The notes under the pieces: generated by a model
Told to the model about the DNA's origin: nothing
Database searches by the model: none
The model's input: the letters and a program-made list of their open reading frames with translations, nothing else
In this document: positions 1 through 64,000 of the stretch, one piece after another
How positions within the stretch are numbered: position 1 is the first letter of the stretch
Layout of the letters: each line of letters opens with the position of its first letter
Translations under genes and position numbers: made by a program
Assembly (NCBI RefSeq): GCF_003018255.1
Contig: NZ_CP027440.1
DNA from: Escherichia coli
Lineage (GTDB): Bacteria; Pseudomonadota; Gammaproteobacteria; Enterobacterales; Enterobacteriaceae
DNA length: 64,000 bases
Reading direction: 5' to 3' (one strand)

Positions 1-654
1 GCTAAAAAATCCTCCCTGTGCTTCCGGTATGTCAATTTCGACCGGTGCCTGCGTTTGCGGTGTTTCACGCACCCATTTTTGCACCAGCGTCGCAATCAGC
101 AACACCATCACCAGCCCCGCCACCAGACGAATCGCCGCAAAATCCCAGCCGAGGACGAACCCCATAAACACCAGCGTCGCCGGGTTTAACAACGGATTCC
201 CCATCCAGAATGCCAGCGCACCGCCCATCGACACCTGTTGGCGACGCATTCCCGCCGCGACCGGAGCCGCACAGCAGGTACACATCATGCCCGGCAGCGA
301 AAACAGCGTTCCCAGCAGCGTGCCGCGAAAGCGCGATTGCCCAAGCGTACGCAATAACCAGTCACGCGGGATCAGCACCTGAATCAACGACCCGAGCAGT
401 ACGCCCAGCACCGCCGCTTTCCATACCGCGAGGAAATAGATCATCGCGTAATCCAACGCCGCCTGCCACGGATTAGCATCCGCCTGCGCAAGGATAGATT
501 TACCGATACTGTGGGTTTCGGCAGCAGTAAACGCTTTGCCGTAGTAAGGTTGCCATTTCACATACCAGAGACCAGCAATGACAACGAGAAAGAAAAGCGC
601 GGGTTTCCACCACTGAATGGGCGTTGCCGCCTGAGATGAAGACTGACCAGTCAT
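1..654 (-). CDS. yraQ: Inner-membrane permease YraQ (partial; 3' end lies beyond window start)
   Basis: Own translation of minus strand from ATG at 654: MTGQSSSQAATPIQWWKPALFFLVVIAGLWYVKW..., hydrophobic, open to position 1 with no stop; absent from track because it has no stop in the window. Confidence 0.7.
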   Translation of the reverse strand, partial: MTGQSSSQAATPIQWWKPALFFLVVIAGLWYVKWQPYYGKAFTAAETHSIGKSILAQADANPWQAALDYAMIYFLAVWKAAVLGVLLGSLIQVLIPRDWLLRTLGQSRFRGTLLGTLFSLPGMMCTCCAAPVAAGMRRQQVSMGGALAFWMGNPLLNPATLVFMGFVLGWDFAAIRLVAGLVMVLLIATLVQKWVRETPQTQAPVEIDIPEAQGGFFS

Positions 655-726
655 AGCATTCCCCAGGAATAAGTTATGATAATTGAGCGCGTGAATATTA
701 CGCTCACTATCAATTCTTGGGAATAA

Positions 727-1476
<750 letters not shown>

Positions 1477-1477
1477 T

Positions 1478-1987
<510 letters not shown>

Positions 1988-2008
<21 letters not shown>

Positions 2009-2431
2009 GTTACGTAGCCAGATCATTTTTTTACCAAAGCCCAGCGTGTTGTCGGTGAATTTGATTTCATCAAGCCGGATTTCCCACACCGGGGCCGACA
2101 GCATTCTGGCAACCGGAAAGCGACGATTGTACGCCTGGCGCGCAAGGTCGCTTTCCTCACCTTCAAGCCTGCGGATCTCGCCTTTAAATTGCACGCCGCG
2201 AATTAACGCTACCGTTTTCGGCTGACCGTTTACCGTTCCGGCAACTGCCGCCTGCGGCCCACTCATCTGCGCGTGGCGCGTTTTTTCTTCCGTCAAAATG
2301 TAGAAGGCAACTTTCTGCGCATCAAAAAGATAAAAGGCATTAGCGCACCAGAGTTCCCCTTCCTGCTGCACACACCAGGTGACAACATGTTGTTTTGCCA
2401 GCCAACGGCTGATGGCGGTGAGTGTTTCCAT
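1988..2431 (-). CDS. yhbP: Pyridoxamine 5'-phosphate oxidase-like (FMN-binding) protein YhbP
   Basis: Track ORF, 147 aa, [19 protein letters not shown]...; convergent 21-nt overlap with yhbO. Confidence 0.9.
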
Positions 2432-2481
2432 TGCTGTTCTCTTTTATACTGTGGGCCTGACCTTAACATGCGACGCAGACG

Positions 2482-2784
2482 ATGACACCCTGGTTTCTTT
2501 ACTTGATCCGTACCGCCGACGATAAGCTTTATACCGGGATCACCACAGATGTCGAACGCCGCTATCAGCAGCACCAAAGCGGCAAAGGGGCGAAAGCACT
2601 GCGCGGGAAAGGAGAACTAACGCTGGCGTTTTCCGCGCCAGTGGGCGATCGTTCGCTGGCACTACGGGCGGAATATCGCGTTAAGCAACTGACCAAACGG
2701 CAAAAAGAGCGTCTGGTAGCGGAAGGCGCAGGGTTTGCAGAACTGTTGAGCAGCCTGCAAACCCCAAAGATTAAAAGCGATTGA
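2482..2784 (+). CDS. yhbQ: GIY-YIG domain nuclease-like protein YhbQ
   Basis: Track ORF, 100 aa, [27 protein letters not shown] (GIY-YIG motif YxG...R). Confidence 0.92.
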
Positions 2785-3274
2785 AGTGCTCGTGATACTC
2801 AACCAGACCAGTTACACCGTTCAGCGCGTCATCCGCTAAACGATGTACCTGGAAGGCACTTTCAGTGCCCGGCCAGCGGCAACGCAGATCGTGATGTGCC
2901 GCCAGTTCAAAGCCGAAACGGCTGTACAGCGCCGGATCGCCCAGCGTCACCACTGCGGCATAGCCGAACTCATTAAGCGAATCGAGTCCTTCATAGACCA
3001 GTTGGCGTGCCAGCCCCTGTCCACGGTATTTTTCATCTACCGCCAGCGGTGCCATGCCGACCCATTGCAGGTCTTCGCCCTGCACATCAACCGGACTAAA
3101 TGCCACATAGCCAATGACCTGACCTTCGTCATCTGTCGCCACCAGCCCCAGCGTCAGAAAGCCATCTTCACGCAGATCGTGAACCAGCTTCGCTTCCGCA
3201 TCACTTTCGAATGAACGACGCAGCAGGGCATCAATACCCGGCGCATCAATGGGAATTTCTACTCGAATTAGCAT
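2771..3274 (-). CDS. yhbS: GNAT family N-acetyltransferase YhbS
   Basis: Track ORF, 167 aa; acetyl-CoA binding motif QGLARQLV. Confidence 0.92.
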
Positions 3275-3792
3275 GGTTCACCTACCGATGTCTGTTTGGT
3301 TTCAGGCGCGGTTTTCATTCCCGCCTCAACAAAATCCGCCAGTTGCAGCAGCATCATGCGTAAGGCTTTCGGCATTTGCTCCAGTTCAATGGCGTCCATC
3401 AGGTTTTTCACATACAGCCCCAGCTCCGTATCGCCTTCAATTACCAGCCGACGCTGGAAGAAGAGCGTATCCGGATCTTGTTTACGCGCCGCAATCATCA
3501 GCAGATCGCTGGCGTCGGCACTAAAACTCACATCAGCTTGCGCGTTCTGGCTAACGACCAGTTTGCCATTCACCACCGAGGTAAACCATTGCAGGTCAAT
3601 ATCACGCACATGAATACTTAACCAGCGGCCTTCAAGAAACTCCAGCTCGCCATCATCCAACGCCTGGCGGAATTGCCAGCTTAAGACCTGCTCAAGAACC
3701 TGGCGTTTTAGCGCAAATGGCGTCAGTTTTACCGGTACACTCAACAGAGATGGCCCCAAATGCACAATACGGGAACGCAGTTTATCCAACAC
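3268..3792 (-). CDS. ubiT: SCP2 lipid-binding protein UbiT (YhbT), O2-independent ubiquinone biosynthesis accessory factor
   Basis: Track ORF 3268..3816 (TTG start); trimmed to GTG at 3792 preceded by AGGGAG Shine-Dalgarno, giving 174 aa; start choice uncertain. Confidence 0.85.
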   Translation of the reverse strand: MLDKLRSRIVHLGPSLLSVPVKLTPFALKRQVLEQVLSWQFRQALDDGELEFLEGRWLSIHVRDIDLQWFTSVVNGKLVVSQNAQADVSFSADASDLLMIAARKQDPDTLFFQRRLVIEGDTELGLYVKNLMDAIELEQMPKALRMMLLQLADFVEAGMKTAPETKQTSVGEPC

Positions 3793-4000
3793 GAGTTTTA
3801 CTCCCTGTTTCAACAATCATCCTATTTTGCCATATCAGAAAAATAACATAGCGGTATAAATCAACAATTCCATATGAAATTGCTGCTACCACCAATACAA
3901 CTTTAACTGCCTTAAATCAAAAATTGTCGCAGCAAGGTTAACTAAAATCCCAGTTCGTTAACATTTTTGCGCTTTGATAGCGCAACCTTCAGGAAAAATT

Positions 4001-4996
4001 ATGGAGCTGCTCTGCCCTGCCGGAAATCTCCCGGCGCTTAAGGCGGCCATCGAAAACGGCGCAGATGCTGTTTATATCGGGCTAAAAGATGATACCAATG
4101 CCCGTCACTTCGCCGGCCTTAACTTTACCGAGAAAAAATTGCAGGAAGCGGTGAGTTTTGTCCATCAACATCGCCGCAAACTTCACATCGCGATTAACAC
4201 TTTTGCGCATCCGGACGGTTACGCCCGCTGGCAGCGCGCCGTGGATATGGCGGCGCAGTTGGGTGCCGACGCGCTGATCCTCGCCGACCTCGCCATGCTG
4301 GAGTACGCCGCCGAGCGTTACCCGCATATTGAGCGTCATGTGTCAGTGCAGGCTTCGGCGACCAATGAAGAGGCGATTAACTTTTATCATCGCCATTTTG
4401 ACGTTGCCCGCGTGGTGCTGCCGCGCGTGTTGTCGATTCATCAGGTGAAACAACTGGCACGGGTCACACCTGTCCCGCTGGAAGTGTTTGCTTTCGGCAG
4501 CCTGTGCATTATGTCGGAAGGCCGTTGCTATCTGTCGTCGTATCTGACGGGTGAGTCGCCCAACACCGTGGGCGCGTGTTCTCCGGCCCGTTTCGTGCGC
4601 TGGCAGCAAACGCCGCAGGGACTGGAATCTCGCCTGAACGAAGTGCTGATCGACCGTTATCAGGATGGCGAAAACGCAGGTTATCCGACGCTGTGTAAAG
4701 GGCGTTATCTGGTGGACGGCGAGCGCTATCACGCGCTGGAAGAACCCACCAGTCTCAATACCCTGGAACTGCTGCCGGAGTTAATGGCGGCGAATATTGC
4801 TTCGGTGAAAATTGAAGGCCGCCAGCGTAGCCCGGCGTATGTCAGCCAGGTGGCGAAAGTCTGGCGTCAGGCTATCGACCGTTGTAAGGCCGATCCGCAA
4901 AACTTCGTACCGCAAAGCGCGTGGATGGAGACGCTCGGGTCGATGTCCGAAGGCACGCAAACTACCCTTGGCGCGTATCACCGTAAATGGCAGTGA
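4001..4996 (+). CDS. ubiU: Peptidase U32-family protein UbiU (YhbU), O2-independent ubiquinone hydroxylation
   Basis: Track ORF 3974..4996 trimmed to ATG 4001 (MELLCPAGNLPALKAA...) with AGGA RBS; clustered Cys (FGSLCIMSEGRCY). Confidence 0.93.
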   Translation: MELLCPAGNLPALKAAIENGADAVYIGLKDDTNARHFAGLNFTEKKLQEAVSFVHQHRRKLHIAINTFAHPDGYARWQRAVDMAAQLGADALILADLAMLEYAAERYPHIERHVSVQASATNEEAINFYHRHFDVARVVLPRVLSIHQVKQLARVTPVPLEVFAFGSLCIMSEGRCYLSSYLTGESPNTVGACSPARFVRWQQTPQGLESRLNEVLIDRYQDGENAGYPTLCKGRYLVDGERYHALEEPTSLNTLELLPELMAANIASVKIEGRQRSPAYVSQVAKVWRQAIDRCKADPQNFVPQSAWMETLGSMSEGTQTTLGAYHRKWQ

Positions 4997-5004
4997 GAAA
5001 AGCA

Positions 5005-5883
5005 ATGAAATATTCCTTAGGGCCGGTGCTATGGTACTGGCCAAAAGAGACGCTGGAAGACTTTTATCAGCAGGCCGCCGCCAGCAGCGCAGACGTGATT
5101 TATCTTGGTGAAGCGGTCTGTAGCAAACGCCGGGCAACCAAAGTTGGCGACTGGCTGGAGATGGCAAAATCGCTCGCCGGAAGTGGCAAGCAGATTGTGC
5201 TCTCCACGCTGGCGCTGGTGCAGGCGTCCTCCGAACTTGGCGAACTGAAACGTTATGTTGAGAACGGTGAGTTTCTGATTGAAGCCAGCGATCTCGGCGT
5301 GGTGAATATGTGCGCTGAACGCAAACTGCCGTTCGTCGCCGGGCACGCGCTGAACTGCTACAACGCGGTGACACTGAAAATATTGCTCAAACAGGGCATG
5401 ATGCGCTGGTGTATGCCGGTGGAGCTTTCCCGCGACTGGCTGGTGAATCTGCTTAATCAGTGCGATGAGCTGGGCATTCGCAACCAGTTTGAAGTGGAAG
5501 TCCTGAGCTACGGTCATCTGCCGCTGGCCTACTCCGCCCGCTGCTTTACCGCGCGTTCGGAAGACCGCCCGAAAGATGAGTGTGAAACCTGCTGCATTAA
5601 GTATCCGAACGGGCGCAACGTGCTATCGCAGGAAAACCAACAAGTGTTTGTACTCAATGGCATTCAGACCATGAGCGGCTACGTTTACAACCTCGGTAAC
5701 GAGCTGGCATCCATGCAGGGGCTGGTCGATGTGGTCCGCCTGTCACCGCAGGGTACTGACACTTTCGCGATACTCGACGCCTTCCGCGCCAATGAAAATG
5801 GCGCTGCACCACTGCCGTTGACGGCAAACAGCGATTGTAACGGCTACTGGCGGCGGCTGGCCGGGCTGGAGCTGCAAGCCTAA
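5005..5883 (+). CDS. ubiV: Peptidase U32-family protein UbiV (YhbV)
   Basis: Track ORF 4987..5883 trimmed to ATG 5005 (MKYSLGPVLWYWPKE...); C-terminal Cys cluster (CETCCIKYPNG). Confidence 0.93.
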   Translation: MKYSLGPVLWYWPKETLEDFYQQAAASSADVIYLGEAVCSKRRATKVGDWLEMAKSLAGSGKQIVLSTLALVQASSELGELKRYVENGEFLIEASDLGVVNMCAERKLPFVAGHALNCYNAVTLKILLKQGMMRWCMPVELSRDWLVNLLNQCDELGIRNQFEVEVLSYGHLPLAYSARCFTARSEDRPKDECETCCIKYPNGRNVLSQENQQVFVLNGIQTMSGYVYNLGNELASMQGLVDVVRLSPQGTDTFAILDAFRANENGAAPLPLTANSDCNGYWRRLAGLELQA

Positions 5884-5963
5884 GTAAATAGCTCACTTTG
5901 TTAACAACTTTAACTACTCTTTAATGCAGTATTAAAGATTAATCAGTAACAAAGTGAGCTGTT

Positions 5964-6971
5964 ATGACTGATAAAACCATTGCGTTTTCGCTACTCGATC
6001 TGGCCCCCATTCCCGAAGGCTCTTCAGCGCGGGAAGCGTTCTCCCACTCTCTCGACCTCGCCCGTCTGGCTGAAAAGCGCGGCTATCATCGCTACTGGCT
6101 GGCGGAACACCACAATATGACCGGCATTGCCAGTGCTGCAACATCAGTTTTGATTGGCTATCTGGCGGCGAATACCACTACGCTGCATCTGGGGTCTGGC
6201 GGCGTGATGTTGCCTAACCACTCACCATTGGTGATCGCCGAACAGTTCGGCACGCTTAATACGCTCTATCCGGGGCGAATCGATTTGGGGCTGGGTCGTG
6301 CGCCGGGTAGTGACCAGCGAACCATGATGGCACTACGTCGTCATATGAGCGGTGATATTGATAATTTCCCCCGCGATGTCGCGGAGCTGGTGGACTGGTT
6401 TGACGCCCGCGATCCCAATCCGCATGTGCGCCCGGTACCAGGCTATGGCGAGAAAATCCCCGTGTGGTTGTTAGGCTCCAGCCTTTACAGCGCGCAACTG
6501 GCGGCGCAGCTTGGTCTGCCGTTTGCGTTTGCCTCACACTTCGCGCCGGATATGTTGTTCCAGGCGCTGCATCTTTATCGCAGCAACTTCAAACCGTCGG
6601 CACGACTGGAAAAACCATACGCGATGGTGTGCATCAATATTATCGCTGCCGACAGCAACCGCGACGCTGAATTTCTGTTTACCTCAATGCAGCAAGCCTT
6701 TGTGAAACTACGCCGTGGCGAAACCGGACAACTACCGCCACCGATTCAAAATATGGATCAGTTCTGGTCACCGTCTGAGCAGTATGGCGTGCAGCAGGCG
6801 CTGAGTATGTCGTTGGTAGGTGATAAAGCGAAAGTGCGTCATGGCTTGCAGTCGATCCTGCGCGAAACCGACGCCGATGAGATTATGGTTAACGGGCAGA
6901 TTTTCGATCACCAGGCACGCCTGCATTCGTTTGAACTGGCGATGGATGTGAAGGAAGAGTTGTTGGGATAG
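5964..6971 (+). CDS. yhbW: Luciferase-like (flavin-dependent) monooxygenase YhbW
   Basis: Track ORF, 335 aa, [19 protein letters not shown]... Confidence 0.92.
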
Positions 6972-6984
6972 TATGTCTTAACGC

Positions 6985-7088
6985 GGGAAGCCTTATCCGA
7001 GCTGGCAACGCTGTCCTACGTAGACCTGATAAGCGAAGCGCATCAGGCATTGTGGAGGCAGCAGAAATGTCGGATAAGGCACCGCTGA
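6985..7088. repeat. REP/BIME cluster (about three REP-like palindromic units)
   Basis: Units resembling the REP consensus: gccttatccgagctggcaa, tagacctgataagcgaagcgcatcaggca, gcagaaatgtcggataaggcacc; fills the convergent yhbW/mtr gap. Confidence 0.6.
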
Positions 7089-8333
7089 TTACTGATACAC
7101 CGGCAGCAAATTAAAGCTCGATAAAATATGCACCAGTGCGTTGCCGACGCCAAATACCAGAATCAGCGCAATCATCGGCTTGCCGCCCCAGACGCGGAAT
7201 TTCGGGCTGCCAAAGCGTTTACGCGATGCGCGGGCCAACAGCGCCGGTACAATTGCCGCCCAGATAGTAGCTGCTAAGCCAGCATAACCAATGGCATACA
7301 GGAATCCGTTCGGAAATAGCAGACCACCCACAACAGGCGGGGCAAAGGTCAGCAACGCCGTTTTAAAGCGGCCCAGGGCAGAGTCGTCAAAACCAAACAG
7401 ATCTGCCAGATAGTCAAACAAACCCAGCGTTACGCCGAGGAACGAACTTGCTACCGCAAAGTTTGAGAACACGACCAGCAGAAGGTCCAGGCTACGGCTG
7501 TTCAGCACGCCGCTTAATGCCTGTACCAGCACATCAATATTACCGCCCTTCTCGGCGATGCCGATAAACTCCGGACGAGGGATGTTGCCCATCGTCGCCA
7601 GCAACCAGATGGTATACAGCGCCAGCGCCATCAGCGTACCGTACACCAGGCATTTCACGATGGTTTTCGGATCTTTGCCGTAATACTTCATCAGGCTCGG
7701 CACGTTACCGTGATAACCAAACGATGCCAGACAGAATGGCAGCGTCATCAGCAGATACGGTGCATAAGACGCATTGCTTTCGGCGACGTTGAACAATGTC
7801 GCAGGCTGCACATGCCCCAGTAGGCTACCGAAGGTGAGGAAGAAGGTAATGACTTTCGCCCCCAGCACAATCGCCGTCATGCGGCTGACGGCTTTAGTGC
7901 TCAACCACACCACAAACGCCACCAGCAGTGCAAAACCAAAACCCGCTGCCCGTGCCGGGACGTTCAATGACATCTCTGCGAAGGTATGATGCAGAATCGA
8001 ACCGCTGGCAGAAATATAGGCATAGGTCAGGATATAGAGCACAAAGGCAATGGAAATGCCGTTGACCACGTTCCAGCCTTTGCCCAGCAAATCTTTGGTG
8101 ATGGTGTCAAAGCTCGAACCGATTCGGTAATTCAGGTTAGCTTCCAGAATCATCAAGCCGGAATGCAGCATACAGAACCAGGTAAAGATCAGCGCCGCCA
8201 TTGACCAGAAGAACCACGCCCCGGACATGACCACAGGCAGAGAAAACATCCCTGCGCCAATAATGGTGCCGCCGATAATCACCACGCCGCCAAGCAGCGA
8301 CGGTGACGTTTGGGTGGTGGTTAGTGTTGCCAT
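7089..8333 (-). CDS. mtr: Tryptophan-specific permease Mtr (aromatic amino acid/H+ symporter)
   Basis: Track ORF, 414 aa, [34 protein letters not shown]... Confidence 0.96.
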
Positions 8334-8379
8334 GAGGGCTTCTCTCCAGTGAAAAATAGTGCGACTGCGTTGTTATGCA

Positions 8380-8405
8380 TTGCACTGTACCAGTACACGA
8401 GTACA
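8380..8405 (-). promoter_or_regulatory. Candidate TrpR operator in mtr promoter
   Basis: Minus strand reads GTACTCGTGTACTGGTAC (tandem GTACT half-sites) roughly 40-60 nt upstream of mtr ATG; position approximate. Confidence 0.35.
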
Positions 8406-8412
8406 AAAGACA

Positions 8413-8444
8413 GAAAAAAAGCCCCGATGGTAAAAATCGGGGCT
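8413..8444 (-). terminator. Intrinsic terminator downstream of deaD
   Basis: agccccgat..atcggggct stem followed on the minus strand by a U7 run. Confidence 0.7.
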
Positions 8445-8486
8445 GTATATATTATTTTACAGATTGTGTTCGCTGTTCAGCGATGA

Positions 8487-10376
8487 TTACGCATCACCAC
8501 CGAAACGACGACGACCGGTAGAGTCATCACGACGCGGAGCGCGGCCTTCACGACGTTCGCCGCTAAAACGACGACCATCACCACGACCACCTTCACGGCG
8601 TTCACCGCTGAAGTTACGACCGCCTTCACGACGTTCGCCACTGAAACCACGACCACCGCCACGACGCTCACCGCCAGTATGCGGCTGTGCATCGCCCAGT
8701 AACTGCATGTTCATCGGCTTGTTGAGAATGCGAGTGCGTGTAAAGTGTTGCAGCACTTCACCCGGCATACCTTTCGGCAGTTCGATGGTGGAGTGAGAAG
8801 CAAACAGCTTGATGTTACCAATGTAACGGCTGCTGATGTCGCCTTCGTTAGCAATCGCACCAACGATATGACGAACTTCAACACCATCATCGCGGCCCAC
8901 TTCAATGCGGTACAGCTGCATATCGCCAACATCACGACGTTCACGACGCGGACGATCTTCACGGTCACCACGCGGGCCACGGTCGTTACGATCGCGCGGA
9001 CCACGGTCATCACGGTCACGGAATTCACGTTTCGGACGCATCGGCGCATCTGGCGGAACAATCAGAGTACGTTCACCCTGTGCCATTTTCAGCAGTGCGG
9101 CGGCCAGAGTTTCGAGATCCAGCTCTTCACCTTCTGCCGTCGGCTGAATTTTGCTCAGCAGTGCACGGTATTGATCCAGATCGCTGCTTTCCAGCTGCTG
9201 CTGTACTTTAGCGGCGAATTTTTCCAGACGACGTTTGCCCAGCAGTTCTGCGTTCGGCAGTTCAACTTCCGGAATGGTCAGCTTCATGGTGCGTTCAATG
9301 TTACGCAGCAGACGACGCTCACGGTTCTCAACGAACAGCAGCGCACGGCCAGCACGGCCCGCACGACCAGTACGACCGATACGGTGAACGTAAGACTCAG
9401 AATCCATCGGGATATCGTAGTTAACTACCAGGCTGATACGCTCAACGTCCAGGCCACGGGCCGCAACGTCGGTCGCAATCAGGATGTCCAGACGACCATC
9501 TTTCAGTCGTTCCAGTGTCTGCTCACGCAGCGCCTGGTTCATGTCACCGTTCAGCGCGGCGCTGTTGTAGCCGTTACGCTCAAGGGCTTCTGCCACTTCC
9601 AGAGTCGCGTTTTTGGTACGAACGAAGATAATCGCCGCATCAAAATCTTCCGCTTCCAGGAAACGTACCAGTGCTTCGTTTTTACGCATACCCCAGACAG
9701 TCCAGTAGCTCTGGCTGATGTCAGGACGGGTAGTCACGCTGGACTGAATGCGCACTTCCTGCGGCTCTTTCATAAAGCGGCGGGTAATGCGACGAATCGC
9801 TTCCGGCATGGTTGCAGAGAACAGAGCGGTCTGATGACCTTCCGGGATCTGCGCCATAATAGTTTCAACGTCTTCGATGAAGCCCATGCGCAGCATTTCG
9901 TCAGCTTCATCCAGAACCAGACCGCTCAGTTTAGAAAGGTCCAGAGTGCCACGTTTCAGGTGATCCAGCAGACGGCCCGGAGTACCGACAACGATCTGCG
10001 GCCCCTGACGCAGGGCGCGTAATTGCACGTCATAACGCTGGCCGCCGTACAGGGCAACCACGTTTACGCCGCGCATGTGTTTAGAGAAATCCGTCATTGC
10101 CTCAGCAACCTGTACCGCCAGTTCGCGGGTCGGTGCCAACACCAGAATCTGTGGTGCTTTCAGCTCAGGATCAAGATTCTGCAGCAGAGGTAAAGAGAAT
10201 GCTGCAGTTTTTCCGCTCCCCGTCTGGGCCATACCCAGAACGTCGCGGCCATTCAGCAGATGTGGAATACACTCTGCCTGAATTGGAGATGGTTTTTCGT
10301 AACCCAGATCGTTAAGGGCTTCAAGGATAGGAGCCTTCAGGCCCAGATCTGCAAAAGTGGTTTCGAATTCAGCCAT
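8487..10376 (-). CDS. deaD: DEAD-box ATP-dependent RNA helicase DeaD (CsdA)
   Basis: Track ORF 8487..10442 (TTG) trimmed to ATG 10376 ([21 protein letters not shown]...), 629 aa; DEAD and SAT motifs; RG-rich C-terminal tail. Confidence 0.96.
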
Positions 10377-10449
10377 GTAGTACGTGTGCCTCAAAATTAA
10401 TGGCGGCCAGTCTACATAACTCATCATGAAATTGATCAGCAATTTTCAT
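10369..10449 (-). CDS. yrbN: Small protein YrbN (26 aa) in deaD leader
   Basis: Own translation: atg aaa att gct gat caa ... cat ggc tga = [26 protein letters not shown]; its stop overlaps the deaD ATG (ATGGCTGA). Confidence 0.6.
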
Positions 10450-10555
10450 TGAAAAGTGTGAACCGGCTCAAAGTAGGTGTATTAACGAACAACAACGCCC
10501 TCACCCGTTAAGGTGATGGCAATCAAAAAAGATTACGGGCTGATGTGTACGTCAG

Positions 10556-11440
10556 CTATTGCTGGTCCGATTCTGCCAGGTCATCTTGGTCCTGGCCCAG
10601 GAGCGATAATTCCAACAATGCGTATCGGTGCTCAACAAAGTTATGAACGTTGTTGGCAACCGCCAGTTTGAACAGTGCCGTGGCGCTGTCCAAATCCCCC
10701 AGACTTAGGTAGTACTTACCTAAATAGAAGTTGGTTTCACTGAGATGCTCAGCGAGCGAGGTGTTATCCGTTGCGTCCGCCTTGAGCCTTTCCATTAACG
10801 TTTGTTCGCTAATGTTGCCCAGGTAGAACTCGACAATGTTCCATCCCCACTGTTCCTTATCCGATTTTTCGAAGTGCTGTTTCAACACTTCTTTAGCCTG
10901 CTTCTCATCGAGCTTCTGCTCGGCGAGATAAAGCCACAGACTACGGAAAGGATCATTGGGATCGTCTTGATAAAACGCCAGCAGATCATCTTGCGCTAAC
11001 TTGTCACGACCGCCGTAATATAATGCGATCCCGCGATTCAAGTGCGCGTAGTTGTAAGTTGGATCAAGCTCAAGTACAGAATCAAACGCTTCATAGGCAG
11101 CATCAAAATTGCCTGCCTGCGTTAAATATATGCCTAAGTAATTGAATACTTCAGGCATATCCGGTCGGATTGCCAGCGCTTGCGAAAAATCGTTACGCGC
11201 TAATGCCCTCAGACCGAGACTATCATACAACACTCCGCGCTCATATAAAAGCTGTGCGCGTTCGTCATCGGTTAAAGCCCGACTGGCAAGGATTTGTTCC
11301 ATACGTGCCAGAATCACTTCCTGCTGTAAAGTCGGTTGCAATGGTACCGCGAGGACTTCACTTTTACGCCAGGAAGTATTACTGCATCCTGCAAGCGTAA
11401 GTGCTGTCGCAACGAAACACCAGCGCAAAAAAGGCTTCAT
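10556..11440 (-). CDS. nlpI: TPR-repeat outer-membrane lipoprotein NlpI
   Basis: Track ORF, 294 aa; lipobox LTLAGC; TPR repeats. Confidence 0.95.
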
Positions 11441-11504
11441 TTCCCACTCCCGAAGACCACGGTTGAATGAACGTCCTGTTCCCGGTTGCTAACAAGGCGT
11501 CCTG

Positions 11505-11542
11505 CCCGGTTAAAAGCCCCCCGCCGCAGCGGAGGGCAAATG
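11505..11542 (-). terminator. Intrinsic terminator downstream of pnp
   Basis: Minus strand gccctccgctgcggcggggggc hairpin followed by UUUU. Confidence 0.55.
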
Positions 11543-11548
11543 GCAACC

Positions 11549-13684
11549 TTACTCGCCCTGTTCAGCAGCCGGAGCTTCCGGTGCTGCAGCAGGTTGAGAC
11601 TGCTCAGTCGCTTCTTTAATGCTCAGACGGATACGGCCCTGGCGATCAACTTCCAGAACTTTCACCGGTACTTCCTGACCCATCTGCAGGTAATCGGTCA
11701 CTTTCTCAACGCGTTTGTCAGCGATCTGAGAGATGTGTACCAGACCTTCTTTACCGCCGCCGATGGCAACAAATGCGCCAAAGTCAACGATACGGGTCAC
11801 TTTACCATTGTAGACGCGGCCCACTTCGATTTCTGCAGTGATCTCTTCGATACGACGAATAGCATGTTTCGCTTTCTCGCCGTCGGTCGCTGCGATTTTC
11901 ACAGTACCGTCATCTTCGATTTCGATGGTGGTGCCAGTTTCTTCGGTCAGAGCACGGATAACAGAACCGCCTTTACCGATAACGTCTTTGATCTTGTCCG
12001 GGTTGATCTTGATGGTATGGATACGCGGAGCGAACTCAGAGATATCGCCGCGCGGCGCGTTGATCGCCTGTTCCATTACGCCCAGGATATGCAGACGCGC
12101 ACCTTTAGCCTGGTTCAGCGCAACCTGCATGATCTCTTTGGTGATACCTTCAATTTTGATATCCATCTGCAATGCAGAGATACCGTCACGGGAACCCGCA
12201 ACTTTGAAGTCCATATCGCCCAGGTGATCTTCGTCGCCCAAAATGTCAGACAGTACAACGTAGTTGTCGCCTTCTTTCACCAGACCCATTGCGATACCCG
12301 CAACGGCAGCTTTGATCGGCACACCTGCGTCCATCAGCGCCAGAGACGCGCCGCACACGGAAGCCATAGAAGAGGAACCGTTGGATTCGGTGATTTCAGA
12401 CACAACACGTACGGTATACGGGAATTTGTCCATATCCGGCATGACTGCCAGCACGCCGCGCTTCGCCAGACGACCGTGACCAATTTCACGACGCTTCGGA
12501 GAACCGACCATGCCGGTTTCGCCTACAGAGTACGGAGGGAAGTTGTAGTGGAACAGGAAGGTGTCAGTACGTTCGCCCATCAGTTCATCAAGAACCTGCG
12601 CGTCACGTGCAGTACCTAGCGTTGCGGTAACCAGCGCCTGAGTTTCACCACGGGTGAACAGCGCAGAACCGTGAGTACGCGGCAGCACACCAGTACGCAC
12701 ATCCAGACCACGGATCATATCTTTTTCACGACCGTCGATACGCGGTTCGCCTGCCAGTACGCGGCTACGAACAACATTTTTCTCGATAGCGTGCAGAATT
12801 TCACCCAGTTCGTTTTCGTCCAGGGTTTCGTCTTCAGCAAGCAGTGTCGCGATGGTTTCAGATTTGATGACATCAACCTGCGCATAACGCTCTTGTTTGT
12901 CGGTGATGCGGTAAGCATCGCTCAGACGAGCTTCAGCCAGTGCAGCAACGCGCGCGTTCAGCGCTTCGTTTACCGGCTCCGGCTGCCAGTCCCAACGCGG
13001 TTTACCGGCTTCTTTCACCAGTTCATTGATGTTCTGAATAACAACCTGCTGTTGTTCATGACCGAAGACTACTGCGCCCAGCATCTGGTCTTCGCTCAGC
13101 AGTTCAGCTTCAGATTCAACCATCAGTACAGCGGCTTCAGTACCCGCAACAACCAGATCCAGTTTGCTCTCTTTCAACTCGTCCTGAGTCGGGTTCAGTA
13201 CGTACTGGTCATTGATGTAACCTACACGGGCAGCACCAATCGGGCCATTGAACGGAATACCAGACAGAGACAGGGCTGCGGAAGCACCAATCATCGCGAC
13301 GATATCCGGGTTAACCTGCGGGTTAACAGAAACCACGGTGGCGATAACCTGAACTTCGTTGACGAAGCCTTCCGGGAACAGCGGGCGAATCGGGCGGTCA
13401 ATCAGACGCGCGATCAGGGTTTCGCCTTCGCTTGGGCGGCCTTCACGACGGAAGAAGCTACCCGGGATACGACCAGCAGCGTAGGTACGCTCCTGATAGT
13501 TAACGGTCAGCGGGAAGAAGTCCTGACCTGGTTTGGCTTTTTTCTGACCAACAACGGTAACGAATACCGCAGTGTCATCCATGCTAACCATAACAGCGGC
13601 AGTAGCCTGACGAGCCATCATGCCGGTTTCCAGAGTCACGGTGTGTTGGCCGTACTGGAATTTACGAACGATCGGATTAAGCAA
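11549..13684 (-). CDS. pnp: Polynucleotide phosphorylase (PNPase)
   Basis: Track ORF 11549..13771 trimmed to TTG at 13684 (recognised N-terminus [16 protein letters not shown]...), 711 aa; RNase PH, KH and S1 domains. Confidence 0.95.
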
Positions 13685-13724
13685 TGTAATATCCTTTCTC
13701 TTTCTTAGACAGTACCTTACGGCA

Positions 13725-13915
13725 CTGGTGTTAATACCCGATCTTCTGCGCATCCTCGCGACTAATGACAACCCTAACCCAGCTCTATGTGGGTAAAGCC
13801 TCTCATTAGCCGCGCGAACCTCTGCAGCGGAAGATCATTCATAGCAACAATACATTAGTTTCCAGTGAATTGCTGCCGTCAGCTTGAAAAAAGGGGCCAC
13901 TCAGGCCCCCTTTTC
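13725..13915 (+). ncRNA. sraG: Possible SraG (PsrO) sRNA antisense to the pnp leader
   Basis: Recalled location of SraG in the rpsO-pnp intergenic region on the opposite strand; plus-strand hairpin ggggccactcaggcccc + TTTT at 13893..13914 would give its 3' end; 5' end not determined. Confidence 0.3.
13886..13914. terminator. Bidirectional hairpin terminator (rpsO terminator)
   Basis: aaaaaaggggccactcaggcccccttttct: GC stem flanked by A-run and T-run. Confidence 0.75.
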
Positions 13916-13930
13916 TGAAACTCGCAAGAA

Positions 13931-14296
<366 letters not shown>

Positions 14297-14348
14297 TTAA
14301 GCGGCAGTATTCTACTCGTAGCGACCTGTTATCGCAAGACGGTTAACA

Positions 14349-15293
14349 TTACGCCGGGTATTCAACCACCAGGCGACGAGGCGCAACGCGGCCTTCATCG
14401 TCAATTTCGCCCATACCGATAAACTTGCCGTTCTCACCTTCTGTAACGCGAACCAGTCCTTCCAGCGGCGCACCGGATGTACGAACCGGGTTACCATTTT
14501 TGAAGTAAACAGAAGACGTTAACGGAAGATTCACCACTGGATAGTCCGAAGCTGGACTGTCCATTGGCATCAGTAATGGATCAAGTAACTCCGCAGCCGG
14601 AATATCCTGCTGTTCGGCTTGCTCAACCAGTTCACGCAGATGTTCCAGGGTCACCATCCGTTCAACCGGATATTTACTTACCGCCAGACGACGCAAGTAA
14701 ATAACATGCGCGCCACAACCGAGTTTTTCGCCGAGATCGTCAATGATAGTGCGGATATAAGTGCCTTTTGAGCAGTGAATTTCCAGCTCCAGCTCATTGC
14801 CTTCATGGCGAATAAACAGCAATTCATAAACGGTAATCGGGCGCGCTTCACGCGGAACTTCAATGCCCTGACGCGCGTATTCGTACAGTTTTTTGCCCTG
14901 ATATTTCAGTGCTGAATACATCGAAGGGATCTGTTCGATATCGCCACGGAAGGTATCCAGCGCCGCCGCCAGTTGCTCTGCACTAAAGGTTACCGGACGT
15001 TCTTCAACGATTTGTCCGTCGGCATCAGAAGTATCGGTACGCTGTCCAAGACGCGCAATGACCCGATAACGTTTGTCGGAGTCCAGCAGATACTGGGAAA
15101 ACTTCGTCGCTTCCCCGAGGCAAATTGGCAACATGCCGGTCGCCAGCGGGTCCAGCGCACCGGTATGCCCGGCACGGTTGGCGTTATAAATCCGTTTCAC
15201 TTTTTGCAGCGCATCGTTGCTGGACATCCCCTGCGGTTTATCCAGCAACAAAACGCCGTTAATGTCGCGACCGCGACGACGAGGACGACTCAT
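14349..15293 (-). CDS. truB: tRNA pseudouridine(55) synthase TruB
   Basis: Track ORF, 314 aa; HTGALDP catalytic-Asp motif. Confidence 0.96.
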
Positions 15294-15694
15294 TAGTCCT
15301 CCTTGCTGTCGTCCGGGTTAACACGACGTTCTTCGTCATGTTTGACCACGCTGGTCACCAGGTTTGACATGCGCATCCCTTCAACCAGAGAGTTGTCGTA
15401 GAAGAAGGTCAGTTCCGGCACGATACGCAGGCGCATCGCTTTCCCCAGCAGGCTGCGGATGAAACCAGAAGCTTCCTGCAGCGCTTTGATGCCCGCTTTA
15501 ACCGCGTCTTCATCTTTGTCGTTGAGGAACGTTACATATACTTTGGCATACGCCAGGTCGCGAGACATTTCGACACCGGAAACGGTGGTCATCATGCCCA
15601 GACGAGGATCTTTAATTTCACGCTGCAGGATGAGAGCGATCTCTTTTTGCATTTCCTGCGCTACGCGCTGCGGGCGACCAAATTCTTTCGCCAT
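15293..15694 (-). CDS. rbfA: Ribosome-binding factor A
   Basis: Track ORF 15293..15712 trimmed to ATG 15694 ([20 protein letters not shown]...), 133 aa; 1-nt overlap with truB start. Confidence 0.95.
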
Positions 15695-15710
15695 AATAAA
15701 TTCTCCTGAC

Positions 15711-15740
15711 AAAAAAGGGGCTGTTAGCCCCTTTTTAAAA
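15711..15740 (-). terminator. Hairpin with U-run between infB and rbfA (partial terminator/processing structure)
   Basis: aaaaaaggggctgttagcccctttttaaaa; GC stem flanked by A6/T5. Confidence 0.45.
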
Positions 15741-15771
15741 TTAATTTCAGGTGGAAGGGCTGTTCACGTTG

Positions 15772-15845
15772 GCCTGATAAGACGCGCCAGCGTCGCATCA
15801 GGCAATCCATGCCGGATGCGGCGTAAACGCCTTATCCCGCATGGA
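15772..15845. repeat. REP/BIME element
   Basis: gcctgataagacgcgccagcgtcgcatcaggc and gccggatgcggcgtaaacgccttatcccgc match the REP consensus. Confidence 0.65.
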
Positions 15846-15857
15846 ACCCTAAAAACC

Positions 15858-18530
15858 TTAAGCGATGGTACGTTGGATTTCGATGATTTCGAATACTTCG
15901 ATCACATCGCCAGTGCGGACGTCGTTGTAGTTCTTAACGCCGATACCACATTCCATACCGTTACGGACTTCGTTAACGTCATCTTTGAAGCGGCGCAGGG
16001 ACTCCAGCTCGCCTTCGTAGATAACCACGTTGTCGCGCAGAACGCGGATCGGGTTGTGACGTTTAACCACACCTTCGGTAACCATACAACCTGCGATGGC
16101 ACCAAATTTCGGTGATTTGAATACGTCACGAACTTCCGCCAGACCGATAATCTGTTGTTTCAGTTCCGGAGACAGCATACCGCTCATTGCCGCTTTCACT
16201 TCGTCGATCAGGTTATAGATGACGGAGTAGTAACGCAGATCCAGGCTTTCCGCTTCAATCACTTTACGTGCAGAGGCATCAGCACGTACGTTGAAGCCAA
16301 CCAGGATGGCATTGGACGCCGCAGCCAGGGTAGCGTCGGTTTCGGTGATACCACCTACGCCAGAACCGATGATCTTCACTTTAACTTCGTCAGTAGACAG
16401 TTTCAGCAAGGAGTCGGAGATAGCTTCCACAGAACCCTGTACGTCTGCCTTCAGGACGATATTCACTTCGTGAACTTCGCCTTCGGTCATGTTGGCGAAC
16501 ATGTTCTCGAGTTTAGATTTCTGCTGACGCGCCAGTTTAACTTCGCGGAATTTACCCTGACGATAGAGTGCAACTTCACGCGCTTTCTTCTCGTCACGTA
16601 CAACGGTAACTTCATCACCCGCAGCCGGAACGCCGGACAGGCCGAGGATTTCCACCGGAATGGACGGACCCGCTTCCAGCACTTCCTGACCCAGTTCGTT
16701 GCGCATCGCACGAACACGACCGTATTCGAAGCCACACAGAACGATATCGCCCTTGTGCAGAGTACCTTCACGTACCAGAACGGTAGCAACCGGACCACGA
16801 CCTTTATCGAGGAAGGATTCGATAACCGCACCGCTCGCCATACCTTTACGTACCGCTTTCAGTTCCAGAACTTCCGCCTGCAGCAGGATAGCGTCCAGCA
16901 GCTCATCGATACCAGTACCCGCTTTCGCAGACACATGTACGAACTGGCTTTCACCGCCCCACTCTTCCGGCAGGATGCCGTACTGGGAGAGTTCGTTCTT
17001 AACGCGATCCGGATCGGCTTCTGGTTTATCGATCTTGTTCACTGCAACCACCACCGGAACCTGCGCCGCTTTCGCGTGCTGGATTGCTTCGATGGTCTGC
17101 GGCATTACGCCGTCGTCGGCAGCAACAACCAGGACTACGATGTCCGTTGCCTGCGCACCACGAGCACGCATTGAAGTAAACGCGGCGTGCCCCGGGGTGT
17201 CCAGGAAGGTGATCATGCCGTTTTCAGTTTCAACGTGGTATGCACCAATGTGCTGGGTAATGCCGCCCGCTTCGCCAGAGGCCACTTTCGTTGAACGAAT
17301 GTAGTCCAGCAGAGAGGTTTTACCGTGGTCAACGTGACCCATGATGGTCACAACCGGCGCGCGCGGTTCAGCCGCTGCACCCGTGTCACGGTCGCTCATT
17401 ACCGCTTCTTCCAACTCGTTTTCACGACGCAGGATAACTTTGTGGCCCATCTCTTCAGCAACCAGCTGTGCGGTTTCCTGATCGATAACCTGGTTGATGG
17501 TTGCCATTGCGCCCAGTTTCATCATCGCTTTGATGACCTGAGAGCCTTTAACCGCCATCTTGTTCGCCAGTTCGCCAACGGTGATGGTTTCGCCGATCAC
17601 AACGTCACGGTTAACGGCCTGAGCAGGCTTCTGGAAGCCTTGCTGCAGCGAAGAACCTTTACGTTTTCCGCCCTTACCGCCACGTACTGCTGCGCGTGCT
17701 TCTTCACGATCAGCTTTTGATTCAGCGTGTTTGTTGCCTTTCTTCGGACGCGCAGCTTTCGCGTTACGACCACGGCCACGGCCGCCTTCGACTTCACGAT
17801 CGCTTTCGTCTTCTGCCTGGCGAGCATGTTGAGAAGTAGTAACGTGATAATCGCTGGAATCTTCAGTCGGTTCCGCGTTATCAGTCCATTTGTTTTCTTC
17901 CGCCATACGACGTGCTTCTTCAGCAACGCGACGTGCTTCTTCTTCGAGTTTACGACGCGCTTCTTCTTCGGCTTTACGCTTGAGCTCTGCAGCTTCCTGC
18001 TCACGGCGGGCTTTTTCAGCCTGGGCGTTTTTAGTCATATCGTCTTGTTGATTGCTCACTTTGTCTTTTTCCGCAGCTTCACGTTTCGCTTGTTCAGCAG
18101 CTTCACGCTTAGCTTGTTCTGCGGCCTCACGTTCAGCTTTTTGTTGCGCCTCACGTTTGGCCGATTCTTCTGCCTCACGACGGGCTTGCTCTTCCGCTTC
18201 ACGCTGCGCTTGCTCTTCCGCAGCAAGGCGTTCAGCCTCTTGCGGATCGCGTTTCACAAAGGTGCGTTTCTTGCGGACTTCGATTTGTACCGATTTGCTT
18301 TTTCCACCGGTACCAGGAATGTTAAGGGTGCTGCGTGTTTTACGTTGCAGCGTCAATTTGTCCGGGCCTGAATTTTTCTGATTCAGGTGGTCAATCAAAG
18401 TCTGTTTCTCTTGTGCAGACACAGAGTCGTCAGCAGACTTCCGGATACCTGCATCAGCAAATTGCTGTACCAGGCGTTCCACGGAGGTCTGTCGCTCTGC
18501 GGCCAGCGTTTTAATCGTTACATCTGTCAT
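15858..18530 (-). CDS. infB: Translation initiation factor IF-2
   Basis: Track ORF, 890 aa; GTPase G1 motif GHVDHGKT; repetitive [10 protein letters not shown]-terminal region. Confidence 0.97.
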
Positions 18531-18554
18531 GCTGTTCCTTCCTGCTACAGTTTA

Positions 18555-20042
<1,488 letters not shown>

Positions 20043-20069
20043 CGCGGGCTTTTCACCTCATCCAGACTA

Positions 20070-20522
20070 TTAAAAGTGGGGAACCAGGTTCGCCTTCTGG
20101 ATATTACTCAGCGCGAACACTTCATCTTTACCTTCGACGGTAACTGTGATCATTTCACCGTCTACCGCTTTGATAACGCCCTGCCATTTACGACGGTTTT
20201 GTACCGCCATGCGGAGAACCAGAGTCACCTCTTCTCCGACGAAACGGGCGTAGTGTTCAGCCGTGAACAGTGGGCGATCGAGACCCGGTGAGGAGACTTC
20301 CAGGTTATAAGCAACGGTGATGGGATCTTCAACATCCAGCACAGCACTTACCTGGTGGCTCACATCAGCACAATCATCAACATTGATGCCATCTTCACTA
20401 TCAATATAGATGCGCAGTGTGGATGTGCGACCGCGAATAAATTCGATGCCAACCAGTTCAAAACCCAGGGCCTCAACTGGCGCAGTAATCATCTCTGTTA
20501 ATTTTTGCTCTAATGTGGACAA
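20070..20522 (-). CDS. rimP: Ribosome maturation factor RimP
   Basis: Track ORF 20070..20534 trimmed to TTG at 20522 (recognised N-terminus [20 protein letters not shown]...), 150 aa. Confidence 0.9.
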
Positions 20523-20545
20523 GCCCACCCCCAAGACATAAAAAA

Positions 20546-20608
20546 AGGGCCTAAAGCCCAGTTATTCTGTAGTCAGATAACAAAAAACCCCGATAAATCG
20601 GGGCTTTA
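20546..20608 (-). terminator. Two tandem hairpin/U-run structures between metY and rimP
   Basis: Minus strand gggctttaggccc + U-run and agccccgatttatcggggtttttt. Confidence 0.5.
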
Positions 20609-20728
20609 TATAACTGAACCCTATAACCGCAACTGCGGTCTGGAGCACTTTCCAGAAGGATTTTTTCAAATCCCACTACGAAGGCCGAAGTCTTCACAGT
20701 ATATTTGAAAAAGGACTCTAAGGGAAAG

Positions 20729-20805
<77 letters not shown>

Positions 20806-21065
20806 CCTGAAACGTGGCAAATTCTACTCGTTTTGGGTAAAAAATGCAAATACTGCTGGGATTTGGTGTACCGAGACGGGACGTAAAATCTGCAGGCATT
20901 ATAGTGATCCACGCCACATTTTGTCAACGTTTATTGCTAATCACGTGAATGAATATCCAGTTCACTTTCATTTGTTGAATACTTTTGCCTTCTCCTGCTC
21001 TCCCTTAAGCGCATTATTTTACAAAAAACACACTAAACTCTTCCTGTCTCCGATAAAAGATGATT

Positions 21066-21101
21066 AAATGAAAACTCATTTATTTTGCATAAAAATTCAG
21101 T
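21066..21101 (+). promoter_or_regulatory. Candidate ArgR operator (ARG boxes) upstream of argG
   Basis: tttgcataaaaattcagt fits TnTGAATwwwwATTCAnw, with a weaker adjacent box aaatgaaaactcatttat; a further ARG-like box gTGAATgaatATCCAgt lies near 20944..20961. Confidence 0.4.
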
Positions 21102-21137
21102 GAGAGCGGAAATCCAGGCTCCTCATCAGTTAATTAA

Positions 21138-22496
<1,359 letters not shown>

Positions 22497-22503
22497 TTCG
22501 ACA

Positions 22504-24129
22504 TCAACCCTGCCCTTCAGGGGTGGGGTTACCTTGCTTATCCTCTGTAAACTCCTTTCTGAGCATCACATAATCGAAAACATCATGGTTTGCATCCACA
22601 ACCCGTGAGTCTCCTTTATAGTGTGCAATCACTTCCTCCAGCGTTTTCGGTTGTTCCGGCTTTGTTACCCCCATCCACGCATTAATCAGGTAATTATTGT
22701 AAGCTGTGGAAAAGATGTTGTTTTCCGTTGTGCGATCCACGCCATCCCCAAGAACGGGGCTATACCAGATAAACATCGGGACATGATATGCCTGCTGGCT
22801 GGCCTCCCTGCCTCCATGAAAATAGACGTTCTTCTTCGTAGGGTCACGTTCCAGGCCGTGGTCGGCAAAATACATGACCGAGGCGCGGCGATCTTTTAAT
22901 AATTCAAAAACCTGACCTAGCAAACTATCTGTGTAATGAATGGAGTTGTCATAGCAGGCATCCTGATCGTCCTGCGGTTGAAACACGGCGCTGGATTGCG
23001 GATAGGCGCTACAAGCCGGTTCATGGCTTCCATTTAAATGAAGAACAATCAGTTTCTTTTGCTGCGTATTTTGCTGTAATGCTTGCGATAAATGCGGCAA
23101 CAACAATTCATCAAATCCTCTGACATAAACTGTTTCCATGGCGCGCATGGCGATACTGGTAACTGCTGTACCATTCTGCCGAAAAGCGGATTGCGAGCTT
23201 AGCCAGAAAGTCTGAAATCCTGCTTGATTAGCCATATTAATAATGTTGTCCGGGTAATTATGAATGTCATGACTCAAAACGGAATCAGCAGTTAAAGAAA
23301 GGGGAACCGACAGCGCAGTGTAAGGTGCACCGCTTATTGCTTGATTAAACAGTTTGATCTGTTTTCTTTGTGCTTCGACTTGCGGTGTCGTAGAGCGTGT
23401 ATATCCATACAAAGACATATTGTCGACGCGTACAGACTCCCCCACAATCAACACGTAGGTATCAATACCTGTATCCCTGACTGATAATTGAAAATACGGC
23501 ACCGTGTTTGCAATTGAGAGTAATCTTTGATGCTCTTTCGCTGCTAAAGCAAAATAATTGAGATTGAAAAACGGTGTATAGGTAGCAAATCGCGACGCTA
23601 GTATATATGGACTGAACGCTTTTTTATTTTTTGCATCTTTATAAGCAAATTGACAAGCGGAAAATAAACTGCCCGAAATGACAATCAGCAATAATATTCC
23701 TGTCACTTTTTTCGTCGGCAAGGAAACATCATATTTTATTATTACTGCCAAAAAAAGAAGGGATAAAAAGGCAAAAGCACATAGATAAGGGATATACATC
23801 CCCAGCATTTTGACAACTTCATCCGGATCACTCTGCAGCACACTAATCGCAAATCCATCATTGAAAGTTGTACCAAAGGTACACCATGAATAGAGGCTAA
23901 TACTCATGTCTGCCGCTGTCAGTAACACAAATGGTGCGGCAACAAGCAGGCGAAGCGGAAGGGATGATATACGTTTAACAACCAGGATGGTCAGAACGAA
24001 GAACAGCAATCGCTGAACCATATGCGCTCCGGAAGAGGCGACTAAGTTCGTAATACCAAAAACAATAACACAAAGATACAACAACCAATGAGATTTAAAA
24101 CTTCTAACAAATTTGTTGAATACTGTCAT
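22504..24129 (-). CDS. yhbX: Sulfatase-family putative phosphoethanolamine transferase YhbX
   Basis: Track ORF 22504..24162 trimmed to ATG 24129 (MTVFNKFV...), 541 aa; N-terminal TM helices plus sulfatase domain; markedly AT-rich. Confidence 0.85.
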   Translation of the reverse strand: MTVFNKFVRSFKSHWLLYLCVIVFGITNLVASSGAHMVQRLLFFVLTILVVKRISSLPLRLLVAAPFVLLTAADMSISLYSWCTFGTTFNDGFAISVLQSDPDEVVKMLGMYIPYLCAFAFLSLLFLAVIIKYDVSLPTKKVTGILLLIVISGSLFSACQFAYKDAKNKKAFSPYILASRFATYTPFFNLNYFALAAKEHQRLLSIANTVPYFQLSVRDTGIDTYVLIVGESVRVDNMSLYGYTRSTTPQVEAQRKQIKLFNQAISGAPYTALSVPLSLTADSVLSHDIHNYPDNIINMANQAGFQTFWLSSQSAFRQNGTAVTSIAMRAMETVYVRGFDELLLPHLSQALQQNTQQKKLIVLHLNGSHEPACSAYPQSSAVFQPQDDQDACYDNSIHYTDSLLGQVFELLKDRRASVMYFADHGLERDPTKKNVYFHGGREASQQAYHVPMFIWYSPVLGDGVDRTTENNIFSTAYNNYLINAWMGVTKPEQPKTLEEVIAHYKGDSRVVDANHDVFDYVMLRKEFTEDKQGNPTPEGQG

Positions 24130-24547
24130 CCAGAAATCCAAGTTCACAACCAATATAAACAATTATCAACAATGTTCAATTTTATATCAGACATGTTTTT
24201 CAACTCTGATCCATATCAGACCGAAACACTGTTAGTTTTTTCTTTTTAAATGATGCGGCCATTGTTCTCAGTAATTAAATAACATTATCAATGCGTCTCT
24301 AAACATTACGCAGAACGTAGCCATCAGTAGTTATACTGACAGGAGCAGGATGGTTTATCGAGAAGTAAACATATCCGTATTCGTACCGGAACTGGAGTTG
24401 ACACAATAAAGTGCCAATTATGTCAGCAGAAGGGAAAAGTTTATAACTAAGGCGTACCGATACCATCGTTTCAAAGTACCAGCTACGAGTAAAGCAACTG
24501 GACGAGATACAGATACCTGACAACCATTCCTCAGACCAGGACCAAAA

Positions 24548-24580
24548 CGAAAAAAGACGCTTTTCAGCGTCTCTTTTCTG
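24548..24580 (-). terminator. Intrinsic terminator after leuU
   Basis: Minus strand gacgctgaaaagcgtc hairpin followed by UUUUUU. Confidence 0.7.
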
Positions 24581-24585
24581 GAATT

Positions 24586-24672
24586 TGGTACCGAGGACGG
24601 GACTTGAACCCGTAAGCCCTATTGGGCACTACCACCTCAAGGTAGCGTGTCTACCAATTCCACCACCTCGGC
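24586..24672 (-). tRNA. leuU: tRNA-Leu (GAG)
   Basis: Reverse complement is GCCGAGGTGGTGGAATTGGTAGACACGCTACCTTGAGGTGGTAGTGCCCAATAGGGCTTACGGGTTCAAGTCCCGTCCTCGGTACCA: long variable arm, CCA end. Confidence 0.93.
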
Positions 24673-24686
24673 ACGGATACTACTTT

Positions 24687-25019
24687 TTAGTTCGGGATAT
24701 CGCTGGTCGGCTTAGCCGGAGCTGCTGGCTGAATTTGTTCGGTTTTCGTCGGCGCACTCAGGTTTTCCCATTCGCTACCTTTATTGGTTTTGTTGCTATT
24801 GATGTTACCCAGCACCAGACTGATGATGAAGAATAACGTTGCCAGCAGCGCTGTCATGCGGGTCATGAAGTTACCAGAACCACTTGAACCAAACAGCGTA
24901 GCGGAAGCGCCTGCTCCGAAGGAGGCTCCCATATCAGCGCCTTTACCTTGCTGCAGCATGATCAGACCAACAAGGCCAATTGCCACAATAAGGAAAACTA
25001 CTAAAAGAGCTTCGTACAT
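24687..25019 (-). CDS. secG: Protein-export membrane protein SecG
   Basis: Track ORF 24687..25067 trimmed to ATG 25019 (MYEALLVVFLIVAIGLVGLIMLQQGKGADMGASFG...), 110 aa. Confidence 0.94.
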   Translation of the reverse strand: MYEALLVVFLIVAIGLVGLIMLQQGKGADMGASFGAGASATLFGSSGSGNFMTRMTALLATLFFIISLVLGNINSNKTNKGSEWENLSAPTKTEQIQPAAPAKPTSDIPN

Positions 25020-25203
25020 AATCAACCTGTTCCTTGCGGAGTTGCCGCGTACCAATGCTTCAACCAATAAAGCGGGAGTTTTTAATCTTTCCCACTGAAG
25101 CGGGTGTGAATACTAACCAAAGCGAATGACCTTCGCAAGGGCAATTTTATTGCATTGTATCAACTGCGGAAAAAAACAGCAAAACCGATGTGTTCGCTGA
25201 GAA

Positions 25204-25230
25204 AAAAGGCGACAATCGCCGCCTTTTTAG
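25204..25230 (-). terminator. Intrinsic terminator after glmM
   Basis: ggcgacaatcgcc stem with flanking A/T runs. Confidence 0.6.
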
Positions 25231-25246
25231 CCAGTTATTTATCGTT

Positions 25247-26584
25247 TTAAACGGCTTTTACTGCATCGGCGATGCGGTGTGCAAATTCAGTCACCTGCGC
25301 TTCGTCTTCGCCTTCCACCATCACGCGAATTAACGGTTCGGTGCCGGATTTACGCAACAGCACACGTCCACGGCTACCCAGCGCAGCTTCAACTTCTGCG
25401 GTCACAGCTTTGACTGACTCATGCTCCAGCGGATCGCCGCTGCCTGCTGTGTAACGCACGTTAACCAGAATCTGCGGGAACATTTTCATGCCGCTGCAAA
25501 GGTCGTGCAGGCTCATATGGTTACGCGCCATCGCCGCCAGCACCTGCAAGCCAGCAACAATGCCGTCACCGGTAGTGGTTTTATCCAGCAGGATCACATG
25601 ACCGGAGTTCTCTGCACCGATACGCCAGCCTTTCTCCTGCATTTTTTCCAGTACGTAGCGGTCACCCACTTTCGCGCGCGCAAATGGAATACCTAACTGT
25701 TTCAGCGCCAGTTCAAGCCCCATGTTGCTCATCAATGTACCCACAGCACCACCACGCAGCTGGCCCTGACGAAGACCTTCACGCGCGATGATATACATGA
25801 TCTGATCGCCATCGACTTTATTGCCTTCATGGTCAACCATAATCACGCGATCGCCGTCGCCGTCGAAGGCAATACCGAGATCCGCTTTTTCAGCCAGCAC
25901 ACGAGCCTGGAGCGCGCGAACGTCGGTAGCCCCCACTTCGGCATTGATGTTTACACCGTTCGGCTCACAACCGATAGCGATAACGTTCGCCCCCAGTTCG
26001 CGCAGCACGTTCGGCGCGATGTGATAAGTCGCACCGTTTGCACAATCCACCACAATCTTCAGTTCACTGAGGCTAAGTTCGTTCGGGAACGTGGCTTTGC
26101 AAAACTCGATATAGCGACCCGCAGCATCAACGATACGGCTGGCTTTACCCAGTTCTGCCGAATCAACGCAGCTGATCTCTTTTTCCATTTCCGCTTCGAT
26201 GGCCTCTTCTACCGCATCCGGTAGTTTGGTGCCGTCGATAGAGAAGAATTTAATGCCGTTATCGTAGAATGGGTTATGCGATGCAGAAATTACAATTCCA
26301 GCCTCTGCGCGGAAGGTACGCGTCAGATAAGCCACGGCCGGTGTTGGCATCGGGCCAGTGAAGAGCGCGGAAAGACCGGCTGCCGCAAGCCCCGCTTCCA
26401 GTGCTGACTCCAGCATATAGCCAGAAATACGCGTGTCTTTACCAATAATAATCTTACGGGAGCCGTGGCGCGCCAGCACTTTACCCGCGGCCCAACCCAG
26501 CTTAAGCACAAAATCAGGGGTGATCGGCGCATCCCCTACACGACCACGAATCCCATCGGTACCGAAATATTTACGATTACTCAT
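25247..26584 (-). CDS. glmM: Phosphoglucosamine mutase GlmM
   Basis: Track ORF, 445 aa; active-site motif SASHNP. Confidence 0.97.
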
Positions 26585-27425
26585 AGCGTTTGTTTTCCTT
26601 TGCAGACAGAGTGGCTTCCACCACCCGCATCGCTTCTACGGTTTCTTTGACGTCATGAACACGAATGATGTGCGCGCCTTGCATTGCGGCAATGACCGCA
26701 CAGGCCAGACTACCGCTCAAACGCTCGGACGGCCCCACGTTCAGCAGCTGTCCAATCATCGATTTTCGTGACATACCCACCAACAGCGGCAGGTTGAAAT
26801 GGTGAAATTCAGCCAGGCGCGCCAGTAATGAATAGTTATGGGAGAGATTTTTACCGAAACCGAATCCGGGGTCGAGCAACAATTTCTCTTTTGCGATACC
26901 CGCCTGCTCGCAACGTGCTATTTGCTCAATAAAGTAGCGATTCACTTCTGCAAAGACATCGTGATACTTCGGGGCTTCCTGCATGGTTTTTGGATTTCCC
27001 TGCATATGCATCAGACAAACCGGTAAACCGGTTTCTGCAGCCGCCTCCAGAGCGCCAGGTTCGGAAAGGGAGCGGATATCGTTAATAATGTGAGCGCCAA
27101 CTTTCGCTGACTCACGGATGACTTCTGGTTTGGATGTATCTACCGAGATCCAGACTTCGAAGCGTTGAGCAATTGCCTCAACCACAGGAATAACACGTTG
27201 TAACTCTTCTTCAACGCTAACTTCCGCCGCCCCTGGACGTGTGGACTCGCCACCAACGTCAATGATCGTCGCGCCAGCGTTGATCATCAGATTCGCATGT
27301 TTCACCGCATCTATCAGCGAGTTATGCGTGCCACCATCCGAAAAGGAATCAGGCGTGACGTTGAGGATCCCCATTACGTGAGGATGGCTAAGGTCCAGTG
27401 AAGTACCCTGGGCAAAGAGTTTCAT
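26577..27425 (-). CDS. folP: Dihydropteroate synthase
   Basis: Track ORF 26577..27491 trimmed to ATG 27425 ([32 protein letters not shown]...), 282 aa. Confidence 0.95.
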
Positions 27426-27452
27426 AATGTTATCCCTGGTATGAATTGATAA

Positions 27453-27486
27453 GAAAAAACCCCGGAGCACGCCCCGGGGTTTTTGG
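27453..27486 (-). terminator. Hairpin terminator after ftsH
   Basis: aaaaaaccccggagcacgccccggggttttt. Confidence 0.65.
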
Positions 27487-27514
27487 TACAAATACAGTCA
27501 TCTGATGCGGGAAC

Positions 27515-29449
27515 TTACTTGTCGCCTAACTGCTCTGACATGGTGTTACCCGGGTTCGGCGTACGCGGTTCATCAACCGGACGAGGAGCCTTTGGACTAC
27601 CATTGTCGCCAGAATTGTTAGAAGCGCCTGGTTCTTCCCAGCCCGCTGGCGGACGTACATCGCGACGTGCCATCAGGTCATCAATCTGCGGTGCGTCGAT
27701 AGTCTCATATTTCATGAGAGCATCTTTCATCGCATGCAGTATATCCATATTGTCGGTCAGAAGCTGACGCGCACGATTATAGTTGCGCTCAATCAGTGCT
27801 TTCACTTCCTGGTCGATGATACGTGCAGTTTCATCGGACATATGTTTCGCCTTCGCTACGCTACGGCCGAGGAACACTTCACCTTCTTCTTCCGCGTACA
27901 GCAGTGGACCCAATTTCTCAGAGAAGCCCCACTGAGTCACCATGTTACGTGCCAGGTTGGTCGCAACTTTAATATCGTTGGACGCACCGGTAGAAACATG
28001 TTCCGGCCCGTAGATGATCTCTTCTGCCAGACGACCACCGTACAGCGTAGAAATCTGGCTTTCCAGTTTCTGACGGCTAGCGCTGATTGCGTCGCCCTCA
28101 GGCAAGAAGAAAGTCACACCCAGCGCACGACCGCGTGGGATAATCGTCACTTTGTGCACCGGATCATGTTCCGGCACCAGGCGACCGATAATCGCATGAC
28201 CCGCTTCGTGGTAAGCCGTCGATTCTTTCTGCGCTTCCGTCATCACCATGGAGCGACGTTCCGCACCCATCATGATTTTGTCTTTCGCTTTCTCGAACTC
28301 AACCATCGACACAACGCGTTTGTTGCCACGAGCAGCGAACAGTGCCGCTTCGTTCACCAGGTTCGCCAGGTCAGCACCGGAGAAACCAGGAGTACCACGG
28401 GCAATGATTGCCGCGTCGATATCGGGTGCCAATGGTACGCGACGCATGTGAACTTTCAGGATCTGTTCACGACCGCGAACATCTGGCAAGCCAACCACAA
28501 CCTGACGGTCGAAACGGCCAGGACGCAGCAGCGCCGGGTCGAGAACGTCCGGACGGTTAGTCGCGGCGATAACGATGATACCTTCGTTACCTTCGAAGCC
28601 ATCCATCTCAACCAGCATCTGGTTCAGAGTCTGTTCACGTTCATCGTGACCACCGCCCAGACCTGCGCCACGCTGGCGGCCTACGGCGTCGATTTCATCG
28701 ATAAAGATGATGCAGGGTGCCGCTTTCTTCGCCTGTTCGAACATGTCACGAACACGGGATGCACCCACACCGACGAACATTTCTACGAAGTCAGAACCGG
28801 AGATAGTAAAGAACGGAACTTTCGCTTCGCCTGCAATCGCTTTCGCCAGCAACGTTTTACCGGTACCCGGAGGACCGACCATCAGGACGCCTTTCGGGAT
28901 CTTACCGCCGAGTTTCTGGAAGCGGCTCGGCTCGCGCAGATACTCAACCAGTTCAGCAACTTCTTCTTTTGCTTCGTCGCAGCCCGCAACGTCAGCAAAG
29001 GTCGTTTTGATCTGATCTTCAGTCAGCATGCGCGCTTTGCTCTTACCAAACGACATGGCACCTTTGCCACCGCCGCCCTGCATTTGACGCATGAAGAAGA
29101 TCCAGACACCAATCAGCAACAGCATCGGGAACCAGGAGATGAAGATAGAAGCCAGCAGGCTTGGTTCTTCAGGCGGTTCACCGACAACCTTGACGTTCTT
29201 GGTCAACAAGTTATCCAGTAATTTCGGATCCTGAACCGGAATGTAAGTGGTATAACGGTTACTATCTTTCTTGGTAACGTTGATTTCACGTCCGTTGATA
29301 CGCGCTTCACGAACCTGGTCGTTATTGACCTCTTGTAGGAAGGTAGAGTAATCCACCTTACGGCCATTAGACTCGCTGGGCCCAAAGCTCTGGAATACTG
29401 ACATCAGCACAACGGCAATGACCAGCCAGAGTATTAGGTTTTTCGCCAT
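27515..29449 (-). CDS. ftsH: ATP-dependent zinc metalloprotease FtsH (HflB)
   Basis: Track ORF 27515..29458 trimmed to ATG 29449 ([14 protein letters not shown]...), 644 aa; Walker A GPPGTGKT; HEAGH zinc site. Confidence 0.96.
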
Positions 29450-29548
29450 GTCACTCAAGGGATTAACCTCTTATTACAACTGTGTTAAAAACAGCGTCAG
29501 GATACTCTATATCCAGCATCTTTCAAACTTTCGTCTGAAATCTCCCGG

Positions 29549-30178
29549 TTAGGGTTTACGCCCGGTCGCTACAATATACACTTCCCGCGAACGTGCGCGA
29601 GAAGAGTCCGGCTTACGAACTTTGACCTTCGTAAACAGGGAGCGAATTTCCCTTAGATACTCATCGAAACCTTCGCCCTGGAACACCTTCACTACAAAAC
29701 TGCCACCTGGCGCTAATACATCACGACACATTTCTAGCGCCAGTTCCACCAGATACATGGCACGGGGGATATCCACCGCCGGTGTTCCGCTCATGTTTGG
29801 TGCCATATCGGACATGACAACCTGGACTTTGCTGTCGCCAACGCGCTCCAGCAGTGCTTTCATCACCAGTTCATCACGAAAATCGCCCTGAAGAAAGTCC
29901 ACACCAACGATAGGATCCATAGGTAAAAGATCGCAAGCGATGATACGGCCTTTACCGCCAATTTGGGTGACCACATATTGTGACCAACCACCCGGCGCAG
30001 CACCAAGGTCGACAACCGTCATTCCCGGTTTAAAGAGTTTGTCACTTTGCTGTATTTCATCAAGTTTAAACCAGGCACGGGAACGTAACCCCTTTTTCTG
30101 TGCCTGTTGAACATATTTATCGCTAAAGTGTTCCTGAAGCCAGCGGCTGGAGCTGGCAGAACGCTTCTTACCTGTCAT
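29549..30178 (-). CDS. rlmE: 23S rRNA 2'-O-ribose U2552 methyltransferase RlmE (FtsJ/RrmJ)
   Basis: Track ORF, 209 aa; SAM-binding [12 protein letters not shown]. Confidence 0.96.
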
Positions 30179-30303
30179 TTAACTTTCCCATTGGGATAAC
30201 TCATCGTAACCAATTGCGTAAATTTTTACGCGCCTATTTGGCGATATATGGGAGATGGCGGTAGAATGACCCGTTTTCAATCCCAACGTAAGCAAAAAAT
30301 ACG

Positions 30304-30597
30304 ATGAATCTGAGTACTAAACAAAAACAGCACCTGAAAGGTCTGGCACATCCGCTCAAGCCAGTTGTTCTGCTTGGCAGTAATGGTTTGACCGAAGGGG
30401 TGCTGGCCGAGATTGAACAAGCGTTAGAGCACCATGAACTCATCAAGGTGAAAATCGCCACCGAAGATCGCGAAACTAAAACCTTGATCGTGGAAGCTAT
30501 CGTGCGCGAAACCGGCGCCTGTAATGTACAGGTCATCGGTAAAACGCTGGTGCTTTATCGCCCAACTAAAGAACGTAAAATCTCGCTGCCACGCTAA
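30304..30597 (+). CDS. yhbY: CRM-domain RNA-binding protein YhbY
   Basis: Track ORF, 97 aa, MNLSTKQKQHLKGLAHPLKPVV... Confidence 0.93.
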   Translation: MNLSTKQKQHLKGLAHPLKPVVLLGSNGLTEGVLAEIEQALEHHELIKVKIATEDRETKTLIVEAIVRETGACNVQVIGKTLVLYRPTKERKISLPR

Positions 30598-30685
30598 GAT
30601 TATCCTAAAGTTACACACATTTGCTGTGTAAAACGAGGGGTTTTCCGCAGGCAGGAGAGCAAAATGCCACGCTCTGTTCGTTGAT

Positions 30686-30710
30686 AAAAGGCCGCATAGC
30701 GGCCTTTTTC
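30686..30710. terminator. Bidirectional terminator between yhbY and greA
   Basis: aaaaggccgcatagcggccttttt. Confidence 0.7.
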
Positions 30711-30752
30711 CTTTCTTTACAATACATCAACATCTTGAGTATTGGGTAATTC

Positions 30753-31229
<477 letters not shown>

Positions 31230-31321
31230 TTGTTATACCTCTTGAATATTCCTGATGGGGCAAGTCTTCACCCACCCCGGCTGTTCGGCCTGCCCGGCAT
31301 AACTCCTCACCGGGACCAGAA

Positions 31322-31358
31322 GCAAAAAAATACCGACCCGGGTACAAGTCCCAGGTCA
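31322..31358 (-). promoter_or_regulatory. graL: Leader terminator in greA 5' region (GraL-type attenuator)
   Basis: Minus strand: imperfect stem ACCUGGG/CCCGGGU followed by a U7 run, about 100 nt upstream of the greA ATG; coordinates approximate. Confidence 0.4.
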
Positions 31359-31476
31359 GCTACAATTCACATTTTGATAGTCATTTTACCCTGAAGTTCC
31401 CGAAGGGTCATCGTTTACTTTATAGGGCGTTGCGCCGTAGTATGACGGCTCGATTCCAGGTTGTTAGCGCGAGATT

Positions 31477-32910
31477 ATGCGATTTTCCAGATTTATCATC
31501 GGATTGACCAGCTGTATAGCGTTCAGTGTTCAGGCCGCAAATGTTGATGAGTACATTACTCAACTCCCCGCTGGTGCCAACCTTGCCCTGATGGTGCAAA
31601 AAGTCGGCGCGTCGGCCCCCGCTATTGATTACCACAGTCAGCAGATGGCGCTGCCCGCCAGTACGCAGAAAGTGATTACTGCACTGGCGGCGTTGATTCA
31701 ACTCGGCCCCGATTTTCGTTTTACCACGACGCTTGAAACCAAAGGCAATGTGGAAAACGGCGTACTTAAGGGTGACTTAGTGGCGCGATTTGGTGCCGAT
31801 CCGACGTTAAGACGTCAGGATATTCGCAATATGGTCGCGACTTTGAAAAAATCTGGCGTCAACCAAATCGATGGCAATGTGTTGATAGATACCTCCATTT
31901 TCGCCAGCCACGATAAAGCCCCCGGCTGGCCATGGAATGACATGACACAATGCTTTAGCGCTCCGCCTGCCGCCGCCATAGTTGACCGCAACTGTTTCTC
32001 CGTCTCGCTCTATAGTGCCCCAAAACCTGGTGATATGGCTTTTATACGCGTGGCATCTTATTACCCCGTTACGATGTTCAGCCAGGTACGCACCCTCCCC
32101 CGTGGTTCTGCCGAAGCGCAATACTGCGAGCTGGATGTGGTGCCAGGCGACCTGAACCGCTTTACGCTGACCGGATGCCTGCCACAACGTTCTGAGCCGC
32201 TCCCGTTGGCTTTTGCCGTGCAGGATGGTGCCAGCTATGCTGGAGCAATTCTGAAAGATGAGTTAAAACAGGCAGGTATCACCTGGAGCGGAACACTGCT
32301 GCGTCAGACGCAGGTTAACGAACCCGGAACGGTAGTTGCCAGTAAACAGTCGGCCCCGTTGCACGATCTGCTTAAGATTATGCTGAAAAAGTCGGACAAC
32401 ATGATTGCCGATACGGTTTTCCGCATGATCGGCCATGCGCGCTTCAATGTGCCTGGAACATGGCGGGCCGGGTCGGACGCCGTGCGTCAGATCCTGCGCC
32501 AGCAAGCCGGTGTCGATATTGGAAATACCATTATTGCCGATGGTTCAGGGCTTTCGCGGCATAACCTGATTGCTCCCGCCACCATGATGCAGGTGCTGCA
32601 ATACATTGCCCAACACGACAATGAACTTAACTTTATCTCTATGCTGCCGCTGGCGGGCTATGACGGCTCTTTGCAGTACCGTGCAGGTCTGCATCAGGCG
32701 GGCGTGGATGGAAAAGTCTCAGCGAAAACCGGTTCGTTGCAGGGGGTATATAACCTGGCGGGATTCATTACCACAGCGAGCGGGCAACGAATGGCGTTTG
32801 TGCAATATCTTTCTGGCTATGCAGTAGAACCGGCGGATCAGCGTAATCGCCGTATTCCGTTGGTACGTTTTGAAAGCCGTTTGTATAAGGATATTTACCA
32901 GAACAATTAG
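31477..32910 (+). CDS. dacB: D-alanyl-D-alanine carboxypeptidase/endopeptidase PBP4
   Basis: Track ORF, 477 aa; signal peptide; active-site STQK. Confidence 0.96.
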   Translation: MRFSRFIIGLTSCIAFSVQAANVDEYITQLPAGANLALMVQKVGASAPAIDYHSQQMALPASTQKVITALAALIQLGPDFRFTTTLETKGNVENGVLKGDLVARFGADPTLRRQDIRNMVATLKKSGVNQIDGNVLIDTSIFASHDKAPGWPWNDMTQCFSAPPAAAIVDRNCFSVSLYSAPKPGDMAFIRVASYYPVTMFSQVRTLPRGSAEAQYCELDVVPGDLNRFTLTGCLPQRSEPLPLAFAVQDGASYAGAILKDELKQAGITWSGTLLRQTQVNEPGTVVASKQSAPLHDLLKIMLKKSDNMIADTVFRMIGHARFNVPGTWRAGSDAVRQILRQQAGVDIGNTIIADGSGLSRHNLIAPATMMQVLQYIAQHDNELNFISMLPLAGYDGSLQYRAGLHQAGVDGKVSAKTGSLQGVYNLAGFITTASGQRMAFVQYLSGYAVEPADQRNRRIPLVRFESRLYKDIYQNN

Positions 32911-32920
32911 TCTAAAGAGA

Positions 32921-32946
32921 AACCCCGGCACATGGCCGGGGTTTTG
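32921..32946. terminator. Bidirectional terminator between dacB and obgE
   Basis: ccccggc-acatg-gccgggg followed by tttt. Confidence 0.7.
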
Positions 32947-32950
32947 CTGA

Positions 32951-34138
<1,188 letters not shown>

Positions 34139-35104
34139 TCATTCGCCTGCGCGGGGTTGCGATACCACCGTTGTATGCTTACGTAATCCGCCCCAAATAC
34201 GATGACCAATGGCGGAATACATCGCGCCCGCAACCACGACAAACGCACCGAGATAACCTAAAAGGTTTAACATCGGTCTGGCGAAGAAATCGGGCCAGGC
34301 CAGTGATAAAAGATCTGAAAAAAACAGCGTAAACAGTGGGGTGAGCGTAATGATCGCGCTCACCTGCGCTGCCTGCCAGCGAGCCATCGCTTCCGCCAGG
34401 GCGCCATATCCTACCAATGTATTCAGTCCGCAAAAAATTAAACATGCGAGCTGCCAGTGGCTAAGCTGCGCTATCACTCCAGGCTTTGCCAGAGGGAAGA
34501 GCGCAATTGTACATAAAGTGTACAGCAAAAACAGGATCTGCGGTGAGGCCAGTCGACGCAATAAAACCTTTTGCGCCACGCCATAACTCACCCACACCGT
34601 CGCCGCACCGACCCCAAAGATTACTCCCCAGGTGTAATCGGTGAGCTTTGTAAATATCTCGACCAGACTGGTGTTAAAAAACATCACCAGGCCGCTCAGG
34701 AGCATCAATGCCCCTACAACCTGAGTGCTGCGCATTTTCTCTTTCAGGATAAATACGCTGGCAACCATCATGCCAACTGGCGAGAGTTGCCCAATCACCT
34801 GCGAAGCGGTCGGACTCAGGTATTGCAAGGATGAGCTGAACAGGATGAAGTTCCCAAACAGCCCGGCGGTCGCCACTGCCAACAAAATCAACCAGCGTGG
34901 CTTACGAAACACGCGTAATGGCGGCAACCGCTTCTTCACCGCAAGAATGGCACCCAGGCCAATACTCGCCATCAAGAAACGGTAAAACACGATTGTCGGA
35001 GGTTCCATCACCTCCAGCACCTGCTTCATTGCGATTGGCAACGCCCCCCAGCAAATTGCTGTGGTGAGCGCCAAAAGAATGCCAATGCCTGCCTGCTGCT
35101 TCAT
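34139..35104 (-). CDS. yhbE: EamA/DMT-family inner-membrane transporter YhbE
   Basis: Track ORF, 321 aa, about 10 predicted TM helices. Confidence 0.9.
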   Translation of the reverse strand: MKQQAGIGILLALTTAICWGALPIAMKQVLEVMEPPTIVFYRFLMASIGLGAILAVKKRLPPLRVFRKPRWLILLAVATAGLFGNFILFSSSLQYLSPTASQVIGQLSPVGMMVASVFILKEKMRSTQVVGALMLLSGLVMFFNTSLVEIFTKLTDYTWGVIFGVGAATVWVSYGVAQKVLLRRLASPQILFLLYTLCTIALFPLAKPGVIAQLSHWQLACLIFCGLNTLVGYGALAEAMARWQAAQVSAIITLTPLFTLFFSDLLSLAWPDFFARPMLNLLGYLGAFVVVAGAMYSAIGHRIWGGLRKHTTVVSQPRAGE

Positions 35105-35175
35105 ACCGTATTCCCTGCAAAGCGCATTTGCGGATTAACGTCGCACCATGCGCATTTTTACCGGTTATCGAATGT

Positions 35176-35208
35176 AAAAAGCCCCGCAACGTGTTGCGGG
35201 GCTTTCAT
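35176..35208 (-). terminator. Intrinsic terminator after rpmA
   Basis: Minus strand gccccgcaacacgttgcggggc followed by UUUUU. Confidence 0.7.
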
Positions 35209-35230
35209 CCGTTACCGGGACGCGAAAAAC

Positions 35231-35856
<626 letters not shown>

Positions 35857-36078
35857 TCAGAGTGCGCTATAAATATTCACAATAGGGCGCGAATATTACG
35901 CAAAACGCACGCCTTTGACAAGTGCTACAGTCAATACACGAAGAAAAAAAACACAACTTGTACGGTAACGTTTATCTGTGCCATTTTTTCAGTACAATCA
36001 CCCTATATTCCTAACCATAAACCCTAAGTTGCCTTTGTTCACAGTAAGGTAATCGGGGCGAAAAGCCCGGCTTTTGCG

Positions 36079-37050
36079 ATGAATTTAGAAAAAATCAATG
36101 AGTTAACCGCGCAAGATATGGCGGGTGTTAATGCGGCAATCCTTGAGCAGCTTAATTCCGACGTCCAACTGATCAATCAGTTAGGCTATTACATCGTCAG
36201 CGGCGGCGGTAAACGTATTCGTCCGATGATTGCTGTACTGGCTGCACGAGCTGTTGGCTATGAGGGAAATGCGCATGTCACCATTGCTGCCCTGATCGAG
36301 TTTATCCACACGGCGACTCTGCTGCACGACGACGTTGTGGATGAATCAGATATGCGCAGGGGTAAAGCTACCGCCAACGCTGCATTTGGCAATGCCGCCA
36401 GCGTGCTGGTAGGCGATTTTATTTATACCCGCGCGTTCCAGATGATGACCAGCCTCGGCTCGCTCAAAGTGCTGGAAGTCATGTCAGAAGCCGTAAACGT
36501 CATCGCAGAAGGTGAAGTTCTGCAACTGATGAACGTTAACGATCCGGACATCACTGAAGAAAACTACATGCGCGTTATCTATAGCAAAACCGCGCGTCTG
36601 TTTGAGGCTGCCGCGCAGTGTTCCGGGATTCTGGCTGGCTGTACGCCGGAGGAGGAGAAAGGCCTGCAGGATTATGGGCGCTATCTCGGCACTGCTTTCC
36701 AGTTGATCGACGATTTACTCGATTACAATGCCGATGGCGAACAGTTAGGTAAAAACGTCGGCGACGATCTGAACGAAGGTAAACCGACGCTGCCGCTGCT
36801 GCATGCAATGCATCATGGCACACCAGAACAGGCACAGATGATTCGTACCGCCATCGAACAGGGTAACGGTCGCCATCTTCTGGAACCGGTTCTGGAAGCA
36901 ATGAACGCTTGTGGATCTCTTGAATGGACGCGTCAGCGTGCCGAGGAAGAAGCAGACAAAGCCATCGCAGCGTTACAGGTGCTCCCGGACACCCCGTGGC
37001 GAGAAGCACTCATCGGCCTCGCGCACATCGCTGTTCAACGCGATCGTTAA
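36079..37050 (+). CDS. ispB: Octaprenyl diphosphate synthase IspB
   Basis: Track ORF, 323 aa; DDxxD motifs (LLHDDVVDESD, DDLLDY). Confidence 0.96.
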   Translation: MNLEKINELTAQDMAGVNAAILEQLNSDVQLINQLGYYIVSGGGKRIRPMIAVLAARAVGYEGNAHVTIAALIEFIHTATLLHDDVVDESDMRRGKATANAAFGNAASVLVGDFIYTRAFQMMTSLGSLKVLEVMSEAVNVIAEGEVLQLMNVNDPDITEENYMRVIYSKTARLFEAAAQCSGILAGCTPEEEKGLQDYGRYLGTAFQLIDDLLDYNADGEQLGKNVGDDLNEGKPTLPLLHAMHHGTPEQAQMIRTAIEQGNGRHLLEPVLEAMNACGSLEWTRQRAEEEADKAIAALQVLPDTPWREALIGLAHIAVQRDR

Positions 37051-37277
37051 TCCCCTCCCCTCATCCCGCGCAGCGCGCGGGATGATTCCAGTAAATTCCA
37101 TAAAAACACTTATTCAGCTCTATAACACCTGAAAAATAGGGACGTACATCTTTATATATTCTGAATATTCACACTCTTTACAGGAACTTTTTAGAGCAAT
37201 AGGCCATCAGGAGTATAGTGATGCTCGACAGAAGAAGTGTTCTGAATGAAAGCGACTAACTTAAGGAGTGAGGAAAG

Positions 37278-37556
37278 ATGGAAAGTAATTTCATTGACTG
37301 GCATCCCGCTGACATCATTGCGGGTTTGCGCAAGAAGGGAACGTCAATGGCGGCGGAATCTCGCAGAAATGGTTTGAGTTCCTCAACGCTGGCGAACGCA
37401 TTATCGCGCCCCTGGCCGAAAGGAGAGATGATTATTGCGAAAGCCCTGGGAACTGACCCCTGGATTATCTGGCCATCTCGCTACCATGATCCGCAGACCC
37501 ATGAGTTTATCGACAGAACGCAGTTGATGCGTAGCTACACTAAACCGAAAAAATGA
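37278..37556 (+). CDS. sfsB: Ner-like DNA-binding regulator SfsB (Nlp)
   Basis: Track ORF, 92 aa. Confidence 0.92.
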   Translation: MESNFIDWHPADIIAGLRKKGTSMAAESRRNGLSSSTLANALSRPWPKGEMIIAKALGTDPWIIWPSRYHDPQTHEFIDRTQLMRSYTKPKK

Positions 37557-37603
37557 GTGGTCTGGCGGTAGCCCCGCGAACGGGGCTGCCAGCTCTCAGA
37601 CAA

Positions 37604-38863
<1,260 letters not shown>

Positions 38864-38917
38864 TTAGTTTGTTCTCAGTTAACAATTCATATCCGCTACC
38901 GGCGAATCGCCCATAGC

Positions 38918-39172
38918 TCAAAAGCCGTTCAGTTTGCGATCGCGCGCCCACTCCGCAGGGGTATACGCTTTGATCGACACAGCATGAATGCGGTTATCCG
39001 CAATATATTCCATCAGCGGGCCATAGACCGTCTGCTGTTTTTTAACCCGACTCATGCCGTCAAACAACTCACCCACGGCAATAACCTGAAAGTGGCTGCC
39101 ATCGCCGGAAACGTGGACTTCCTGGAGGGAGAGAGCGTTCATCAACACGCTCTGAATTTCATTATTTTCCAT
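38918..39172 (-). CDS. ibaG: BolA-family protein IbaG (YrbA)
   Basis: Track ORF 38918..39187 trimmed to ATG 39172 ([14 protein letters not shown]...), 84 aa. Confidence 0.92.
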
Positions 39173-39289
39173 GGGATCTTCAATCATCAGTTAATAAACC
39201 AGCGAAACATCTTAGAGCAAAGTTGCGCTGGCATAAATAAGCAAAAAGCCTCGCTGATAAATCAGACAAGGCTCGACTTGCAGGCAGGT

Positions 39290-39324
39290 TTGCCGGACAG
39301 GCGGTTAACGCCATATCCGGCCTG
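39290..39324. repeat. REP element
   Basis: gccggacaggcggttaacgccatatccggcc, a REP-like palindrome between mlaB and ibaG. Confidence 0.55.
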
Positions 39325-39331
39325 AAAAAAT

Positions 39332-39624
39332 TTAACGAGGCAGAACATCAGCAGGCAAATTATACAATTTCGCCAGGGTATACACTTTGTCGTTTACCCC
39401 CTGAAGCGTCACATTGTTGCCCTGCTTTTTCGCCAGATCGATAAGATGGAGCAGCAGCGCCAGTCCACCTGTATCAACGCGGGATACACGGCTAAGATCG
39501 ATACAGGTAATCCCCTTCACCGCTTCCTCACGCATTTCCCAAAGCGGTAGCAGAACGTCCTGATCCAGCTCTCCGGATAACGCCAGCGTGTCACCCGTCT
39601 GCATCCAGCTCAGTGACTCGCTCA

Positions 39625-39625
<1 letters not shown>
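39332..39625 (-). CDS. mlaB: STAS-domain protein MlaB
   Basis: Track ORF, 97 aa. Confidence 0.94.
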
Positions 39626-42435
<2,810 letters not shown>

Positions 42436-42644
42436 AATTCACCCTTCGTCTTGCGTTGATTTTCTAAGCATGGCGCTCAATTTAACCTTGACCCCAACAT
42501 ATTTACAGAATATTACCCGCCGTGGTTAGCGAAAGCTGGCATTTGTTTTACTTTTTAGCCGCATAAAGTCAAAATTAAGAATCCGTTACGGCTTTCTGAA
42601 AATCTTCAGCGGACCGGCGAGTATACCTGAAGAAAGGACGTTAG

Positions 42645-43622
42645 ATGCTTTTAGCTACGGCACTGTTAATTGTTGGTTTACTTTTGGTCGTTTACAGTGC
42701 CGACCGCCTGGTTTTTGCCGCGTCTATTCTTTGCCGAACCTTTGGCATCCCGCCGCTAATCATCGGCATGACGGTGGTCAGTATTGGTACATCGTTACCA
42801 GAAATCATCGTCTCGCTTGCCGCGTCTCTGCACGAACAACGCGATTTAGCCGTTGGTACAGCCCTCGGCTCAAACATTATCAATATATTGCTGATCCTCG
42901 GTCTGGCTGCGCTGGTTCGTCCTTTTACCGTCCATTCTGATGTTCTACGCCGTGAATTACCCTTAATGTTGTTGGTCAGCGTGGTGGCCGGTTCCGTACT
43001 CTATGACGGACAACTTAGTCGAAGCGATGGTATCTTTCTCCTCTTTCTGGCTGTGCTATGGCTGCTGTTCATTGTTAAACTTGCACGTCAGGCTGAACGT
43101 CAGGGGACTGACAGCCTGACCAGAGAGCAGCTTGCAGAGCTGCCTCGTGACGGCGGATTGCCCGTCGCGTTTTTATGGCTCGGCATTGCGCTTATCATCA
43201 TGCCAGTGGCCACGCGGATGGTGGTTGATAACGCCACGGTGCTGGCGAATTACTTTGCCATCAGCGAGTTGACGATGGGTCTGACGGCAATTGCTATCGG
43301 AACCAGCCTGCCGGAACTGGCAACCGCAATAGCGGGGGTTCGCAAAGGTGAAAACGACATTGCTGTCGGAAATATCATTGGCGCAAACATTTTTAATATT
43401 GTCATCGTATTGGGTTTACCCGCGCTGATAACGCCAGGAGAGATTGATCCACTGGCGTACAGTCGTGACTACAGCGTGATGTTGCTGGTGAGCATTATTT
43501 TTGCGTTGCTGTGCTGGCGGCGCTCCCCGCAACCGGGCCGTGGTGTAGGGGTATTATTAACTGGCGGATTTATCGTATGGCTGGCGATGTTGTACTGGTT
43601 ATCGCCAATACTCGTTGAATAA
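42645..43622 (+). CDS. yrbG: Na+/Ca2+ exchanger-family inner-membrane protein YrbG
   Basis: Track ORF, 325 aa; duplicated GTSLPE alpha-repeat motifs. Confidence 0.93.
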   Translation: MLLATALLIVGLLLVVYSADRLVFAASILCRTFGIPPLIIGMTVVSIGTSLPEIIVSLAASLHEQRDLAVGTALGSNIINILLILGLAALVRPFTVHSDVLRRELPLMLLVSVVAGSVLYDGQLSRSDGIFLLFLAVLWLLFIVKLARQAERQGTDSLTREQLAELPRDGGLPVAFLWLGIALIIMPVATRMVVDNATVLANYFAISELTMGLTAIAIGTSLPELATAIAGVRKGENDIAVGNIIGANIFNIVIVLGLPALITPGEIDPLAYSRDYSVMLLVSIIFALLCWRRSPQPGRGVGVLLTGGFIVWLAMLYWLSPILVE

Positions 43623-43635
43623 CTGGAAACGCATT

Positions 43636-44622
43636 ATGTCGCACGTAGAGTTACAACCGGGTTTTGACTTTCAGCAAGCAGGTAAAGAAGTCCTGGCGAT
43701 TGAACGTGAATGCCTGGCGGAGCTTGATCAATACATCAATCAGAATTTCACGCTTGCCTGTGAAAAGATGTTCTGGTGTAAAGGGAAAGTTGTCGTCATG
43801 GGGATGGGGAAATCGGGGCACATCGGGCGCAAAATGGCCGCAACGTTTGCCAGCACCGGTACACCTTCATTTTTCGTCCATCCTGGTGAAGCCGCGCATG
43901 GTGATTTAGGCATGGTCACCCCACAGGATGTGGTGATTGCTATCTCTAACTCAGGTGAATCCAGCGAAATCACGGCCTTAATTCCAGTGCTTAAGCGTCT
44001 TCACGTACCGTTAATCTGCATCACCGGTCGCCCGGAGAGCAGCATGGCGCGCGCCGCAGATGTGCATCTGTGTGTTAAAGTAGCGAAAGAAGCCTGTCCG
44101 TTAGGGCTGGCACCGACCAGCAGCACCACCGCCACGCTGGTTATGGGCGATGCCCTCGCTGTCGCGCTGTTAAAAGCACGCGGCTTTACTGCTGAAGATT
44201 TTGCGCTCTCACACCCAGGCGGCGCACTGGGTCGTAAACTTCTGCTGCGCGTAAACGATATTATGCATACGGGCGATGAGATCCCGCATGTTAAGAAAAC
44301 GGCCAGTCTGCGTGACGCATTGCTGGAAGTTACCCGCAAAAATCTTGGTGTGACTGTCATTTGCGATGACAATATGATGATTGAAGGCATCTTTACCGAC
44401 GGTGATTTACGCCGTGTCTTCGATATGGGCGTGGATGTTCGTCAGTTAAGTATTGCCGATGTGATGACGCCGGGGGGAATACGTGTGCGCCCTGGCATTC
44501 TGGCCGTTGAGGCACTGAACTTAATGCAGTCCCGCCATATCACCTCCGTGATGGTTGCCGATGGCGACCATTTACTCGGTGTGTTACATATGCATGATTT
44601 ACTGCGTGCAGGCGTAGTGTAA
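43636..44622 (+). CDS. kdsD: D-arabinose 5-phosphate isomerase KdsD
   Basis: Track ORF 43615..44622 trimmed to ATG 43636 (MSHVELQPGFDFQQAG...), 328 aa; SIS plus tandem CBS domains. Confidence 0.95.
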   Translation: MSHVELQPGFDFQQAGKEVLAIERECLAELDQYINQNFTLACEKMFWCKGKVVVMGMGKSGHIGRKMAATFASTGTPSFFVHPGEAAHGDLGMVTPQDVVIAISNSGESSEITALIPVLKRLHVPLICITGRPESSMARAADVHLCVKVAKEACPLGLAPTSSTTATLVMGDALAVALLKARGFTAEDFALSHPGGALGRKLLLRVNDIMHTGDEIPHVKKTASLRDALLEVTRKNLGVTVICDDNMMIEGIFTDGDLRRVFDMGVDVRQLSIADVMTPGGIRVRPGILAVEALNLMQSRHITSVMVADGDHLLGVLHMHDLLRAGVV

Positions 44623-44642
44623 AGATTCAAGGATAAACAACA

Positions 44643-45209
44643 ATGAGCAAAGCAGGTGCGTCGCTTGCGACCTGTTACGGCCCTGTCAGCGCCGACGTTA
44701 TAGCAAAAGCAGAGAACATTCGTCTGCTGATCCTCGATGTCGATGGCGTACTGTCAGATGGCCTGATTTATATGGGCAATAATGGCGAAGAGCTGAAAGC
44801 GTTCAATGTTCGTGACGGTTATGGCATTCGTTGTGCGCTCACCTCTGATATTGAAGTCGCTATCATTACCGGGCGAAAGGCTAAACTGGTAGAAGATCGT
44901 TGTGCCACATTGGGGATCACTCACTTGTATCAGGGGCAGTCAAACAAACTGATCGCCTTTAGCGATTTGCTGGAAAAACTGGCGATTGCCCCGGAAAATG
45001 TGGCTTATGTCGGCGATGATCTCATCGACTGGCCGGTAATGGAAAAAGTGGGTTTAAGCATCGCCGTGGCCGATGCGCATCCACTGTTAATCCCGCGCGC
45101 CGATTACGTGACGCGCATTGCTGGCGGTCGTGGTGCAGTGCGTGAAGTTTGCGACTTATTACTCCTGGCGCAGGGCAAACTGGATGAAGCCAAAGGGCAA
45201 TCGATATGA
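44643..45209 (+). CDS. kdsC: KDO 8-phosphate phosphatase KdsC
   Basis: Track ORF, 188 aa; HAD motif LLILDVDGVLSDG. Confidence 0.96.
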   Translation: MSKAGASLATCYGPVSADVIAKAENIRLLILDVDGVLSDGLIYMGNNGEELKAFNVRDGYGIRCALTSDIEVAIITGRKAKLVEDRCATLGITHLYQGQSNKLIAFSDLLEKLAIAPENVAYVGDDLIDWPVMEKVGLSIAVADAHPLLIPRADYVTRIAGGRGAVREVCDLLLLAQGKLDEAKGQSI

Positions 45210-45781
45210 GTAAAGCCAGACGTTGGGTTATCATTGTGCTGTCACTGGCGGTTCTGGTGATGATCGGCATTAATATGGCCGAAAAAGACGATACCGCCCA
45301 GGTGGTCGTCAACAACAATGATCCCACCTATAAAAGCGAGCATACGGACACGCTCGTCTATAACCCAGAAGGGGCACTAAGCTATCGATTGATTGCTCAA
45401 CACGTTGAATATTATTCCGATCAGGCCGTTTCGTGGTTTACGCAGCCGGTACTTACCACGTTTGATAAGGATAAAATCCCGACATGGTCCGTAAAAGCAG
45501 ATAAAGCCAAGCTGACCAATGACCGGATGCTCTATTTATATGGACACGTTGAAGTCAACGCACTCGTGCCGGACTCTCAACTTCGCAGAATCACGACGGA
45601 TAACGCGCAGATCAATCTGGTGACGCAGGATGTTACCTCTGAAGACCTCGTCACGTTATACGGAACAACATTTAACTCCAGCGGTCTGAAAATGCGCGGC
45701 AACTTACGCAGCAAGAACGCCGAGCTGATTGAAAAGGTTAGAACATCCTATGAAATTCAAAACAAACAAACTCAGCCTTAA
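45206..45781 (+). CDS. lptC: LPS export protein LptC
   Basis: Track ORF, 191 aa, N-terminal TM anchor; 4-nt overlap with kdsC. Confidence 0.95.
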   Translation: MSKARRWVIIVLSLAVLVMIGINMAEKDDTAQVVVNNNDPTYKSEHTDTLVYNPEGALSYRLIAQHVEYYSDQAVSWFTQPVLTTFDKDKIPTWSVKADKAKLTNDRMLYLYGHVEVNALVPDSQLRRITTDNAQINLVTQDVTSEDLVTLYGTTFNSSGLKMRGNLRSKNAELIEKVRTSYEIQNKQTQP

Positions 45782-46307
45782 TCTTGTGCTTGCCAGCTCA
45801 CTTCTGGCCGCCAGCATTCCGGCATTTGCCGTAACCGGAGACACTGATCAGCCGATCCACATTGAATCGGACCAGCAATCTCTTGATATGCAAGGCAACG
45901 TGGTTACCTTTACCGGCAATGTCATCGTCACCCAGGGCACCATCAAAATTAATGCCGACAAAGTGGTCGTTACCCGTCCGGGCGGCGAACAAGGTAAAGA
46001 AGTGATTGACGGCTACGGTAAACCGGCAACGTTCTACCAGATGCAGGACAACGGTAAACCCGTTGAAGGTCACGCTTCACAGATGCACTACGAACTGGCA
46101 AAAGATTTTGTCGTTCTGACGGGTAATGCTTATCTGCAGCAGGTCGATAGCAACATTAAGGGCGATAAGATCACTTACCTGGTGAAAGAGCAGAAAATGC
46201 AGGCTTTCAGCGACAAAGGCAAGCGCGTAACCACCGTTCTGGTGCCGTCGCAGCTGCAGGACAAAAACAATAAAGGCCAGACCCCGGCACAGAAGAAGGG
46301 TAATTAA
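45750..46307 (+). CDS. lptA: Periplasmic LPS transport protein LptA
   Basis: Track ORF 45729..46307 trimmed to ATG 45750 (MKFKTNKLSLNLVLASSLLAASIPAFA...), 185 aa; overlaps lptC 3' end. Confidence 0.94.
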   Translation: MKFKTNKLSLNLVLASSLLAASIPAFAVTGDTDQPIHIESDQQSLDMQGNVVTFTGNVIVTQGTIKINADKVVVTRPGGEQGKEVIDGYGKPATFYQMQDNGKPVEGHASQMHYELAKDFVVLTGNAYLQQVDSNIKGDKITYLVKEQKMQAFSDKGKRVTTVLVPSQLQDKNNKGQTPAQKKGN

Positions 46308-46313
46308 TTCGTT

Positions 46314-47039
46314 ATGGCAACATTAACTGCAAAGAACCTTGCAAAAGCCTATAAAGGCCGTCGCGTGGTAGAAGACGTCAGCCTGACCGTCAACTCCGGG
46401 GAAATTGTCGGTCTGCTGGGGCCAAACGGTGCCGGTAAGACCACCACTTTCTACATGGTTGTTGGCATTGTGCCGCGCGATGCGGGCAACATCATTATTG
46501 ATGATGACGATATCAGTCTGCTGCCTCTGCATGCACGCGCGCGCCGCGGTATCGGCTATCTGCCGCAGGAAGCCTCCATTTTCCGTCGCCTCAGCGTTTA
46601 CGATAACCTGATGGCGGTACTGCAAATTCGTGACGACTTGTCTGCTGAACAACGTGAAGACCGCGCGAACGAGCTGATGGAAGAGTTTCACATTGAGCAC
46701 CTGCGTGACAGCATGGGGCAGTCACTCTCCGGGGGTGAACGTCGCCGTGTAGAAATTGCCCGTGCACTGGCTGCGAATCCGAAATTTATTCTGCTCGACG
46801 AACCGTTTGCCGGGGTTGACCCGATCTCGGTTATCGACATTAAACGCATCATTGAGCACCTGCGCGACAGCGGCCTGGGCGTACTGATCACTGACCACAA
46901 CGTGCGTGAAACACTGGCGGTTTGTGAACGCGCTTATATCGTCAGTCAGGGGCATTTGATCGCCCACGGCACGCCTACAGAAATCTTACAAGACGAACAC
47001 GTTAAGCGTGTATACCTTGGGGAAGACTTCAGACTCTGA
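46314..47039 (+). CDS. lptB: LPS export ABC transporter ATPase LptB
   Basis: Track ORF, 241 aa; Walker [10 protein letters not shown]; signature LSGGERRR. Confidence 0.97.
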
Positions 47040-47086
47040 TAGGGTAGAAGTTTGCGATGTTTTAGCAGGAGAGTACGATTCTGAAC

Positions 47087-48520
47087 ATGAAGCAAGGTTT
47101 GCAACTCAGGCTTAGCCAACAACTGGCGATGACGCCACAGCTCCAACAGGCAATTCGTCTGTTGCAGTTGTCGACGCTGGAACTTCAGCAGGAGCTACAG
47201 CAGGCGCTGGAGAGTAATCCGCTGCTTGAGCAAATCGACACTCATGAAGAAATCGACACCCGCGAAACGCAAGACAGTGAAACACTGGACACCGCCGACG
47301 CGCTCGAACAAAAAGAGATGCCGGAAGAGCTGCCGCTCGATGCCAGTTGGGACACCATTTACACCGCTGGTACACCATCCGGCACCAGCGGTGACTACAT
47401 TGACGACGAGCTGCCGGTCTATCAGGGCGAAACGACGCAGACCTTGCAGGATTACCTGATGTGGCAGGTCGAGCTGACACCGTTTTCCGACACTGACCGC
47501 GCTATTGCTACCTCTATCGTCGATGCCGTTGATGACACCGGTTATCTGACTGTCCCGCTGGAAGATATTCTCGAAAGTATGGGCGATGAAGAGATTGACA
47601 TCGACGAAGTTGAAGCCGTCCTTAAGCGGATCCAACGGTTTGATCCGGTCGGTGTGGCGGCAAAAGATCTGCGTGACTGTCTGCTGATCCAACTCTCCCA
47701 ATTCGATAAAACCACGCCATGGCTGGAAGAGGCCAGACTGATCATTAGCGATCATCTCGATCTGTTAGCCAATCACGACTTCCGCACTTTAATGCGCGTC
47801 ACGCGGCTGAAAGAAGATGTGCTGAAAGAAGCCGTCAATCTGATCCAGTCGCTCGATCCGCGCCCCGGGCAGTCGATCCAGACGGGCGAACCTGAGTATG
47901 TCATTCCAGATGTGCTGGTGCGTAAGCATAACGGTCACTGGACGGTAGAACTCAACAGTGACAGCATTCCGCGTCTGCAAATCAACCAGCACTACGCCTC
48001 GATGTGCAATAACGCGCGCAACGATGGTGACAGCCAGTTTATCCGCAGCAATCTGCAGGATGCCAAATGGTTGATCAAGAGCCTGGAAAGCCGTAACGAT
48101 ACGCTACTGCGCGTGAGTCGCTGTATCGTTGAACAGCAGCAAGCCTTCTTTGAGCAAGGCGAAGAATATATGAAACCGATGGTACTGGCCGATATCGCCC
48201 AGGCTGTCGAAATGCATGAATCGACGATATCTCGCGTGACCACGCAAAAATACCTGCATAGTCCACGAGGCATTTTTGAACTGAAGTATTTCTTTTCCAG
48301 TCACGTCAATACCGAGGGCGGCGGCGAAGCTTCCTCCACGGCGATTCGTGCGCTGGTGAAGAAATTAATCGCGGCGGAAAACCCAGCGAAACCGTTGAGC
48401 GACAGCAAGTTAACCTCTTTGCTGTCGGAACAAGGTATCATGGTGGCACGCCGCACTGTTGCGAAGTACCGAGAGTCTTTATCCATTCCGCCGTCAAACC
48501 AGCGTAAACAGCTCGTTTGA
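47087..48520 (+). CDS. rpoN: RNA polymerase sigma-54 factor
   Basis: Track ORF, 477 aa; Gln-rich N-terminus; RpoN box ARRTVAKYR. Confidence 0.97.
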
Positions 48521-48542
48521 CCCAACCGATAAGGAAGACACT

Positions 48543-48830
48543 ATGCAGCTCAACATTACCGGAAATAACGTCGAGATCACCGAGGCACTGCGCGAATTTG
48601 TTACAGCCAAATTTGCCAAACTTGAGCAATATTTTGACCGAATCAACCAGGTCTATGTTGTTCTGAAAGTGGAGAAAGTCACCCACACCTCAGATGCAAC
48701 ACTGCATGTAAACGGTGGTGAAATTCATGCCAGCGCGGAAGGTCAGGACATGTACGCTGCCATTGATGGCTTAATTGATAAGCTGGCACGCCAGTTGACC
48801 AAACATAAAGATAAACTGAAACAACACTAA
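48543..48830 (+). CDS. hpf: Ribosome hibernation promoting factor
   Basis: Track ORF 48459..48830 trimmed to ATG 48543 (MQLNITGNNVEITEALR...), 95 aa. Confidence 0.95.
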   Translation: MQLNITGNNVEITEALREFVTAKFAKLEQYFDRINQVYVVLKVEKVTHTSDATLHVNGGEIHASAEGQDMYAAIDGLIDKLARQLTKHKDKLKQH

Positions 48831-48947
48831 TTGTCCGGGCAATTAGCATGTGCATGGCGGCCTGTTGTGCGGCACAACGGGCCATTTGTACGGTTAATGC
48901 TCCGAGCCTGTTCCACTGTTTGAGTGGGCAGGTTCTTAGGTGAAATT

Positions 48948-49439
48948 ATGACAAATAATGATACAACTCTACAGCTTAGCAGTGTTCTTAACAGGGAATG
49001 TACGCGAAGCCGCGTCCACTGTCAGAGCAAAAAACGCGCCCTGGAAATCATCAGCGAGCTGGCGGCGAAACAACTTAGTCTGCCGCCTCAGGTGGTTTTT
49101 GAAGCTATCCTGACGCGGGAAAAAATGGGCAGTACCGGTATCGGCAATGGTATTGCCATTCCGCATGGCAAACTGGAAGAAGATACTCTGCGCGCCGTTG
49201 GCGTTTTCGTTCAGCTCGAAACGCCTATAGCTTTCGATGCCATTGACAACCAACCGGTAGATTTACTATTTGCCCTGCTGGTGCCGGCAGACCAAACTAA
49301 AACGCACCTGCATACTCTGTCACTGGTGGCGAAACGTCTGGCGGACAAAACCATCTGCCGCCGTTTACGCGCAGCCCAGAGCGATGAAGAGCTGTATCAA
49401 ATCATTACGGATACCGAAGGTACTCCGGATGAAGCGTAG
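48948..49439 (+). CDS. ptsN: PTS(Ntr) EIIA component PtsN
   Basis: Track ORF 48924..49439 (GTG) trimmed to ATG 48948 (MTNNDTTLQLSSVLNREC...), 163 aa. Confidence 0.95.
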   Translation: MTNNDTTLQLSSVLNRECTRSRVHCQSKKRALEIISELAAKQLSLPPQVVFEAILTREKMGSTGIGNGIAIPHGKLEEDTLRAVGVFVQLETPIAFDAIDNQPVDLLFALLVPADQTKTHLHTLSLVAKRLADKTICRRLRAAQSDEELYQIITDTEGTPDEA

Positions 49440-49484
49440 TTATTCGGTAATGTCTCTTTTAGACGTTGTGAGGAGAAACAGTAC

Positions 49485-50339
49485 ATGGTACTGATGATCG
49501 TCAGCGGACGTTCAGGTTCAGGTAAATCTGTCGCCCTGCGTGCGCTGGAAGATATGGGTTTTTACTGCGTGGATAACCTTCCCGTAGTGTTGTTACCCGA
49601 TCTGGCTCGAACCCTGGCCGATCGCGAGATTTCTGCCGCCGTCAGCATTGATGTTCGTAATATGCCGGAGTCACCAGAAATATTCGAACAGGCGATGAGT
49701 AACCTGCCTGACGCTTTCTCACCGCAACTACTGTTCCTGGATGCCGACCGTAATACCTTAATTCGTCGTTACAGTGACACGCGCCGACTGCATCCGCTTT
49801 CCAGCAAAAACCTGTCGCTGGAAAGTGCTATCGACAAAGAAAGCGATTTGCTGGAGCCTCTGCGTTCGCGAGCGGATCTGATTGTCGACACCTCAGAAAT
49901 GTCCGTTCACGAGCTGGCTGAAATGCTGCGTACCCGTCTGCTGGGTAAACGTGAACGCGAACTGACCATGGTCTTTGAGTCTTTCGGCTTCAAACACGGT
50001 ATCCCTATCGATGCAGATTACGTCTTTGACGTGCGCTTCTTGCCGAACCCGCACTGGGATCCGAAACTGCGTCCAATGACAGGTCTTGATAAACCTGTCG
50101 CCGCGTTCCTCGACCGCCACACAGAAGTACACAATTTTATCTACCAGACGCGAAGCTATCTTGAGCTATGGTTACCTATGCTGGAAACCAACAACCGTAG
50201 CTACCTGACGGTCGCCATTGGTTGTACCGGCGGGAAGCACCGTTCGGTGTATATTGCAGAGCAACTGGCAGACTACTTCCGCTCGCGCGGTAAAAACGTC
50301 CAGTCACGCCATCGTACGCTGGAAAAACGTAAACCATGA
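49485..50339 (+). CDS. rapZ: RNase adapter protein RapZ (YhbJ)
   Basis: Track ORF, 284 aa; Walker A GRSGSGKS. Confidence 0.96.
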
Positions 50340-50608
50340 CCGTCAAGCAAACTGTTGAAATCACAAACAAGCTGGGCATGCATGCCCGGCCTGCAATGAA
50401 GCTGTTTGAATTAATGCAAGGTTTTGACGCAGAAGTGCTGTTACGTAATGACGAAGGTACCGAGGCCGAAGCCAACAGCGTTATTGCACTGCTGATGCTG
50501 GATTCTGCCAAAGGACGGCAGATTGAAGTTGAAGCGACCGGTCCACAGGAAGAGGAAGCACTGGCCGCCGTTATCGCCCTCTTTAATTCTGGTTTTGATG
50601 AAGATTAA
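50336..50608 (+). CDS. npr: Phosphocarrier protein NPr (PtsO)
   Basis: Track ORF, 90 aa; HPr-like His in GMHARPA; ATGA overlap with rapZ. Confidence 0.95.
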
Positions 50609-50754
50609 TCTTCATCACTTTGACATTCAAATCCCTTCAAGCTCCCCCCGACAATAAGAAAATCACGTACTGAAATCGTTCTCAATCAACGTCATTTGTA
50701 CATTTTGTGCGCTTTTCACTTTCAGAAGAACCTTAAGAAAACCTTAAGAAGCAT

Positions 50755-50771
50755 TGTTTAGGTTTCGTTTA
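50755..50771 (+). promoter_or_regulatory. Candidate PhoP box upstream of yrbL
   Basis: TGTTTA-ggttt-CGTTTA direct repeat (PhoP consensus (T/G)GTTTA-N5-(T/G)GTTTA) about 50 nt upstream of the yrbL ATG, followed by a TTAAT -10-like element. Confidence 0.5.
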
Positions 50772-50821
50772 AGTTAATCGACCATACTGGAGATCGTCAG
50801 AAAATATTTCCAGGAGATGGC

Positions 50822-51454
50822 ATGATTCGCTTATCTGAACAAAGTCCCCTGGGCACCGGAAGACATCGGAAATGTTATGCGCATCCGGAAGATGCCCAAC
50901 GCTGTATCAAGATTGTCTACCATCGTGGCGATGGTGGCGATAAAGAGATCCGCCGTGAGTTAAAGTACTACGCGCATCTTGGTCGCCGGTTAAAAGACTG
51001 GAGTGGAATACCGCGCTATCACGGTACCGTTGAGACGGATTGCGGAACCGGTTATGTCTACGATGTGATTGCAGATTTTGACGGCAAACCCTCCATTACG
51101 CTGACCGAATTTGCTGAACAATGCCGTTACGAAGAAGACATTGCACAACTGCGCCAGCTACTGAAACAGCTGAAGCGTTATTTGCAGGATAACCGTATCG
51201 TGACGATGTCGCTGAAGCCGCAGAATATCCTCTGTCACCGCATCAGTGAGTCAGAGGTTATCCCCGTCGTCTGCGACAACATTGGTGAAAGCACATTGAT
51301 TCCACTGGCGACCTGGTCGAAGTGGTGTTGTCTGCGTAAGCAAGAGCGGTTATGGAAACGATTTATCGCCCAACCGGCGCTGGCTATTGCCCTGCAGAAA
51401 GATCTGCAACCTCGTGAGAGCAAAACGCTGGCCCTCACTTCGCGCGAAGCTTAA
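50822..51454 (+). CDS. yrbL: Uncharacterised protein YrbL
   Basis: Track ORF, 210 aa, [32 protein letters not shown]... Confidence 0.9.
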
Positions 51455-52179
51455 TCCAGCTGGTGCTGTTGCATAAACGACTCACCGCCTAACTGATACA
51501 TCTGCCGTAAAATCCACGCCTGACGGCTACGCACGTAGCCCGATGGCGCGGAGACTTTGAAACGAAGTGGATTAGGTAATACAGCAGCCAGTAATGCAGC
51601 TTCCGAGCGGGTAAGTTTGCTCGCGGGTTTGTGGAAATAACGTTGTGCCGCAGCTTCGACGCCAAACACACCGTCGCCAAATTCGGCGATATTCAGGTAA
51701 ACCGTCAGGATACGCTTTTTGCTCCAGACAGTTTCTATCCCCAGCGTTAATCCAGCTTCCAGCCCTTTTCGAACCCAGCTACGCCCATCCCATAAAAAGA
51801 GATTTTTGGCTGTCTGCTGAGAAATCGTTGACGCACCGCGAATACGGTTTTCATTGCGCTCGTTGTGGGCCAGGGCTTGCTCAATGGAGGCGACATCAAA
51901 GCCCCAGTGCTCAGGAAACTTCTGATCTTCTGCGGCAATCACCGCCAGTCCCATCCACGGCGAAATTTGATCCATACTGACCCAGTCAGAATGTGCCACG
52001 TAACGAAAATTGCCATGCAGCCAGGCGCTGACTTGTCGCTCGGCCATTACCGCTGAGAAAGGAACAGGCGCAACGCTAAACAACGCGATGCCCCCGCCCC
52101 AGAAAACGGCGAGGACAACCATTAACCGCAGAAGAAAACGGCGAACGAAACTAAACACCGTTAAGCGGCTTTTACTCAT
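51451..52179 (-). CDS. mtgA: Monofunctional peptidoglycan glycosyltransferase MtgA
   Basis: Track ORF, 242 aa; GT51 motifs ([16 protein letters not shown]). Confidence 0.96.
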
Positions 52180-52829
52180 TCAGCCAGAACCAGCACGCGG
52201 GAAACCAGCTTATCAATGCCGCTCGCCGCTTCTGCAATGTTCTGCGCCAGCATATATGCCGGGGTGGTGACAATCTTATTGTCTTCATCAACCACGATAT
52301 CATCGACAGGACATGGCACATGCTCCGCGCCCATCTCTTCCAGCACTTCTGCGGTATCGATATCAGTACCGATGGTCAAACGCAGCGGGAAATCGAAAAT
52401 TTTCGGCAGCATCGCCGGGGCAATACACATAAAACCAAGCGGTTTTCCGGCCTGATGCATCGCTTGTGCCAGCGCCTTTAATTCACGGTCAACGGTGCAT
52501 TCGCTACCAAGACTGGCAAAATTGCTTAAATTCTTCGCCGCGCCAAAACCCCCCGGCACAATCAACGCATCCAGTTCAGCGGCATCGGCCTGGGCCAGAG
52601 GACGGATTTCACCGCGCGTTATTCGTGCCGCTTCAATCAGCACATTGCGCGTTTCCGTCATCGCTTCGCCCGTTAAATGGTTGATAACATCAACCTGCTG
52701 CTTATCCGGTGCAAAGCAGACCGCCTGCGCACCGCTGCGTGAAATAGCTAACAACGTCAACACCGCTTCATGAATTTCAGAACCGTCATAGACGCCGCAT
52801 CCGCTCAGAATTACGCCAATTTTCTTCAT
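52176..52829 (-). CDS. elbB: Glyoxalase ElbB (DJ-1/PfpI superfamily)
   Basis: Track ORF 52176..52838 trimmed to ATG 52829 ([16 protein letters not shown]...), 217 aa. Confidence 0.93.
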
Positions 52830-52946
52830 TGTGATCATCCTTTCGCAATTGACTGAAACACATTAATTTTTTTAATAAAAATGCTACGCATCACACATTT
52901 AACTGATTCATGTAACAAATCATTTAAGTTTTGCTATCTTAACTGC

Positions 52947-53067
52947 GTGCGGCCTGAAAAACAGTGCTGTGCCCTTGTAACTCATCATAATAATTTACGG
53001 CGCAGCCAAGATTTCCCTGGTGTTGGCGCAGTATTCGCGCACCCCGGTCTAGCCGGGGTCATTTTTT
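52947..53067 (+). ncRNA. arcZ: ArcZ (SraH/RyhA) sRNA
   Basis: Sequence matches recalled ArcZ: gtgcggcctgaaaaacagtgctgtgccc...acggcgcagccaagatttccctggtgttggcgcagtattcgcgcaccccggtctagccggggtcatttttt; terminator hairpin plus T6 overlaps the arcB stop on the opposite strand; 5' end approximate. Confidence 0.75.
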
Positions 53068-55395
53068 AGTGGCTTTTGCCACCCACGCTTTCAGCACTTC
53101 TACGTCGTGACGCCACTCTTCTTTCATCTCTTCAATCCATTCACCGACGTTATCTTCCCAGGCAGGAAGGTCAGGAGACTGAATTTGCTGACCCAGCTGT
53201 TGCAGATGGCGTAACCCCACTGACCCCGCCGCACCTTTAATTTTATGTCCTTCCTCAACAATGCCTTTTTTATCCTGCGCCGTCAGATTCGACTCCAGCA
53301 CGCTGACATAGCCCGGCATCATCTTCTCAAACACCGCTAACCCGTCGGTGATCAGCTTCGGTCCTACAAGTGCGAGATACTGTTCCAGCATGGGAATATC
53401 GAGCAATGCTTCTGATTTACTGTTCTCTTCTGTCGTCACCGTACTCTCCTCATCATCCTGGGTATCCCAGAATTTCTTGATCATCGCGGTTAGCGCCGGA
53501 ACCGAAAGCGGCTTACTCAGCACATCATCCATTCCAGCATTGAGGTACTCTTGTTTGTCTTTCAGCACGTTAGCGGTTAAGGCCACCAGCGGCGGTAAAT
53601 CCTCGCGCGGATAACGCTTCGTCAGTTCACGAGAGATATCCAGCCCGGTCATATCTGGCAACTGAATATCCAGCAACACCAGGTCGTATTCGCCCGGTTT
53701 AAACATCTCCAGCGCCGCCTTGCCGGTCATGGCGACATCAACGCTGTTACCTAATTTTTCCAGCACAGAACGCGCAACAATCACGTTCAGTTCAATGTCT
53801 TCCACCAGCAGCACATTCAGCGCCGGTAAAGGCATATCGTCTTCATCAAACGCATCATCGACCTCTTCTGCTACCGACGGTGCGTGGATCGTCAACGTAA
53901 AGGTTGAACCTTTGCCCTGTTCGCTGGTAACCGTAATATCGCCGCCCATATTTTTCGCCAGACGACGAGAAACGGCCAGACCAATACCGGTGCCGGTGGC
54001 AGGTTTACCGCCATGACTGTCTTTCACCTGGTAATACATGGCGAAAATTTTATCCAGCTCATCCTGCGGAATGCCGATACCAGAGTCTTCCACTTCAAAA
54101 TGCAGCATATCGCCTTCATCGTAGCGCACGCGCACGGTAACCTGGCCTTGCTGGGTGAATTTGACGGCGTTACTGATGAGATTCCACAGGATCTGCCGTA
54201 AACGCGTCCCGTCGGTAATGACCTGATGCGGTAATGGCAGCGTAGGCTCCAGGTTAAAGCGCAATCCTTTTTGTTGCGCCTGCAATGCGGAAAGATTTTC
54301 CAGATCGGCAAGGAAGCTGGTGAAATCAACCGGCTGATTATCAAGCTGGACCTTACGCCGTTCCATCTTATCCATGTCGATAATATCGTTGAAGATATTC
54401 CCGAGCGTGACGGCCGAAACATGGATGGTTTTGAGATATTTTTCCTGCTCGGCGGTGAGTTCGGTATCCAGCAGAATGCGGCTCAGGCCGACGATACCAT
54501 TCAGCGGTGTACGCAATTCGTGACTGATGGTGGAGATAAACGTCGTTTTGTCGCGGCTGGCCCGTTCAAGCGCATCCTGATACCGCTTACGCTCGGTAAT
54601 GTCGCGACCAAAGCCCATCAAACCGTGACGTTTACCCACGCGGTCGTAGTACGGCACTTTACGGATTTCAAAGCAGGCTTTGCGTCCGTCGGGATAATCC
54701 AGCCACTGCTCATAGGTCAGTGACACATTATGACGGAACACTTTTTCATCGGTTTCAATGACTTTCGCAGCGGCTTCCGGTGAGTAAACATCAGCAGGTT
54801 TCAGATGAACCAGTTGTTTTTCGCTTTTTCCGGTCAGCAGCTCCATCGCGCGGTTACAGCCGGAAAACTCTTTATCTTCGTTACGATAAAAAACCAGGTC
54901 GGGTGAAGCGTCAAGGAAGGAACGTAAGAATGAGGATTGCTGCTCGAGCTGAATTTGTGTCTCTTCGCGCTCTTTGATTTCAATTTTCAGTTGGCCGAAG
55001 GTTTCCTGCAGTTCTGCTTCCGCTTTTTCACGAACGGCGATTTCCTGATTTAGCTGGGCAATATTATCTTTTAACTGAACGTTGAGGCTCAAATCGCGCT
55101 CGCGCATCTCCTCCAGTTTTTGCACCAGTCGTGACAGACGTTGTCGTGACTCCTCCAGTTGCTCGACGACCACCGATAGAAAGTAGACCGCCCACGGCGT
55201 AATCAGCAAACCAAAGAAGATAGAACGAATAACATCAATGCTTTCGACCTGACCATGCAGCACCATGGTTACCGCCATTTGTACCACAATGGCAAGAACG
55301 ACGAGGGCCAGCGCCAGTAACATTGAGAAGCGCACCAGACCTAACTTCATCATCAGGTCAACATAATACTGCGCCAGCAGACGAATTTGCTTCAT
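53059..55395 (-). CDS. arcB: Aerobic respiration control sensor kinase ArcB
   Basis: Track ORF, 778 aa; H-box ISHELRTP; receiver and HPt domains. Confidence 0.97.
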   Translation of the reverse strand: MKQIRLLAQYYVDLMMKLGLVRFSMLLALALVVLAIVVQMAVTMVLHGQVESIDVIRSIFFGLLITPWAVYFLSVVVEQLEESRQRLSRLVQKLEEMRERDLSLNVQLKDNIAQLNQEIAVREKAEAELQETFGQLKIEIKEREETQIQLEQQSSFLRSFLDASPDLVFYRNEDKEFSGCNRAMELLTGKSEKQLVHLKPADVYSPEAAAKVIETDEKVFRHNVSLTYEQWLDYPDGRKACFEIRKVPYYDRVGKRHGLMGFGRDITERKRYQDALERASRDKTTFISTISHELRTPLNGIVGLSRILLDTELTAEQEKYLKTIHVSAVTLGNIFNDIIDMDKMERRKVQLDNQPVDFTSFLADLENLSALQAQQKGLRFNLEPTLPLPHQVITDGTRLRQILWNLISNAVKFTQQGQVTVRVRYDEGDMLHFEVEDSGIGIPQDELDKIFAMYYQVKDSHGGKPATGTGIGLAVSRRLAKNMGGDITVTSEQGKGSTFTLTIHAPSVAEEVDDAFDEDDMPLPALNVLLVEDIELNVIVARSVLEKLGNSVDVAMTGKAALEMFKPGEYDLVLLDIQLPDMTGLDISRELTKRYPREDLPPLVALTANVLKDKQEYLNAGMDDVLSKPLSVPALTAMIKKFWDTQDDEESTVTTEENSKSEALLDIPMLEQYLALVGPKLITDGLAVFEKMMPGYVSVLESNLTAQDKKGIVEEGHKIKGAAGSVGLRHLQQLGQQIQSPDLPAWEDNVGEWIEEMKEEWRHDVEVLKAWVAKATKK

Positions 55396-55490
55396 TAGGG
55401 AATTCCTTCACGACAACCTGCCCCAATAATACCCAATTCTGACAGTTACGTTATAAATTGTGTGAGAAATGCGGAATTCCCCTCAATGGC

Positions 55491-56420
55491 CTACGCCGTT
55501 GGAGGTAGCCACGGACGTCCCAGCGCCGATCCCTGTACGCCATGTTCATTCAGATAACGATCCAGCTCGACCATTCCCGTCCATCGATTTTCGCACCACA
55601 GCGGAGCAAGCAGCGTCGGGCGACGGGCGCTGGCGGAAATGCGGTGGTAGATCACTTCCGGTGGCGTATGGCGAATCATTTCTCCGGCAGTGAGCGTGTA
55701 ATCCTCCAGTTCAATTCCGTTCAAACGCCCCGCTTCCCAGGCTTTCGCCATAATACTGCCTTTCACAATATGCAGCGGATGCAGCTTTATGCCGTCCACG
55801 CCGGTTTCAACCACTCGCTCCAGCGTTTGCAAACATTCCGTCTGCCCTTCGCCAGGCAGGCCGACAATTAAGTGGGAACACACCTTCAGCCCGCGCTGAC
55901 GTGCCAGCTGGGTTGTACGCTGATAACAGGCAAAATCATGGCCGCGGTTGATGCGATGCAGCGTTTTGTCGTGGGCGGTTTGTAGCCCCAGCTCCAGCCA
56001 CACTTCGTAACCCTGGTCCTTATATTCGCAAAGCAGATCCAGCACCGCATCCGGCACGCAGTCCGGGCGGGTACCAACACACAAACCGACAATATTGGCC
56101 TGGCTCACCGCCTGCTGATACATAGAACGCAGCACCTGAACTTCCGCAAAGGTGCTGGTATACGCCTGAAAGTAGGCCAGATAGCGTTTAGCGCGGTTAA
56201 CTAAATTCGCCTGGTGCGCCAGTTGCTCGGCAATGGAACGATGCTGCTGCGCTTCATCGGCAAACGAGGCCACATTACAGAATGTGCAGCCACCACGCCC
56301 GATGGTACCGTCACGGTTAGGGCAGCTAAAACCGCCGTGCAGCGTCAGCTTATGCACCTTTTGCCCATAACGACGGGTGAGATCACCACCAAACATATTG
56401 ACTAATTTCTGTAACTGCAT
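55491..56420 (-). CDS. yhcC: Radical SAM family protein YhcC
   Basis: Track ORF 55491..56453 (TTG) trimmed to in-frame ATG (MQLQKLVNMFGG...), 309 aa; Cys cluster CPNRDG...CTFC. Confidence 0.9.
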   Translation of the reverse strand: MQLQKLVNMFGGDLTRRYGQKVHKLTLHGGFSCPNRDGTIGRGGCTFCNVASFADEAQQHRSIAEQLAHQANLVNRAKRYLAYFQAYTSTFAEVQVLRSMYQQAVSQANIVGLCVGTRPDCVPDAVLDLLCEYKDQGYEVWLELGLQTAHDKTLHRINRGHDFACYQRTTQLARQRGLKVCSHLIVGLPGEGQTECLQTLERVVETGVDGIKLHPLHIVKGSIMAKAWEAGRLNGIELEDYTLTAGEMIRHTPPEVIYHRISASARRPTLLAPLWCENRWTGMVELDRYLNEHGVQGSALGRPWLPPTA

Positions 56421-57094
56421 AATCTGATAGACCGCGCCTTGAAAAGAGGCCAAAGCCTGCCATTTTTAGCCCAATTCGGCGATGACCTGGATCAATCGTC
56501 CCGGCCTGCTTTTATCAACTGCATAATCAATCAAAATTACCGAAATTTCATGCACAATCACATAAATCACTTTTGCTTATCTTGTGTCAGATTTTTTTAT
56601 CTCCTTATGGATTTTAGGCAAAAACAGTAGCATGAAACGTTATTACCAATTAAGGCAGTATAAAATGCTGGTTTTCTCGTCAGTTCAAGGCAGGATAAGG
56701 GTTAACACGCCTTTATGACAGTCAGGAATTGGCTGTTTCTCTAACGACGCCCCTTTTAGCCTTAAATAGAAAATCCACTTTAATTTCAGCCAATTAATAA
56801 AGAATTTTGCGCTAAAGCACATTTCTGTACCAATAAGCTTGCCATTTGACCTGTATCAGCTTTCCCGATAAGTTGGAAATCCGCTGGAAGCTTTCTGGAT
56901 GAGCAGCCTGCTCATCATATTTATGCAGTAATTGAGATCCCCTCTTCACCGTATTAACCGATGCGAAAAGGACAACAAGGGGGCGAATGCGAGGCGCGCG
57001 TATGACACGCAAACCCCGTCGCCACGCTCTTTCTGTGCCCGTGCGCAGCGGTTCGGAAGTGGGGTTCCCGCAGAGCCTGGGGGAGGTTCACGAT

Positions 57095-60000
57095 ATGTTG
57101 TACGATAAATCCCTTGAGAGGGATAACTGTGGTTTCGGCCTGATCGCCCACATAGAAGGCGAACCTAGCCACAAGGTAGTGCGTACTGCAATACACGCAC
57201 TGGCCCGCATGCAGCACCGTGGCGCGATTCTCGCCGATGGTAAAACCGGTGACGGTTGCGGCTTGCTGTTACAAAAACCGGATCGCTTTTTTCGCATCGT
57301 TGCGCAGGAGCGCGGCTGGCGTTTAGCAAAAAACTACGCCGTCGGGATGCTCTTCCTGAATAAAGATCCTGAACTCGCCGCTGCCGCACGCCGCATCGTT
57401 GAAGAAGAGCTGCAACGCGAAACGTTGTCGATTGTGGGCTGGCGTGATGTCCCCACTAACGAAGGCGTGCTGGGTGAAATCGCCCTCTCCTCTCTGCCAC
57501 GCATTGAGCAAATTTTTGTGAACGCCCCGGCAGGCTGGCGTCCGCGCGATATGGAGCGCCGTCTGTTTATCGCCCGCCGCCGCATTGAAAAGCGTCTCGA
57601 AGCCGACAAAGACTTCTACGTCTGTAGCCTGTCGAATCTGGTCAATATTTATAAAGGTCTGTGTATGCCGGCGGATCTGCCGCGCTTCTACCTGGACCTC
57701 GCGGACCTGCGTCTGGAATCGGCTATCTGCCTGTTTCACCAGCGCTTTTCCACTAACACCGTACCGCGCTGGCCGCTGGCGCAGCCGTTCCGCTACCTCG
57801 CGCATAACGGTGAAATCAACACCATCACCGGTAACCGCCAATGGGCGCGTGCGCGTACCTATAAATTCCAGACGCCGCTGATCCCTGACCTGCACGACGC
57901 CGCGCCGTTCGTCAACGAAACCGGCTCTGACTCCAGTTCGATGGATAACATGCTGGAACTCCTGCTGGCAGGCGGGATGGATATCATCCGTGCCATGCGT
58001 CTGTTAGTGCCACCAGCCTGGCAGAACAACCCGGATATGGACCCGGAACTGCGTGCCTTCTTTGACTTTAACTCCATGCATATGGAGCCGTGGGATGGTC
58101 CGGCAGGGATCGTGATGTCCGATGGCCGTTTCGCCGCCTGTAACCTCGACCGTAACGGTCTGCGTCCGGCACGCTACGTCATCACCAAAGATAAACTGAT
58201 CACCTGCGCCTCTGAAGTCGGTATCTGGGATTATCAGCCTGACGAAGTGGTCGAAAAAGGCCGCGTAGGGCCAGGCGAACTGATGGTGATCGACACTCGC
58301 AGTGGGCGCATTCTACACTCGGCAGAAACCGATGATGACCTGAAAAGCCGCCATCCCTATAAAGAGTGGATGGAGAAAAACGTCCGCCGTCTGGTACCGT
58401 TTGAAGATCTGCCCGATGAAGAAGTGGGTAGCCGCGAACTGGACGACGACACGCTTGCCAGCTACCAGAAACAATTTAACTACAGCGCGGAAGAGCTGGA
58501 TTCGGTGATCCGCGTACTGGGTGAAAACGGTCAGGAAGCGGTCGGTTCGATGGGCGACGATACCCCATTCGCCGTGCTCTCCAGCCAGCCGCGCATTATT
58601 TACGACTACTTCCGCCAGCAGTTTGCTCAGGTAACCAACCCGCCAATCGACCCGCTGCGCGAAGCGCATGTTATGTCGCTCGCCACCAGTATCGGTCGTG
58701 AAATGAACGTCTTCTGTGAAGCAGAAGGCCAGGCGCACCGTTTAAGCTTTAAATCGCCGATTCTGCTCTATTCCGATTTCAAACAGCTCACGACGATGAA
58801 AGAGGATCACTACCGCGCAGATACGCTGGATATCACCTTTGACGTCACTAAAACCACGCTCGAAGCGACGGTGAAAGAGCTGTGCGACAAAGCCGAAAAA
58901 ATGGTACGTAGTGGCACCGTGCTGCTGGTGCTCTCCGACCGGAATATCGCTAAAGATCGCCTGCCGGTTCCGGCTCCGATGGCGGTTGGCGCGATCCAGA
59001 CCCGTCTTGTCGAGCAAAGCCTGCGTTGCGATGCCAACATCATCGTAGAAACCGCCAGCGCCCGTGATCCGCACCACTTCGCCGTGTTGCTGGGTTTCGG
59101 CGCGACGGCTATTTATCCATACCTTGCCTATGAAACGCTGGGCCGCCTGGTAGACACCCACGCGATTGCCAAAGATTATCGTACCGTGATGCTCAACTAT
59201 CGTAACGGCATCAACAAAGGCTTGTACAAAATCATGTCCAAAATGGGCATCTCCACCATCGCCTCTTACCGCTGCTCGAAACTGTTTGAAGCGGTCGGTC
59301 TGCACGATGATGTCGTGGGCCTGTGCTTCCAGGGGGCGGTTAGCCGCATTGGGGGGGCTAGCTTTGAAGACTTCCAGCAGGATCTGCTGAATCTGTCGAA
59401 ACGAGCCTGGCTGGCGCGTAAGCCTATCAGCCAGGGCGGCCTGCTGAAATACGTGCACGGTGGCGAATACCACGCCTACAATCCGGACGTGGTGCGCACG
59501 CTGCAACAGGCGGTACAGAGCGGCGAGTATAGCGACTATCAGGAATACGCGAAGCTGGTTAATGAGCGTCCGGCAACCACGCTACGCGATCTGCTGGCAA
59601 TTACGCCGGGTGAAAACGCGGTCAACATTGCTGATGTTGAACCGGCAAGCGAACTGTTTAAACGCTTCGATACCGCCGCGATGTCTATCGGCGCGTTAAG
59701 CCCGGAAGCCCACGAGGCGCTGGCGGAAGCGATGAACAGCATCGGCGGTAACTCAAACTCCGGCGAAGGCGGTGAAGACCCGGCGCGCTATGGCACTAAC
59801 AAAGTGTCGCGCATCAAGCAGGTGGCGTCCGGTCGCTTCGGCGTTACTCCGGCGTACCTGGTCAATGCCGACGTCATTCAGATAAAAGTCGCCCAGGGCG
59901 CGAAGCCGGGTGAAGGTGGTCAGTTACCGGGTGATAAAGTCACTCCTTACATTGCCAAACTGCGCTATTCGGTGCCGGGCGTGACGCTGATCTCCCCGCC

Positions 60001-61555
60001 GCCGCACCACGATATCTACTCTATTGAGGATTTAGCGCAGCTGATTTTCGACCTCAAGCAGGTTAACCCGAAAGCGATGATCTCCGTGAAGCTGGTTTCC
60101 GAACCGGGCGTAGGCACCATCGCGACTGGCGTGGCAAAAGCTTATGCCGATTTAATCACCATCGCAGGCTATGACGGCGGCACCGGCGCAAGTCCGCTTT
60201 CATCGGTGAAATACGCAGGCTGTCCGTGGGAGCTGGGGCTTGTTGAAACCCAACAGGCGCTGGTTGCCAACGGCTTGCGTCACAAGATCCGTTTGCAGGT
60301 CGATGGCGGCCTGAAAACGGGTGTCGATATCATCAAAGCAGCGATTCTTGGCGCGGAAAGTTTTGGCTTCGGCACTGGCCCGATGGTAGCGCTTGGCTGT
60401 AAATATCTGCGAATTTGCCACCTGAACAACTGCGCCACGGGTGTAGCAACTCAGGATGACAAACTGCGTAAGAATCACTATCACGGCCTGCCGTTCAAAG
60501 TGACTAATTACTTTGAGTTTATCGCCCGTGAAACCCGCGAGCTGATGGCACAGCTGGGGGTAACGCGTCTGGTGGATCTGATTGGTCGCACCGACCTGCT
60601 GAAAGAGCTGGACGGTTTCACCGCCAAACAGCAGAAACTGGCACTGTCGAAGCTGCTGGAGACTGCTGAGCCGCATGCTGGTAAAGCGCTCTACTGCACC
60701 GAAAACAACCCGCCGTTTGATAACGGCCTGCTGAACGCGCAGTTGCTGCAACAGGCAAAACCGTTTGTCGATGAACGCCAGAGCAAAACCTTCTGGTTCG
60801 ATATCCGCAACACCGACCGTTCTGTCGGCGCATCGCTTTCAGGCTATATCGCCCAGACGCACGGCGATCAGGGGCTGGCTGCCGATCCTATCAAAGCGTA
60901 CTTCAACGGCACCGCAGGCCAGAGCTTCGGCGTGTGGAACGCGGGCGGCGTGGAACTGTACCTGACCGGTGATGCCAACGACTATGTCGGTAAAGGCATG
61001 GCGGGCGGCTTAATCGCCATTCGTCCTCCGGTTGGCTCAGCCTTCCGCAGCCATGAAGCGAGCATTATCGGCAACACCTGCCTGTATGGCGCGACCGGTG
61101 GTCGTCTGTATGCCGCAGGCCGCGCGGGTGAACGTTTCGGCGTGCGTAACTCCGGTGCTATCACCGTGGTAGAAGGCATTGGCGACAACGGCTGTGAATA
61201 TATGACGGGTGGTATCGTCTGTATTCTGGGTAAAACCGGCGTTAACTTCGGCGCAGGCATGACTGGCGGCTTCGCTTACGTTCTCGATGAAAGCGGCGAT
61301 TTCCGCAAACGCGTTAACCCGGAACTGGTCGAGGTCTTAAGCGTTGACGATCTGGCGATCCATGAAGAGCATCTGCGCGGTCTTATCACCGAGCATGTTC
61401 AGCATACCGGTTCTCAGCGCGGTGAAGAGATTCTGGCGAACTGGTCAACCTTCGCCACTAAATTTGCGCTGGTTAAACCGAAGTCCAGTGATGTAAAAGC
61501 ACTGCTGGGTCACCGTAGTCGTAGCGCAGCAGAGTTGCGCGTGCAGGCGCAGTAA
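57095..61555 (+). CDS. gltB: Glutamate synthase (NADPH) large subunit
   Basis: Track ORF 56987..61555; start set at ATG 57095 (MLYDKSLERDNCGFGLIA...) preceded by GGGGGAGG Shine-Dalgarno, 1486 aa; in-frame ATGs at 56987 and 57002 are alternatives. Confidence 0.95.
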   Translation: MLYDKSLERDNCGFGLIAHIEGEPSHKVVRTAIHALARMQHRGAILADGKTGDGCGLLLQKPDRFFRIVAQERGWRLAKNYAVGMLFLNKDPELAAAARRIVEEELQRETLSIVGWRDVPTNEGVLGEIALSSLPRIEQIFVNAPAGWRPRDMERRLFIARRRIEKRLEADKDFYVCSLSNLVNIYKGLCMPADLPRFYLDLADLRLESAICLFHQRFSTNTVPRWPLAQPFRYLAHNGEINTITGNRQWARARTYKFQTPLIPDLHDAAPFVNETGSDSSSMDNMLELLLAGGMDIIRAMRLLVPPAWQNNPDMDPELRAFFDFNSMHMEPWDGPAGIVMSDGRFAACNLDRNGLRPARYVITKDKLITCASEVGIWDYQPDEVVEKGRVGPGELMVIDTRSGRILHSAETDDDLKSRHPYKEWMEKNVRRLVPFEDLPDEEVGSRELDDDTLASYQKQFNYSAEELDSVIRVLGENGQEAVGSMGDDTPFAVLSSQPRIIYDYFRQQFAQVTNPPIDPLREAHVMSLATSIGREMNVFCEAEGQAHRLSFKSPILLYSDFKQLTTMKEDHYRADTLDITFDVTKTTLEATVKELCDKAEKMVRSGTVLLVLSDRNIAKDRLPVPAPMAVGAIQTRLVEQSLRCDANIIVETASARDPHHFAVLLGFGATAIYPYLAYETLGRLVDTHAIAKDYRTVMLNYRNGINKGLYKIMSKMGISTIASYRCSKLFEAVGLHDDVVGLCFQGAVSRIGGASFEDFQQDLLNLSKRAWLARKPISQGGLLKYVHGGEYHAYNPDVVRTLQQAVQSGEYSDYQEYAKLVNERPATTLRDLLAITPGENAVNIADVEPASELFKRFDTAAMSIGALSPEAHEALAEAMNSIGGNSNSGEGGEDPARYGTNKVSRIKQVASGRFGVTPAYLVNADVIQIKVAQGAKPGEGGQLPGDKVTPYIAKLRYSVPGVTLISPPPHHDIYSIEDLAQLIFDLKQVNPKAMISVKLVSEPGVGTIATGVAKAYADLITIAGYDGGTGASPLSSVKYAGCPWELGLVETQQALVANGLRHKIRLQVDGGLKTGVDIIKAAILGAESFGFGTGPMVALGCKYLRICHLNNCATGVATQDDKLRKNHYHGLPFKVTNYFEFIARETRELMAQLGVTRLVDLIGRTDLLKELDGFTAKQQKLALSKLLETAEPHAGKALYCTENNPPFDNGLLNAQLLQQAKPFVDERQSKTFWFDIRNTDRSVGASLSGYIAQTHGDQGLAADPIKAYFNGTAGQSFGVWNAGGVELYLTGDANDYVGKGMAGGLIAIRPPVGSAFRSHEASIIGNTCLYGATGGRLYAAGRAGERFGVRNSGAITVVEGIGDNGCEYMTGGIVCILGKTGVNFGAGMTGGFAYVLDESGDFRKRVNPELVEVLSVDDLAIHEEHLRGLITEHVQHTGSQRGEEILANWSTFATKFALVKPKSSDVKALLGHRSRSAAELRVQAQ

Positions 61556-62986
<1,431 letters not shown>

Positions 62987-63168
62987 GCCTGTCCCAGCGC
63001 CGCCTCCTCAGAAAAGAGTCGGCGCTGAAATTCTCCTTTCTTTCTGGAAAGCGCCTCGCATAATCTGAAGAAAACCAATGTAATACGCTCATCTGGATTG
63101 TTACCGGTAGATGCCCGGCGTATAGCTGATTCCATTATTCAACGCAGCGCCATATAAAGGGACAGATA

Positions 63169-64000
63169 ATGGAATCGCTCTCAGAGAGAACCTCAACAGG
63201 CTACCAGCAAATCCACGACGGTATTATTCACCTGGTCGATAGCGCCCGGACGGAAACGGTACGTAGCGTTAACGCGCTGATGACCGCGACATACTGGGAA
63301 ATTGGCCGACGAATTGTCGAATTTGAACAAGGTGGCGAGGCCAGGGCTGCGTATGGTGCGCAGCTAATCAAGCGACTATCAAAGGATTTAAGTCTAAGGT
63401 ATAAGCGTGGGTTCTCTGCAAAAAACTTACGCCAAATGAGGCTTTTTTACCTCTTTTTTCAACATGTTGAAATTCGCCAGACAGTGTCTGGCGAATTAAC
63501 ACCATTGGGAATTCCGCAGACACCATCTGCAGAATTCCCATCGGCAAAGATTTGGCAGACGCTGTCTGCCAAATCTTTCCCCCTGCCCTGGTCCACCTAC
63601 GTCCGTTTACTTTCCGTTAAAAACCCTGATGCCCGCAGCTTTTATGAAAAAGAGACGCTCCGCTGTGGTTGGTCTGTCCGCCAGCTAGAGCGGCAAATTA
63701 CGACCCAATTTTATGAGCGAACACTACTGTCACATGACAAATCAGCCATGCTGCAACAACACGCTCCTGCCGAGATGCATATTCTTCCGCAACAGGCGAT
63801 ACGCGATCCCTTTGTGCTCGAATTTCTGGAGTTGAAAGATGAATACTCAGAATCTGATTTTGAGGAGGCGCTGATCAACCACCTGATGGATTTCATGCTG
63901 GAACTTGGGGATGATTTTGCCTTTGTTGGTCGGCAGCGAAGGTTACGCATTGATGACAACTGGTTTCGGGTCGATCTGCTGTTTTTCCACCGCCGTTTAC
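63169..64000 (+). CDS. DUF1016/YhcG-like PDDEXK-nuclease-family protein (partial; 3' end beyond window)
   Basis: Own translation from ATG about 63169, open to window end: MESLSERTSTGYQQIHDGIIHLVDSARTETVRSVNALMTATYWEIGRRIVEFEQGGEARAAYGAQLIKRLS...PWSTYVRLLSV...IRDPFVLEFLELKDEYSESDFEEALINHLMDFMLELGDDFAFVGRQRRLRIDDNWFRVDLLFFHRRL; absent from track because it has no stop in the window. Confidence 0.7.
   Translation, partial: MESLSERTSTGYQQIHDGIIHLVDSARTETVRSVNALMTATYWEIGRRIVEFEQGGEARAAYGAQLIKRLSKDLSLRYKRGFSAKNLRQMRLFYLFFQHVEIRQTVSGELTPLGIPQTPSAEFPSAKIWQTLSAKSFPLPWSTYVRLLSVKNPDARSFYEKETLRCGWSVRQLERQITTQFYERTLLSHDKSAMLQQHAPAEMHILPQQAIRDPFVLEFLELKDEYSESDFEEALINHLMDFMLELGDDFAFVGRQRRLRIDDNWFRVDLLFFHRRL
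63471..63577 (+). repeat. Three consecutive hairpin-forming palindromic units inside the DUF1016 coding sequence
   Basis: aattcgccagaca-g-tgtctggcgaatt (perfect 13-bp arms); ggaattccgcagac-acc-atctgcagaattcc (14-bp arms, 2 mismatches); aagatttggcagac-gct-gtctgccaaatctt (perfect 14-bp arms); coordinates approximate. Confidence 0.8.

Follow-up and report, generated by a model that had tools for sequence, protein, structure and literature searches.

Gene content and layout

The window analysed here is a stretch of 64,000 nucleotides of Escherichia coli chromosomal DNA. Positions 1400–3900 match, at 95–99% identity, 5,424 of the 5,426 complete genomes of this species, the best match being 99.2% identical. 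Gene models were drawn from the open reading frames (ORFs) of the window and from the annotation that RefSeq gives for this best-matching genome, with the two sources in agreement, and place the following genes and spacer in this region:

1490–2008, + strand: yhbO, 172 aa, DJ-1/PfpI-family protein/nucleic acid deglycase (ORF and RefSeq CDS; Pfam PF01965, E = 1.4e-56, residues 3–168; TIGR01382)
1988–2431, − strand: yhbP, 147 aa, YhbP family (UPF0306) (ORF and RefSeq CDS; NCBIfam NF002900, E = 3e-80)
2432–2481: divergent yhbP/yhbQ spacer, 50 bp between the two start codons (sequence)
2482–2784, + strand: yhbQ, 100 aa, GIY-YIG domain protein (ORF and RefSeq; Pfam PF01541, E = 2.3e-15, residues 4–76)
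2771–3274, − strand: yhbS (= hqbA), 167 aa, GNAT acetyltransferase (ORF, RefSeq and Pfam GNAT families)
3268–3792, − strand: ubiT (yhbT), 174 aa, GTG start, SCP2-domain protein (RefSeq; Pfam PF02036; NCBIfam NF047962)

The original prediction described five genes on alternating strands, which is true of four of them; ubiT lies on the − strand like yhbS, giving the order → ← → ← ← (yhbO, yhbP, yhbQ, yhbS, ubiT), with ubiU next after ubiT in divergent orientation. With yhbO, yhbP, and yhbQ assumed to be single-gene units, the cluster is taken to comprise four transcription units, the fourth being the ubiT-yhbS operon. A promoter scan returned no consensus sigma-70 match in the 50-bp spacer between yhbP and yhbQ, and an Rfam scan of the whole window gave no match in positions 1–7000, with known elements alone recovered elsewhere.

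YhbS is now known as HqbA, an Hfq-binding acetyltransferase (PMC10710024), and UbiT is an accessory factor of O2-independent ubiquinone synthesis (PMC10470549). The statement that no substrate is assigned to YhbQ is out of date, with RefSeq naming the protein “DNA damage response exodeoxyribonuclease YhbQ”, although this is a name and not a verified activity, and a literature search found no primary paper behind it. The relatives of YhbQ in the PDB are 1zg2 and 1ywl, both UPF0213 structural-genomics entries, and a PDB search by sequence returned no solved relative of YhbP.

The genes are joined by three coding overlaps:

1988–2008: convergent yhbO/yhbP coding overlap, 21 nt, in exact antisense codon register (sequence, 54 genomes)
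2771–2784: convergent yhbQ/yhbS coding overlap, 14 nt (sequence)
3268–3274, − strand: same-strand ubiT/yhbS overlap, 7 nt, ATGCTAA, holding the yhbS ATG and the ubiT TAA (sequence)

Both the ORFs and the RefSeq annotation reproduce exactly the 21-nt and 14-nt convergent overlaps that had been predicted. The third overlap, which had been listed as convergent too, has the predicted length of 7 nt, but both of its genes lie on the − strand. Conservation was followed by means of a YhbP scan with one genome taken per species, which yielded 80 Enterobacteriaceae loci of 75–99% YhbP identity, the convergent overlaps being measured from stop to stop with start-codon calls playing no part. The conservation proposed as a check on these overlaps is borne out, with their lengths kept across the Enterobacteriaceae in these 80 loci.

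That the overlaps are annotation artefacts created by wrong gene boundaries is vanishingly improbable, and is ruled out by the stop codons, with unambiguous in-frame stops alone setting the convergent overlaps. As these depend on stop codons alone, no correction of a start codon can remove them, and trimming of the gene models, which had been suggested as a way of refuting the overlaps, leaves them intact at their in-frame stops. Identical stops are found in over 50 genomes, the yhbS ATG is kept within ATGCTAA in 71 of 71 loci, and both partners of each pair give strong family matches. yhbO, yhbP, yhbQ, and yhbS are genuine coding genes, with Pfam or NCBIfam matches and orthologues that are 70–100% identical across genera.

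The ubiT-yhbS operon overlap

ubiT and yhbS form an operon pair of the stop/start kind, being encoded on one strand, co-transcribed, and overlapping by the stop codon of one and the start codon of the other. Co-transcription was demonstrated by RT-PCR, with yhbS as the second gene (PMC10470549), and the operon is induced by Fnr (PMC10470549; PMC10710024), with ubiT shown to be induced ~35-fold anaerobically (PMC10710024). The overlap measures 7 nt in all 71 evaluable loci, and also in an outgroup genome (L088) to which we return below. It is a normal operon stop/start overlap, and probably couples the translation of the two genes.

Antisense codons specify the stops at both convergent junctions

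At the yhbO/yhbP junction each gene spells the stop codon of the other, the TTA codon of yhbO Leu167 giving the yhbP stop TAA in antisense, and a TCA (Ser) codon of yhbP giving the yhbO stop TGA. The same relation holds throughout the 54-genome set of junctions, where the yhbP stop, TAA or TAG, lies opposite a TTA or CTA Leu codon of yhbO in reverse complement. The overlap is 21 nt long in 40 loci and 15 nt in 14, with one locus each at 39 nt and 238 nt, the latter a single locus in which yhbO is frameshifted.

These lengths follow the position of the Leu codon that supplies the stop. In all 54 genomes that have an intact yhbO, one and only one of the residues Leu167 and Leu169 is encoded by TTA or CTA (Leu167 in 40 and Leu169 in 14), the combined share of TTA and CTA at ten other conserved yhbO Leu sites being 12%. 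The two codons are freely interchanged at Leu167, with 20 genomes for each, and CTG or TTG is seen at this position only where Leu169 gives the yhbP stop. This pattern points to purifying selection that preserves the yhbP stop by way of the synonymous Leu167/169 site of yhbO, and so keeps YhbP from being extended.

The C-terminus of YhbO is conserved, ending in ...ALRLLGA. In Klebsiella pneumoniae the TGA of yhbO has been lost and the gene runs six codons further, encoding a protein of 178 aa and producing the 39-nt overlap, and this locus is a live example of the origin of convergent overlaps by a shift of the stop codon.

At the yhbQ/yhbS junction the T-C-A that gives the yhbQ stop TGA in antisense straddles two YhbS codons, the end of TTC (Phe) and the A that opens AAT (Asn). 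An overlap of 14 nt is seen in 70 loci, and one of 4 nt in three others. Comparison of the yhbQ stop with the YhbS Phe codon in 72 loci shows that the stop follows the Phe codon, with TGA accompanying TTC in 46 loci and TAA accompanying TTT in 23. The codon after Phe specifies Asn, Lys, or Ser and always begins with A, and the resulting T-Y-A therefore gives a yhbQ stop with either Phe codon. The YhbS C-terminus (...HFNRF) is nearly invariant, and as a result the 14-nt overlap is hard-wired. The YhbQ tail is highly variable before its last four residues and lies outside the GIY-YIG domain (residues 4–76 of 100), and from these alignments it appears to be dispensable.

Loci that lack yhbO and the age of the arrangement

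An intact yhbO beside yhbP is missing in about 24 of the 80 loci. Sixteen of these carry yraR after yhbP on the same strand, and comprise E. albertii, E. whittamii, the yhbO-less Citrobacter loci, Trabulsiella, and one metagenome-assembled genome; the yhbP-yraR spacer is 3–42 bp in 15 of the 16 and about 200 bp in the remaining one (L040). Kluyvera-type loci have neither yhbO nor yraR beside yhbP. In both the yraR-flanked and the Kluyvera-type loci YhbP is 140–146 aa long, mostly 140–142, and ends in ...WLR(D/DL). Distant YhbP relatives of 35–50% identity align as far as about residue 140–142 of E. coli YhbP and no further; these outgroups come from a search of representatives. The YhbP tail after ...WLR thus appears to be dispensable.

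The yhbO-less junction is alike in sequence between Escherichia and Citrobacter, which suggests a single old allele and not the outcome of repeated deletions. One outgroup contig likewise has the order GIY-YIG ← → yhbP → yraR-like gene, without yhbO. In the more distant genome L088, yhbP overlaps another convergent neighbour, nrdG, by 20 nt, and yhbS/yhbQ overlap by 22 nt, with the ubiT/yhbS overlap again 7 nt. Tight tail-to-tail packing around these genes is therefore old, with interchangeable partners.

Frequency of convergent overlaps

Packing of the same kind had been predicted elsewhere in the window at two further junctions, and both agree with the gene coordinates:

21153–22496, + strand: argG, convergent with yhbX (− strand, stop end at 22504) across a 7-bp gap
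50822–51454, + strand, and 51451–52179, − strand: yrbL and mtgA, with a convergent overlap of 4 nt

Of the 10 convergent junctions in the 65-kb region, three overlap (by 21, 14, and 4 nt) and the rest are separated by 7 to 155 bp. A sample of 150 kb from other parts of the same genome holds 19 convergent junctions, none of which overlaps, the smallest gap being 6 bp, and the comparison of 3/10 with 0/19 is a post hoc one. Together these make 29 convergent junctions in 215 kb, about 13 per 100 kb, which by extrapolation would correspond to ~600–650 genome-wide, about 12% of them overlapping, with 75 convergent overlapping gene pairs reported for E. coli (Huvet & Stumpf 2014, PMC4161906). At a rate of 12%, three overlaps among 10 convergent junctions have a probability of about 0.11, and the enrichment of overlaps in the window is not significant against this literature-based rate. 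The window is somewhat, and not remarkably, rich in tight tail-to-tail pairs, and not clearly more so than expected by chance.

A hairpin at the yhbQ/yhbS boundary and candidate terminators

Three potential hairpins lie in or near the convergent junctions:

2730–2765: palindromic stem-loop (GGGGTTTGCAG...CTGCAAACCC), beginning 6 nt past the yhbS stop on its 3′ side, within the codons of the YhbQ tail
1934–1950, − strand: hairpin of 7 bp with AUCUUUAUUG after it, within yhbO codons 148–154 and 38 nt beyond the yhbP stop
2268–2290, + strand: short GC hairpin with a T6 run, inside yhbP (antisense of the EEKT codons), ~260 nt past the yhbO stop

The latter two are weak candidate terminators for yhbP and yhbO, respectively, and conserved peptides account for both. 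The 1934–1950 hairpin is 97% paired in 54 genomes with almost no two-sided changes, and this conservation is uninformative, since the YhbO peptide QLVTSR that it encodes is itself conserved. Folds at 1985–2040 and 2255–2295 have z-scores of about 0 and are no better than those of shuffled sequences, and a terminator scan returned 7 sites, all of them weak and not above the 4.3 ± 2.0 found in shuffles. With neither the scan nor the junction folds rising above shuffles, canonical intrinsic terminators at the junctions were rejected.

The 2730–2765 hairpin is the strongest of the structural signals, with the 146-nt segment at 2630–2775 on the − strand folding at −57.2 kcal/mol (z = −4.2). Directly after it come GCGCCUUCC on the − strand and AAAGAUUAAAAG on the + strand, and the lack of a U-tract on either strand rules the hairpin out as an intrinsic (Rho-independent) terminator. 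Among 43 sequences, from genomes with a YhbQ of 99–100 aa, the outer eight pairs of the stem are 79% paired, compared with 29–52% in slid registers, and one pair swaps between GC (20 sequences) and CG (13 sequences) through amino-acid changes in YhbQ. RNAalifold yielded no consensus structure for this yhbS-proximal hairpin, which has decayed or been replaced in four genera (Kosakonia, Klebsiella, Enterobacter, and Kluyvera).

Convergent E. coli genes are known to be served by another class of terminator, in which a hairpin pauses converging polymerases independently of Rho and without a U-tract (Ju et al. 2019; Wang et al. 2022; 10.1101/2022.10.23.513370), and hundreds of convergent genes have been described as having collision-type bidirectional terminators of this sort (10.1101/2022.10.23.513370). 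It is possible, if tentative, that the 2730–2765 hairpin acts in this manner for yhbQ and ubiT-hqbA, or that it serves as a 3′ stem-loop protecting the hqbA mRNA from exonucleases. Such a function would account for a strong stem placed at a gene boundary, and for its retention of pairing, with a swapped GC/CG pair, across the 43 genomes; members of the published class likewise lack the features of intrinsic terminators (10.1101/2022.10.23.513370). The swap, however, may represent a single phylogenetic event, and both the lack of an RNAalifold consensus and the loss or replacement of the hairpin in the four genera named above speak against either role. Furthermore, the hairpin is part of the yhbQ reading frame, and in the yhbQ mRNA translating ribosomes would be expected to unwind the stem.

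Overlapping transcripts and a possible regulatory role

The coding overlaps make full-length yhbO and yhbP mRNAs complementary at their 3′ ends, and likewise those of yhbQ and yhbS. The antisense 3′ overlap of transcripts that had been predicted for the cluster is consequently upheld for yhbO/yhbP and yhbQ/yhbS, both from the coding overlap and from published RNA-seq, but does not apply to the co-directional yhbS/ubiT pair. Strand-specific RNA-seq had been proposed as the check, and the 3′ overlap has already been published for MG1655 (PMC12288877). In the ExcludonFinder study of Sanmartin et al. (NAR 2025), in which 58 MG1655 transcriptomes were analysed (PMC12288877), yhbO/yhbP, yhbQ/yhbS, yrbL/mtgA, and argG/yhbX are all listed in Table 1, as found in at least 50% of the transcriptomes (PMC12288877).

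This listing raises the question of whether the overlaps are functional excludons, in which polymerase collision or RNase III cleavage of the 3′ duplex lowers expression of the partner gene. On this account yhbO and yhbP would be mutually exclusive, as would yhbQ and ubiT-hqbA, with Fnr-driven expression of ubiT-hqbA silencing yhbQ, for example. Both pairs belong to the MG1655 “excludome”, in which most E. coli convergent excludons have their predicted terminators inside the partner transcript, and synteny is higher for excludon pairs than for other neighbouring genes (PMC12288877). In addition, the ~35-fold anaerobic induction of ubiT would make antisense pressure on yhbQ condition-dependent (PMC10710024). 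Inclusion in the ExcludonFinder list, however, requires nothing beyond overlapping coverage. The overlaps are conserved, as a regulatory role would predict, but conservation of their length is fully explained by constraint on the partner at the protein level, and the lack of yhbO in many lineages, which have yraR in tandem after yhbP, shows that the yhbO/yhbP pairing is not obligatory. We therefore consider functional excludons an unlikely explanation of these overlaps.

Convergent overlaps as probable by-products of compaction

The convergent overlaps are probably by-products of genome compaction, with their lengths frozen by the coding constraint of the neighbouring gene. The cluster would comprise four transcription units of an ordinary kind, closely packed without surplus DNA, each convergent pair bringing together one conserved C-terminus (YhbO or YhbS) and one dispensable tail (YhbP or YhbQ). 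The reading frame of the tail would enter the neighbouring gene and continue until a stop is spelled in antisense by the codons of that neighbour, these being TTA/CTA at yhbO Leu167/Leu169 for yhbP, and the T-Y-A of the YhbS Phe-Asn codons for yhbQ. Stops that are spelled by the neighbour in this way would keep overlap lengths fixed across genera without any selection for the overlap itself. Movement of stop codons is the accepted origin of convergent overlaps (PMC4161906). We infer that the 3′ complementarity of the mRNAs is tolerated, and is not a dedicated switch.

Several observations count against the overlaps being by-products. The pairs appear in the list of excludons, which have higher synteny and are proposed to be regulatory (PMC12288877), and the overlaps of the distant genome L088 (22 nt for yhbQ/yhbS and 20 nt for yhbP/nrdG) could hint at more than accident. 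The stable, partly covarying hairpin at the yhbQ/yhbS boundary is left unexplained by compaction; a role for it in termination or mRNA stability would nonetheless be compatible with overlaps that arose as by-products, the two not being exclusive.

The yhbQ/ubiT-hqbA overlap and its hairpin could also form a working switch, with the hairpin positioning the collisions and a parallel link between YhbO and YhbP, although we think this quite improbable. Fnr-driven anaerobic transcription of ubiT-hqbA would then collide or pair with yhbQ transcripts, setting expression of a DNA-damage nuclease inversely to that of anaerobic quinone synthesis and of the Hfq regulator HqbA, and the stress deglycase YhbO, whose promoter is RpoS-dependent, would be tied to YhbP likewise.

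The importance of these overlaps is small, the gain being a worked example of how convergent overlaps keep a fixed length. The yhbO Leu167/169 pair is a synonymous site visibly constrained by a stop codon on the opposite strand, and breaks the assumption that synonymous means neutral. Caution is also warranted in recoding or refactoring, with deletion or C-terminal tagging of yhbO, yhbS, or yhbQ necessarily changing the partner gene.

Comparison with known systems

The genes with their overlaps and the overlapping transcription were already known, from RefSeq and from the published genome-wide map, respectively, and each element of the cluster can be set beside an established class. The ubiT/yhbS overlap resembles the stop/start overlaps of translationally coupled operons (PMC10666635), being on the same strand, co-transcribed, formed by interleaved ATG and TAA codons, and kept in all genomes examined, although at 7 nt it differs from the commonest lengths in coupled operons of 4 or 1 nt (PMC10666635). 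The 2730–2765 element shares with collision-type terminators a hairpin at a convergent boundary and the lack of a canonical U-tract, but lies within the yhbQ coding sequence and is only partly conserved. The convergent excludons of MG1655 (PMC12288877) are listed on the strength of overlapping RNA-seq coverage, and a regulatory effect is a proposal for the class.

The yhbO/yhbP and yhbQ/yhbS pairs belong to the class of convergent overlapping genes, with opposite strands, facing 3′ ends, and shared nucleotides, and recur in 54 and 73 other genomes respectively. Like the known pairs of this class (PMC4161906), they lie on opposite strands with overlaps, here of 14–21 nt, that are set by stop codons and lengthen when a stop is lost. 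They differ from those pairs (PMC4161906) in nothing essential, and what is added here is the identity of the codons that spell the stops, together with the constraint that this places on the Leu codons of yhbO.

Variation at the yhbO end of the cluster

Among the Enterobacteriaceae, yhbO is polymorphic for presence or absence between genomes (1363-2008 in the window; ~4380-4500 in loci L006, L008, L013, and L069 of the compared genomes). In E. albertii, E. whittamii, many Citrobacter, and Trabulsiella, the gene immediately after yhbP is yraR, in the same orientation and with a spacing of 3-42 bp, and yhbO is likewise absent from Kluyvera, with no yraR found in the Kluyvera loci. The ~580 bp absent from yhbO-less loci correspond to yhbO and its upstream region, with YhbP 140-142 aa in length in most of these genomes. 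The junction sequence is alike between genera, which suggests that the yhbO-less arrangement is an old allele.

Altered forms of yhbO are also observed. The TGA stop codon of yhbO is lost in K. pneumoniae ATCC 13883 (L075, 4406-4444), adding six codons (...LLGAGITPPV*) and thereby extending the overlap between yhbO and yhbP from 21 to 39 nt. In Escherichia sp. MOD1-EC7003 (L004, 4445-5330), ~800 bp of REP/BIME-like repeats beside dolP take the place of yhbO, yraR, and yraQ, with a 3' remnant the only part of yhbO left, and yhbP retaining the E. coli-type tail and stop. An apparent frameshift giving a 242-codon reading of yhbO in an E. coli draft assembly (L002, 4207-4935) is due either to an error in the assembly or to yhbO being a pseudogene there.

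The yhbP/yhbQ spacer and the yhbQ/yhbS boundary

The start codons of the divergent genes yhbP and yhbQ are separated by only 50 bp (window 2432-2481). Their promoters must overlap mutually or fall within the coding sequence of the neighbouring gene; no consensus sigma-70 match was found in 2432-2481. At the yhbQ/yhbS boundary, a stable palindromic stem-loop (window 2730-2765) lies 6 nt past the stop codon of yhbS (hqbA), on its 3' side, within the variable tail codons of YhbQ. Its conservation is partial, with one pair swapped GC/CG, and it carries no U-tract. This stem-loop may be a collision-type terminator element, or may stabilise the 3' end of the hqbA mRNA.

Other features of the window

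The known RNA elements of the window are as follows:

13743-13914, SraG
14144-14258, S15 leader
15771-15841, naRNA4
20540-20640, rimP leader
20732-20805, tRNA
24589-24672, tRNA
31325-31446, greA leader
52947-53054, ArcZ

Their presence is as expected for this region of E. coli. Same-strand overlaps of 4 nt each occur at elbB/mtgA (window 52176-52179), npr/rapZ, and lptC/kdsC, with a 32-nt same-strand overlap at lptA/lptC, all of which are ordinary operon packing.

Comparison with a more distant relative

The outgroup locus L088 (GCA_052779805.1, 1051-3904) retains ubiU divergent from ubiT-yhbS and the 7-nt ubiT/yhbS overlap, with a convergent yhbS/yhbQ overlap of 22 nt. A BhsA/YdgH-like gene lies between yhbQ and yhbP, and the partner of yhbP is nrdG, not yhbO, with an overlap of 20 nt.

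Follow-up and report, generated by a model that had tools for sequence, protein, structure and literature searches.

We propose that one conserved sequence between ubiV and yhbW of Escherichia coli may perform two jobs, i.e., as an activator-site/-35 block of the yhbW promoter when it acts as DNA, and as an anti-Shine-Dalgarno sequence when it is carried on RNA derived from the upstream ubiUV operon. In this reading, to which we assign a probability of roughly 0.35, the two transcripts would be told apart by their start site, and the YhbW monooxygenase would be made from its own stress-induced mRNA alone. The inverted repeat to which this sequence belongs is real, old and constrained, with both arms retained in about 17 enterobacterial genera.

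Geometry of the inverted repeat in the ubiV-yhbW spacer

The window, i.e., the whole 64-kb stretch of E. coli DNA that was analysed, contains ubiV (yhbV; 5005-5883, + strand, stop codon TAA at 5881-5883), the last gene of ubiUV, followed after a spacer of 80 bp by yhbW (5964-6971, + strand), coding for a luciferase-like (flavin-dependent) monooxygenase (PF00296). Both genes were placed with the list of open reading frames and the K-12 annotation, which for ubiV covers an identical region. This annotation corroborates the gene identities given in an earlier note on this DNA and shows the gene order ubiU, ubiV and yhbW on the + strand, then mtr and deaD on the opposite strand. The 14-bp perfect inverted repeat described in the same note was also confirmed, as AGCTCACTTTGTTA (5890-5903) is the perfect reverse complement of TAACAAAGTGAGCT (5947-5960). 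Its placement just past the ubiV stop and 3 nt before the yhbW ATG agrees with the coordinates, since the left-arm core begins 6 nt past the stop codon and the right-arm core ends 3 nt short of the ATG (5964). The repeat even extends to 17 positions (5887-5903 and 5947-5963) with 94% complementarity and one T.G pair; in this extended form, the stem begins 3 nt past the ubiV stop codon and the right arm directly adjoins the yhbW ATG. Within the window, the 14-mer is found at the two arms only, with a chance expectation of 0.42 matches at two or fewer mismatches.

The right arm (+ strand) makes up most of the short yhbW 5' UTR and includes the Shine-Dalgarno (SD) region AAGTGAG (5952-5958), located 5 nt from the ATG. 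The left arm (+ strand) is, as RNA, complementary to this SD region and, as DNA, a block just 5' of the yhbW core promoter. Between the arms, the earlier note had seen an AT-rich spacer of about 43 nt. The length of 43 nt holds, but this segment is not featureless, as it contains a strongly conserved motif, TTTAATGCAGTATTAAA. An inner inverted repeat (5915-5925 and 5931-5941, + strand) forms the hairpin tip and overlaps a -10-like hexamer (5927-5932).

Conservation within E. coli and across genera

The element is single-copy and was found in 5423 of 5426 complete E. coli genomes. Of 5424 genomes, 5411 share an identical 30-mer over the left arm, and of 5419 genomes, 5381 do so over the right arm. 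The polymorphisms found in the E. coli genomes sampled, at 5885, 5887, 5918, 5939 and 5945, all fall outside the 14-nt arms, these being too few sites for significance. The window is E. coli DNA of a strain other than K-12; its spacer differs from that of K-12 in a single loop nucleotide directly preceding the right arm (5945), where the window has an A, and K-12 and most E. coli have a G; 77 of the 5423 genomes match the 80-nt spacer of the window at 99% identity or more. A dispersed repeat (REP/BIME, ERIC or MITE) was rejected, as each of 5423 E. coli genomes has the element at a single place, and the REP and ERIC copies present at the locus are separate insertions beside the repeat.

The upstream regions of yhbW from about 24 taxa were obtained from a genome scan, which contributed at least 11 useful enterobacterial loci, from exact-protein look-ups, and from metagenome data scanned with a primer published for K. 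pneumoniae. Both arms, (A/G)GCTCACTTTGTTAAC and TAACAAAGTGAGC, are kept in 12 named genera (Escherichia, Salmonella, Citrobacter, Superficieibacter, Enterobacter, Klebsiella, Cronobacter, Franconibacter, Atlantibacter, Entomohabitans, Buttiauxella and Pluralibacter), while degenerate copies were found in Mangrovibacter, 'Klebsiella' sp. BIGb0407 and Tenebrionibacter. The left-arm sequence GCTCACTTTGTTAAC is nearly invariant among 17 taxa. The right-arm core AAAGTGAG is kept in Tenebrionibacter and also precedes the yhbW ATG in Providencia, Brenneria and Erwinia; in these three genera the left arm was not seen, and the best complementary match amounts to 8 nt.

The distances within the spacer fall into fixed and variable ones. 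A CAnTAT hexamer follows the start of the left arm at 36 nt in 17 of the 19 taxa and at 35 nt in the remaining two, and its variants (CAATAT, CACTAT and CATTAT) all retain A as the second and T as the sixth letter. From the end of the SD core AAGTGAG to the ATG there are 5 nt in 19 of 20 taxa. On the other hand, the distance from the end of the -10-like hexamer to the SD ranges from 19 to 93 nt depending on the genus, and the 10-15 nt from the left arm to the TTTAATGCAGTAT motif are freely variable. The arms are separated by 43-45 nt in Escherichia, Salmonella and Citrobacter, 67 nt in Buttiauxella, 92 nt in Atlantibacter, and 114-126 nt in Enterobacter, Cronobacter, Franconibacter and Entomohabitans. 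The fixed spacings on either side of a variable gap divide the region into two units, a promoter-like block made of the left arm and the hexamer, and a translation-initiation block made of the right arm and the ATG, which are, as judged from these alignments, joined by a leader of variable length.

The yhbW promoter and a candidate activator site

The yhbW gene is a member of the MarA/SoxS/Rob/RamA regulons (PMC4310594, PMC6561319). The YhbW protein of E. coli, described as part of the SoxRS regulon, was the most strongly vanillin-induced protein (77-fold; PMC6561319), and yhbW is co-expressed with fpr, nfsA and nfsB (PMC11062982). For K. pneumoniae, purified RamA has been shown to bind a yhbW promoter fragment and to activate it 6.9-fold in vitro (PMC4310594). 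Direct activation of yhbW by a regulator of the MarA/SoxS/Rob/RamA type is thus found in the literature data, by EMSA and in vitro transcription with RamA.

We rebuilt the 261-bp fragment used in these RamA assays from the published primers. In it, the left arm occupies 42-56, the hexamer CATTAT 78-83 and the right arm 162-174, with the ATG at 179. Because only 41 bp precede the left arm in this fragment, a promoter whose activator site is located at the -35 or further upstream cannot have its start before the arm, and the RamA-dependent mRNA therefore lacks an intact left arm. Considering this geometry and the conserved -10-like hexamer, the yhbW promoter very probably fires from inside the loop. 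In the window, the predicted -10 hexamer is CAGTAT (5927-5932, + strand), which follows the CAnTAT pattern seen across genera, and its position would place the mRNA start at 5939-5940 (+ strand). An alternative hexamer, TTTAAT (5920-5925), lies 16 bp after TTGTTA, and its start would also fall inside the loop. A start inside the loop is independent of the marbox assignment discussed below. No consensus sigma-70 promoter was called by the scan of 5400-6400; the -10-like hexamer was missed because it has no -35 match. A mirror-image promoter on the antisense strand was considered and rejected, since the right arm lies 6 nt nearer the centre and the mirrored hexamer, TTAAAG, is without the key A.

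In class II marbox promoters, a forward site overlaps a poor -35 element and is centred near -41 (PMC12052159, PMC8811837, PMC10268841), and weak -35 elements are typical of them (PMC10268841); the micF promoter, for example, has its class II RamA site at about -41 (PMC8811837). The sites bound by MarA-type proteins are asymmetric and can face either way (PMC12052159). At yhbW, the sequence ATAGCTCACTTTGTTAACAA (5888-5907, + strand) is a candidate site of this class for MarA/SoxS/Rob/RamA, in forward orientation over the -35 position. It lies 19 bp 5' of the -10-like hexamer, with its centre at about -41.5 from the predicted start near 5939. Its match to the classical consensus AYnGCACnnWnnRYYAAAYn is 11 of 14 specified positions, which taken alone is at the level of chance, and its match to the 15-mer gcannwwntgnnaaa (PMC12052159) is 7 of 10 positions. 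The window holds 127 marbox matches of the quality of ATAGCTCACTTTGTTAACAA, against 128 expected, and we therefore rejected the consensus match as standalone evidence. Based on its position, its orientation, its conservation and the known regulators of yhbW, 5888-5907 is nevertheless most likely a class II marbox-type site over the -35. The site at 5888-5907 appears neither in a published marbox screen, which allowed two or fewer mismatches, nor in the Salmonella ChIP-seq list of the main text of PMC10268841. In the available portions of the published MarA screen, MarA ChIP-seq, Salmonella ChIP/cappable-seq, Term-seq and SMRT-Cappable-seq data, the locus is not listed for transcription start sites, 3' ends or operons.

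RNA folding of the spacer

The RNA folding that the earlier note had put forward as a check revealed a significant stem on the + strand, where the region forms a single long hairpin with interruptions (-28.7 kcal/mol, z = -4.5; equalled by 0 of 200 shuffles). The - strand RNA reached -26.9 kcal/mol (z = -3.6). When the fold was extended to a read-through RNA covering 5850-5999, the long stem was kept and the SD region was fully paired (z = -3.6 in E. coli), and the stem was also kept in the corresponding read-through folds of Salmonella (z = -4.5), K. pneumoniae (z = -6.0) and Buttiauxella (z = -6.8). The predicted own transcript of yhbW, starting at 5939, showed no unusual structure (-11.3 kcal/mol, z = +0.5), with AAGUGAG unpaired. 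As the stem is present in the read-through folds and absent from the fold of the own transcript, it is a property of RNA entering from ubiV. The suggestion that the stem sequesters the ribosome-binding site of yhbW agrees with the predicted read-through fold, in which AAGUGAG (5952-5958) is fully paired, and the related idea of a translational gate against ubiUV read-through is the reading also favoured here, since the predicted stem would affect RNA derived from ubiUV.

The other RNA role envisaged for the stem, as a terminator or attenuator, was not borne out. No intrinsic terminator was called in 5400-6400, the stem being followed by GUUAUGAC rather than by a U-tract, and no species has a U-tract after the stem. 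A search of the region against Rfam 15 with a permissive E-value gave a microRNA model as the best match, with 23 bits against a threshold of 56, and six related loci gave zero Rfam matches. An RNA thermometer was rejected, since a fold of -28.7 kcal/mol is too stable.

Evolutionary evidence for pairing of the arms

In the arm alignment of 19 taxa, 85.4% of the cells are paired, compared with 33-49% when the partner columns are slid. Changes on both sides affect three pairs, a number reached by 121 of 500 shuffles, and covariation is uninformative because the arms barely vary. Thus, of the proposal that the arms would be conserved and co-varying, the conservation holds very strongly, whereas covariation was not detected beyond shuffled alignments. 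Mangrovibacter shows two apparent double changes, i.e., on both sides of two pairs. Among the departures from Watson-Crick pairing in the 13-bp core, 12 cells have a G.U pair on the + strand, one has A.C, which corresponds to G.U on the - strand, and 16 have other mismatches. The asymmetry between G.U and A.C is suggestive of pairing in + strand RNA over a strand-neutral role as DNA. It is confounded by SD and promoter constraint and by shared ancestry, because a transition yielding A.C would for the most part have to hit a G within the SD or a T within the promoter block, and because the taxa are not independent.

Variants and insertions at the locus

One E. coli isolate, 602 (NZ_OW968111.1, locus L002, 2002-2082, equivalent to 5888-5963 of the window), carries a perfect 81-bp palindrome with 40-nt arms and 1 nt between them, whose right half exactly complements the usual left half. 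The -10-like hexamer of this isolate becomes CAGCAT and its leader is 6 nt longer, and an IS621 (IS110-family) copy lies directly downstream of its yhbW (L002, 1-835). This palindrome bears the signature of a template-switch correction of a quasi-palindrome; it occurs in one of 5423 genomes and could be an assembly artefact.

In E. albertii and a substantial minority of E. coli genomes (L101, 270-474; L007, 2700-3000; L002, 2083-2211), the ubiV stop and the left arm are separated, at about 5889/5890 of the window, by an inserted ERIC (IRU) element of some 127 bp; in two samples of evenly spaced E. coli rows, it was present in about 2 of 12 and about 7 of 30. Salmonella has REP-like palindromes at the same spot. 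These ERIC and REP insertions never split the left arm from the -10 block. The Tenebrionibacter group has a gene resembling the ccdA antitoxin on the opposite strand, inserted between ubiV and yhbW (L098/L099, 1550-1798); here a degenerate left arm, TCTCGCTTTGATAAC, remains next to yhbW and is able to form 9 bp with the SD region.

A longer form of the leader, in which the -10-like hexamer and the right arm are set apart by a conserved and structured segment of about 70 nt, was found in Klebsiella, Enterobacter spp., Cronobacter, Franconibacter, Atlantibacter and Entomohabitans (L105, a K. pneumoniae-type contig, L003, L008, L087, L088, L091 and L093); Escherichia, Salmonella and Citrobacter lack this segment. 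Its outer helices are CAGC/GCUG and UUUYC/GRAAG, its inner hairpin is variable, and the stretch GACCUUCAAUCUGAUGAC is invariant. It gave no match to an Rfam family, and a mobile element was rejected, since E. coli genomes contain no copy. It is a possible regulatory leader of yhbW. The leader of Mangrovibacter yixingensis (L009, about 2925-2975) contains a GC-rich hairpin, GGGCAGATG...CATCTGCCC, with a run of seven T a few bases on, which looks like an attenuator and was not called by the terminator scan. In Erwinia endophytica and Brenneria roseae (L011 and L012, about 2840-2900), GC-rich hairpins with T-rich tails follow the ubiV stop and the left arm is absent; these hairpins fail the criteria of the terminator scan by a 10-nt loop or by having only 4 T. 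This contrast, which is confounded with phylogeny, would fit a terminator and an anti-SD arm being alternative ways of separating ubiV from yhbW.

Alternative explanations for the repeat

The conservation of the arms as sequences could reflect independent constraints, which argues against gating. In such a case, the left arm would be a promoter site and the right arm a ribosome-binding site, and their complementarity would be a relic of an old template switch with no selected function as RNA. The covariation, which is no better than in shuffles, the persistence of AAAGTGAG in Providencia, Brenneria and Erwinia without a left arm, and the template switching seen at the locus, with the perfect 81-bp palindrome of isolate 602, would all be in line with this explanation. 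We consider it unlikely all the same, as the left arm is invariant even at positions where the degenerate marbox consensus is free, one-sided changes mainly leave wobble-compatible pairs on the + strand (12 versus 1), Mangrovibacter changed both sides at two pairs, and the pairing outlasted a change of 70 nt in loop size. The shared sequence of the arms, their strict conservation, which suits protein recognition, and the ability of MarA-type proteins to bind in either orientation (PMC12052159) could also point to twin sites, both bound by a monomeric AraC-type activator (MarA/SoxS/Rob/RamA) in opposite orientations, with the upstream copy activating and the downstream copy (at about +8 to +27) acting as a brake or roadblock. 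This is quite improbable, since the position of the right arm is set by the ATG and not by the promoter (19 to 93 nt from the -10), its reverse complement fits the marbox worse than the left arm does and is not among the matches with three or fewer mismatches, and its core persists in taxa without the left arm.

The stem could instead be an element of the 3' end of the ubiUV mRNA, i.e., a stabiliser against exonucleases, a processing site for RNase III or a weak terminator. A stable stem does begin 3 nt past the ubiV stop, the spacer holds no canonical terminator, yhbUV was treated as the operon in Myers 2013 (PMC3688515), and Erwinia and Brenneria, without the left arm, have visible GC-rich hairpins with T-runs after ubiV. 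However, the stem is AU-rich and lacks a U-tract after it in any species, the hairpins of Erwinia and Brenneria were not called by the terminator scan, and the accessible part of a Term-seq data set contains no 3' end at the locus. Such an element would also leave unexplained the coincidence of the right arm with the SD region and its constant spacing from the ATG, and we regard it as rather improbable. The earlier note had further suggested an operator for a dimeric regulator, i.e., a repressor or activator contacting both arms. Apart from the dyad symmetry itself, nothing favours this proposal, and it does not fit the gap between the arms, which varies from 43 to about 126 nt among genera with neither a fixed spacing of half-sites nor a conserved helical phase, nor the fact that neither arm is itself palindromic. 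A palindromic operator is thus very improbable.

Proposed mechanism for transcript-specific translation of yhbW

In the reading that we prefer, with one sequence used as DNA and as RNA, the 80-bp spacer contains the signals for yhbW expression, two of which are connected by the repeat. The left arm as DNA would be the activator-site/-35 block on which MarA/SoxS/Rob act (in Klebsiella, RamA), with a constant spacing to CAnTAT, and the right arm would be the SD region of yhbW, fixed at 5 nt from the ATG. The own, stress-induced mRNA would start in the loop, at about 5939, without the left arm and with a free ribosome-binding site. Because the left arm is locked to the -10-like hexamer of this promoter, the own mRNA most likely never forms the stem. 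Read-through RNA from the Fnr-activated, anaerobic ubiUV operon would carry both arms, and its 17-bp stem would bury the SD and reach the edge of the AUG, so that YhbW, an O2-using monooxygenase, would stay untranslated from it. Alternatively, YhbW may be translated from this RNA only if the stem, 3 nt away from the ubiV stop, is opened by a ribosome that terminates there. Since the stem begins this close to the stop codon, such a ribosome would open its outer part, and in most genera translational coupling rather than a full block is therefore possible. Coupling is excluded in Salmonella, E. albertii and the E. coli bearing an ERIC, because the stop codon there lies more than 100 nt from the stem; in these, a block alone is possible.

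We put the full gating, in which read-through RNA alone forms the stem and yhbW translation is thereby blocked or coupled, at slightly less than an even chance. What is established comprises the repeat and its conservation, the spacings, both constant and variable, the predicted folds, the reported RamA binding and activation, and the geometric bound on where a RamA-dependent start can lie; the exact activator site and transcription start, the occurrence of read-through and the lowering of translation by the stem are inferred. The ubiUV operon is activated by Fnr under anaerobiosis (PMC10470549). The FNR-activated operon was given as yhbUV, without yhbW, in Myers 2013 (PMC3688515), which may mean that little RNA reaches yhbW.

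If this mechanism holds, two co-oriented units located 80 bp apart, with no terminator between them and with opposite oxygen logic, would be kept from cross-talk by an insulator written into the promoter itself. The opposite logic lies in ubiUV being anaerobic and Fnr-dependent, and in yhbW being inducible by oxidative and xenobiotic stress and encoding an O2-using enzyme. Such an arrangement could be a general form of insulation for promoters nested at the ends of operons, and it would give a concrete handle on the regulation of yhbW, whose protein is among the strongest responders to vanillin and to mar/sox/rob/ramA. For annotation, the 'intergenic hairpin' would be a promoter plus a ribosome-binding site rather than a terminator. 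If the mechanism is false, the spacer would be an ordinary promoter/RBS region with an old palindrome.

Comparison with known systems

The predicted yhbW promoter shares its regulators in the literature with class II marbox promoters such as that of micF. Like the micF-type sites, the yhbW candidate site is asymmetric and in forward orientation over a poor -35, and its predicted centre at about -41.5 is close to that of micF at about -41 (PMC8811837). The yhbW site differs in being a weak match (11/14, or 3 mismatches to the 15-mer), and its start is predicted. It also differs from the described marbox promoters in having a reverse-complement copy in the 5' UTR.

The palindrome of isolate 602 resembles another known phenomenon. 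Quasipalindromes are reportedly hotspots of template-switch mutation, as in the Ripley model and in the thyA and lacZ reporters of E. coli from the Lovett laboratory. In both cases an imperfect palindrome would be made perfect by copying one arm from the other. Unlike the functional systems compared here, template switching is a mutational side-effect of the repeat and not its function.

In translational coupling hairpins, e.g., those of the RNA phage MS2, a downstream ribosome-binding site is hidden because it base-pairs with sequence from the end of the upstream open reading frame. The yhbW stem, 3 nt past the ubiV stop and with its left arm within about 10 nt of the stop in most genera, is comparable, as its outer pairs would be opened by a ribosome terminating at ubiV, which would free the SD. 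In contrast to the coupling hairpins, REP or ERIC elements put the stop more than 100 nt from the stem in Salmonella, E. albertii and many E. coli. Because these elements separate the stop from the stem, coupling cannot be a conserved role there.

The kind of mechanism proposed here is already known from insertion sequences. Davis, Simons and Kleckner reportedly described in 1985 a fold-back inhibition of read-through transcripts in IS10/Tn10, and a similar protection exists in IS50. In IS10 and yhbW alike, the downstream arm of an inverted repeat lies over the ribosome-binding site of the gene; at yhbW, 5947-5963 contains AAGTGAG, which is fully paired in the folds. IS10 has its own promoter between the arms and its own mRNA without the upstream arm, as predicted likewise for yhbW, and outside transcripts carrying both arms are poorly translated, as we propose for yhbW. 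The two differ in that yhbW encodes a chromosomal enzyme of a stress regulon instead of a transposase, with the functional steps being predicted here, in that the outside transcription at yhbW would come from a defined neighbour operon, ubiUV, and in that the upstream arm of yhbW appears to double as an activator site. If the proposed mechanism is correct, the ubiV-yhbW repeat would thus be a conserved, chromosomal counterpart of the fold-back protection of insertion sequences.

Follow-up and report, generated by a model that had tools for sequence, protein, structure and literature searches.

Does the very short ORF that runs into the start of deaD in Escherichia coli encode a working peptide, or does its translation serve the expression of deaD itself? 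DeaD (CsdA) is a major cold-shock helicase, and in the window, i.e. the whole 64,000-nt stretch of E. coli DNA analysed here, its gene is preceded by nlpI and yrbN on one strand (Table 1), an order also found in the 80 Enterobacterales loci compared below. A sequence-only reading had described a YrbN-like ORF of 26 codons whose TGA overlaps the deaD ATG, placed it in the long deaD 5′ UTR, and taken the overlap as typical of translational coupling or of a leader peptide. The sequence and translation of this ATG-to-TGA frame are exactly as claimed: read on the minus strand from 10449 to 10369, it is ATG AAA ATT GCT GAT CAA TTT CAT GAT GAG TTA TGT AGA CTG GCC GCC ATT AAT TTT GAG GCA CAC GTA CTA CAT GGC TGA. 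The ORF is the catalogued small gene yrbN, and its product is YrbN itself rather than a YrbN-like peptide. Indeed, RefSeq annotates it as such, the peptide is identical to K-12 b4685 (UniProt C1P618), and it matches the entry NC_000913.3:3307853-3307933(-) printed in PMC10746267 Table S8. The NCBIfam model NF033440 (small_YrbN, equivalog) aligns with positions 1–26 of 26 at 76.3 bits, against a cut-off of 33 bits; other forms score 74 bits (Serratia-type), 47 bits (Photorhabdus) and 40 bits (Edwardsiella). No difference from the K-12 gene was observed in the peptide, the position between nlpI and deaD, or the 8-nt overlap. Of 5426 complete E. coli genomes, 5425 have the surrounding 321-nt region, 5424 of them with at least 99% identity, and the E. 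coli matches listed carry the ORF annotation 'yrbN: protein YrbN'. As the ORF listing for the 5.5 kb around yrbN has 83 entries of 20 codons or more, the presence of such a frame in a single sequence is not beyond chance; support for yrbN comes from comparison and annotation.

Table 1. Features of the yrbN-deaD junction, in window coordinates.
Feature	Position	Strand	Description
yrbN	10369..10449	-	26 codons + TGA; RefSeq yrbN, b4685, WP_010723222.1; NCBIfam NF033440
deaD	8487..10376	-	1890 nt = 629 codons + stop; ATG at 10376-10374
yrbN/deaD overlap	10369..10376	-	8 nt, ATGGCTGA = deaD ATG + yrbN TGA
nlpI (upstream gene)	10556..11440	-	nlpI-deaD spacer of 179 nt, contains yrbN
Hairpin 5′ arm (predicted)	10405..10421	-	AGUUAUGUAGACUGGCC; yrbN codons 10-15, inside GAGTTATGTAGACTGGCCGCC
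Hairpin 3′ arm (predicted)	10371..10390	-	GGCACACGUACUACAUGGCU; last two G of GAGG, deaD AUG, deaD codon 2
SD-like GAGG of deaD	10389..10392	-	12 nt before AUG in E. coli
Block A	10451..10473	-	CTTTGAGCCGGTTCACACTTTTC; near-invariant, just upstream of yrbN ATG, no SD motif
Weak AU hairpin	10428..10447	-	GAAAAUUG-CUGAU-CAAUUUC; G of yrbN AUG + codons 2-7

Both the gene and its possible role have a history, and the finding of the ORF in a sequence scan is ordinary: yrbN is already known, the preprint 10.1101/2021.03.08.434349 crediting its first description to Hemm et al. 2008, and that 2021 preprint itself proposed a leader-peptide role. The location in a long 5′ UTR is borne out by the published length of the deaD leader, 838 nt, among the longest known in E. 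coli, which mediates DeaD-, Rho- and RNase E-dependent control (autoregulation) (PMC7430678). yrbN and deaD lie on a single transcript (10.1101/2021.03.08.434349; PMC7430678), and zero promoter activity was reported downstream of the deaD promoter (10.1101/2021.03.08.434349). In agreement with the preprint, our promoter and terminator scan of 10300-10700 found none, and block A is thus no obvious promoter. Ribosome density, which the sequence-only reading had named as a check, is on record: yrbN is among the previously known sORFs with footprints sufficient for statistics, and at pH 5.8 vs 7.6 it shows a RIBO log2FC of +1.83 (padj 4.8e-5) with an RNA value of +1.81 (PMC10746267 Table S8). A Pfam search of the YrbN peptide returned zero domains, an Rfam search of the nlpI-deaD spacer returned zero family matches, leader families included, and a literature search returned no reported function for YrbN. 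Judging from the figure legend in which it occurs, the label 'yrbN_PAIR_0' (PMC6001520) appears to denote YnfR beside a csp gene, not the yrbN locus, and was set aside.

The comparative set comprises 80 Enterobacterales loci covering yrbN, collected via DeaD and representing 55 distinct sequences; Morganellaceae except Photorhabdus, and Budviciaceae, fall outside it. The yrbN ORF is intact in 80/80 loci. Over the variable codons 3–9, which occur in 32 distinct versions, stops are found in 0/32 in the yrbN frame vs 17/32 and 27/32 in the other two, and over codons 2–16 the pN/pS ratio is 0.55 in the yrbN frame, the lowest of the three, vs 1.34–1.40 in the others. Every indel between the conserved core and an overlapping stop is a multiple of 3. 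The length varies, with forms of 18 codons (15 species), 19 codons (2 species) or 24–26 codons, and the end never falls before the 5′ arm of the predicted hairpin. At the junction with deaD, an 8-nt overlap is present in 49 species and an 11-nt overlap in 14, while in the remaining 17 the yrbN stop lies 12–16 nt upstream of the deaD ATG, always beyond the 5′ arm. Among the more distant relatives searched for covariation, yrbN was absent outside Enterobacterales; in Plesiomonas it is degenerate, and one Plesiomonas MAG has lost the start ATG and reading frame of yrbN together with the hairpin. An insect symbiont has kept the overlapping ORF without a stable hairpin.

A multiple-of-3 indel would keep the deaD frame too, and the same region could in principle be read as an N-terminal extension of DeaD: the frame is open to a TTG at 10442 (651 codons in the ORF listing) and contains ATG ATG at 10427-10422. 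Such an extension is hardly credible, and we rejected it for two reasons. Many genera have no start codon in this frame, Serratia, Yersinia and most Pantoea among them (GAC GAG at codons 9–10), and in Dickeya the frame is interrupted, a frame change having brought the TGA of yrbN into phase with deaD 12 nt ahead of the deaD ATG. The DeaD N-termini of the 80 species align as M[AT][ED].. from the ATG at 10376, and the deaD of the window has the length of the RefSeq deaD CDS, annotated in its 629-codon form.

What selection preserves in yrbN differs along its length. Codons 3–6 evolve nearly neutrally (pS 0.37, pN 0.36, pN/pS ~0.95), and the C-terminal third of the peptide is variable, replaced or deleted across species. 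For codons 10–16 the pS is 0.04–0.07 and for the final 40 codons of nlpI it is 0.48, so that synonymous sites of the core are 7–10x more conserved, and the block GAGTTATGTAGACTGGCCGCC (10402-10422, minus strand) has almost no variation at any codon position, with a column entropy near zero. The conserved nucleotides include wobble positions as well as 23 nt upstream of the yrbN ATG. Since the synonymous sites of the core are so much more conserved than those of nlpI, protein constraint alone is insufficient, and the pattern suggests that the constraint on yrbN acts on nucleotides rather than on the peptide. The synonymous-site check thus gives a divided answer: synonymous sites of the core vary far too little for an ordinary coding sequence, but of the three frames that of yrbN shows the lowest pN/pS and is the sole one without stops. 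The expected conservation of the peptide rather than just the nucleotides did not hold across the 80 species, where the nucleotides are conserved instead.

These data bear directly on the view that YrbN is a stand-alone small protein acting in trans, its overlap with deaD reflecting only compact operon organisation and co-expression. A peptide of this kind would agree with the curation of YrbN by NCBI as an equivalog family, with the low pN/pS of its frame, with the footprints recorded for it (PMC10746267) and with a core, F-[HLQ]-D-E-L-C-R-L-A-A, that is kept in nearly all species and whose codons 8 and 9 carry some synonymous wobble changes (CAT/CAC and GAT/GAC). Because the nucleotides of the core are invariant, selection on the core peptide remains compatible with the alignment. 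Against it stand the neutral codons 3–6, the C-terminal third that is replaced or lost across species, the excess conservation at core synonymous sites, and the lack of a Pfam domain and of a reported function in the searches above. The signature of a trans-acting small protein, purifying selection on amino acids combined with free synonymous change, is not what yrbN displays, and we regard this view as unlikely.

A structural role for the conserved block is suggested by RNA folding. The core is predicted to pair with the deaD start region in an interrupted helix of ~17 base pairs (-19.2 kcal/mol, z = -3.62; 0/200 shuffles equally stable), in which the SD-like GAGG has its two final G paired and the deaD AUG has a predicted probability of being unpaired of 0.01–0.09 in a 239-nt context at 10–42 °C. 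Most species (57) have 12 nt between GAGG and AUG, a distance that counts as poor under the established E. coli rules; 22 have 9 nt and 2 have 10 nt. The sequestering hairpin is the MFE fold in 55/55 distinct sequences (-14.6 to -20.8 kcal/mol). Of eight other lineages, six have z-scores of -2.2 to -4.6, the values for Edwardsiella (-0.8) and Cedecea (-1.7) being weak. The 3′ arm differs in sequence in Dickeya and Photorhabdus, but its pairing with the constant 5′ arm is still predicted, in other registers. As both arms are almost invariant, no true base-pair covariation is seen, and support for the predicted hairpin is thermodynamic and from conservation. With yrbN missing beyond Enterobacterales and decayed in Plesiomonas, the search in more distant relatives yielded zero informative compensatory changes. 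The insect symbiont shows a G-C to U-A change that was not counted, as it lies in AT-rich sequence that forms no stable hairpin.

We give an even chance to the explanation that yrbN serves mainly as a leader ORF for coupling, whose translation unmasks the start of deaD, rather than to encode a functional peptide. The deaD AUG and half of its GAGG would be locked in the hairpin, whose 5′ arm is formed by yrbN codons 10–15. The yrbN start is AU-rich and lacks a Shine-Dalgarno sequence; ribosomes would enter there and melt the hairpin by translating its 5′ arm. Termination would follow 5 nt beyond the A of the deaD AUG in most species, or 12–16 nt before this AUG in Erwiniaceae and Dickeya, and initiation at the freed deaD start could then be by the same ribosome or by a freshly recruited 30S subunit. 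Formation of the hairpin in vivo, its opening by yrbN translation and the dependence of deaD translation on this opening are inferred. As in coupled pairs, the upstream stop lies at or near the downstream start on one transcript, with an 8- or 11-nt overlap or a 12–16-nt gap.

The coupling or leader role put forward in the sequence-only reading was in part well placed: the frame open in 80/80 loci, the yrbN start without a Shine-Dalgarno sequence, the GAGG 12 nt away and the deaD AUG buried in a predicted hairpin all favour it. The feature that reading had stressed, the overlap of stop and start, proved not to be the conserved one, as the 17 non-overlapping species attest. In addition, CTGA in deaD codons 2–4 is present in a Pasteurellaceae-like genome and in another gammaproteobacterial contig, both without yrbN, and conservation of the TGA was accordingly rejected as evidence for yrbN. 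Points against coupling are a competing RNAalifold fold, the weak z-scores of Edwardsiella and Cedecea, the symbiont without a hairpin, and the dark GFP fusions of the preprint. A deaD-lacZ fusion in which the leader is cut down to its final 100 nt was well expressed (PMC7430678); it retains yrbN, which falls within those 100 nt, and direct and coupled initiation are not separated by it. This segment, with yrbN, was not dissected in PMC7430678 or 10.1101/2021.03.08.434349, and neither mentions the constraint pattern or the predicted hairpin, which are the additions made here. If yrbN unmasks the deaD start, a translational layer would be added to DeaD control, and the retention in every enteric genome of a freely changing 'protein' would be explained. 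Conserved small ORFs in leaders may, as a caution, be filed as protein families where the selected feature is RNA pairing together with translation.

The opposite sign of control has also to be considered, with yrbN as a repressive uORF whose ribosomes occlude or compete with the deaD start and lower DeaD synthesis. Because the ORFs overlap, a ribosome elongating or terminating on yrbN covers the deaD AUG. Short overlaps in bacterial operons, in opposition to this, normally couple positively, and the predicted hairpin would already close deaD without translation of yrbN. The full leader including yrbN is repressive, but it is equally repressive without the yrbN segment, and the GFP fusions of the same study were dark with and without that segment (10.1101/2021.03.08.434349). 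Repression of this type seems to us very improbable.

A second conserved element, block A, gives rise to an alternative structure. Its GCCGGTT (10461-10467) can pair with GACTGGC (10406-10412), in competition with the deaD-start hairpin, and RNAalifold on the whole spacer picks the pairing of block A with yrbN codons 13–15, which would leave the deaD start free. The predicted pairing of block A with codons 9–15 has an energy of -18.6 kcal/mol (z = -2.5), and the two folds are nearly iso-energetic, with a mean difference of ~2 kcal/mol over the 55 sequences. The base of the weak AU hairpin, GAAA/UUUC, pairs in 54–55 of the 55 distinct sequences, with a variable stem top. It is a tentative but real possibility that the core is retained not for its peptide but as the central strand of an RNA switch worked by translation, in which pairing with block A would open deaD and pairing with the SD/AUG region would close it, tying DeaD synthesis to ribosome traffic on the leader ORF. 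The ribosome would then act as the helicase that opens a helicase gene, and as structured start sites fail in the cold, such a switch could matter most there. An H-type pseudoknot, with both outer helices present at once, is conceivable as well.

The same elements might instead act purely as RNA in the autoregulated leader, through their structure or by binding DeaD, RNase E, Rho or an sRNA; the ORF would then be a bystander and its translation without effect. Conservation at the nucleotide level, wobble positions and the 23 upstream nucleotides included, the two folds of near-equal energy and the known control exerted through the leader (PMC7430678) are in line with this. The frame, however, stays open through its variable segments, indels between core and overlapping stop preserve it, and footprints are recorded on yrbN (PMC10746267). 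Moreover, the leader deletion 101-820 retains blocks A, B and C and loses DeaD autoregulation (PMC7430678), so these blocks are insufficient for it; the deletion also argues against their pairings as the DeaD autoregulation switch. All told, an element indifferent to translation appears quite improbable.

Coupling by unmasking, in which upstream translation opens a structure hiding a downstream RBS, occurs in the MS2 coat/replicase pair and in infC-rpmI-rplT. Like the upstream ORF of such systems, yrbN would include one strand of a helix that has the deaD SD and AUG in its opposite strand, and it stops at or near the deaD start. Unlike them, it has only 18–26 codons, lies in a leader and lacks an SD of its own, and the dependence of deaD on it is putative. 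The short leader ORF also resembles the erm leaders and amino-acid attenuators, as codons 9–15 are predicted to pair with either block A or the deaD start. It differs from those in overlapping deaD and in having no intrinsic terminator between the two ORFs, where the scan of 10300-10700 found no terminator-like site; neither a regulatory codon run nor a known arrest motif is evident in YrbN.

The 5′ UTRs of cspA-type cold-shock genes carry elements named the cold box and the upstream box. Two short matches to the cspA UTR were noted in the deaD region: TGACGTACACA (10544-10554) in the deaD leader agrees with TGACGTACAGA at 10/11 positions, and the 8-mer AGGCACAC is common to both (10384-10391 in deaD); by our own estimate, ~0.2 and 0.4 such matches are expected by chance between two regions. 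The contexts of the 8-mer differ: in deaD it overlaps the GAGG and belongs to the predicted hairpin, and in cspA its position is far upstream of the SD.

The 26-codon frame found by the sequence-only reading, with its end overlapping the deaD ATG, lies in E. coli chromosomal DNA in the minus-strand gene order pnp, nlpI, yrbN, deaD, mtr, and its final 8 nt (ATGGCTGA) contain the deaD ATG. An ORF of this length is unremarkable within one sequence: in the 5.5 kb around yrbN, 83 ORFs reach 20 codons or more. The location first given was right, and so was the name YrbN: the peptide scores 76.3 bits against the NCBIfam equivalog NF033440 'small_YrbN' (cut-off 33 bits), with no match in Pfam, and the K-12 counterpart is b4685 (3307853–3307933). 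The 321 nt around yrbN are matched in 5425 of 5426 complete E. coli genomes, with at least 99% identity in 5424, and the annotation 'yrbN: protein YrbN' stands at the locus in every one among the matches listed.

Coordinates of yrbN, its neighbors, and other features of the window
Feature	Coordinates	Strand	Remarks
nlpI	11440..10556	minus	gene upstream of yrbN
Cold-box-like motif	10544-10554	minus	TGACGTACACA, 2 nt past nlpI stop
nlpI-downstream hairpin	10501-10516	minus	UCACCU-UAAC-GGGUGA, then G/U-rich tail
Block A	10451-10473	minus	CTTTGAGCCGGTTCACACTTTTC, almost invariant in 78 species
yrbN	10449..10369	minus	ATG-to-TGA frame, 26 codons
Open deaD-frame extension	10377-10442	minus	TTG 10442; ATG ATG 10427-10422
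8-mer	10384-10391	minus	AGGCACAC, overlapping deaD SD-like GAGG
deaD	10376..8487	minus	ATG at 10376-10374
SraG	13743-13914		Rfam
S15 leader	14144-14258		Rfam
naRNA4	15771-15841		Rfam
rimP leader	20540-20640		Rfam
Two tRNAs	20732-20805 and 24589-24672		Rfam
greA leader	31325-31446		Rfam
ArcZ	52947-53054		Rfam

yrbN is real and already known. A preprint (10.1101/2021.03.08.434349) attributes its discovery to Hemm et al. 2008, remarks on the 8-nt overlap and suggests a leader peptide; none of its GFP fusions gave fluorescence, whether or not they carried the yrbN segment. A ribosome profiling study (PMC10746267) counts yrbN among known sORFs and reports a parallel rise of its footprints (log2FC +1.83) and RNA (+1.81) at pH 5.8; ribosome footprints on yrbN therefore exist. 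Ojha and Jain (PMC7430678) mapped the deaD transcription start 838 nt upstream and showed that DeaD autoregulates via Rho and RNase E in a leader-dependent manner; their 101–820 leader deletion retains yrbN. A search of that paper for small protein, ORF and nlpI returned nothing, and yrbN is absent from the sections covered.

The nlpI-deaD spacer was aligned for 80 deaD loci, one per species, spanning Enterobacteriaceae, Erwiniaceae, Yersiniaceae, Hafniaceae, Pectobacteriaceae, and Photorhabdus. Every one of the 80 loci that span the region has an unbroken yrbN ORF with its ATG. Its TGA overlaps deaD by 8 nt in 49 species (24–26 codons) and by 11 nt in 14 (26 codons), or the frame ends short of the deaD ATG, with a TAA in TAAGAGG 16 nt before it in 15 species, mostly Erwiniaceae (18 codons), and a TGA 12 nt before it in two, both Dickeya (19 codons). 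Among the 32 distinct versions of the variable codons 3–9, none carries a stop in the yrbN frame, against 17 and 27 in the other frames, and pN/pS over codons 2–16 is lowest in the yrbN frame (0.55, against 1.34–1.40).

The peptide itself does not appear to be the conserved object. Codons 3–6 have a pN/pS of 0.96 (pS 0.37, pN 0.36), while codons 10–16 (GAG TTA TGT AGA CTG GCC GCC) have a pS of 0.04–0.07, a pN of ~0.02 and a pN/pS of 0.27–0.52. The last 40 codons of nlpI give a pS of 0.479 (pN 0.046, pN/pS 0.10), and the synonymous sites of codons 10–16 are therefore 7–10 times more conserved than those of nlpI. The 23 nt upstream of the yrbN ATG are likewise near-invariant. Synonymous sites thus answer in two ways, the core being too conserved for ordinary coding and the yrbN frame having the lowest pN/pS. 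With an open frame and frozen synonymous sites, the frame is maintained, yet the constraint falls mostly on nucleotides; conservation at the RNA level plus frame maintenance is what this analysis adds.

Folding of 10422..10365 predicts a single hairpin, a further addition, that joins yrbN codons 10–15 (AGUUAUGUAG-AC-UG-GCC) to the deaD start (GGC-CA-GU-CUACAUGGCU), its second arm taking in the AUG and codon 2 of deaD together with the final two G of the SD-like GAGG. It is described neither in the preprint nor in PMC7430678. Its energy is −19.2 kcal/mol (z = −3.62; 0/200 shuffles equally good), and in a 239-nt context the predicted probability of the deaD AUG being unpaired is 0.01–0.09 from 10 to 42 °C. 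The hairpin is the minimum-energy fold in 55/55 distinct sequences (−14.6 to −20.8 kcal/mol), with z of −4.6 in Pectobacterium, −4.5 in Dickeya, −3.2 in Serratia, −2.7 in Pantoea, −2.35 in Photorhabdus, −2.2 in Hafnia, −1.7 in Cedecea, and −0.8 in Edwardsiella. Dickeya and Photorhabdus have differing 3′ arms that pair in new registers with an unchanged 5′ arm.

The simplest reading, which we hold with belief and doubt in equal measure, is that yrbN translation may unmask the deaD start. The deaD GAGG, 12 nt from the AUG in 57 species and 9–10 nt in others, is predicted to be closed; yrbN has no SD, GGUUCACACUUUUCA preceding AUG AAA. A ribosome translating yrbN would of necessity melt the 5′ arm, and at any observed yrbN stop the 3′ arm would lie inside the ribosome or just ahead. 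All three ORF architectures run beyond the 5′ arm, as unmasking requires, which would explain why the exact overlap is dispensable. The chief points against it are a competing fold and the lack of covariation, true covariation being not assessable because both arms are almost invariant. In this predicted fold, GCCGGUU.AC.ACUU of block A (10467–10454), the near-invariant stretch before the yrbN ATG, pairs with yrbN codons 9–15 (−18.6 kcal/mol, z = −2.5). RNAalifold favours it for the whole spacer; the deaD-sequestering fold is better by ~2 kcal/mol on average (range −9 to +3, 55 sequences). The outer helices of the two cross, so they are predicted to be mutually exclusive or to form a pseudoknot. 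The coupling first suggested is reasonable and strengthened by these analyses, short of proof. Block A is also more conserved than an SD-less start site would be expected to need.

Synteny of pnp-nlpI-deaD is kept in a Pasteurellaceae-like genome and another gammaproteobacterial contig, in neither of which the yrbN sequence was found; TTG or GTG frames end there at the same CTGA at chance level only. With CTGA present in two yrbN-less genomes, we rejected it as evidence for yrbN and attribute it to the N-terminus of DeaD (M-[AT]-[ED]). An insect symbiont has a 21-codon ATG ORF overlapping deaD by 13 nt, and folding found no stable hairpin there. In a Plesiomonas MAG, on one 2.3-kb contig (L085, 1200–1320), block A (GTTCACAGTTTTG) and the yrbN core (TAATGTAAACTGGCGCCC) can still be recognized as remnants, the yrbN ATG, ORF, and hairpin being jointly lost.

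Several other features were observed in the spacer. The cold-box-like motif is near-invariant in Enterobacterales and agrees at 10 of 11 positions with a stretch of the cspA UTR, a short match. AGGCACAC is identical to an 8-mer of the cspA leader (GCCGAAAGGCACAC, locus L082, ~313–326), in the region known as the 'upstream box', a match so short that it may be due to chance. DeaD proteins of 646 or 651 codons from the upstream starts were rejected, the extension not being conserved in other genera. The nlpI-downstream hairpin shows true compensatory changes between species (one pair AU 54, GC 15, GU 3; another CG 49, UG 14, UA 11) and has the look of a weak terminator or attenuator for nlpI; the E. 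coli version does not match a simple terminator consensus. Between the cold-box-like motif and this hairpin, Serratia grimesii (L043, ~1171–1330) carries a ~130-nt insertion that by eye resembles an ERIC-type enterobacterial intergenic repeat. Elsewhere in the window, the six RNA elements called by Rfam gathering-score matches and the two tRNAs are all known.

Follow-up and report, generated by a model that had tools for sequence, protein, structure and literature searches.

The window analysed here is a 64,000-nt stretch of the Escherichia coli contig NZ_CP027440.1 (assembly GCF_003018255.1), in which deaD (csdA) lies on the minus strand, with mtr downstream of it and yhbW nearby (Table 1). 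The TAA stop codon of deaD occupies 8487-8489 on the minus strand. RefSeq homologues begin at the ATG at 10376 (MAEFETTF), yielding a protein of 629 residues; a mechanical ORF prolongs the frame upstream through 10377-10442 (minus strand) to a TTG at 10442 (651 aa). The translated product matched all five Pfam families of a DeaD/CsdA orthologue in the order DEAD (residues 30-196), Helicase_C (232-340), DeaD_dimer (374-443), DbpA RNA-binding domain (RBD; 489-558) and DeaD_C (568-629). Two PDB structures of E. coli DeaD also matched the window protein (5GI4, E = 3.5e-25; 5B88, E = 2.6e-50). When a 361-nt query spanning the tail was searched against 5,426 complete E. coli genomes, 5,425 matched at 96-99.7% identity, and among the matches listed all were annotated in RefSeq as deaD with mtr adjacent downstream. 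It is near-certain that the window ORF is deaD/csdA, the gene of a DEAD-box RNA helicase of the cold-shock response. Given the Pfam architecture and the RefSeq deaD locus, the repeat tract at its 3' end is therefore the curated DeaD_C tail of this gene.

Table 1. Coordinates of deaD, its C-terminal repeat tract and neighbouring features in the window
Feature	Position	Strand	Remarks
yhbW	5964..6971	+	Window ORF list
mtr	7089..8333	-	Window ORF list; downstream of deaD
deaD intrinsic terminator, predicted	8420..8444	-	9-bp hairpin, 6 GC, then TTTTTT
deaD (csdA) CDS	8487..10376	-	629 aa plus stop; homologous RefSeq CDSs are 1890 nt
DeaD_C tail, residues 568-629	8490..8675	-	Pfam PF12343, 45.7 bits (cutoff 23.3)
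Unit A, degenerate, 10 residues	8646..8675	-	Coding-strand unit alignment
Unit B, 11 residues	8613..8645	-	K-12 sequence differs; REGG duplicated here in the +12 nt allele
Unit C, 11 residues	8580..8612	-	Tandem Repeats Finder and unit alignment
Spacer DGRR, 12 nt, between units C and D	8568..8579	-	Makes the C-to-D spacing 45 nt
Unit D, shortened, FSGERREGR	8541..8567	-	18-nt exact repeat GGCGAACGTCGTGAAGGC in common with unit B
Terminal segment	8490..8540	-	APRRDD duplicated in Klebsiella-like orthologues
Antisense mechanical ORF, 110 aa, P/R/S-rich, spurious	8464..8796	+	ORF list; unannotated in the RefSeq rows shown
+1-frame mechanical ORF, 71 aa, V-rich, spurious	8477..8692	-	ORF list

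The arms of the predicted deaD terminator, AGCCCCGAT...ATCGGGGCT, lie between deaD and mtr, and a plus-strand scan scored the same hairpin. An Rfam scan of 8300-10800 returned as its sole match a sub-threshold anti-hemB hit over this terminator (18 bits against 49.5, E = 0.49), which we ascribe to chance, and did not find an RNA element in the deaD repeat. Further downstream, REP/BIME-like palindromic units (gccttatccgagctggca... and gcctgataagcgaagcgcatcaggca) were read by eye in the intergenic DNA (6975-7085) that separates yhbW from the mtr 3' end.

The match to PF12343, which Pfam names "DeaD helicase C-terminal disordered region", covered profile positions 1-62 of 62 at the extreme C-terminus of the protein. 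Compared with the DeaD_C region of E. coli CsdA/DeaD, the tail is encoded by the same gene in the same neighbourhood, matches the full model and shows no essential difference; relative to K-12, the window allele has Ser for Gly in the first clear unit (unit B). The last 71 residues comprise 20 G, 19 R, 7 E and 5 D, and 45 of their 71 codons are CGT, GGT, GGC, GAA or CGC. Solved DeaD fragments are without the tail, as 5GI4 ends at about residue 445 and 5B88 spans about residues 481-564. The DeaD tail is an already known feature, and the census of E. coli alleles described below is a small descriptive addition.

We then analyzed the internal structure of the tail. Tandem Repeats Finder reported a period-33 array at 8580-8674 (2.9 copies, 74% matches, score 120), and a repeat search detected a 44-nt family at 8544, 8589 and 8622, with identities of 75-89% and spacings of 45 and 33. 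In self-comparison, the best off-diagonal score was 29 (offset 78), against 11.6 +/- 2.1 with a maximum of 21 in 500 codon shuffles, none of which reached the observed value. The octamer FSGERREG occurs exactly three times in the tail; among 5000 residue shuffles, a 10-mer present twice or an 8-mer present three times was obtained in about 1-3. The copies are arranged head to tail, their period is a multiple of 3, and their similarity exceeds what composition provides. These results indicate that the DeaD tail is a true internal tandem repeat of imperfect 11-residue units. An earlier reading of this DNA, made from the sequence only, had placed RG-rich repeats in the last 200 bp of deaD, and its coordinates were right (tail at 8490-8675, stop at 8487-8489); the internal repeat that it expected from self-comparison was detected, with a score above those of all 500 codon shuffles. 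Its description of a near-perfect 10-residue motif in three copies held in part. FSGERREG is indeed present three times, but the 10-mer itself occurs exactly only twice and the third copy is divergent, so that "near-perfect" is slightly generous; the first copy differs in K-12 as well.

The repetitive DNA leaves several reading frames open. Across 8490-8700, two of the three frames on each strand (four of six) are stop-free, and the other two contain 4 and 11 stops. When the repeat was erased by codon shuffling, each alternative frame was still open in 18-52% of trials and all four together in 3.9%. Because the frames survive loss of the repeat so often, and because the plus strand across the tail is only 14.5% T, composition must be co-responsible: codon composition (CGT/GGT/GGC/GAA) contributes at least as much to the open frames as repetition does. 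Heavy use of these four codons renders the coding strand A-poor and the opposite strand T-poor; stops are therefore few in several frames, in which meaningless ORFs arise. Repetition adds to the openness because a stop-free junction is copied along with each unit.

Two mechanical ORFs, 8464..8796 (plus strand) and 8477..8692 (minus strand), overlap the tract, and we considered whether one or both are real genes on whose account the repeat is conserved. Both are open and have a possible initiation codon, and the +1 frame is stop-free up to a point within 10 nt of the deaD stop. However, codon shuffles of equal composition keep such frames open 18-52% of the time, and the predicted products are monotonous V-rich or P/R/S-rich strings. 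In searches that matched 5,425 genomes, only deaD was named at the match in the RefSeq rows shown. Moreover, 8 of the 10 variable sites in the tail among E. coli alleles fall at third-codon positions of deaD, and indels between species keep the deaD frame. The RefSeq annotation, the third-position pattern of the SNPs and the shuffle results led us to reject overlapping genes, which we regard as very improbable. Instead, the tail is translated as part of DeaD and is under purifying selection in the deaD frame. The sequence-only reading had dismissed both ORFs as spurious products of open frames; both appear in the ORF list, only deaD is annotated in the RefSeq rows shown, and we concur.

Many public fragment proteins begin as the DeaD RG tail and then switch to the V-rich frame (...VVKAVV...SVVMRNHR). 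Such frame-switched fragments include P0007, P0008, P0031, P0043, P0044, P0053-P0055, P0057, P0059, P0075 and P0085; P0044 later switches back to the RG frame. In draft assemblies, an erroneous shift of frame leads to continued reading here because the frame of 8477..8692 (minus strand) meets no stop codon until within 10 nt of the true stop. For annotation hygiene, this means that stop-poor frames yield both spurious ORFs and chimeric V-rich DeaD C-termini in public protein collections.

A second low-complexity repeat is present in deaD, in the R/D-rich linker between the dimerization domain and the RBD (residues 447-485; 8922-9038, minus strand). It comprises a 24-nt direct repeat at 8971 and 8995 and a 32-nt pair at 8937 and 8988, and it also gives alternative-frame ORFs at 8711..9061 (minus strand) and 8905..9147 (plus strand). 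This linker is missing from PDB 5GI4 and 5B88 and carries indels between species, and fragment P0001 is a frameshifted reading through it.

Length alleles of the tail were first spotted as odd record spans among BLAST matches; the records were retrieved and translated, and the alleles were then counted by junction queries of 54-68 nt against the 5,426 complete E. coli genomes. Five of these queries were counted at E <= 1e-18, and the +12 junction query was run at the default E limit and counted by at least 80% coverage. Six variant alleles were detected (Table 2), all in frame and all keeping the native C-terminus. At least 186 of the 5,426 genomes (3.4%) have a non-canonical tail length, a lower bound because only already discovered junctions were searched and other alleles may exist; in the remaining ~96.6%, none of the six variant junctions was found. 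In addition, the changes -15 and -33 occur together on one tail in an E. coli-like metagenome contig. A query with one unit duplicated returned no +33 allele among its top matches in the E. coli genomes. Accordingly, the earlier suggestion that repeat number can vary between strains is borne out, although the variants are rare; species differ too, as described below.

Table 2. Length alleles of the DeaD tail among 5,426 complete E. coli genomes
Change	Protein length	Event	Genomes
+12 nt	633 aa	Tandem duplication of REGG within unit B	158, including strain 042
-78 nt	603 aa	Deletion that joins unit B to unit D	21, on at least two SNP backgrounds
-66 nt	607 aa	Deletion of units B and C	3, including two O145:H28 strains
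-132 nt	585 aa	Entire array lost, 19-residue remnant	2
-33 nt	618 aa	Deletion of one unit	1
-12 nt	625 aa	GFGG lost	1

Three of the deletions could be placed on direct repeats. The break point of the -78 allele is the 18-nt exact direct repeat GGCGAACGTCGTGAAGGC, and that of the -132 allele is an 8-nt exact direct repeat, GCGTCGTG. The break point of the -66 allele is a 6-nt direct repeat when compared with K-12, and 12 nt (GGTGGTCGTGGT) in the window allele.

Frameshift errors are frequent in this very part of public fragment proteins, and the -33 and -12 alleles are singletons, so we asked whether errors in assembling or sequencing repetitive DNA could have produced the length alleles. This is very unlikely. 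Many laboratories contributed the 158 complete genomes with the +12 allele, among them that of the reference strain 042, and the 21 genomes with the -78 allele represent at least two SNP backgrounds. The -66 and -132 alleles are present in three genomes (two of them O145:H28) and in two isolates, respectively. All alleles are in frame, and the array of about 130 nt lies well inside a read length. The polymorphism in length between DeaD C-termini of different strains, which the sequence-only reading had proposed to look for by alignment, is thus present alongside the internal repeat. As a separate observation, tail codon 18 of E. coli SHP24 carries a singleton CGT-to-TGT change (GGERCGGGRG), which replaces Arg by Cys within unit A and is either a rare variant or a sequencing error.

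Seven length classes in one species, with break points within direct repeats, also raise the question of whether the tract is a contingency (phase-variable) locus that switches DeaD or varies rapidly. By contrast with a homopolymer or short simple repeat, however, the units measure 33 or 45 nt and are imperfect (74-89% identity), and every allele differs by a multiple of 3 and retains the native C-terminus. About 96.6% of the 5,426 genomes have no detected variant junction. The common variants look clonal: at least 30 of the genomes listed share the +12 allele with 100% identity over 260 nt, and the -78 allele is identical in 16 genomes. With seven classes that all remain in frame, at least 186 of 5,426 genomes non-canonical and most variants clonal, we rejected phase variation as highly improbable. 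Most E. coli variants instead look clonally inherited, as alleles of lineages rather than products of a hypervariable tract.

To compare tails between species, we searched proteins with the last 148 residues. The matches were fragment clusters of at most 256 aa, with no full-length orthologues among them, and were usable for tails. Fragment proteins that retain the C-terminus have tails of about 50-89 residues past the ...NMQLLGDA anchor, with 1-5 GERR units, and other Enterobacterales have more or fewer repeat units. Klebsiella-like tails contain three units of 10 residues followed by G or S, together with a duplicated APRRDD, and Serratia/Yersinia-like and Proteus-like tails are increasingly degenerate, still rich in R/G/E/D. 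The REGG duplication of the E. coli +12 allele was seen in one orthologue as well. Variation of this kind is usual for a disordered region, in which composition and approximate length are constrained and the exact sequence is free.

The RGG and RRF motifs previously noted in the tail were found as one RGG (in RRGGGRG), one di-RG (RGGGRG) and two RRF; the motifs as such are real, but a classical RGG box is unsupported. Thandapani et al. 2013 reportedly define di- and tri-RGG motifs by at least two RGG tripeptides with 0-4 residues between them. By this definition, we rejected a classical RGG box, as the tail has a single RGG and only a di-RG. The tract is therefore better described as an R/G/E mixed-charge repeat.

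Eukaryotic RGG/RG motifs, such as those in the tails of LAF-1, Ded1 and Dbp2, resemble the DeaD tail in being an Arg/Gly-rich low-complexity region of an RNA helicase, and they are associated with RNA binding and phase separation; DeaD likewise forms condensates. The DeaD tail differs in having one RGG, one di-RG and regularly interspersed Glu and Phe, and no arginine methylation system is known in E. coli. With a single RGG, and 7 E and 5 D set against the 19 R of the last 71 residues, the analogy with an RGG box is therefore imperfect.

The C-tails of Mss116p and CYT-19 share with DeaD a flexible, net-positive tail placed after a C-terminal extension of the DEAD-box core. They have no sequence homology to the DeaD tail, which is a mixed-charge R/G/E repeat following a dimerization domain and an RRM-like RBD. 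In PMC3590231, which cites Mallam et al. 2011, the basic unstructured tails of Mss116p and CYT-19 are proposed to act as non-specific tethers that hold the helicases to structured RNA and assist annealing. Among bacterial helicases, RhlE has C-terminal intrinsically disordered regions (IDRs) that are also basic DEAD-box helicase tails and diverge in length and sequence among homologues; the fast-evolving basic IDR of RhlE modulates RNA binding and phase separation (PMC11260450). RhlE belongs to another helicase subfamily and has neither a DbpA-type RBD nor the 10-residue unit of DeaD. By analogy, the mode of action of the DeaD tail is probably that of RG-rich IDRs and of the basic tails found on other DEAD-box chaperones.

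The long, locally basic C-terminal extension of CsdA has been proposed as the seat of an ATP-independent annealing activity (PMC3590231). In PMC11850223, which draws on Xu et al. 2017, constructs with or without the RBD and the C-terminal tail are reported to differ in ATPase and unwinding, and the RBD is summarized as the main RNA anchor. DeaD phase-separates in vitro in a salt- and concentration-dependent manner and marks condensates in cells (PMC12758526). From this literature, residues 568-629 are probably a flexible, multivalent and basic RNA-binding appendage that promotes condensates.

Taken together, the 3' end of deaD very probably encodes the DeaD_C disordered tail as a short array of 11-residue units subject to in-frame turnover, with a role as an RNA tether that the literature suggests. 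The array arose through tandem duplication, and units or part-units are still gained and lost by repeat-mediated indels, through slippage at short direct repeats or through unequal recombination between them, with only in-frame products seen. The net-positive, flexible tail would then serve as a non-specific RNA tether beside the structured DbpA-like RNA-binding domain and, judging from the literature, would support RNA binding, strand annealing and the formation of DeaD condensates. Copy number can drift because function would rest on composition and approximate length rather than on exact sequence.

The tail-length alleles include +12, carried by about 3% of E. coli, -78, found in a recurrent clinical lineage, -66, found in O145:H28, and -132, which lacks the array; it is unlikely that they are functional and not neutral. 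If they were, tail valency would tune RNA tethering or condensates and thereby cold growth, ribosome assembly or the antibiotic persistence that was lately reported to be linked to DeaD condensates, and lineages would differ in such traits because of repeat number. The current understanding of DeaD is unchanged by these findings. The allelic series of 585, 603, 607, 618, 625, 629 and 633 aa provides ready tail-valency variants with which to address the role of DeaD_C in RNA binding and condensates, and the DeaD tail is a clean bacterial case of a putatively disordered region whose repeats turn over in frame.

Follow-up and report, generated by a model that had tools for sequence, protein, structure and literature searches.

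Organization of the rpsO-pnp Spacer

The window, by which we mean the whole 64,000-nt stretch of DNA analyzed, is Escherichia coli chromosome, and the region of interest is the short spacer between the genes for ribosomal protein S15 (rpsO) and polynucleotide phosphorylase (PNPase; pnp) (table 1). Of 5426 complete E. coli genomes, 5425 contain a 401-bp query spanning positions 13600-14000; the matched region carries pnp and rpsO annotations, and many of the matches are 100% identical. The pnp gene of strain MG1655 (3309033..3311168) maps to window positions 11549..13684 (offset 3297484). The initial annotation had delimited a 246-bp rpsO-pnp spacer at 13685-13930, and these coordinates are exact according to both the ORFs and the MG1655 annotation. 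The ORF listing starts pnp at an upstream in-frame TTG (13771), which we rejected as an artefact of mechanical extension; the MG1655 annotation of the gene ends at 13684.

Table 1. Features of the rpsO-pnp control region in window coordinates
Feature	Position	Strand	Remarks
pnp CDS (polynucleotide phosphorylase)	11549..13684	-	TTG start at 13684-13682
pnp translation initiation region	13682..13697	-	Shine-Dalgarno AAAGGA 13697-13692, TTG start 13684-13682
rpsO-pnp intergenic spacer	13685..13930	.	246 bp; flanks: pnp TTG start (13684) and rpsO stop codon (13931-13933)
SraG promoter -10 region (TGTAATAT)	13685..13692	+	hexamer positioned from the sequence and the mapped start
SraG primary transcript, 216 nt, cis-antisense to the pnp 5' UTR	13699..13914	+	mapped from MG1655 sraG (b4449)
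Second small pnp leader hairpin (CAGUGCC-GUAA-GGUACUG)	13710..13727	-	in both MFE and centroid folds
pnp leader hairpin R (RNase III processing site triggering PNPase autoregulation)	13740..13836	-	inverted repeats I1 and I4; cleavage from PMC5029454
Rfam RF00082 (SraG) match	13743..13914	+	162.4 bits, E = 1.4e-29, full model (1-177 of 177)
13827 allele	13827..13827	.	G in window, A in MG1655; sole mismatch in 13650-13960
Approximate pnp P2 start	13839..13842	-	placed from RNA lengths, RNase III sites, and hairpin geometry
Bidirectional intrinsic terminator	13887..13916	.	A6, GGGGCC, ACTCA, GGCCCC, CTTTTCT
rpsO CDS (ribosomal protein S15)	13931..14200	-	stop codon TAA at 13933-13931

Across positions 13650-13960, the window and MG1655 differ at a single site. 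On the pnp strand, the G at 13827 converts a U.G wobble of the lower stem of hairpin R to a C-G pair, and on the SraG strand, it converts a C/A mismatch to a C-G pair. The window allele matches many E. coli strains at 100% identity, hence it is common.

The level of PNPase, a major exoribonuclease, is under tight control. Within 246 bp, the spacer holds a terminator, a promoter, an RNase III switch, CsrA sites, and an antisense RNA. It is very probably the rpsO-pnp control region of E. coli, in which both strands are read, that is, the sraG locus of strain K-12. This locus is already known from the literature and the K-12 RefSeq annotation, and our analysis adds no new biology; only the strand asymmetry and the patchy conservation of a promoter described below are new. 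Sequence identity, folds, terminator anatomy, the Rfam match, and conservation were computed here. For transcription, transcript ends, RNase III cleavage, and repression, we rely on published experiments, in which the sequence studied differs from that of the window by one base.

For comparisons across species, a collection of species-representative genomes was scanned with a 15-mer from the leader hairpin (CGCGACTAATGACAA), yielding 120 loci. In 67 of them, tblastn placed rpsO and the pnp start on either side of the match, and these represent 66 distinct spacers. The set includes Escherichia, Citrobacter, Enterobacter, Klebsiella, Serratia, Yersinia, Rahnella, Dickeya, Erwinia, Pantoea, Tatumella, Morganella, and Arsenophonus; three further loci are from Vibrionaceae. 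Roughly one-third of the 120 matches, from Planctomycetes, Bacteroidales, and other groups, had neither rpsO nor pnp by tblastn and were discarded as chance matches to the 15-mer.

A Terminator Shared by Convergent Transcripts

On the plus strand, the terminator consists of an A6 run (13887-13892), a GGGGCC stem arm (13893-13898), an ACTCA loop, a GGCCCC stem arm (13904-13909), and a C-TTTT-C-T tract (13910-13916). Read on the minus strand it is rpsO T1, with tail UUUUUU, and read on the plus strand it is the terminator of SraG, with tail CUUUUCU; the better U tract is therefore that of the minus strand. Predicted folding energies are -15.7 kcal/mol (+) and -22.8 kcal/mol (-). The suggestion in the initial annotation that a GC hairpin between an A-run and a T-run could terminate transcription on both strands agrees with the tracts on both flanks of this hairpin and with Fontaine et al. 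2016 (PMC5029454, Fig. 1 legend), which calls rpsO T1 and the SraG terminator one bidirectional terminator. In that study, the major SraG 3' ends are at the terminator, and a few 3' ends on its SraG side reflect read-through.

Shuffling of such a short piece is a weak test, and gave z-scores of only -1.95 (+) and -2.63 (-) for the hairpin. Conservation provides stronger evidence that the hairpin is not a product of chance, because 66 of the 67 rpsO-pnp spacers, which come from other species, retain a GC core flanked by A-rich and T-rich tracts. The two flanks are not conserved alike. The A run, which encodes the U tract of rpsO, is nearly invariant (GAAAAAAG in most spacers), and the T tract of the plus strand is shorter, with interruptions (CCTTTTC, CTCTTTC, CTTTCTAC, and CTTTACAC). 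A terminator scan reported a site on the plus strand alone. We rejected the missing minus-strand call as evidence against T1 and regard it as an artefact of the scan: on this strand the A run pairs with the T run, and the tail test fails since the T tail has become part of the stem. The element resembles other bidirectional terminators of convergent transcripts in that one GC hairpin is preceded by an A tract and followed by a T tract, but here the two directions are unequal, with an uninterrupted U6 on the rpsO side and CUUUUCU on the SraG side.

Spacing around the terminator varies among lineages. In Erwinia, Pantoea, and Tatumella, 85-88 nt separate the hairpin from the stop codon of rpsO, versus 20-23 nt in most other Enterobacterales, an extra 65 nt (loci L016, L032, L042, L048, L049, L054, L056, L064, L071, L083, L094, L099, L103, L106, and L109). 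Three Enterobacteriaceae, Enterobacter sp. BIGb0383, Kluyvera genomosp. 1, and a Pseudocitrobacter MAG (L013, L060, and L066; spacers of 346-353 nt), carry an insertion of ∼100 nt between the leader hairpin and the terminator. A search for the GC-core hairpin in the long spacer of locus L105 (398 nt) did not find it.

The SraG Transcript and Its Promoter

In MG1655, RefSeq annotates sraG (b4449) between pnp and rpsO and on the strand opposite both. Its coordinates, 3311183..3311398 (+), correspond to window positions 13699-13914, with 215 of 216 bases identical. The window copy is thus like that of K-12 in locus, strand, and ends, matches the SraG model (RF00082) over its full length, and differs by one base, G rather than A at 13827; no other difference was found. 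The mapped ends also fit the sequence, as the start falls on a T (13699) and the 3' end on the final T of the TTTT run (13914). The 216-nt RNA is predicted to fold with an MFE of -66.6 kcal/mol (z = -4.06), and the fold includes a mirror image of the pnp leader hairpin.

SraG is the only Rfam 15 family matched in the spacer, on the strand opposite the leader, and no pnp leader family was matched there. On the minus strand the SraG model scores 22.7 bits, which is below the cut-off, and a scan at permissive thresholds returned, besides SraG, chance-level matches alone. The match begins 44 nt inside the primary transcript (13743 vs. 13699) because the model follows an older 174-nt annotation, in which the 5' end was 42 nt further in, at 13741. 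An annotation made from Rfam alone will set the SraG 5' end 44 nt too far downstream and therefore omit most of the 42-nt 5' segment involved in repression.

Experiments in strains MG1655 and N3433 detected SraG RNAs of ∼215 and ∼190 nt by Northern blot (PMC5029454). Circular RT-PCR combined with polyphosphatase treatment identified the primary RNA of 216 nt, whose 5' end lies 42 nt upstream of the one annotated in 2001, and the processed forms of ∼190 nt lack ∼30 nt from one end or the other (PMC5029454). SraG is poorly expressed and its levels respond to temperature and the stringent response (PMC5029454). In Salmonella, SraG is among the cis-antisense RNAs associated with ProQ (PMC5391140). 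The initial annotation had placed an antisense sRNA, SraG, in this spacer, proposed an Rfam scan, and could not fix the ends of the RNA from sequence. Its presence is borne out by the Rfam match at 13743-13914 (+), which at 162.4 bits compares with a curated cut-off of 50 bits, by the RefSeq sraG annotation, and by near-identity to MG1655, whose annotation also supplies the ends, 13699 and 13914. The claim would fall if there were no plus-strand transcript, and that transcript has been detected in K-12 by Northern blot and circular RT-PCR (PMC5029454). We also considered, and set aside, a small protein encoded in SraG; only one plus-strand ORF of at least 40 aa reaches into the spacer (13620-13796, 58 aa), and it begins within pnp, upstream of where SraG starts.

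The best candidate -10 hexamer, TAATAT at 13687-13692, ends 7 nt before the start at 13699, and the -10 region sits between the Shine-Dalgarno sequence and the start codon of pnp on the opposite strand. A mutation of the -10 element abolishes the 216-nt RNA (PMC5029454). A scan for consensus promoters found neither the SraG promoter, with no sigma-70 site on the plus strand, nor pnp P2, and we attribute this to both being weak or noncanonical.

Conservation of the SraG promoter is patchy. Among the 66 distinct sequences, the hexamer aligned to the SraG -10 is exactly TAATAT in 19, and the A at -11 and T at -7 are both kept in 29. Lineages that keep TAATAT include Escherichia, Citrobacter, Yersinia, Rahnella, Morganella, and others. 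Elsewhere, the hexamer is TTCTGT (Enterobacter cloacae), TTCTAT (a Klebsiella MAG), or CAAAGT (Pantoea stewartii). The site is also constrained, on the other strand, by the ribosome-binding region of pnp. On these alignments, selection for SraG itself would be demonstrated at most in a subset of lineages.

The pnp Leader

The work summarized in PMC5029454 describes a long leader hairpin that is cut by RNase III at two staggered sites, leading to PNPase-dependent decay and to translational repression by CsrA. The placement of an autoregulated pnp leader in the spacer by the initial annotation is consistent with this study, which locates the RNase III-cleaved leader there. The leader in the window (13842-13670, -) has a predicted folding energy of -63.1 kcal/mol (z = -4.69 relative to shuffled sequences). 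Compared with the E. coli autoregulatory hairpin (Portier 1987, Jarrige 2001, and Carzaniga 2009, cited in PMC5029454), the window has the same sequence and the same predicted hairpin, with the 13827 allele as the sole difference.

The start of P2 was bracketed using data in PMC5029454, namely RNase III sites at +39 and +77 and an in vitro pnp RNA that ends at nucleotide 79 of the ORF and is given as either 234 or 237 nt, so that these inputs are not fully consistent. The bracket would also be the upstream limit of the duplex between SraG and the P2 transcript of pnp, predicted to be ∼141-144 bp.

Across Enterobacterales, the core of the leader hairpin is invariant, and compensatory changes are found in its outer and apical pairs. 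RNAalifold recovered hairpin R from 51 pnp-sense species sequences as a structure of 27 pairs, of which the core does not vary and 7 have changed on both sides; the invariance of one arm is by construction, as it contains the 15-mer used as search seed, but that of the other arm is not. The second small hairpin shows several types of compensatory pair per position (for example, 13726/13711 is AT in 23, GC in 8, and CG in 8).

Conservation Is Asymmetric between Strands

The two strands of the hairpin can be distinguished: a G.U wobble on one strand is an A/C mismatch on the other. Over 37 pairs in 66 distinct sequences, the pnp strand has 319 G.U cells and the SraG strand 36. The structure was derived on the pnp strand, and a recount was therefore restricted to the 39 pairs of the long and second small hairpins that are Watson-Crick in the window, which avoids this source of bias. 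The counts are then 167 for pnp versus 45 for SraG, with 22 pairs favoring pnp and two favoring SraG (sign test, P = 3.6e-5, not corrected for phylogeny). In 65 of 66 sequences, the hairpin segment is also more stable as pnp RNA than as SraG, with mean energies of -47.5 versus -31.2 kcal/mol. We therefore conclude that the structure is maintained for the pnp leader and that SraG inherits a weaker mirror image of it.

This has consequences for the meaning of a match to the SraG model. What is conserved in the Rfam family amounts to the pnp leader hairpin and rpsO terminator in reverse complement, therefore a match alone is no proof of transcription. The model scored 79-162 bits in all 17 Enterobacterales loci tested, opposite the S15 leader and whatever the state of the promoter. 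Judged by these comparisons, a match to the SraG model indicates that the signals of pnp and rpsO are present, not that an antisense RNA is made. When an antisense RNA mirrors a structured leader, a covariance-model match is evidence neither of antisense transcription nor of selection. In three Vibrionaceae loci (L041, L074, and L120), the model scored below the cut-off. Some Vibrionaceae (L041, L080, and L120; Enterovibrio and Grimontia) have the 15-mer together with a GAGCC/GGCTC terminator in their rpsO-pnp spacer, and in L074 (Enterovibrio) the 15-mer is near rpsO. The presence of the 15-mer in spacers where the model falls below its cut-off implies that the core of the leader hairpin is older than the range of the Rfam family.

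Predicted Action of SraG on pnp

On the minus strand, rpsO transcripts would end at T1 (13909-13893, tail UUUUUU), and transcripts that read through, as well as those initiated at the internal promoter P2, would carry the pnp leader. Hairpin R (13836-13740) would then be cut by RNase III and the remaining duplex removed by PNPase, exposing the message to decay and to CsrA. On the plus strand, a weak promoter lying over the pnp ribosome-binding region is predicted to start SraG at 13699, and the same terminator hairpin, read the other way, would end it at 13914. The resulting 216-nt RNA would be perfectly complementary to ∼140 nt of the pnp mRNA initiated at P2 and to the whole spacer portion of the read-through rpsO-pnp mRNA. 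Pairing is predicted to block 30S binding and to create new RNase III cuts, leaving slightly less pnp mRNA and PNPase.

Elements of this model come from work on K-12 (PMC5029454). By sequence, the SraG 5' end pairs up to position -15 relative to the TTG, and the published account has this pairing near the Shine-Dalgarno sequence without overlapping it. Full-length SraG abolishes the 30S toe-print on pnp RNA, but the toe-print persists with a form that is missing the first 42 nt. RNase III makes new cuts in the SraG-pnp duplex, and it cuts SraG alone at mirror-image sites because SraG forms the same hairpin. Mutation of the SraG -10 raises pnp mRNA and PNPase ∼1.3-fold, and overexpression of SraG (∼30-fold) lowers both, with an effect of at most ∼2-fold. 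The regulatory effect of SraG on pnp is small. SraG is like other cis-antisense RNAs processed with RNase III, such as GadY (gadX-gadW; discussed in PMC5029454) and AsflhD (flhD), in its perfect complementarity to a 5' UTR or intergenic part of an mRNA, in cleavage of the duplex by RNase III, and in modest, fine-tuning effects. SraG differs in that its target gene encodes an RNase and already has RNase III-dependent autoregulation, and in mirroring the RNase III hairpin of its target, such that SraG alone is an RNase III substrate.

Alternative Explanations

One alternative is that there is no sRNA here, that the plus strand is silent, and that the Rfam match and hairpins reflect minus-strand signals only. 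The conserved content of the family is indeed the reverse complement of minus-strand elements, and the consensus scan found no sigma-70 promoter on the plus strand, but plus-strand RNAs of 216 and ∼190 nt were detected in MG1655 and N3433 and were lost in the -10 mutant (PMC5029454). As the window is identical to MG1655 from promoter to terminator except at 13827, and as the published Northern blots and circular RT-PCR refute a silent strand for K-12 (PMC5029454), we regard this explanation as extremely improbable. A second reading accepts the RNA and makes it mainly trans-acting, with Hfq or ProQ, on distant mRNAs, which would make the overlap with pnp a secondary matter. The affinity of purified Hfq for SraG is sub-nanomolar (PMC5029454), association with ProQ is reported in Salmonella (PMC5391140), and SraG of Yersinia pseudotuberculosis is reported to repress the YPK_1206-1205 operon (PMC5029454). 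However, the Yersinia targets have no homologues outside that genus (PMC5029454), and no E. coli target other than pnp emerged from target prediction, microarrays, pulse labelling, or Northern blots of ten candidates (PMC5029454). Deletion of hfq also changes neither the level of SraG nor its effect on pnp-lacZ (PMC5029454). A mainly trans-acting role is thus improbable in E. coli, and regulation of pnp in cis is preferred.

More weight should be given to the idea that the plus-strand RNA is real but mainly a by-product of an AT-rich ribosome-binding region and a symmetric terminator, contributing little to fitness. All that the SraG family conserves would then be kept for the sake of rpsO termination and the pnp leader. 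The hairpin asymmetry is strongly towards the pnp strand, the -10 hexamer is patchy (exact in 19 of 66) relative to the terminator core (66 of 67), and the Rfam model matches 17 of 17 Enterobacterales loci irrespective of promoter. Poor expression, a 1.3-fold effect, and the lack of a phenotype upon overexpression (PMC5029454) are consistent with it as well. But the promoter mutation alters levels of pnp mRNA and PNPase, the first 42 nt of SraG are specifically required for repression, and SraG levels depend on temperature and the stringent response (PMC5029454). An older autoregulation mutant maps to the same -10 element (PMC5029454), and the plus-strand T-rich tract, though short, is kept in most species. 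We therefore consider the by-product explanation unlikely for E. coli, and favor a functional cis-antisense RNA of small effect. For Enterobacterales as a whole, the comparative data allow a tentative and still rather doubtful proposal: the SraG family may be mostly a mirror of the pnp leader hairpin and rpsO terminator, with a functional promoter in some lineages only, and SraG may have been recruited recently or sporadically instead of being ancient.

Other Rfam Matches in the Window

The Rfam scan also matched other elements in the window. The ribosomal S15 leader (RF00114; 14144-14258, -; 117.6 bits) covers the rpsO 5' UTR and start and is the expected S15 autoregulatory element. A rimP leader, two tRNAs, a greA leader, and the ArcZ sRNA scored above the cut-off (20540-20640, 20732-20805, 24589-24672, and 31325-31446 on the minus strand and 52947-53054 on the plus strand) and fit the nusA-infB region of E. 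coli and its neighborhood. A match to naRNA4 (CssrE) in the infB-rbfA spacer (15771-15841, -; 77.2 bits) is probably a REP-type element, and naRNA4 matches were also found in E. albertii (L003) and E. coli E69 (L097).

Follow-up and report, generated by a model that had tools for sequence, protein, structure and literature searches.

The tandem repeat in the N-terminal region of IF2 is very probably the repetitive hydrophilic helix of Domain I, coupled to a DNA-level account in which the nucleotide periodicity is a by-product and slippage is occasional. The helix of IF2-alpha Domain I is itself already known, with published descriptions going back to 2003. What is added here is a corrected unit of eight residues, a quantified frequency of unit gain and loss among strains, and a periodicity that appears ancient and lies in the protein rather than in repetitive DNA.

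Unit and period of the repeat

The window analyzed is 64,000 nt of Escherichia coli sequence. The gene carrying the repeat is infB, as the initial annotation had it. The product scores 987.9 bits against TIGR00487, the IF-2 equivalog model (cutoff 424.4), and contains two IF2_N domains together with IF2_assoc, GTP_EFTU, EF-G_D2, and IF-2 in Pfam. Residues 1–309 give full-length matches to PDB E. coli IF2 chains (e.g., 3jcj_f, E = 9e-178), and residues 1–250 are identical to that chain in the printed alignment; PDB 1nd9 covers residues 2–50 of N1. The surrounding ORFs and tRNA-Met show the conserved operon order metY-rimP-nusA-infB-rbfA-truB-rpsO, Rfam detects the rimP and S15 leaders nearby, and the RefSeq annotation of matching loci is concordant. 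Two plus-strand ORFs run over the array (17727..18371, 214 aa; 18052..18381, 109 aa), which we treated as stop-free mirror frames of a gene rich in GAA, GCN, CGT, and AAA.

Table 1. Features of infB and its repeat array, in window coordinates
Feature	Position	Strand	Basis or remark
infB CDS, IF2-alpha, 890 aa	15858..18530	-	ORF; TIGR00487, Pfam, and PDB matches
IF2N subdomain N1 (residues 1-50) and IF2_assoc beta-hairpin (56-94), upstream of helix	18249..18530	-	PF04760, PF08364
Degenerate leading unit PQEAERLA, residues 96-103; predicted helix starts here	18222..18245	-	AF2 helix from residue 96
U1-U6, six full 24-nt / 8-aa units, residues 104-151	18078..18221	-	Register and lag-24 z = 8.1; period 24
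U1 AEEQAQRE	18198-18221	-	
U2 AEEQARRE	18174-18197	-	
U3 AEESAKRE	18150-18173	-	
U4 AQQKAERE	18126-18149	-	
U5 AAEQAKRE	18102-18125	-	
U6 AAEQAKRE	18078-18101	-	
Degenerate last unit (U7) AAEKDKVS, residues 152-159; holds IF2-beta initiation region (GCGGAAAAAGACAAA-GTG)	18054..18077	-	
GTG codon 158, internal start of IF2-beta	18057..18059	-	Conserved in 75/75 species with anchor motif
ATG codon 165, internal start of third isoform (IF2-gamma)	18036..18038	-	M retained in most species, DDMTK / DEMTK context
Second charged helix, residues 168-217, own 24- and 21-nt repeats	17880..18029	-	TRF rows 17895-17978; AF2 helix 168-217

The array consists of six full octads of the pattern A-x-E-x-A-K-R-E, flanked at either end by a degenerate unit; the whole spans window positions 18054-18245. 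That a tandem repeat lies in this part of IF2 was correctly noted at the outset: the units stand head to tail at a constant period of 24 nt, far above chance. On the coding strand, the autocorrelation at a lag of 24 nt is 0.69, compared with 0.37 ± 0.04 in codon shuffles (z = 8.1; reached by 0 of 2000 shuffles), and lags of 48 and 72 nt are significant too. The unit, however, is not the nonapeptide EAAEQAKRE that the initial annotation proposed. The protein autocorrelation peaks at lags 8 (33 of 52 positions), 16, and 24, with only 10 of 51 at lag 9; the corresponding DNA lag of 27 nt is at background, and both TRF and a separate direct-repeat search return a period of 24. The nonapeptide appearance arises because the final E of EAAEQAKRE belongs to the next unit.

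The same annotation spoke of highly repetitive DNA, which overstates the case. Pairs of U units share 15–20 of their 24 nt (63%–83% identity), and the longest exact direct repeat in the array, 14 nt, compares with 13.3 ± 2.8 nt for the same protein written with random codons. Where two units carry the same residue, the codons are identical in 49.4% of pairs vs. 50.1% expected from gene-wide codon usage. The DNA periodicity is thus a by-product of a periodic protein. The identical AAEQAKRE peptides of U5 and U6 might have suggested recent duplication or gene conversion, a candidate we rejected: the two copies differ at four of eight codons. Q147 is an E. coli–specific substitution (found in 0 of 63 other species), and a single nucleotide separates it from the state in Salmonella, so that a point mutation is enough to explain the identity.

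Conservation and unit number

In a comparison of 63 Enterobacteriaceae species, identity is 89.7% between orthologous units and only 61.5% between paralogous ones. There has therefore been no homogenisation, and the units, judged by these comparisons, are ancient and individually conserved across the family. With codon identity at expectation as well, we found no concerted evolution among the units. The array is 61 aa long in 61 of the 75 species with an anchor motif, 69 aa in 12, and 60 aa in two; in the full set of 80 species, nearly all have 61 or 69 aa. Residues inserted within the array always enter at one point and as a single octad. The eight-unit state is fixed in Kosakonia, Phytobacter, Franconibacter, Siccibacter, and Mangrovibacter, and the octad peptide pattern is kept at the nonsynonymous level in all species compared. 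The description of this region as a known variable, dispensable N-terminal domain holds with two qualifications. The array itself is not variable within the family, its mean identity to E. coli being 87% (85% for the folded IF2N domain), and two preprints report that cells require the N-terminal region to grow at low temperature or under pH stress (PMC11838494, PMC12919033).

Of the 5425 complete E. coli genomes that gave a match, no fewer than 5398 (≥99.5%) carry an uninterrupted seven-unit array in a single alignment at ≥98.1% identity, a count made by single-alignment E-value thresholds. Copy number differs in 23 genomes (0.42%); of the 27 noncanonical genomes, all but three were characterised. 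These variants comprise 12 genomes with eight units (10 of them inspected base by base), six with six units, three with nine, and one each with five and three. Changes always involve whole units, in frame, and mostly at the U5/U6 pair, which is alike at 20 of 24 nt; we count at least 11 distinct DNA events. All variants are annotated as intact infB of 858–906 aa, with U7 and GTG158 unchanged in every one. The 898-aa protein WP_000133053.1 is encoded by three DNA structures (U5-U5-U6, U5-chimera-U6, and U5-U6-U6), and the events are therefore recurrent. The alleles were read from assemblies, in which long-read repeat errors are possible; the same alleles recur in unrelated projects. The suggestion of a likely slippage or recombination site is thus borne out at low frequency, and the comparison of IF2 length across strains that was proposed as its check reveals arrays of three to nine units.

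Variants were recovered with synthetic variant queries, which give a contiguous match only if the variant is genuine, and were then read base by base; recovery of N68 served as the positive control. A coverage screen (≥80% of the query) was discarded as an indel test. Proven variants scored 100% in it, because overlapping BLAST pieces were joined into one place, leaving it blind to single-unit changes. In the literature we found no relevant mention of infB serving as a VNTR marker for E. coli. The number of seven units is maintained by purifying selection in >99% of E. coli and in the majority of Enterobacteriaceae.

The predicted helix and its relatives

AF2 predicts one continuous helix over residues 96–161 (block pLDDT 77–91; ∼66 residues, or ∼100 Å at 1.5 Å per residue) in a model whose pTM is only 0.29. 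The model also has strands at 58–71 and 79–92, a break at about 160–167 (pLDDT <50 at 160–165), and the second helix at 168–217, which might pack on the first. That second helix has 20 opposite and no same-charge i,i+4 pairs and shows rare 21- and 24-nt indels among E. coli genomes. The 61 residues of the array include a single large hydrophobic residue (Leu) and no Gly or Pro. Their i,i+4 charge pairs are 17 opposite and none alike, and the combined i+3/i+4 score lies 3.3 SD from shuffles (z = 3.3). On such a helix, each fourth residue would form a stripe: Ala from positions 1 and 5, a Q/E stripe, and two alternating acid/base ladders, with E and R at positions 3 and 7 and E/A and K/Q/R at positions 2 and 6.

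By NMR, Domain I of E. coli IF2 has a helix at residues 98–157 (Laursen et al. 2003/2004, per review PMC4611024), and the array is that feature, with no structural difference. In the same review the region is described as helical but mobile, with N1 tumbling independently. Elsewhere a "long flexible linker" is described, along with an interaction between N1/Domain I and NusA (PMC12297416).

ER/K single α-helix (SAH) domains occur in, for example, myosin VI/X and caldesmon. The array resembles these in its long unbroken predicted helix, its dense opposite and absent same-charge i,i+4 pairs, its lack of a hydrophobic seam or helix breakers, and its apparent placement as a spacer between two functional modules, a likeness of mechanism rather than homology. 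Unlike them, it has a strict eight-residue period instead of E4K4-like blocks, and its composition (54% charged, 30% Ala, 13% Gln) has less charge and more Ala than textbook E4K4-type examples. The modeled helix most likely behaves as an ER/K-type SAH. Searching the literature for "single alpha-helix" with IF-2, we found nothing relevant.

The IF2 of Pseudomonas aeruginosa (PDB 7uiu_x) and the "Type 5" architecture (PMC12919033) likewise have N1 followed, at the corresponding place, by an E/A/R/K-rich helical segment, and phmmer aligns the Pseudomonas protein over residues 1–201 (E = 4e-21). The Pseudomonas segment is alike in composition but lacks the octad register: within the two groups sampled, the 80 Enterobacteriaceae species show the strict array and the one Pseudomonas sequence does not.

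Competing explanations and implications

One alternative for a head-to-tail, period-24 array with recurrent changes at U5/U6 is a DNA-level VNTR or contingency locus, in which frequent slippage or gene conversion keeps units alike and a fast-changing copy number acts as an adaptive switch. The array does resemble bacterial protein VNTRs in gaining and losing whole units in frame where neighbors are most alike. It differs from them in that its units are diverged and apparently ancient, its variants rare, and its protein a cytoplasmic housekeeping factor rather than a surface antigen. The modest identity between units, the codon identity at random expectation, the excess of orthologous over paralogous similarity, and a unit number that stays the same across 99.5% of the E. 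coli genomes and the majority of the 80 species all speak against a locus of this kind, and since every change is in frame, nothing is switched on or off. We regard this reading as largely refuted and extremely unlikely. Hardly more credible is a coiled coil that oligomerises through the Ala stripe. The length of the predicted helix and the Ala at every fourth position of the octad would fit; however, the period is eight rather than seven, there is one large hydrophobic residue in 61 and no heptad a/d or hendecad core, only Ala recurs (at i,i+4), and its stripe has a period of 4.0 rather than 3.5–3.67. The mobility seen by NMR and the independent tumbling of N1 (PMC4611024) also argue against it, and oligomerisation of IF2 is not described in the literature that we found.

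Two further readings are both quite improbable. If the array were an mRNA-constrained leader that governs how much translation starts internally from GTG158 and ATG165, and the peptide repeat were incidental, one would point to the last unit. It is identical at 24 of 24 nt in Salmonella, Klebsiella, and Buttiauxella, its synonymous codon identity reaches 97.8% across the 63 species, and an SD-like GGAA stands ∼10 nt upstream of the invariant GTG. Yet this extra synonymous constraint is limited to that unit (73%–92% in U1–U6), the peptide pattern is conserved in all species, the fold of the 231-nt RNA is unremarkable (z = -1.76; nine of 200 shuffles fold as well), and a search for inverted repeats found none. 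On the fold and inverted-repeat results we rejected mRNA structure as a function of the array as a whole, the last unit excepted; mRNA-level constraint genuinely adds to the final unit but does not explain the array. The other reading sees only low-complexity E/A/K/R composition without a true unit, in a disordered, phase-separating segment. The region has been assigned to an N-terminal IDR responsible for condensates that form in the cold (PMC11838494), and no Pfam model covers residues 95–313. Against this stand the lag-8 and lag-24 periodicity, never reached by composition-preserving shuffles, the AF2 helix at pLDDT ∼82–91, and the NMR helix (PMC4611024). Disorder and condensate behavior may instead belong to the flanks at 51–57 and 214–290.

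For the Domain I helix that we favor, the proposed mechanism is as follows. Seven to eight 24-nt units encode octads that AF2 predicts to form one uninterrupted helix, which begins after the N1/β-hairpin module and ends where IF2-beta and IF2-gamma begin; the arm is exclusive to the alpha isoform. Both internal in-frame start codons are present, and their use in producing IF2 isoforms has been described (PMC12297416, PMC11838494). That the helix serves as an SAH spacer, a semirigid element setting the distance of N1 from the ribosome-bound IF2 core, is somewhat more likely than not. The short matches between units (8–14 nt exact, and the U5/U6 similarity) suffice for occasional replication slippage or unequal recombination, by which whole units are gained or lost in frame. 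All such changes fall upstream of GTG158 and so affect only IF2-alpha.

Outside the primary NMR papers, we found no account in the Domain I literature of the octad register, the unit-by-unit orthology, or the three- to nine-unit polymorphism. Current work on the N-terminal region addresses its binding of NusA, the condensates that form in the cold, and the evolution of the extension. It is conceivable, although we think it unlikely, that the number of octads works as a calibrated ruler, with seven units (∼100 Å) setting the reach of N1 from ribosome-bound IF2-alpha. Were this so, arm length would tune early transcription–translation coupling or cold adaptation, and the 3-, 5-, 6-, 8-, and 9-unit alleles, together with the fixed eight-unit genera, would be functionally distinct rather than neutral. 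The natural alleles of three to nine units could be used as a length series for testing the reach of the NusA-binding N1.

The octapeptide unit and its gene

The repeat lies within a minus-strand ORF (see table) that scores 988 bits against the IF-2 equivalog TIGR00487 (cutoff 424) and carries, in order, the Pfam domains IF2_N (residues 1–50), IF2_assoc (56–94), IF2_N (314–364), GTP_EFTU, EF-G_D2, IF-2, and GTP_EFTU_D2. Residues 1–309 match, over their full length (E = 9e-178), E. coli IF2 chains in PDB entries 3jcj, 3jcn, 5me0, 5me1, and 9h9h, with residues 1–250 identical in the printed alignment; NMR structure 1nd9 comprises residues 2–50 of IF2. The neighbors include nusA, metY, rimP, rbfA, truB, and rpsO, and the 501 nt around the repeat occur at ≥99% identity in 5,330 of 5,426 complete E. 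coli genomes, annotated as infB everywhere. The window is thus E. coli DNA and the gene infB, and the initial annotation placed the repeat correctly in its N-terminal region. The feature is the already-known repetitive helix of IF2 Domain I. One match to the 501-nt segment sits on a plasmid record, and one of the 5,426 genomes has no match.

The interval 18040–18260, corresponding to IF2 residues 91–164, had been described as tandem EAAEQAKRE nonapeptides. The repetition is real, but its unit is not a nonapeptide: Protein self-similarity peaks at lag 8, where 33 of 52 positions agree, and again at lags 16 and 24, and lag 9 stays at background (10 of 51). DNA identity at lag 24 is 0.69 versus 0.37 ± 0.04 in codon shuffles (z = 8.1; 0 of 2000 shuffles as high), lag 27 shows only background in the same comparison, and TRF and a separate repeat search agree on a period of 24. 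The unit is the octapeptide A-x-E-x-A-K-R-E, present in six full copies (U1–U6) between degenerate first and last (U7) units.

The DNA itself is not highly repetitive, as had been supposed. Units have 15–20 of 24 nt in common, and U5 and U6, which encode identical peptides (AAEQAKRE), differ in four of eight codons. When all units are compared pairwise, 41 of 83 same-residue codon pairs match (49.4%; 50.1% expected from infB codon usage). No exact direct repeat exceeds 14 nt, which is the null expectation when this protein is encoded by synonymous codons drawn at random (13.3 ± 2.8). The periodicity is a property of the protein, which the DNA only mirrors. Two plus-strand ORFs run antisense through the repeat, most simply as stop-free mirror frames of a GAA/GCN/CGT-rich coding strand. 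The six Rfam matches in the table are all expected in this part of the E. coli genome.

Features of the window
Feature	Position	Strand	Remarks
infB ORF	15858..18530	minus	890 aa
Degenerate first unit	18222-18245	minus	PQEAERLA
U1–U6	18078-18221	minus	six full copies, residues 104–151
U7, degenerate last unit	18054-18077	minus	AAEKDKVS, residues 152–159
Second charged helix	17880-18029	minus	residues 168–217; own 24- and 21-nt repeats
Antisense ORF	17727-18371	plus	214 aa
Antisense ORF	18052-18381	plus	109 aa
nusA	18555..20042		infB neighbor
metY	20729..20805		tRNA-fMet, infB neighbor
SraG sRNA	13743-13914		Rfam gathering-score match
S15 leader	14144-14258		Rfam gathering-score match
naRNA4	15771-15841		Rfam gathering-score match, infB-rbfA spacer
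rimP leader	20540-20640		Rfam gathering-score match
greA leader	31325-31446		Rfam gathering-score match
ArcZ sRNA	52947-53054		Rfam gathering-score match

Conservation across Enterobacteriaceae

Scanning a single genome for each species gave 80 Enterobacteriaceae loci, and both anchor motifs were found in 75 sequences (74 of the loci and the window). Between FVKRDP and the internal-start Val, 61 of these sequences span 61 aa, 12 span 69 aa (Kosakonia, Phytobacter, Franconibacter, Siccibacter, Mangrovibacter, and two records labeled otherwise), and two span 60 aa. Within-array insertions in the full alignment fall at a single point, after residue 131, and total exactly 12 species × 8 residues. 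On average, the array is 87% identical to that of E. coli, the folded IF2N domain 85%, and residues 214–290 84%. Inside Enterobacteriaceae, the array is not a variable region; the variability initially attributed to the N-terminal domain is real across phyla, according to the literature, but does not extend to this family. Between E. coli and 63 species, orthologous units are 89.7% identical in DNA (minimum 80%), versus 61.5% (maximum 64%) for non-corresponding units; the units are therefore old, conserved individually, and free of homogenization.

All 80 other Enterobacteriaceae species have one residue more than E. coli directly after its residue 53 (about 18370–18372); E. coli therefore has a lineage-specific one-codon deletion in the connector between the N-terminal subdomain (N1) and the hairpin. 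Gln147 (CAA, 18090–18092) is E. coli-specific (0 of 63 other species; those examined have Lys). A record named "Chryseobacterium sp. 18061" has an Enterobacteriaceae-type infB (83% identity), and "Citrobacter freundii M-21" has the 8-unit array found elsewhere in Kosakonia and Phytobacter; both are probably label or contamination problems of the source records.

The array ends at GTG158, the IF2-beta start, followed by ATG165 (IF2-gamma). GTG158 is kept in 75 of 75 species, synonymous codon identity over 63 species is 97.8% in U7 versus 73–92% in other units, and U7 is identical at 24 of 24 nt in Salmonella, Klebsiella, and Buttiauxella. The last unit therefore doubles as the IF2-beta initiation region, with an SD-like GGAA upstream of the GTG, and its high synonymous identity suggests selection there at the mRNA level. 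The array as a whole shows no evidence of special RNA structure (fold z of −1.76, no inverted repeats).

Unit-number polymorphism in E. coli

Query coverage cannot detect single-unit changes, because overlapping pieces get joined; we used two other designs. With a 261-nt query across the array and an E-value limit reachable only with ~235 or more matched bases, 5,398 of 5,425 genomes gave one uninterrupted alignment (weakest identity, 98.1%). The count was the same at a laxer limit, and the other 27 genomes are therefore discretely different: 23 unit-number variants (0.42%), one record with the gene split by the origin (H40/H148), and three others. Synthetic queries in which at least one unit was removed or doubled, run at limits out of reach for a canonical genome, identified arrays of three units (N68, also the positive control; infB of 858 aa), five (one genome, 874 aa), six (six genomes, 882 aa), eight (12 genomes, 898 aa), and nine (three genomes, 906 aa), compared with 890 aa here. 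The variants stem from at least 11 distinct events, bearing out, at low frequency, the initial idea of a likely slippage or recombination site.

Of the 23 arrays, 21 were read unit by unit. N68 lacks U2–U5, the junction lying inside the common decamer AGCGTGAAGC, and STEC2018-553 lacks U3–U4. The six 6-unit arrays have all lost a unit from the U5/U6 pair, with three outcomes: The remaining copy is U6, U5, or a chimera of the two. Among 10 inspected 8-unit arrays, the duplicated part is U1 (two genomes), U4 (one), U5 (one), U6 (four), or a U5/U6 chimera (two); OkiPb01695 (nine units) duplicated the U5–U6 pair, and M15 and SY033 (nine units) each duplicated both U1 and U6. Events concentrate at U5/U6, the most similar pair (20 of 24 nt), whose peptides became identical through the Gln147 substitution. 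In all variants infB is annotated intact, with U7 and GTG158 unchanged. Two proteins, WP_000133053.1 (898 aa) and WP_040062784.1 (882 aa), are each shared by isolates that are unrelated and come from several countries, with differing DNA structures encoding them; unit gain and loss is therefore recurrent.

The second charged helix also varies among E. coli genomes, though rarely. One clone that was sequenced many times over (Esc series and CNR20191027, 29 records) has lost RKLEEEAR, 21 nt are lost in AH21H025, AR_0149, and H32, and 21 nt are gained in CMZE046. Such indels explain 34 of the 35 genomes without an uninterrupted alignment in the corresponding test; the remaining one is probably the origin-split record CP027552.

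A proposed helical spacer in IF2-alpha

We did not find the octad register, unit-level orthology, or 3–9 unit polymorphism in the accessible literature; these are the only additions made here. An AlphaFold2 model of residues 1–250 (24-sequence alignment; mean pLDDT 74.9, pTM 0.29) places the N1 domain and a β-hairpin (58–92) before one continuous helix (96–161; block pLDDT 77–91), a low-confidence break (160–165), and the second helix. The 61-residue array comprises 18 E, 18 A, 8 Q, 8 R, and 6 K, contains neither Gly nor Pro, and has a single large hydrophobic residue; its i,i+4 charge pairs are 17 opposite and 0 same. Such a pattern is characteristic of an ER/K-type single α-helix, not of a coiled coil. 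Domain I, found in IF2-alpha only, binds NusA via N1, described as joined to the remainder of IF2 by a long flexible linker (2025 study, PMC12297416). We infer that the array would act as a semi-rigid spacer separating the NusA-binding head from the ribosome-bound body of IF2, each octad contributing 12 Å to a length of about 100 Å.

Follow-up and report, generated by a model that had tools for sequence, protein, structure and literature searches.

yhbX of Escherichia coli as a likely gene replacement between argG and leuU, independent of the neighbouring tRNA

In E. coli, the AT-rich gene yhbX lies close to a tRNA gene, which raises the question of how it came to its position and whether the tRNA played any role in its arrival. 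In the window, by which we mean the whole 64-kb stretch of DNA that was analysed, argG (argininosuccinate synthase, plus strand, 21153..22496) is intact according to open reading frame and annotation and ends with ...NKGQ-TAA. It is followed on the minus strand by yhbX (22504..24129), which encodes an inner-membrane protein of the phosphoethanolamine (PEtN) transferase family with 541 amino acids, and by leuU (minus strand, 24586..24672), which is recognized by ARAGORN and by the Rfam tRNA model as tRNA-Leu(GAG). An earlier sequence-only reading of this DNA had placed argG, yhbX and the tRNA-Leu gene with correct coordinates and gene calls, and it had interpreted yhbX as an old, horizontally acquired and probably H-NS-silenced gene at a classic tRNA integration position. 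We consider it quite probable that yhbX is a horizontally acquired E. coli/Shigella gene that replaced an XRE-family gene together with the argG terminator, that no tRNA-targeting integrase took part in this, and that YhbX functions as an enzyme of the PEtN family. yhbX is an already known gene and the mechanism is an ordinary one, and the main value of the analysis lies in annotation and in caution.

Composition of the yhbX segment

The region between argG and leuU (22497-24585) has a GC content of 42.0%, which is practically the lowest value reached by any 2089-bp stretch of the 64 kb. Non-overlapping stretches of this size have 52.3 ± 2.0% GC with a minimum of 47.4%, and the islet thus deviates with z = -5.3. 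In the coding sequence of yhbX, GC amounts to 43.1%, as compared to 52.4 ± 2.3% in 40 neighbouring genes (z = -4.1), and with a GC3 of 42.6% the gene ranks last among the 41 genes of the window. The local codon-adaptation score is also low (z = -1.85), and GC2 is unremarkable (z = -0.7). Sliding GC and codon usage are therefore not uniform, and yhbX is indeed more AT-rich than its neighbours, as had been noticed before. In the upstream region, which had likewise been described as visibly AT-rich, the spacer 24130-24585 is low with 37.9% GC (the part belonging to the variable segment, 24130..24543 on the minus strand, has about 38%), yet it is inside the range of the other intergenic regions here (34.6-61%). 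Within yhbX, GC3 is graded, with 36.7% for residues 1-180, 40.0% for residues 181-360 and 51.1% for residues 361-541, and the host-like GC3 of the 3' third could be due to amelioration, to mosaicism or to amino-acid constraint.

The XRE gene that occupies the same slot in other loci is still more AT-rich, with 37-40% GC in four species. As this gene is apparently ancestral, AT-richness alone is a weak argument for an acquisition, and it cannot serve to date one either, since the XRE gene seems to have stayed at that composition. Together with the patchy distribution at a conserved locus that is described below, however, the atypical composition of yhbX is typical of a horizontally acquired gene, and this part of the sequence-only reading is supported.

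Every open reading frame and annotated gene between argG and leuU is part of yhbX, with no integrase reading frame among them, an Rfam search of the islet gave no RNA family match, and by blastn the region upstream of yhbX (24130..24543) had no homology to the other fetched loci. Sigma-70-like hexamers are found upstream of yhbX at 24190-24152. For K-12, a weak SELEX peak (intensity 3.2) of a minor sigma factor has been reported in the yhbX-leuU spacer, where it is listed in the heat-shock sigma section (PMC5493296). As to a silencing by H-NS, AT-richness is the one characteristic of H-NS-silenced xenogeneic genes that has been seen in yhbX. The high-affinity H-NS motif is not enriched (4 two-mismatch matches in the 2.1-kb islet, as compared to 1.2 per kb window-wide), and no entry for yhbX (b3173) was found in the searched supplementary data of published H-NS and nucleoid studies.

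The two boundaries and the role of the tRNA

Alignments delimit the yhbX-specific variable segment to 22499..24543, i.e. to 2045 bp with about 42% GC. On the argG side, the junction is at about 22498/22499, only 2 nt past the argG stop, which is exactly where the homology with E. marmotae and the other XRE-type loci ends. In these loci, argG is followed by a canonical terminator, AAAGGCCGC-N4-GCGGCC-T7 (a GGCCGC-N4-GCGGCC-T7 hairpin), which is present where E. coli, E. marmotae and Salmonella carry the XRE gene, and also in several other genera, and which is missing from the yhbX version of the locus. The C-terminus and stop of argG are the same as in E. marmotae, where the terminator comes next. 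A breakpoint inside the last two argG codons had been considered, as argG ends with ...VK in the E. coli XRE version and with ...GQ in the yhbX version, but E. marmotae also has ...GQ-TAA followed by the terminator, which rules this out. Because its argG ends with ...VK, the XRE cassette of E. coli is not the direct progenitor of the yhbX version and may be a re-import.

The stops of the convergent genes argG and yhbX are separated by exactly 7 bp (22497..22503), and a scan between and just past the two stops detected no canonical intrinsic terminator, which bears out the earlier observation that there is no room for one. The sole candidate for an argG stop signal is an 11-bp hairpin (AACCCUGCCCU-UCA-GGGGUGGGGUU; 22506..22530) that folds within the final yhbX codons, and it is weak: with -17.7 kcal/mol it does not differ significantly from shuffled sequences (z = -1.3) and its T-run is too weak, and it was therefore rejected as a replacement terminator. 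The loss of the terminator and the spacing of 7 bp would explain the overlapping argG and yhbX transcripts of MG1655, and the missing terminator fits the published overlap of the two transcripts, as argG-yhbX has been listed among 165 convergent excludons (the "excludome") of MG1655 on the basis of RNA-seq (PMC12288877). Like the other convergent excludons, the two genes converge with no terminator in between, but in this case the overlap seems to be a side effect of a replacement that removed the terminator. Such a replacement would account for the transcript overlap in K-12.

On the other side, the variable DNA has its boundary at 24543/24544. Between this boundary and the tRNA lies the intrinsic terminator of the secG-leuU transcript (minus strand, 24549..24578; 13-bp stem and T-run), which is the conserved right anchor of the slot. 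Its sequence does not differ between the three E. coli locus types and shows a conservation of 88-94% in Citrobacter, Salmonella, Kluyvera and Pluralibacter, and homology across the E. coli locus types and the genera runs through it to 24544. The variable DNA thus begins at a distance of about 42 nt from where the tRNA has its 3' end. It is correct that the tRNA is nearby, but the islet does not abut it, as the leuU terminator intervenes.

The sequence-only reading leads to a model in which the islet entered the 3' end of leuU by site-specific integration, with integrase and att sites eroded since and the gene now silenced by H-NS. AT-rich DNA does lie next to a tRNA gene here, on its 3' side, and a YhbX paralogue with 65% identity travels beside a P4-type integrase on an island next to yqgA-speC, which both speak for such an origin. 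The tRNA has not been the crossover site, however, with the variable DNA beginning outside the leuU terminator, and the left junction next to the argG stop removed a terminator, which is unlike an insertion at an att site. The absence of an integrase and of a direct repeat of the tRNA 3' end, which the reading itself had conceded, is confirmed: the best local alignment of the tRNA and its terminator to 22300-24543 has a score of 10, as compared to a shuffle mean of 10.1, and a repeat search of the islet for tRNA-derived repeats gave only short matches as typical of chance. None of the features of tRNA-integrated islands – an integrase at the tRNA, a distal repeat of the tRNA 3' end, an insertion inside the tRNA 3' end – has been found, evidence for H-NS was not found either, and the same slot in other genera contains unrelated cargo without integrase. 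The integration route of that model is thus largely refuted, and the model as a whole is very unlikely. The yhbX segment is most probably a gene replacement at a variable spot and not a tRNA-targeted island. It resembles the islands of P4-type integrases, such as those at pheV, in that accessory DNA rich in AT lies near a tRNA gene, and such an island even carries the paralogue as cargo, but it differs from them in having neither integrase nor att repeats and in a boundary outside the tRNA terminator. Being AT-rich and tRNA-adjacent alone is no proof of an integration at a tRNA site.

Occupants of the argG-leuU slot and the replacement

In E. coli, yhbX is present in 5178 of 5426 complete genomes (about 95%) with 97.7-100% identity, and 237 of the 5426 (about 4.4%) carry the XRE cassette in its place. 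The two genes did not co-occur in any of the loci read. In one E. coli genome, the slot contains only a 273-bp spacer, in which a 78-bp relic of the XRE gene is found. The XRE gene encodes an XRE-family helix-turn-helix protein of 317-319 amino acids, for which PADLOC and PHROGs gave only weak matches restricted to the helix-turn-helix, and it is preceded by the canonical argG terminator. It also occupies this slot in Salmonella enterica (where one sequence was seen on at least 1000 contigs), Citrobacter koseri and E. marmotae, and these slots were reached via a search with the XRE protein. yhbX is absent from them, as it is from the rimP-argG-leuU-secG slot of 16 other Enterobacteriaceae among the matches listed, a survey by ArgG search that covered a subsample of contigs, without Salmonella and, except for the misnamed "Escherichia sp. 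ESNIH1", without Escherichia. The gene is thus not universally conserved at this locus. Also in a published comparison, no YhbX is listed for Salmonella LT2 or C. rodentium (PMC4013655). The timing after the E. marmotae split rests on one sister species, since E. albertii, E. fergusonii and other cryptic clades were outside the sample. That the acquisition is old, as had been proposed, is supported by the presence of yhbX in 95% of the E. coli genomes and by a dS that is similar to that of the flanking genes.

In other genera, the cargo of the slot is unrelated: an MscS-like protein, an autotransporter and an acyl-CoA dehydrogenase in Pluralibacter, an AraC regulator and CMD in Kluyvera, and further unrelated cargo in "Escherichia sp. 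ESNIH1" and RIT691. No integrase families were detected among ten insert proteins scanned from these other slots. The argG-leuU slot is thus a general hot spot for unrelated cargo. Integrase-free hot spots between core genes are known from pangenome studies as replacement islands that are exchanged through homologous flanks. With its two conserved anchors (argG stop and leuU terminator) and with cargos that are mutually exclusive within a species and unrelated across genera, the slot resembles them, but it is very small, holding only one gene, and in E. coli one of its states is close to fixation.

The XRE gene is apparently the older occupant, judged by its divergence, which tracks that of the flanking genes: between E. 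coli and E. marmotae its dS is 0.24, as compared to 0.17-0.52 in the flanks, and in the comparisons with Salmonella and C. koseri its dS is saturated, which also holds for most of the flanks. Alternatively, it could be a mobile cassette that repeatedly targeted the slot and not an ancestral resident. The opposite polarity, with yhbX ancestral to Escherichia, Salmonella and Citrobacter and repeatedly lost, its low GC due to membrane composition and low expression, and the XRE gene as a later invader, is the least probable of the explanations considered and highly improbable in itself. It would agree with the ordinary GC2 of yhbX, with the location of its most AT-rich part, which encodes the hydrophobic N-terminal domain, and with the AT-richness of the XRE gene. 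But GC3 of yhbX is the lowest in the window as well, the gene is missing in 16 of 16 syntenic loci listed from other genera and also in E. marmotae, Salmonella and C. koseri, the divergence of the XRE gene matches the species tree and its cassette keeps the conserved argG terminator, and among 1.8 billion cluster representatives there is no relative of YhbX with more than 65% identity outside E. coli/Shigella.

Replacement of the XRE gene by yhbX may thus be pictured as follows. The permissive slot lies between the convergent core units argG (rightwards) and secG-leuU (leftwards), and its older state would be the XRE gene with the canonical argG terminator before it. An AT-rich segment of 2.05 kb with yhbX and its promoter region would have taken the place of all DNA that began 2 nt past the argG stop and ended just short of the leuU terminator, and in the alignments the yhbX-specific DNA does stand in for terminator, XRE gene and spacer. 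This may have occurred by illegitimate recombination or by homologous exchange via the conserved flanks, without a tRNA-targeting integrase; we infer this route, as no donor has been identified and no scars of a mechanism remain. The replacement would have taken away the argG terminator, leaving the yhbX end 7 bp from argG and a tail of 13 residues on its product. Both locus types still segregate in E. coli. The locus would thus show at base resolution how a resident gene, together with the terminator of its neighbour, can give way to a foreign gene between two conserved anchors and without machinery of mobile elements.

The persistence of both states in E. coli could also suggest a functional either/or polymorphism under balancing or niche selection instead of a nearly fixed neutral replacement. 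At least two haplotypes that differ by about 3% are found in the XRE version (229 genomes with at least 99% identity and 8 with about 97%), the flanks of an XRE-carrying strain are near-identical to K-12 until about 250 bp from the junction, which indicates an exchange by short-tract recombination, and both genes look intact and constrained. However, the identity of 229 of the 237 XRE genomes is 99% or higher, as could also be found in a single clonal sublineage, and neither gene has a known phenotype, which makes such a polymorphism unlikely. A specific version of it, in which read-through from argG, de-repressed at low arginine, runs antisense to yhbX and shuts it down, whereby arginine would be coupled to envelope modification and the polymorphism maintained, is similarly doubtful. 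If it were true, the yhbX and XRE states would be kept by different envelope or regulatory phenotypes.

YhbX as a PEtN transferase-like protein

YhbX matches PF00884 with its residues 224-467 (E = 2.2e-56), i.e. a catalytic domain of the sulfatase/alkaline phosphatase type. This is preceded by about 5 hydrophobic segments, with hydropathy peaks at about 13-35, 37-59, 59-80, 108-139 and 141-163. PF00884 is the only Pfam match and no family was assigned to the N-terminal domain, but the alignment to full-length EptA begins already at residue 41, in agreement with an N-terminal membrane domain of about 5 helices. The best match among solved structures is EptC (5zzu; E = 8e-24). Alignments to EptC and to NmEptA (5fgn) show that YhbX has retained the GSH, DHG and H-x-P motifs, and E231 and T271 of YhbX align with E240 and T280 of NmEptA. 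With a dN/dS of 0.042 relative to K-12, the gene is under purifying selection. Judged from this fold and these catalytic residues, which are EptA/EptC/MCR-like, YhbX is predicted to be a working enzyme of the PEtN transferase family, and it deserves to be flagged in annotations as an intact and constrained PEtN transferase-like enzyme.

Like the lipid A PEtN transferases EptA (PmrC) and MCR-1, YhbX consists of an N-terminal membrane domain with several helices and a periplasmic domain of the sulfatase fold, with the Glu zinc ligand, the Thr nucleophile and the three motifs kept in the alignment, but it is only about 25-30% identical to them. All 19 NCBIfam models of PEtN transferases (EptA, EptB, CptA/EptC, MCR-1 to MCR-13) score YhbX far below their cut-offs, the best with 156.5 bits as compared to a cut-off of 500, and YhbX therefore represents a separate subfamily. 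PADLOC defence profiles gave no match with YhbX. Five PEtN transferase paralogues are counted in E. coli (in part after PMC4013655), and the function of YhbX has not been established (PMC4013655). It belongs to the envelope-related PEtN transferases of E. coli as do EptC (CptA) and OpgE (YbiP), but these are listed also for Salmonella LT2 and Citrobacter rodentium (PMC4013655), whereas yhbX is restricted to E. coli/Shigella and compositionally atypical. By analogy to its family, YhbX most likely adds phosphoethanolamine from phosphatidylethanolamine to a glycan or lipid at the periplasmic face of the envelope.

At the C-terminus, pairwise alignments define an extension of 13 residues (…TEDKQGNPTPEGQG; 22507..22545, minus strand). 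It is absent in a plasmid-encoded paralogue and in P0121, P0122, P0124 and P0125, where the alignments end before it. The relatives were collected by a 50%-cluster search and by tblastn against plasmids. Two fragments among those with 68-88% identity were rejected as divergent orthologues: L091 is ordinary E. coli with 98.3% identity, and L092, with 82.6% identity and collinear with E. coli, has 33% GC and looks bisulfite-converted. The closest relatives are the paralogue of plasmid pRHB40-C01_2 and the island paralogue, both with 65% amino acid identity, and all further relatives in the 50%-cluster search are at most 48% identical. The island paralogue is encoded beside the P4-type integrase next to yqgA-speC, a site that we take to be the pheV locus of the K-12 map, in 455-664 E. 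coli genomes. A mobile paralogue with 65% identity is thus present in 8-12% of the E. coli genomes, and it may be of interest with respect to envelope modification and to enzymes of the polymyxin-resistance type.

The argG-leuU interval and its composition

In the window, which is E. coli chromosome and over the islet region is 100% identical to strain JNE23-011, annotation transfer together with ORF and tRNA tools places argG at 21153-22496 (+), yhbX, coding for 541 aa, at 22504-24129 (-), the tRNA-Leu(GAG) gene leuU at 24586-24672 (-), and secG at 24687-25019 (-). A strong intrinsic terminator of the secG-leuU transcript (24549-24578) separates the tRNA from the AT-rich DNA. The stop codons of argG and yhbX are separated by exactly 7 bp, a terminator scan found no canonical terminator at this junction, and the sole hairpin remaining there (22506-22530), within the last yhbX codons, is no better than shuffles (z = -1.3). 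Neither the ORFs nor the transferred annotation of the argG-leuU interval include an integrase. Computation thus confirms what the sequence-only reading had described, namely an AT-rich islet, the 7-bp gap, and the lack of a terminator, an integrase and a tRNA repeat.

The AT-rich islet is real. With 42.0% GC, 22497-24585 is essentially the minimum among 2089-bp stretches of the 64 kb, the non-overlapping windows of this size having 52.3 ± 2.0% and at least 47.4% (islet z = -5.3). The yhbX coding sequence has 43.1% GC, as compared with 52.4 ± 2.3% in 40 neighbouring genes (z = -4.1), and its GC3 of 42.6% (neighbours 55.3 ± 5.5%) is the lowest of the 41, whereas GC2 is unremarkable (37.3% versus 40.1 ± 4.1%, z = -0.7), and the AT bias is therefore not an amino-acid effect alone. 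The GC comparison that had been proposed as a check hence shows a departure from the neighbours and no uniformity. The bias is graded along the gene, with GC3 values of 36.7%, 40.0% and 51.1% by thirds, the 3' third being host-like. The gene had also been thought to be probably H-NS-silenced; an AT content of 60-64% across 23200-24540 makes H-NS binding there plausible on general grounds, a motif scan showed no enrichment of the high-affinity motif in the islet, and no entry for yhbX was found in the consulted supplements of H-NS and nucleoid papers.

No Rfam RNA element lies inside the islet. Those detected in other parts of the window are SraG, naRNA4, the greA leader and ArcZ (13743-13914, 15771-15841, 31325-31446, 52947-53054), together with the S15 and rimP leaders. 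The second-lowest GC patch (56300-57000, 39-41%) is intergenic, between a 320-aa minus-strand ORF (55491-56453) and a 1522-aa ORF (56987-61555), which by K-12 gene order are probably yhcC and gltB.

Probable replacement of an XRE-family gene and of the argG terminator

Among 5426 complete E. coli genomes, 5425 have the argG and leuU-secG flanks. The slot between them holds yhbX in 5178 (97.7-100% identity), in 237 a gene in argG orientation for a 317-aa XRE-family helix-turn-helix protein, and in one (strain E7-1N7) a spacer of 273 bp in which 78 bp of the XRE gene survive as a relic, which makes the states mutually exclusive. In genomes that lack yhbX, the interval is matched over its final 42 nt only, which is the leuU terminator. 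The XRE-carrying genomes comprise 229 that are mutually at least 99% identical and 8 at about 97%. Between K-12 and an XRE-carrying strain the flanks are nearly identical up to about 250 bp from the junction, which is consistent with the two versions having been swapped through homologous recombination in the flanks.

The presence/absence comparison indicates which state is older. Among the loci listed, those of 16 further Enterobacteriaceae in which rimP, argG, leuU and secG are syntenic gave no yhbX homologue within ±10 kb. The XRE gene, in contrast to yhbX, occupies the slot in Salmonella enterica (71% aa identity, one sequence on at least 1000 contigs; locus L093:5001-5960), Citrobacter koseri (73%; L095:5001-5960) and Escherichia marmotae (89%; L097:1904-2857, species assigned by an exact ArgG match), as it does in E. 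coli E110019 (L083:7015-7968). Its divergence tracks that of the flanks, as dS between E. coli and E. marmotae is 0.24 (flanks 0.17-0.52), and dS against Salmonella and C. koseri is saturated, like for most flanks. Low GC by itself would mislead here, because the XRE gene likewise has only 37-40% in all four species. In the simplest reading, the terminator and the XRE gene are the ancestral slot content of the Escherichia-Salmonella-Citrobacter group, and the yhbX segment (22499-24543) would have replaced both in the E. coli lineage. The proposal of an acquired gene is thereby supported and sharpened, since yhbX would have displaced an older gene along with the argG terminator.

The boundaries were set by aligning the three E. 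coli slot states with E. marmotae and Salmonella. On the right, the variable DNA ends at 24543/24544, immediately outside the leuU terminator, which is conserved between genera; on the left it begins at about 22498/22499, 2 nt past the argG stop. A left break within the final two argG codons was considered, as ArgG ends in ...VK in XRE-carrying E. coli and in ...GQ in the yhbX version, but in E. marmotae the terminator comes after an argG that ends in ...GQ-TAA, and argG is thus untouched in the yhbX version. What is missing from that version is the canonical argG terminator AAAGGCCGC-N4-GCGGCC-T7 (-22 kcal/mol, z = -3.3), which E. coli, E. marmotae and Salmonella have at their loci with the XRE gene, and which also follows argG in Citrobacter youngae, C. 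werkmanii, Kluyvera, Superficieibacter and others. With this terminator gone and 7 bp between the stops, the argG and yhbX transcripts must overlap, and consistent with this, argG-yhbX is one of 165 convergent MG1655 excludons defined by RNA-seq coverage found in 50% or more of the analysed datasets (PMC12288877). The region tolerates engineering, as the argG-yhbX gap has accepted synthetic operons (PMC12421378) and the leuU-yhbX spacer a cat cassette (bioRxiv 10.1101/2023.02.03.527047).

The XRE-family protein (317-319 aa) is fast-evolving: comparing E. coli with Salmonella, its dN is about 0.19 and that of the flanks 0.02. Profile matches are confined to its N-terminal 40-60 residues, and Photorhabdus, Serratia, Pseudomonas and Acinetobacter are among the genera that have homologues of 52-57% identity. 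Both yhbX and the XRE gene are sometimes disrupted by IS1, ISSen4 or IS903B (e.g. NZ_CP184062.1, NZ_CM135183.1, NZ_CP022154.1, NZ_LR883965.1), and in Shigella sonnei blaCTX-M-15 is reported to have integrated in the chromosome near yhbX (PMC9973847).

A hot spot for unrelated cargo

In most genera argG and leuU are 120-570 bp apart. The slot behaves as a hot spot across genera, some of which hold unrelated cargo there: Pluralibacter gergoviae has 8.4 kb encoding an MscS-like protein, an autotransporter and an acyl-CoA dehydrogenase, Kluyvera an AraC regulator and a CMD-family protein, 'Escherichia sp. ESNIH1' a metallophosphoesterase, a histidine phosphatase and an SDR, and RIT691 a winged-helix and an OmpA-like protein. 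Ten insert proteins scanned from such cargo include no integrase family. The arrival of yhbX is probably an ordinary hot-spot replacement; the idea of a classic tRNA integration site found no support, and the search for a duplicated tRNA fragment in the islet yielded no copy (best local alignment score 10 versus a null of 10.1).

The YhbX protein and its relatives

The gene and its family were already known. YhbX combines about five hydrophobic segments at the N-terminus with a domain of the sulfatase fold (PF00884, E = 2e-56). Its nearest relatives of solved structure are EptC (5zzu) and Neisseria EptA (5fgn), and in alignment with them it retains T271 as the nucleophilic Thr and E231 as the Glu that binds metal, along with the motifs GSH, DHG and H-x-P. 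It scores far beneath the curated cut-offs for EptA, EptB, CptA and MCR, and thus represents a distinct subfamily. By family, its putative activity is most likely the transfer of phosphoethanolamine to an acceptor at the periplasmic face, and a dN/dS of 0.042 (versus K-12) indicates that a function is maintained. YhbX has a 13-residue C-terminal tail that is absent in all relatives compared. Its codons run as far as the junction itself, which suggests that the original 3' end was altered as the segment landed.

[quoted passage not shown] A yhbX knockout emerged in a screen for raised β-galactosidase from a pspA-lacZ reporter; the authors set aside five of the six knockouts that were confirmed, some of them for acting on the envelope or on permeability, and the passage does not name which (PMC4551910). 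The 3' part of yhbX carries GAGGAAGTGATTGCAC (22623-22638, -), a predicted GalR operator-like match given for yhbX/b3173, and according to the abstract no regulation of the newly identified targets was seen under standard growth conditions (PMC5110547).

Among 1.84 billion representatives of 50%-identity clusters, YhbX of E. coli forms an isolated cluster: the next full-length clusters are metagenomic and 41-48% identical. The only relatives found at 50-90% identity are paralogues carried by E. coli. One, 65% identical, is on the 62-kb plasmid pRHB40-C01_2 (L099). Another, the 557-aa protein P0461 (2955 member sequences; about 65% identical to YhbX and 91% to the plasmid gene), has its gene immediately next to that of a P4-type integrase, on an island adjoining yqgA-speC-nupG (E. 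coli contigs L101:6001-9033 and L102:1492-4524), and 455-664 of the 5426 genomes carry this family. The subfamily is thus demonstrably mobile; the copy at leuU is without mobility genes. The P0461 island also has an H-NS-like and a WYL-domain gene.

Some NCBI records call full-length YhbX 'phosphate starvation-inducible protein PsiE' or 'arylsulfatase' (e.g. the protein sequences P0004, P0085, P0116 and P0527), which look like annotation errors, since the sequences themselves are YhbX. Contig L092 (Logan SRR3359616) aligns collinearly with E. coli ftsH-argG in an ungapped stretch of 8354 bp, but with an identity of 82.6% and a GC content of 33%; it has the look of an assembly of bisulfite-converted reads, and such contigs yield spurious 'divergent homologues' in protein collections.
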